Shown here in pieces: positions 1 through 10,663 of a DNA stretch of 10,663 nucleotides. Numbering within the stretch: the stretch's first letter is position 1; every line of letters starts with the position of its first letter. The notes under the pieces are model-generated. The model was not told where the DNA came from, ran no database searches, and saw only the letters and a list, made by a program, of their open reading frames with translations. The position numbers and the translations under genes were made by a program. The DNA comes from Promethearchaeota archaeon (GTDB taxonomy: Archaea > Asgardarchaeota > Lokiarchaeia > Sigyniarchaeales > SOKP01). The DNA is taken from assembly GCA_048941265.1 (NCBI GenBank), contig JBHLNT010000149.1, positions 1 through 10,663 on the forward strand, in the 5' to 3' direction.

Positions 1-69
1 TTTATTTTTTTAGATCAATCATTTTAAATAACTATCCAAAGAATTAAATTAATCACTAGTGAAAGTAAA

Positions 70-1302
70 TTGAGAGAGGTAGTCATAGTTAATGGGGCAA
101 GAACTCCAATAGGACATTTTGGTAAATCATTTAAAGATGTCTCCGCTGTTGATTTAGCCTGTTTTGCTATTAAGGCGGCTCTAGAAAGATCCAAAATTAG
201 TCCATCCATGATCGAAGATGTCATCATGGGAGCTATTCATCAAGAGGGAATGGGTAACAATCCTGCTCGAATTGCATCATTAAAAGCTGGAATTCCATTT
301 ACCGCTGGGGCATTAACTATAAATAATGTCTGTTCTTCTGGAATGAAAGCCATTGAACTTGCCGCCCTTCAGATTGCAACGGGTGAATACGATACCGTGC
401 TTGCTGGAGGGATGGAAAATAATAGCCAATGTCCGTACATGCTTATGAACTCAAGATGGGGGTATAGGCTTGGAACAACCGAAGTGGTGGATGCTTTATT
501 TTATGATGGGTTTACAGATACTTATGGAATGTATGGTTCCTATAAGCATGTGGGTGAAACTGCCGAAAATATTTTACAGGATTCCAAGGAAATTTGTGCT
601 AAGTATGGGATTCCTGGAATAAAATTAACATTTGAGCATATAAATCAATTCGCTCTTGAAAGCCAACAAAAGTATCTGATTGCAAAAAAAGCCAATTTTT
701 TCGATGAAATTGTTCCTGTCGAAGTAGTTTTCAAGGGAAAAACTATTTTAGTGGATTATGATGAGAGCCCCCGAAAAGATGTTACTTTAGAAAAACTAAA
801 TTCCCTAAAGCCTGTTTTCAGAGAAGGAGGATTTGTAACTCCAGGGAACACACCTGCTCTAAGTGATGGTGCTGCTGCAGTTATATTAATGGCAAAGGAA
901 AAAGCAGAAGAAATGAATTTAAATTACCTCGGTATTTGGAAAGCATCCGCAATGGGAAATGTAGAACCTCAATATATGGGAATTGGACCGATTCCCGCTA
1001 TTAGAAACTTACTAAAAAAAACAAATTTTAGCCTAAATAATATAGATATTTTCGAGATAAACGAAGCCCAAGCTCAGCAGGTGCTTTTTTGTATAAAAGC
1101 ATTAGGTATAGATAGAAACAAAGTTAATGTCAACGGTGGCGCGATCGCATTAGGACATCCACCAGGAATGACTGGTGTACGTCTAATTTTAACTGCTCTT
1201 TACGAGTTGAAGCGTAGAAAAGGAAAATATGCGATTTGTTCTCAATGTGCTGGAGGAGGTACTGGAATGGCAACACTTATAGAACATTCAATCTCAAGTT
1301 AA
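70..1302 (+). CDS. Thiolase (acetyl-CoA C-acyltransferase family), 410 aa, TTG start
   Basis: N-terminal VVIVNGARTPIG; nucleophile Cys in NNVCSSG; AGGMEN; NEAQA (canonical NEAF); NVNGGAIALGHPPG; C-terminal CAGGGTG. Confidence 0.97.
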   Translation: MREVVIVNGARTPIGHFGKSFKDVSAVDLACFAIKAALERSKISPSMIEDVIMGAIHQEGMGNNPARIASLKAGIPFTAGALTINNVCSSGMKAIELAALQIATGEYDTVLAGGMENNSQCPYMLMNSRWGYRLGTTEVVDALFYDGFTDTYGMYGSYKHVGETAENILQDSKEICAKYGIPGIKLTFEHINQFALESQQKYLIAKKANFFDEIVPVEVVFKGKTILVDYDESPRKDVTLEKLNSLKPVFREGGFVTPGNTPALSDGAAAVILMAKEKAEEMNLNYLGIWKASAMGNVEPQYMGIGPIPAIRNLLKKTNFSLNNIDIFEINEAQAQQVLFCIKALGIDRNKVNVNGGAIALGHPPGMTGVRLILTALYELKRRKGKYAICSQCAGGGTGMATLIEHSISS

Positions 1303-1342
1303 TAAAAATAATAATTGATTAATACAGATCCGAATATTCATA

Positions 1343-1355
1343 TTTTCGTTTTTTT
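1343..1355 (+). terminator. Possible oligo-T terminator between the convergent thiolase and ligase-like genes
   Basis: TTTTCGTTTTTTT about 40 nt after the thiolase stop, in a 75-nt convergent gap. The AT-rich background weakens the call. Confidence 0.3.
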
Positions 1356-1377
1356 AATAGTTTCTTTATAGTTATTA

Positions 1378-3192
1378 TTAATCTAAAAATTTTTGTTCAA
1401 TTGAATCATAAGTATTTTTTCTTAGAGTTATATCTTCCCATTGTTGTTTTAAAATAAATTTTAGAACTAATTCATTAATATTTTTGGGTAATTCTTCTTT
1501 AAATTCTATAAACCTGGGAACCATGAAATAGGCTAAATTTTCATTAAGGAAATAATGAAAGTCAGAGTATTTCAGTTTTTTATCTTTTTTAACTACAGCA
1601 CATATTTTTATCTCTTTATTAGGAGAATTTTTAAAAGATACCTCAAATGCAGCACACTCAGATATAGCTGGATGTGAGTTAGCAATTTTTTCAATATCTG
1701 TAGCAAAAAAGATTTCTTCTCCTCTAAGAATCATATCCGTTTTCCTACCTAAATAGTACACAAAGTCTTCATTATCTCTATAACCAAACTCTCCTGTGTA
1801 AACCCATCTATTAGGTCCTATCTTCATTGATAAGGATTCTTCTAAATTATAATATTCTAATTCAAAAGGAAGCTTAGTCCTTGACACAATTTCGCCAACA
1901 TTGTTTCTTCCTGGAGGTAACTTTCTTCCATTTTCATCGACGATTTTTAACTCATAACCCCTAACTGGTGTTCCCACAGATCCTAATTTGCCACCTTTAG
2001 AACCTATAGTATTCATTAGAATTCCAATCCCCTCTACTACTGCCCAAATTTCGAAAAGTGGTATACCAAATCTTCTTTCAAATGCTTCCCACACTGTTTT
2101 TAAAGCTCCGAATCCAAATGCATACTTCAATGAATGTTTTCTATCCGAATTCTTTGGATATTGATTAACTAATGCTGACAAAAATTTGCCATTATAGATA
2201 AAACAATCTGGTTTATATTTATTTATATCATTCCAAAATCTTGATTCATTAAATTCTTCAGCTATTACTATAGATCCATTATAAAATAATGTAGGAATTA
2301 TAGCTAAATACCGTGTAAAAATATGAGCCAGAGGTAGAGAACAATATATTTTATTAGACATCTGGTTAAAACCAAAATCCTCTAATTTGCTACCTATGCT
2401 AATACCTGAAAGAGTATAATTATTTCTATATAGAACACCTTTGGGTTTTCCGGTGGCACCTGAAGTATAACAGATTTCTAAAGGATTAAAATTTTGAATA
2501 TTTACATTTGGATTTTTAGTCTCATTGGAGAAAATTTCCTGAAAATCAATAAATTTATCTTTAAAATTGAAATTACTAGAAGGATTATAAACAATAATTT
2601 TTTTAATTTGTGGAATTTTATTATGAATTTTTTTAAATTTAGAAAGATATCTGTAATCAATAATTAAAATCTCAGTATTACTATTTTTCAAGATATACTC
2701 AAGAAGATTCTCTGTCAATAAATGATTAATTGCTACTACCACACATCCCGTTTTTGCTATAGCAAACCAACAAAACATGAAATCAGGACAATCTGGGAGC
2801 AATAAAGCAATCTTTGGGCTTTTTATTTTTAATTTTTTCGTTAATTTTAAGAGGCCATTACCAATTTTATTTGAAATTTCGTTTGTATCAGCGTAAGAAA
2901 AAATTTTATTTCTAAAGTAAATAAATGGCAGATCTTTATTCATTAAAGCTTTCTTTTCCACTAAATTTGATAAAGTAGCATCATCTATACCATATTTTTT
3001 CGTTATTTGATAAAGATCATAATTTTTACGAATTACTAGTTTCTCCCCACTCAATTCTATCAGAACTTCCTCTTTATCTTTAAAAGGAAAGTAATCATTT
3101 TTAGATAAACTACTTGGAATGTAGACCCAAAAGCTTTTATAACCACGATTTCCTGATTTTTTTTCTGAAATTTTACCTTTAGCAGTTGTCAT
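1378..3192 (-). CDS. AbrB/MazE-like DNA-binding domain fused to a CaiC-like AMP-binding (acyl-CoA ligase) domain; probably catalytically degenerate
   Basis: Residues ~1-57 show a swapped-hairpin pattern (KSFWVYIPSSL...FPFKDKEEVLIELSGEKLVIRK). The remainder is ANL fold: YTSGATGKPKG, LPLAH, GSVGTP, GEIVSR, GRKTD, LAYFMVPRFIEF..ELPK. Motifs A5, A7, A8 and A10 are altered. Confidence 0.9.
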   Translation of the reverse strand: MTTAKGKISEKKSGNRGYKSFWVYIPSSLSKNDYFPFKDKEEVLIELSGEKLVIRKNYDLYQITKKYGIDDATLSNLVEKKALMNKDLPFIYFRNKIFSYADTNEISNKIGNGLLKLTKKLKIKSPKIALLLPDCPDFMFCWFAIAKTGCVVVAINHLLTENLLEYILKNSNTEILIIDYRYLSKFKKIHNKIPQIKKIIVYNPSSNFNFKDKFIDFQEIFSNETKNPNVNIQNFNPLEICYTSGATGKPKGVLYRNNYTLSGISIGSKLEDFGFNQMSNKIYCSLPLAHIFTRYLAIIPTLFYNGSIVIAEEFNESRFWNDINKYKPDCFIYNGKFLSALVNQYPKNSDRKHSLKYAFGFGALKTVWEAFERRFGIPLFEIWAVVEGIGILMNTIGSKGGKLGSVGTPVRGYELKIVDENGRKLPPGRNNVGEIVSRTKLPFELEYYNLEESLSMKIGPNRWVYTGEFGYRDNEDFVYYLGRKTDMILRGEEIFFATDIEKIANSHPAISECAAFEVSFKNSPNKEIKICAVVKKDKKLKYSDFHYFLNENLAYFMVPRFIEFKEELPKNINELVLKFILKQQWEDITLRKNTYDSIEQKFLD

Positions 3193-3210
3193 AAGAATAA
3201 ATTAAAAATT

Positions 3211-3248
3211 TTTTTACTATAGTAAATTATTTTATCATATAGTAAAAA
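3211..3248. promoter_or_regulatory. Operator-like palindrome/repeat upstream of the AbrB-ligase fusion
   Basis: Perfect 14-bp palindrome TTTACTATAGTAAA at 3213-3226. TATAGTAAA recurs 20 bp later at 3238-3246. TTTTTACTATA (3211-3221) and TATAGTAAAAA (3238-3248) form an 11-bp inverted repeat. Confidence 0.55.
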
Positions 3249-3252
3249 TAAT

Positions 3253-3278
3253 TATTAAAATAAAATCTTATTTTAATA
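3253..3278. repeat. 11-bp AT-only inverted repeat with 4-nt spacer
   Basis: TATTAAAATAA-AATC-TTATTTTAATA, between the RACo stop and the fusion gene start. Confidence 0.45.
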
Positions 3279-3341
3279 TCGAATTATAAACAAGATCTTA
3301 TAATAAAATGAGGTTTGCATAAAATTATTTTATTTATTATT

Positions 3342-5354
3342 TTACATTAATGGTAAATCTTTATATTGTTCCTTAATTGAAGGGAAATTTTCAAGGTCAT
3401 AATGAGGAAAATAAAGTGAAGCTGTAAATTCTTTCTGAAATATTGGTAAAGAAGCAATTTCATAATATTTTATATTAAATGCTATTTCGTTCGCTAGTTT
3501 TCTCTGTTTAAAATCTCTAAGTAATAATTGAGCACCAATGCCAGCAGAATTTCCTATTTGGAATACATTCTCTGATTTAACTTCGGGAAATAAACCAATG
3601 AAAGCAGCATTTTTTTTATTAATAAATGTTCCAAAACCACCTGCTAATAGAACTTGCTCAAGTGAGGTTTGATTTTTATTGTCTAATTTAATTAATAAAT
3701 ATGCTGCTGAAAGAAAAGCACCTTTTGCTAATTGAAGTTGATTAATATCTTTTTGTGTAATTATAATTTCATTACTACTACTTTTTGCGATATCATCTTG
3801 GAAGTGATTATCCCATTCTGGTTTATATAATATATAGCAGTAAAGATTTTCCCTCTTAGCAATTCTTGGATGATTTTTAATTTCATCAGATTTTAAATTG
3901 AATTTACCAGCTCGAGTTATGATTTTCGATTTTAACATTTCTGCGACCGCATCAATTAAGCCTGAACCACATATCCCTAGAGGGTTAGTATTTCCGATTA
4001 CTTTTAAAGAGGGTTCCAGTGTTTCTTTATCTATAAAGACTGACTCTATTGCCCCCTCAGAAGCCCTCATTCCACTTGAAATATGAGCACCCTCTAAAGC
4101 TGAACCCGCTGCACATGAACAAGTACATAGGCCGTTTTTATTTCCTATAACCAATTCTCCATTCGTTCCAATATCAACCAAAAGAGTATACTTTTCAAAG
4201 GTATAAATTTTTGATGAAATAATACATCCAATAGTATCTGTTCCCACATAACTGGCTATAACCGGAGGGGAATATACATTAGTATTTGGATTACAATTTA
4301 ATCCAAGAGTATTAGCACTTAAATTAATAGGAGCTTTAAAAACAGGAACATAAGGCGAAACTGCCAAAAATTCAATTGGAATACCGAAAAACATATGGTG
4401 CATCCCCGTATTCCCTACGATCGTAATATCTTTTATGTCAGAAAGAGAAATTTTTGCTTTTTTACAACAATTTTCAATAATATTGTTTATTCCATTGATA
4501 ATTAGCTTTTTGGCTTTTTCATTGTTATTATTTTTTATTATATATGTTAATCTTGAGATTAAATCTTCACCAATAGCAACTTGAGGATTTAATATAGCAG
4601 AAATGGATGATATTTGTCCAGAAATTAAATTAATTAAATATCCAACGATAGTAGTTGTTCCGATATCAATTGCTAATCCAAAAATAGTACGAGAATTTTT
4701 CCCCGAATCTATATCAAATATTTTCCAGTTATTATCTTTGCTAGTTTCAAAAGTTCTTCGATAAAATACTGTGATAACACCACTTTTTTCCCTTAATAAT
4801 AGTGGTATTTTTTTTATTACATTATATAAAGAGTTGTTTACATGGCAAGGATTATAATCTTTAAATATGTTGAATTCATCTTCCCCATTTTCAATAGCAT
4901 TAACAAACTCTGATAATAAATTTTTGGTATTTCTTAGATTCGAAAAATTAATAGAATAAGATTTTACTGCTATAACTGGCCACGGTTCTTTATCATGTTC
5001 AATTCCTAAAACTTTTAAATCTGCATCAACCAAAATCTGATTTCCTTTTGGAATTAAAGCCTCCGTTAAAAATATTCTTGAATCTCCATGAATTTTAGTT
5101 TGACAAGCGAGACGATACCCTTTTGATAATTTTGAATTTCCTAACAATTTAATTTCCTTTTTAGAAGGTTCTGAAAGTTTCGCATTAGGATCTAATATTC
5201 GGATAATACATTTTCCACATGTTCCTTTACCTGCACATAGAGCTCCTATTGGAAAATTTAATGCTAAAATCGCTTCATAAGCAGTAGAGCAGGTGGAAAT
5301 GTTAATACGTTTAGATATGGGTTCAATTATGAGTGTAACTCTTTCATTTACCAT
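3342..5354 (-). CDS. ATP-dependent reductive activator of corrinoid proteins, RACo type (N-terminal [2Fe-2S] ferredoxin plus ASKHA/DUF4445 domains), 670 aa
   Basis: CAGKGTCGKC...RLACQ [2Fe-2S] motif; DIGTTTIV; NPQ..GEDLISR; GNTGMHH; DIGTNGE; CAAGSALEG; GICGSGL; QKDI.QLQLAKGA; LAGGFG; GNSAG. Adjacent to a corrinoid protein gene. Confidence 0.95.
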   Translation of the reverse strand: MVNERVTLIIEPISKRINISTCSTAYEAILALNFPIGALCAGKGTCGKCIIRILDPNAKLSEPSKKEIKLLGNSKLSKGYRLACQTKIHGDSRIFLTEALIPKGNQILVDADLKVLGIEHDKEPWPVIAVKSYSINFSNLRNTKNLLSEFVNAIENGEDEFNIFKDYNPCHVNNSLYNVIKKIPLLLREKSGVITVFYRRTFETSKDNNWKIFDIDSGKNSRTIFGLAIDIGTTTIVGYLINLISGQISSISAILNPQVAIGEDLISRLTYIIKNNNNEKAKKLIINGINNIIENCCKKAKISLSDIKDITIVGNTGMHHMFFGIPIEFLAVSPYVPVFKAPINLSANTLGLNCNPNTNVYSPPVIASYVGTDTIGCIISSKIYTFEKYTLLVDIGTNGELVIGNKNGLCTCSCAAGSALEGAHISSGMRASEGAIESVFIDKETLEPSLKVIGNTNPLGICGSGLIDAVAEMLKSKIITRAGKFNLKSDEIKNHPRIAKRENLYCYILYKPEWDNHFQDDIAKSSSNEIIITQKDINQLQLAKGAFLSAAYLLIKLDNKNQTSLEQVLLAGGFGTFINKKNAAFIGLFPEVKSENVFQIGNSAGIGAQLLLRDFKQRKLANEIAFNIKYYEIASLPIFQKEFTASLYFPHYDLENFPSIKEQYKDLPLM

Positions 5355-5362
5355 TTAATTAG

Positions 5363-5368
5363 ACCTCC
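5363..5368 (-). promoter_or_regulatory. Shine-Dalgarno site of the RACo gene
   Basis: GGAGGT on the minus strand, 8 nt before the ATG at 5354. Confidence 0.75.
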
Positions 5369-5459
5369 TAATAGTTTTGAATATTTTTCTAAAAAAAAAA
5401 TCTTAAAATTTTTATTTAAACAAGAAATATCCTTTGGAAATAGGAAAAAATTAGTTATT

Positions 5460-6146
5460 TCATTCGCTAAGCCATTTGTCAATGATCTCAACTCCCGTTA
5501 AGGCATCTAGAGCATATGCATCTGCCTTTGTTTCTTTGGCAATCTCAGAAGAGGCTGCAGCTCCACCAAGGATAACTTTTACTTTATGAGCTAGATTTTC
5601 TTTCTTTAATAAATTCATTACTGTTTTAATAGCTGGTTCTACTGAAGAGAGAAGATACGAAATTCCAATAACTTTAACCTCTGGTAATTTTGCATATTTA
5701 AAGAAAACTTCAGGTTTGACATCTACACCGAGATCTATTATATCCATTCCATAAGATTTCATTAGGGCAACTAATACATTTTTACCTAGATTATGTATAT
5801 CTCCTTCAATAGTGCCAACAACAATCTTTCCTGAATATTTTTTCGCATTAGCAGCATCGTTATATTTCGTTTCATCTAGCAATAAGACAGCATCTTCAAT
5901 TGCTTCTGCTGCCAAAATAAGTCCTAACTCCCCAGATTCTTCTAAGCCTTTTAAAATCCCTTTCTGGATAATATCAATGCTTGAGATACCCGCTTTTATC
6001 GCTCTTTTTATTGATTCTTTCATTGAGAAAAAATCTAATGTTTCAACAGCTTCAATGATATGATTGATAAGGGACTCATCAATTTGAACAATATTTGCAT
6101 TTTCCATATTAAGACACTTCCTTTTAGATGTTATAGAAGGTTCCAT
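5460..6146 (-). CDS. Methyltransferase-associated corrinoid protein (MtaC/MttC-like: helical cap plus B12-binding domain); real start may be the ATG at 6107
   Basis: GTIEGDIHNLGKN (DxHxxG), IIDLGVDV, IGISYL, VKVILGGAA, ADAYALDA. A GGAAGTG SD-like sequence precedes the second Met (MENANIV, 6107). Confidence 0.95.
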   Translation of the reverse strand: MEPSITSKRKCLNMENANIVQIDESLINHIIEAVETLDFFSMKESIKRAIKAGISSIDIIQKGILKGLEESGELGLILAAEAIEDAVLLLDETKYNDAANAKKYSGKIVVGTIEGDIHNLGKNVLVALMKSYGMDIIDLGVDVKPEVFFKYAKLPEVKVIGISYLLSSVEPAIKTVMNLLKKENLAHKVKVILGGAAASSEIAKETKADAYALDALTGVEIIDKWLSE

Positions 6147-6149
6147 ATT

Positions 6150-6935
6150 TTAAATTATTAAAACAATGCCATGCCAAGCACAGAAAGGTACCGATTTAGC
6201 AGGATGCTCAGGATTAATTACATATGGGGTCTTCTCACCACAATTAGTCACTGTAGCAAAAACATCAACACCACAAGCTTCTAACGAAGGTCGTGCTCTT
6301 AAGTATTGGCTGCACATTTGTCCTTCGAGAGCTGGACATCTAGGTAATTTTTTTCCTTTAGCTACATCCACTACATATTCTGGCGATATAAACCCACAAC
6401 CAAGGCATGGTCCTCCGCTAAATCCCATAGCAAGATAATAACCTAAATAGGTTGCTTCGGCCTCTATTCTTGTTACCATTTCATTCAATAAGTTCACATC
6501 ACCGGCAGCACGCGTAAGAAAACCAGGAAATACATGGTTTTCTACAGGAGGATAGAAACAAACTAAAATTCCATGTTTATAATTTGCAACTATTTCTCTC
6601 ATCTCTTCTGTAGTAGGAGAATGCGGAGGGCAATTTAACGACATTCCATAACCGAAACATACTGGGATTCTACACTTCCATCGAACCCGAGGATCTATTA
6701 CGATTTTTTCAGTGGTAATTAATTTAGCATGGCCTGTAGAATTAGATTTCGCATTAGAAATTACTTTTTGTATTATATCATTTGATCTTTTATTTAGTTC
6801 TTCAAAAACTTCCATATCCGCTTTTCGTCGAATAGGAGATGGTGGTCTATCCTTTTTTTCTGGTAAAGGATTACGGCGTTTATATGAGACATTAGACCAA
6901 CGTCTTTCTATTTCTGGTATTACTTTTCTTTGCAT
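6150..6935 (-). CDS. DUF2284-family Cys-rich predicted metal-binding protein with N-terminal extension, 261 aa
   Basis: DPRVRWKCRIPVCFGYGMSLNCPPHSP, GYYLAMGFSGGPCLGC and C...C...ARPSLEACGVDVFATV match my recollection of the DUF2284 consensus. Confidence 0.85.
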   Translation of the reverse strand: MQRKVIPEIERRWSNVSYKRRNPLPEKKDRPPSPIRRKADMEVFEELNKRSNDIIQKVISNAKSNSTGHAKLITTEKIVIDPRVRWKCRIPVCFGYGMSLNCPPHSPTTEEMREIVANYKHGILVCFYPPVENHVFPGFLTRAAGDVNLLNEMVTRIEAEATYLGYYLAMGFSGGPCLGCGFISPEYVVDVAKGKKLPRCPALEGQMCSQYLRARPSLEACGVDVFATVTNCGEKTPYVINPEHPAKSVPFCAWHGIVLII

Positions 6936-7302
6936 AGTTTCTTCAACATTAGTTTGTCTTGAATTATTATTTCATTTTTTTTCTATTTCTTAAATTTCAG
7001 AAATTACTAACGTACTAAACATATTTTGGGAGTAAAATCTTTATTGAGATATTTCATAATTATTTATAAATATATTCAATCTAAACACACTCTATTTGAT
7101 ATTATACTTTTTAAGCTATTGAATAATAATTTAAAATAAAAATATTAAGAGTAATACCTTAAATGAGCACATTTCACTTTAGAATATCTGACTGAATTCG
7201 AGTTCGTGTTATAATCACATTAATTCAGAGGGATCAATACTATTTTAAGTAAAAATAATATTTTATGGATATTAGTTTTAAAAAATTCGTTAGGTGAAGA
7301 AA

Positions 7303-7518
7303 ATGCCTGAGTGTAAATTAATTAAGAACTGCCCATTTTTTCATAATAAGATGGAAAATATGCCTTCTATTGCTGAGTTATATAAAAAAAAATATTGTCA
7401 AGGTGATAATGTTAATTGTGCTCGATTTAAAGTATTTAATGCCCTCGGACGATCTGAAGTTCCTATAGACTTATTTCCTAATCAAATTGAACGTGTAAGC
7501 AAAATCATAAATTCTTGA
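7303..7518 (+). CDS. Small conserved-looking 4-Cys hypothetical protein, 71 aa (putative metal-binding)
   Basis: MPECKLIKNCPFF...YCQGDNVNCARFKV...VPIDLFPN, with pattern CX5C-X21-CX6C. AGGTGA (7292-7297) is an SD 5 nt before ATG 7303, so the ORF-track GTG at 7294 is probably part of the RBS. Confidence 0.8.
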   Translation: MPECKLIKNCPFFHNKMENMPSIAELYKKKYCQGDNVNCARFKVFNALGRSEVPIDLFPNQIERVSKIINS

Positions 7519-7539
7519 GAAAATAATTTCAATATATTC

Positions 7540-8412
7540 TCAATCTAACAATTTAGGGTATCTTTTTTCCATTGCTAATTCTTTTTCAATGATTTGGTTT
7601 AGTAAATCTTCCCGTTCCTTACCACCAAGAACTTCTAATTTTCTAATTTCCAGTGGATCTACTTTTTCTCTTAGGAGTTTAAGTTCTTTTTTTGAAGGTG
7701 GTTTTGTTTCTTTTAAATCATCTGGAATGATTAATTCAAATCCGGTTGAATTTTTTACTGTTTCAATTTCTATTCCTGGATGAATGGTGTCAATTTTCAT
7801 TCTTTTTGATTTATCATCAAAAGTTAGATAAGCCAGATTAGTAATGACACATTGAGGTCCAGAACCACCGCATATGCTAGACTTTCCATCTGGAAATCCG
7901 ACTCCTGAAATAAAATCAATTTTTGGAACAAAGGTTCTTGTATCGTGTCTTGGAGTATATAAATAACTGCCTCGGGAATAAAACATGGAAAAGTCTGCTA
8001 TTCCGGCACATCCAGGAAACCGTAGTTTAGGATTATTCCAATCTCCTATGCATATATTATTTGTATTTCCATATATATCAATTTGCGCAGGTCTAAACCA
8101 TTCAATTGTTGTTAATTTCTCTGAAGGAAGAGATTCTAAAGTGCATTCTCCTGAATTCTGAAATCTATATGCCCTTGCTGTATTCATCTCCAAATATAAT
8201 AAAGAAACTTGACGCGGTTCATATACAAAAGTATTTCCCATGATATAATGATATATCGCGTCAGGAGCTTGTGTTAGCTTAGCAAGTGTAAAAGCAGCCC
8301 AAACCATTGGAGTAGCAACCCCAACAATCATCACGTCATCATTTCTTACTTCTCGGGCCATTAAAACCGTGAGCATTTCATCAACAGTGAAATTATTTGA
8401 GTATTCAGTCAT
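7540..8412 (-). CDS. Class I CoA-transferase-fold beta subunit (GctB/IpdB/AibB-like) lacking the canonical catalytic Glu
   Basis: MAREVRNDDVMIVG, AQIDIYGNTN, RFPGCAG, H..RTFVPKIDFISG, GPQCVITNL, IHPG...NSTGFEL, LREKVDP. The hhhESG site reads YHYIMG. Confidence 0.92.
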   Translation of the reverse strand: MTEYSNNFTVDEMLTVLMAREVRNDDVMIVGVATPMVWAAFTLAKLTQAPDAIYHYIMGNTFVYEPRQVSLLYLEMNTARAYRFQNSGECTLESLPSEKLTTIEWFRPAQIDIYGNTNNICIGDWNNPKLRFPGCAGIADFSMFYSRGSYLYTPRHDTRTFVPKIDFISGVGFPDGKSSICGGSGPQCVITNLAYLTFDDKSKRMKIDTIHPGIEIETVKNSTGFELIIPDDLKETKPPSKKELKLLREKVDPLEIRKLEVLGGKEREDLLNQIIEKELAMEKRYPKLLD

Positions 8413-8424
8413 TTAATCCTATAG

Positions 8425-8431
8425 CACCTCC
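8425..8431 (-). promoter_or_regulatory. Shine-Dalgarno-like site overlapping the alpha-subunit stop codon
   Basis: Minus strand reads TAGGAGGTG, with GGAGGTG 12 nt before the beta ATG at 8412. Spacing is long but suggests translational coupling. Confidence 0.55.
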
Positions 8432-9291
8432 TACAATAAGATGTTCAATATCGTTTGAGCGCCCCCCGCAGCATCCAAATATTGAACATTTGATTTATTA
8501 AGTATAAAATTTTGCTTATATTGTTCAAATTCAGTTTTTAGATAACTTTGAATATGATTCGGATCAAAGGTATAAATCGGGTAACATGAAGTAGGATGGG
8601 CTCCAAAAGGGATTTTTACGACGGCCGATGTAGTTTGCATTGGTAATTGTGCCTTACCGGGCAGATTCCTAATATCGTCTAATTCGACGAGTTTCTCACA
8701 TGTAATAATTGTTTTTTTAGCAGTTTTTGCCATATCATCGTCCAGCCACACTGCTCCCGCAATATTTCCATTTCCAAATTCATCAGCATAGGGAACATGT
8801 AAGATAGCAATGTCTAAATCAATTTCTGGAAGAGCCATTAACTGAGTTCCCGATCCTAATGGATCTTCAAATTGTATGATATCATCTCTGACTTTAGGAA
8901 AATCTGTACCAATTATTCCTTTTAATGGCATAAATGGAACCTTTAAATATGAGCATTTCAATCCTAAAGCGATTGAAGCCTCACTCTCTTCAGAGATTTT
9001 AATCGAACCGGATTCAACTGCTTTTCGGTAATGGGGCGCCATTCCAAATATTTCCATTCCCACAAAACAAGACTTTACATGTGAAATACAACCACCACCT
9101 ATGAGCATGTCGACCTCAATTCCCCCTACAAAAGTACACAATGTGAGATCTTTTCTATTTTGTCGTATAATCTCTCTACATGCGCTTATAGGTTTCCTCC
9201 AGAACGAGAGCCCCCCAATCCCAACAAGATCTCCATCTTGAACGTAAGTGGATATTGCTTCCTCTAAAGACATTAATTTACTTGTCCTCAT
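8431..9291 (-). CDS. Class I CoA-transferase-fold alpha subunit (GctA/IpdA-like), 286 aa
   Basis: SKLMSLEEAI..YVQDGD.VGIGG, REIIRQ..KDL, VPFMP..G..GTD, LHVPYADEFGN, IITCEKLV, PFGAHPTSC. Lies 18 nt from the beta subunit. Confidence 0.93.
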   Translation of the reverse strand: MRTSKLMSLEEAISTYVQDGDLVGIGGLSFWRKPISACREIIRQNRKDLTLCTFVGGIEVDMLIGGGCISHVKSCFVGMEIFGMAPHYRKAVESGSIKISEESEASIALGLKCSYLKVPFMPLKGIIGTDFPKVRDDIIQFEDPLGSGTQLMALPEIDLDIAILHVPYADEFGNGNIAGAVWLDDDMAKTAKKTIITCEKLVELDDIRNLPGKAQLPMQTTSAVVKIPFGAHPTSCYPIYTFDPNHIQSYLKTEFEQYKQNFILNKSNVQYLDAAGGAQTILNILL

Positions 9292-9476
9292 TTATTTACC
9301 CCTTATTTCTTTCCATGTTAGACAGAAGAAATATTTTAATAAATACTATAGAAATCATAATTGTGTATCAAATTAAAGATTATATATTAGAAGATCGAAA
9401 AATTAAATTGATTTATGATACTGTCCTAAGTATATAATATTTTAATTTTTTATCCTAGTAAAAGTCGGAATGCAAT

Positions 9477-10010
9477 ATGCGAAAAAGATTGAAGCAAGGT
9501 CTTGTTCAGGTATATTTCGGACGCGGGAAGGGTAAGACTACAGCAGCCCTTGGGCAAGGTTTCCGGGCAACTGGACACGGTTTTAAAGTGTACATGATTC
9601 AATTTATGAAAGGTAATACAAGATATGGTGAAATAGAAGCAATTAAAGCTAATCCCTATTTTGAGGTTAAACAGTTTGGAACTGAAGAGTTAATTGAAAT
9701 GCCTCGGGAAATAGACTATGAAGAGGGAAAAAAAGCGATTGAATTCGCTGATAAAATTATCAAAAGCGACGAGTATGATATTGTCATCCTAGACGAAATT
9801 GGAGTTGCCATTCAAATGGGAATCGTTGATGTGGAGGACGTTTTAAAATTAATAGATGCCAAACCTGAGAAAGTCGAATTAATCCTTACGGGAGGTCTAA
9901 AAATGCACCCCAAAATTAAAGAGCGGGCTGACTTACTTACAGAAATGAAGATGATAAAGCACTATTATTCTTCAAAAGGAATAAATGCTCGTTATGGGAT
10001 AGAATATTAA
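9477..10010 (+). CDS. cobO: ATP:cob(I)alamin/cob(I)yrinic acid a,c-diamide adenosyltransferase (CobO/BtuR/CobA type), 177 aa
   Basis: GLVQVYFGRGKGKTTAALG P-loop, IQFMKG...GE, YDIVILDEI, VELILTG, ADLLTEM..IKHY, ARYGIEY. Confidence 0.95.
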   Translation: MRKRLKQGLVQVYFGRGKGKTTAALGQGFRATGHGFKVYMIQFMKGNTRYGEIEAIKANPYFEVKQFGTEELIEMPREIDYEEGKKAIEFADKIIKSDEYDIVILDEIGVAIQMGIVDVEDVLKLIDAKPEKVELILTGGLKMHPKIKERADLLTEMKMIKHYYSSKGINARYGIEY

Positions 10011-10085
10011 ATTTTAGTAATTTTAGTTCTCAAACGGTTTTTTCCTTAGTAAATGTTTTTAAGGGAATAAATTGAATTTCTTCTT

Positions 10086-10663
10086 ATGGTATTATCAAAA
10101 AGAGAGCGTGTGATCCGAACTTTAGAACTCGATGATGAACCAGATATGGTTCCAATTTATTTTATGGGATTTGAAAAAACCGGTAAGGCTTATCAACATT
10201 TTAAAACAACTAAAGATTACAAAGAAAATGAATTATATATTAAAAATAGTTTTTCTAATAAAAAATACAAATGGGCGGGATCTTTAACTCAGCATCGGTT
10301 TTTAAATGTGGATTGTCATACAATGGACCCCTGGTACATCTATAAATACAAAATAAAGAATATTCCCGCTCCACCTGAATATCCCGAATGCGTATTAACT
10401 CCAATTGATGGGAAAATTTGGAAACAAGTAGAACAAGTTAATACAGGAATGTTCTATCGTTGGTATGTAGATGGTTATTTTACTACTCCTGAAATATTAC
10501 ATTCCTATTGGGATGAATATGGGAAACCTTCGGAATTAATAAACGATGAAATCGATTATACACCACAGATTTGGGATGATTATGTAGAAAGTCTTTCCCC
10601 ATACTTATACCCAATGGCCTCTTTTCCAATTGCGATGCATGAGGCTTTATTTGAGGGAATGAC
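10086..10663 (+). CDS. Uroporphyrinogen decarboxylase/MtaA-CmuA superfamily protein (possible corrinoid-dependent methyltransferase), truncated by the window end
   Basis: Not in the ORF track because there is no stop. My translation from ATG 10086 is open for 192 codons: MVLSKRERVIRTLELDDEPDMVPIYFMG...WYVDGYFTTPE...MHEALFEGM. The start matches the family's (T/S)xRERv....ePDxVP motif. The C-terminal metal ligands lie outside the window. Confidence 0.75.
   Translation, partial: MVLSKRERVIRTLELDDEPDMVPIYFMGFEKTGKAYQHFKTTKDYKENELYIKNSFSNKKYKWAGSLTQHRFLNVDCHTMDPWYIYKYKIKNIPAPPEYPECVLTPIDGKIWKQVEQVNTGMFYRWYVDGYFTTPEILHSYWDEYGKPSELINDEIDYTPQIWDDYVESLSPYLYPMASFPIAMHEALFEGM

Follow-up and report, generated by a model that had tools for sequence, protein, structure and literature searches.

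A gene pair in a 10,663-nucleotide stretch of Promethearchaeota DNA (the window) encodes an α and a β subunit with the CoA-transferase fold of the GctAB type (class I), and the encoded enzyme is probably not a ping-pong transferase. Classical ping-pong CoA transfer would be closed to this α–β enzyme because Ile57 replaces the nucleophile of the β subunit, and an invariant Glu of the α subunit, Glu104, is a candidate catalytic acid/base.

The α subunit gene (P0001; 8431..9291, minus strand; 286 aa, GctA/IpdA/AibA-like) and the β subunit gene (P0002; 7540..8412, minus strand; 290 aa, GctB-like without the catalytic Glu) were assigned from ORFs and translations, Pfam and phmmer searches of the PDB, and their ORFs are 18 bp apart in the window. 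The Pfam CoA_trans family (PF01144; cut-off of 23 bits) matched α with 46.6 bits and β with 35.9 bits, placing the fold in both subunits. Against the PDB, phmmer E-values were 4.9e-40 (GctA), 6.3e-27 (IpdA) and 1.6e-21 (AibA) for α, and 7.5e-30 (GctB), about 4e-14 (AibB) and about 1e-13 (IpdB) for β. The expectation of the initial annotation that automatic pipelines would call the pair a transferase is confirmed by the names of orthologs in source records, which read 'glutaconate CoA-transferase subunit B', 'CoA-transferase subunit beta' and 'acyl CoA:acetate/3-ketoacid CoA transferase beta subunit'. In the available parts of the literature on glutaconate CoA-transferase in Asgard archaea, Lokiarchaeota methylmalonyl-CoA mutase and Glu-less CoA-transferases, nothing on the present Asgard family was found; for DUF169, none of the publications among the matches listed looked relevant by title and abstract.

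In class I CoA-transferases, the catalytic Glu of the β subunit (E-x-G or SENG motif) forms the enzyme–CoA thioester. The strand that bears this nucleophile in real transferases corresponds here to H55-Y-I57-M-G-N60 (8233..8250, minus strand), as judged by translation, profile alignment and conservation, with Ile57 (codon 8242-8244, minus strand) filling the Glu column; the translation of 8233-8268 on the minus strand is APDAIYHYIMGN. A 30-sequence family profile aligned without gaps to GctB (1poi_B) and AibB (5mzw_D), placing Ile57 opposite the E of GctB 'VESG' (Glu54) and the C of AibB 'ACVG' (Cys56), and the PDB entries of AibB point mutants vary precisely in this column. The single-sequence phmmer alignment of β with GctB contains a 3-residue gap and sets Tyr54 opposite the GctB catalytic Glu; the nucleophile column is without Glu in both alignments alike. 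When 136 family representatives were aligned with MAFFT, the Ile57 column held E in the 10 sequences with the E-x-G motif, and 125/136 of the nearest 50%-identity representatives had no Glu there. Across Asgard β cluster representatives, H55-Y-I-M-G-N-T61 was identical in 120/120. The family profile, the MAFFT column and this conservation bear out the loss of the nucleophile, and the placement of Ile57 at GctB Glu54, that had been read from the window alone. In an unlabelled FastTree tree of 135 representatives, built without GctAB, IpdAB and AibAB, the E-x-G sequences formed one clade amid Glu-less ones.

Conservation of the β subunit extends well beyond this strand, reaching at least 98% at 145/290 positions in 120 sequences, and in the 136 family representatives Q110 (132/136), D112 (135/136) and N118 (136/136) are retained. 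His55 (codon 8248-8250, minus strand) is specific to the Asgard clade, the column being L, I or F in the wider family of 136 representatives, and Glu65 is near-invariant (119/120 Asgard sequences). Glu65 and the invariant His55 are alternative candidate catalytic residues. Glu75 was also considered as a displaced or replacement nucleophile and rejected: column 75 is E or D in 110/136 representatives and D in 9/10 E-x-G sequences, and an acid that Glu-bearing sequences carry as well is not standing in for the nucleophile.

The α subunit carries the motif E101-E-S-E104-A-S (8974..8991, minus strand). This EESEAS motif, together with RKP at residues 32-34 and LDDD at 183-186, is present in the translation as first described. 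Glu104 (codon 8980-8982, minus strand) indeed falls in the column of IpdA Glu105, where the IpdA entry 6co6_A carries E and 6coj_A carries A. As GctA shows Q and AibA shows G in this column, no solved relative other than the hydrolase IpdAB has a Glu at this position. E101, E102, E104 and A105 are identical in 66/66 Asgard α ORFs, and E101, E102 and E104 remain at least 95% conserved after adding 20 α sequences of a bacterial sister clade, which is also marked by the motif EE[ST]EAS. A second pair in the same genome (contig C205) keeps the β Glu ('AMEVG') and by alignment has no Glu in the α-104 column; in this genome, then, a pair has its Glu at one position or the other.

Modeling of the α–β complex, as suggested in the initial annotation, placed Glu104 at the subunit interface, and like complexes have been solved. 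The model of α, β and CoA scored 0.90 (best of 3 controls, 0.00), against a mark reached by 116/157 solved complexes and 2/215 mismatched pairs; this pass speaks only for likeness to the solved GctAB, IpdAB and AibAB and may reflect memory of them. The runs agreed in at least 90% of contacts, with partner pLDDT of at least 89. In the model, α 101 and 103-105 lie against β 136-140, α 104 touches β 136/137 with an expected error of 0.7 Å, and β 58-61 is at the interface. The β loop contacted by α 103-105, G134-C-A-G137-I-A-D140 (GCAGIAD; 7993..8013, minus strand), is conserved among family representatives at G134 (135/136) and G137 (116/136), and it is probably the counterpart of the class I transferase loop GxGGxxD.

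GctAB of Acidaminococcus fermentans (PDB 1POI) is the nearest solved relative of both subunits; it likewise has two separate chains, which fall in the same length class and the same Pfam family. For α, scores against GctAB, IpdAB and AibAB were 141, 98 (entries 91-98) and 80 bits with the single sequence and 167, 147 and 135 bits with the profile; for β, they were 108, 52-54 and 56-58 bits and 158, 122-129 and 137 bits, respectively. The proposed IpdAB-like membership is thus not supported, as GctAB scored higher for both subunits in single-sequence and profile searches. With the thioester-forming GctB Glu54 changed to Ile57 and the GctA Gln to Glu104, the pair shares the fold of GctAB, and the GctAB mechanism is closed to it. 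IpdAB, the COCHEA-CoA ring-cleaving hydrolase of steroid catabolism (PDB 6CO6, 6CO9, 6COJ and 6CON), has likewise lost the β nucleophile and has its IpdA Glu in the column of Glu104, but its single-sequence match to β spans only the C-terminal half, its IpdA motif is REMDEG instead of EE[ST]EAS and the host here is an anaerobic archaeon. IpdA Glu105 is said, in the PNAS work of Crowe et al. from 2018, to be the catalytic base. AibAB, the 3-methylglutaconyl-CoA decarboxylase of Myxococcus xanthus (PDB 5MZW-5N03), is a Glu-less Gct homolog like the pair, and AibB also has an acid near column 75 (Glu72/Asp73); its Cys/Gly signature, however, is replaced here, with Ile57 for AibB Cys56 and Glu104 for the AibA Gly. 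Neither an HMG-CoA synthase nor an AibC-type reductase was seen among the neighbors of related loci. The pair is neither IpdAB nor AibAB.

Related Asgard loci have the adenosyltransferase CobA on one side of the pair and the operon of an unusual B12 acyl-CoA mutase on the other, and the phyletic spread of this operon is that of the pair. In the window's own genome the mutase is on contig C173; for activity it depends on its small subunit, MeaB and AdoCbl. Within the window, a divergent intergenic region of 185 bp (9292..9476), presumably containing promoters, separates α from the conserved divergent neighbor encoding ATP:corrinoid adenosyltransferase CobA/CobO (9477..10010, plus strand; Pfam CobA_CobO_BtuR, 2.2e-56). 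ORF clustering found CobA near the pair in 42/80 sources, and in many related loci it is divergent and near α. The best match of the neighboring mutase is 2-hydroxyisobutyryl-CoA mutase (4r3u_A, 441 bits; human MCM, 344), and Phe, Ala and Tyr occupy the columns that we take to be those of MCM Tyr89, HcmA Asp117 and MCM Arg207; the mutase adjoining the pair is without the Arg that binds the substrate carboxylate in methylmalonyl-CoA mutase. A methylmalonyl-CoA decarboxylase beside a methylmalonyl-CoA mutase was dropped as a lead, the mutase being nearer 2-hydroxyisobutyryl-CoA mutase and of the Phe/Ala/Tyr type.

Other neighbors in 79 related Asgard loci include an SCPx-type thiolase (18 sources), its DUF35 partner (14), a MaoC hydratase (16) and ACAD with ETF (4 each), a set of acyl-CoA enzymes such as would act after a hydrolase. 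A tie to a thiolase, like that of IpdAB to FadA6, did not hold: the thiolase of the window (70-1302) is on the opposite strand, 6 kb from the pair, and recurs in 1/79 related loci. Families of IpdC or EchA20 had no match among the annotated neighbor clusters, and the steroid ring C/D context (FadA6 thiolase, EchA20, IpdC and IpdF) was not found there. The β ortholog itself occurs in about 104/134 genomes of the window's family at roughly 80% identity, and a protein so near-universal and so conserved suggests a central reaction rather than peripheral ring cleavage.

Our best guess, held tentatively and from sequence, is that the pair carries out Glu104-driven water addition or C–C hydrolysis. 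Sitting at the subunit interface and facing the β G134-D140 loop, Glu104 would serve as general base/acid toward an acyl-CoA bound in what was once the transferase pocket. The water chemistry would resemble that of IpdAB: either an unsaturated acyl-CoA would be hydrated, or a β-oxo acyl-CoA would undergo retro-Claisen (hydrolytic C–C) cleavage. The substrate probably arises as an intermediate in the pathway to which the unusual adenosylcobalamin-dependent acyl-CoA mutase belongs. Against water chemistry, the pair scores nearer the true transferase GctAB than IpdAB, the annotated neighbor clusters match neither IpdC nor EchA20, the wide spread of the β ortholog points to a central reaction, and the hydrophobic old nucleophile site and the family-level absence of biotin carboxyltransferases fit a decarboxylase equally well. 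Such a biotin-independent, AibAB-like decarboxylase of a carboxy-acyl-CoA (glutaconyl-, 3-methylglutaconyl- or an alkylmalonyl-CoA), which we rank second and regard as somewhat unlikely, would take the carboxylate into the hydrophobic Ile57 pocket, release CO2 and use Glu104 to protonate the (di)enolate. Precedent is given by AibAB, a Glu-less Gct homolog described in the available part of its report as decarboxylating 3-methylglutaconyl-CoA with a dispensable Cys56, at column 57 (PMC7756340), and GctAB, the nearest solved relative, binds glutaconyl-CoA; AibA, however, has Gly where the Asgard clade has the invariant Glu104. A search of the window's genome (91% complete) for the carboxyl transferase PF01039 gave no match, with the control positive in 12/14 genomes. 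PF01039 is mostly absent from lineages with the β ortholog (f1, 12/134; f5, 0/3; f6, 0/2; f7, 0/2; f21, 0/6) and mostly present in those without it (f13, 28/31; f15, 11/12; f16, 22/22; f18, 12/12; f19, 18/19), a complementary pattern that amounts to only two or three independent lineages and is not exclusive, as 10/12 f1 genomes with PF01039 also carry the β ortholog. A glutaconyl-CoA-forming route in the window's genome is conceivable because it contains 13 matches to HGD-D (2-hydroxyacyl-CoA dehydratase family) and the second, Glu-bearing Gct-like pair, but Hgd genes were linked to the pair in no locus examined. No argument from context points to methylmalonyl-CoA, since the mutase is without the carboxylate-binding Arg of methylmalonyl-CoA mutase.

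It is quite improbable that the pair still moves CoA, by intramolecular dicarboxylyl-CoA transfer via an internal anhydride or through another carboxylate nucleophile (α Glu104, β Glu65 or β Glu75). The model for the former is ThnP of anaerobic naphthalene degradation, a family I enzyme of the Cat1 subgroup that, in the accessible portion of its description, is active without the conserved Glu and shifts CoA between two carboxyls of one substrate, with an internal anhydride proposed (PMC11659651). The retained fold, the AQ(I/V)DxxGNxN segment, the G134/G137 loop and the dicarboxylate-handling GctAB as nearest relative agree with continued CoA movement. ThnP, however, is a single chain of a different subgroup and not a GctAB-type heterodimer, so that the likeness, drawn from its description, is an analogy only; the internal-anhydride route needs no invariant acid/base motif such as EExEAS, and the column-75 acid occurs in Glu-bearing sequences as well. 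IpdAB, which shares the exchange of Glu positions and in RHA1 has Gly57 in the Glu column, did not transfer CoA when given short acyl-CoAs, according to the part of the report available (PMC5380842). That the pair is a catalytically dead acyl-CoA binder (a sensor, carrier or scaffold) is hardly credible: the nucleophile is lost and an HTH regulator gene is nearby in 37/80 sources, but conservation across the pocket is very strong and α EExEAS is invariant, as is typical of an active site, and both characterized Glu-less relatives are enzymes.

Beyond the Glu104-driven water chemistry that we favor, a more far-reaching reading, which we consider unlikely, is that the pair and the F/A/Y-type adenosylcobalamin acyl-CoA mutase make up an undescribed carbon-skeleton pathway in most of the window's Loki-type family and one further Asgard family, the CoA-transferase fold having been re-tooled, with Glu moved from β to α and the clade-specific His55, for a reaction new to it. 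Biotin-free decarboxylation or C–C cleavage, replacing a carboxyltransferase-dependent step missing in these lineages, is one example of what such a reaction could be.

Asgard archaea are the closest archaeal relatives of eukaryotes. Reconstructions of their metabolism take over the source label 'glutaconate CoA-transferase' for these genes, and in the portion available, one preprint assigns Gct subunits to butanoate metabolism. Should the pair prove to be something other than a transferase, those steps are misassigned. To our knowledge, reactions are known for only two Glu-less relatives, IpdAB and AibAB, and with 125/136 representatives Glu-less, a large number of unexplored enzymes must be concealed within this fold. 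The pair, traveling with an unusual B12 mutase, poses a concrete and testable two-enzyme problem.

On the downstream side, a Pfam scan of the 70-aa ORF at 7306-7518 gave no match. The downstream corrinoid module (DUF2284, corrinoid protein, RACo and ligase) was considered as a functional partner and found to be a weak candidate, as it follows β in only 11-14/80 sources; in the window it is split from β by 605 bp holding an opposite-strand ORF. Across related loci, α and β are about 75-90% identical and the adjacent corrinoid module 56-69%; few proteins of this neighborhood are as well conserved as the pair.

The alpha gene (P0001; 8431–9291, − strand, 286 aa) and beta gene (P0002; 7540–8412, − strand, 290 aa) are separated by 18 bp, and both products exceeded the Pfam CoA_trans cut-off of 23 bits (46.6 and 35.9 bits, respectively) while reaching no NCBIfam cut-off. 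In single-sequence phmmer searches, alpha scored 141 bits against GctA of glutaconate CoA-transferase, 91–98 against IpdA and 80 against AibA, and beta scored 108 bits against GctB, 56–58 against AibB and 52–54 against IpdB (C-terminal half only). The initial annotation had described an IpdAB-like pair without the catalytic Glu of class I CoA-transferases, and the sequence letters and coordinates that it quoted were correct on re-translation. The single-sequence phmmer alignment of beta with GctB opens a three-residue gap that sets Tyr54 opposite the Glu of 'VESG'. Alignment of a 30-sequence profile (A3) to GctB and AibB proceeds without this gap and sets Ile57 in register with the GctB Glu and with the Cys in AibB 'ACVG', the same column at which AibB mutant entries differ, confirming that the beta nucleophile is absent. 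Passages of PMC5380842 name this residue Glu54-beta for GCT and, for the IpdAB enzyme of RHA1, Gly57-beta, and a passage of PMC7756340 names it Cys56B in AibB.

The alpha subunit carries Glu104 in a column that reads E in IpdA entry 6co6_A, A in 6coj_A, Q in GctA and G in AibA, and the proposed match of Glu104 to the IpdA Glu was upheld. We take 6COJ to be the Glu105-to-Ala variant of IpdA, and Glu105 is reportedly the catalytic base of IpdAB. A model of alpha (A2), beta (A3) and CoA scored 0.90 (best control, 0.00); 116 of 157 solved complexes attain this mark, as do 2 of 215 mismatched pairs. As like complexes have already been solved, such a score indicates likeness and may reflect structures memorised by the predictor. 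Contact agreement between runs was at least 90% and partner pLDDT at least 89. The interface list has alpha 101 and 103–105 contacting beta 136–140 and also holds beta 58–61 and 75–76. From the contacts of alpha 103–105, Glu104 is predicted to sit in the inter-subunit cleft against the beta loop G134-C-A-G137-I-A-D140, presumably equivalent to the GxGGxxD loop found in class I transferases. Beta Glu65 is missing from the list, an absence that is no evidence against contact.

Conservation was assessed on both subunits. The beta segment H55-Y-I-M-G-N-T61 was identical in all 120 Asgard cluster representatives (78–100% identical), in which 145 of 290 positions were at least 98% conserved. Alpha residues E101, E102, E104 and A105 were invariant in 66/66 Asgard ORFs, a set obtained from crude ORF calls at 79 related loci by reducing 71 cluster members to those of 250–330 aa, with the window's copy left out. 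An exhaustive beta search yielded 1848 relatives (E ≤ 0.001) among 50%-identity representatives; the best 150 of these and the query, with fused proteins trimmed to the last 310 residues and fifteen fragments dropped, gave a family alignment of 136 representatives of at least 240 aa. Here the Ile57 column held G (25), T (16), S (14), A (13) or E (11) among its residues, and an E-x-G motif was present in only 10. In a FastTree phylogeny of 135 representatives (midpoint root, support unread), the E-x-G sequences formed one clade within a Glu-less radiation, and the sequences around the Asgard branch read x-[VI]-G-N at the Glu-column site. Beta Glu75, invariant in the clade, was considered as a displaced nucleophile and rejected, because its column is acidic in 110 of 136 representatives (E in 68, D in 42), with D also present there in nine of the 10 that have E-x-G, and is therefore a family-wide feature. 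His55, invariant in the Asgard set and L, I or F in the wider family, would share the direction of residue 57 on the beta-strand, a geometry that makes it a second catalytic candidate.

A metagenome scan with the x-x-G-N group alignment recovered a bacterial sister clade of 80 loci, with beta subunits 54–77% identical to representative P0132. Of the 26 alpha ORFs at these loci, 20 were taken by a length filter of 240–340 aa; in their alignment with the query and 12 Asgard alphas, E101, E102 and E104 were at least 95% conserved within EE[ST]EAS, a motif that therefore defines the clade across archaea and bacteria. The sister-clade context (class I/II aminotransferase, 15; YbgC-type thioesterase, 9; MBL-fold hydrolase, 8; also ETF, ACAD, ligase and thiolase) is not the same as that of the Asgard loci. 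Glu stands at alpha-104 in four of the 15 fused alpha-beta representatives, all four being Glu-less in beta, and the remainder have Thr, Ala or others. The window's own genome (5.0 Mb, 361 contigs) encodes one further CoA_trans pair at L080 on contig C205 (alpha′ 1267–2202 and beta′ 441–1283, both − strand), in which beta′ reads 'LAMEVGL', an E-x-G motif, and in our alignment the alpha-104 column is occupied by Leu rather than Glu. The C205 pair is a plausible true transferase in the same organism by these residues, and with beta Glu kept and Leu at alpha-104, the two sites act as alternative places for the Glu. This pair is flanked by a divergent gene for an AMP-forming ligase and by a gene for a corrinoid protein that is truncated at the end of the locus.

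Compared with known systems, the P0001–P0002 pair has the fold of GctAB but lacks its defining beta Glu, and so, on mechanistic grounds, the name CoA-transferase should not be applied to it. The Glu swap, lost from beta and present in alpha, is common to the pair and IpdAB; however, GctAB is nearest by score and the gene context is not that of steroid catabolism, and membership of IpdAB itself had to be abandoned. Neither signature residue of AibAB is found in the pair (Cys and Gly versus Ile57 and Glu104). The pair represents a clade of its own, as yet uncharacterised, within a known kind of re-tooled enzyme; literature searches on Glu-less and Asgard CoA-transferases found no paper on it.

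Genes near the pair were counted from crude ORF clusters in 80 sources (79 genome loci and the window), and the counts are lower bounds because many loci are cut by contig ends. These included beta (77), alpha (70), CobA (42), an HVO_0163/MarR-type HTH protein (37), an NfsA-like nitroreductase-family flavoprotein (36), DUF169 (34), MeaB GTPase (32), an ICMT-like membrane methyltransferase (32), the B12-binding small mutase subunit (25), the MM_CoA_mutase large subunit (24), SCPx-type thiolase (18), MaoC hydratase (16) and DUF35 (14). The usual order is a divergent cobA (in the window 9477–10010, + strand, divergent from alpha), then DUF169, alpha, an optional nitroreductase and beta, then HTH and ICMT, followed by convergent MeaB and the two mutase subunits. 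Both subunit genes are held by 67 sources; they are adjacent in 35, separated by the nitroreductase gene as sole insert in 17 and by an ACT–homoserine dehydrogenase–threonine synthase–HAD cassette in 8. Such splitting, seen at L004, L005, L007, L009, L012, L013, L017, L028 and other related loci, is unusual for an obligate heteromer.

The mutase large subunit P0279 (14973–16646, − strand, of related locus L001; present in 23 other related sources) is closest to 2-hydroxyisobutyryl-CoA mutase HcmA (4r3u_A, 441 bits), with human methylmalonyl-CoA mutase at 344 bits. It reads 'RLFSGH' versus 'RQYAGF' in MCM and 'RQIAGF' in HcmA, has Ala at the Asp of HcmA 'ISTD', and reads 'TVGYIPY' versus MCM 'MVRNTY'. 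Phe, Ala and Tyr thus occupy the three columns on which substrate choice depends in MCM, ICM and HCM, where we take the substrate-column residues to be Tyr89, Arg207, Ile90 and Asp117. Lacking the Arg for a substrate carboxylate, the enzyme is unlikely to use methylmalonyl-CoA. Among 100 genomes at least 95% complete, orthologues (at least 69% identity) were confined to the window's family, f1 (55 of 63 genomes), and to family f21 (5/5). The window's own genome has one on contig C173 (1396–3066, 95% identical) and a canonical MCM on contig C301. The three column residues, together with confinement to the pair's two Asgard lineages, indicate that this mutase probably has a new substrate specificity.

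Across the phylum, 263 of 400 genomes had a beta match at E ≤ 1e-20, and orthologue-level beta (at least 54% identity) occurred only in families f1 (113/134 genomes, or by our reading about 104 after subtracting 8 paralogue-level and 1 stop-broken copy), f5 (3/3), f6 (2/2), f7 (1/2) and f21 (6/6). The pair and the unusual mutase have the same phyletic spread, and since their genes lie 475 kb apart on a closed f21 chromosome (G117), in that genome they co-occur without linkage. The carboxyl transferase domain PF01039 has the opposite family pattern, being found in 12/134 (f1), 0/3 (f5), 0/2 (f6), 0/2 (f7) and 0/6 (f21) genomes of the families with a beta orthologue and in 28/31 (f13), 11/12 (f15), 22/22 (f16), 12/12 (f18) and 18/19 (f19) elsewhere; it was not found in the window's own genome (91% complete; control positive in 12/14 genomes). 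This complementarity, over two or three independent lineages, is only suggestive: a beta orthologue is present in 10 of the 12 f1 genomes that encode PF01039, and f10, f20 and part of f3 have neither. MCM-family mutases occur in both family groups, being present in 145 of the 159 genomes that are at least 92% complete. The window's genome has two, along with 13 matches to HGD-D (2-hydroxyacyl-CoA dehydratase family); no methylmalonyl-CoA epimerase scored above the cut-off there (best 52.7 bits versus 115).

Classical CoA transfer requires the beta Glu, and IpdAB is a Glu-less family I member that acts as a hydrolase. Passages of two reports describe other Glu-less members, the decarboxylase AibAB (PMC7756340) and ThnP, a Cat1-subgroup enzyme that transfers CoA intramolecularly (PMC11659651). 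With loss of the beta Glu fixed in both the orthologue group and the sister clade, the pair is probably not a ping-pong transferase; that it still moves CoA in some way appears quite improbable, and a catalytically dead pair would be very surprising; some probability is reserved for reactions beyond those weighed here. The initial annotation had proposed a retro-Claisen hydrolase or a decarboxylase. An AibAB-like decarboxylase is consistent with the hydrophobic nature of Ile57, with the precedent of AibAB and with the lack of carboxyltransferases, but AibA has Gly in place of Glu104, and we regard this activity as unlikely. We tentatively prefer a reaction in which Glu104, invariant, shared with IpdA only and located in the modelled active-site cleft, would assist water in hydration or retro-Claisen cleavage of an acyl-CoA. 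The location of the pair, with cobA on one side and the mutase operon on the other, and the common phyletic pattern suggest that the pair and the unusual mutase may have a substrate or product in common.

On the − strand of the window (1378–6935), genes for DUF2284 (6150–6935), a corrinoid protein (5460–6146), a RACo/AcsV-like reductive activase (3342–5354) and an AMP-forming acyl-CoA ligase (1378–3192), whose N-terminal extension of ~70 residues is without assignment, form one module. It was treated as a separate unit, as its four genes lie 3′ of beta in just 11–14 of 80 sources and are separated from beta in the window by 605 bp with an opposite-strand ORF. The module resembles a corrinoid methyltransferase system, with the methyltransferase subunits themselves absent from the window. 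The intervening Cys-rich ORF (7306–7518, + strand, 70 aa, starting MPECKLIKNCPFF) is convergent with beta, has a purine-rich aggtga a few bases upstream and had no Pfam match. A 192-aa partial ORF (10086–10661, + strand) that runs past the window end had no Pfam or NCBIfam match, and tblastn against the 79 related loci gave no homologue at the threshold used. The window is AT-rich (GC 0.23–0.38) and also encodes a thiolase (70–1302, + strand). By the source names of its closest relatives it belongs to Promethearchaeota/Promethearchaeia (Loki-type Asgard archaea). Locus L012 (DATKTW010000023.1), labelled Nanopelagicaceae bacterium, carries alpha and two beta copies, 78–85% identical to those of the window, in the Asgard gene order and is probably a mis-binned Asgard contig.
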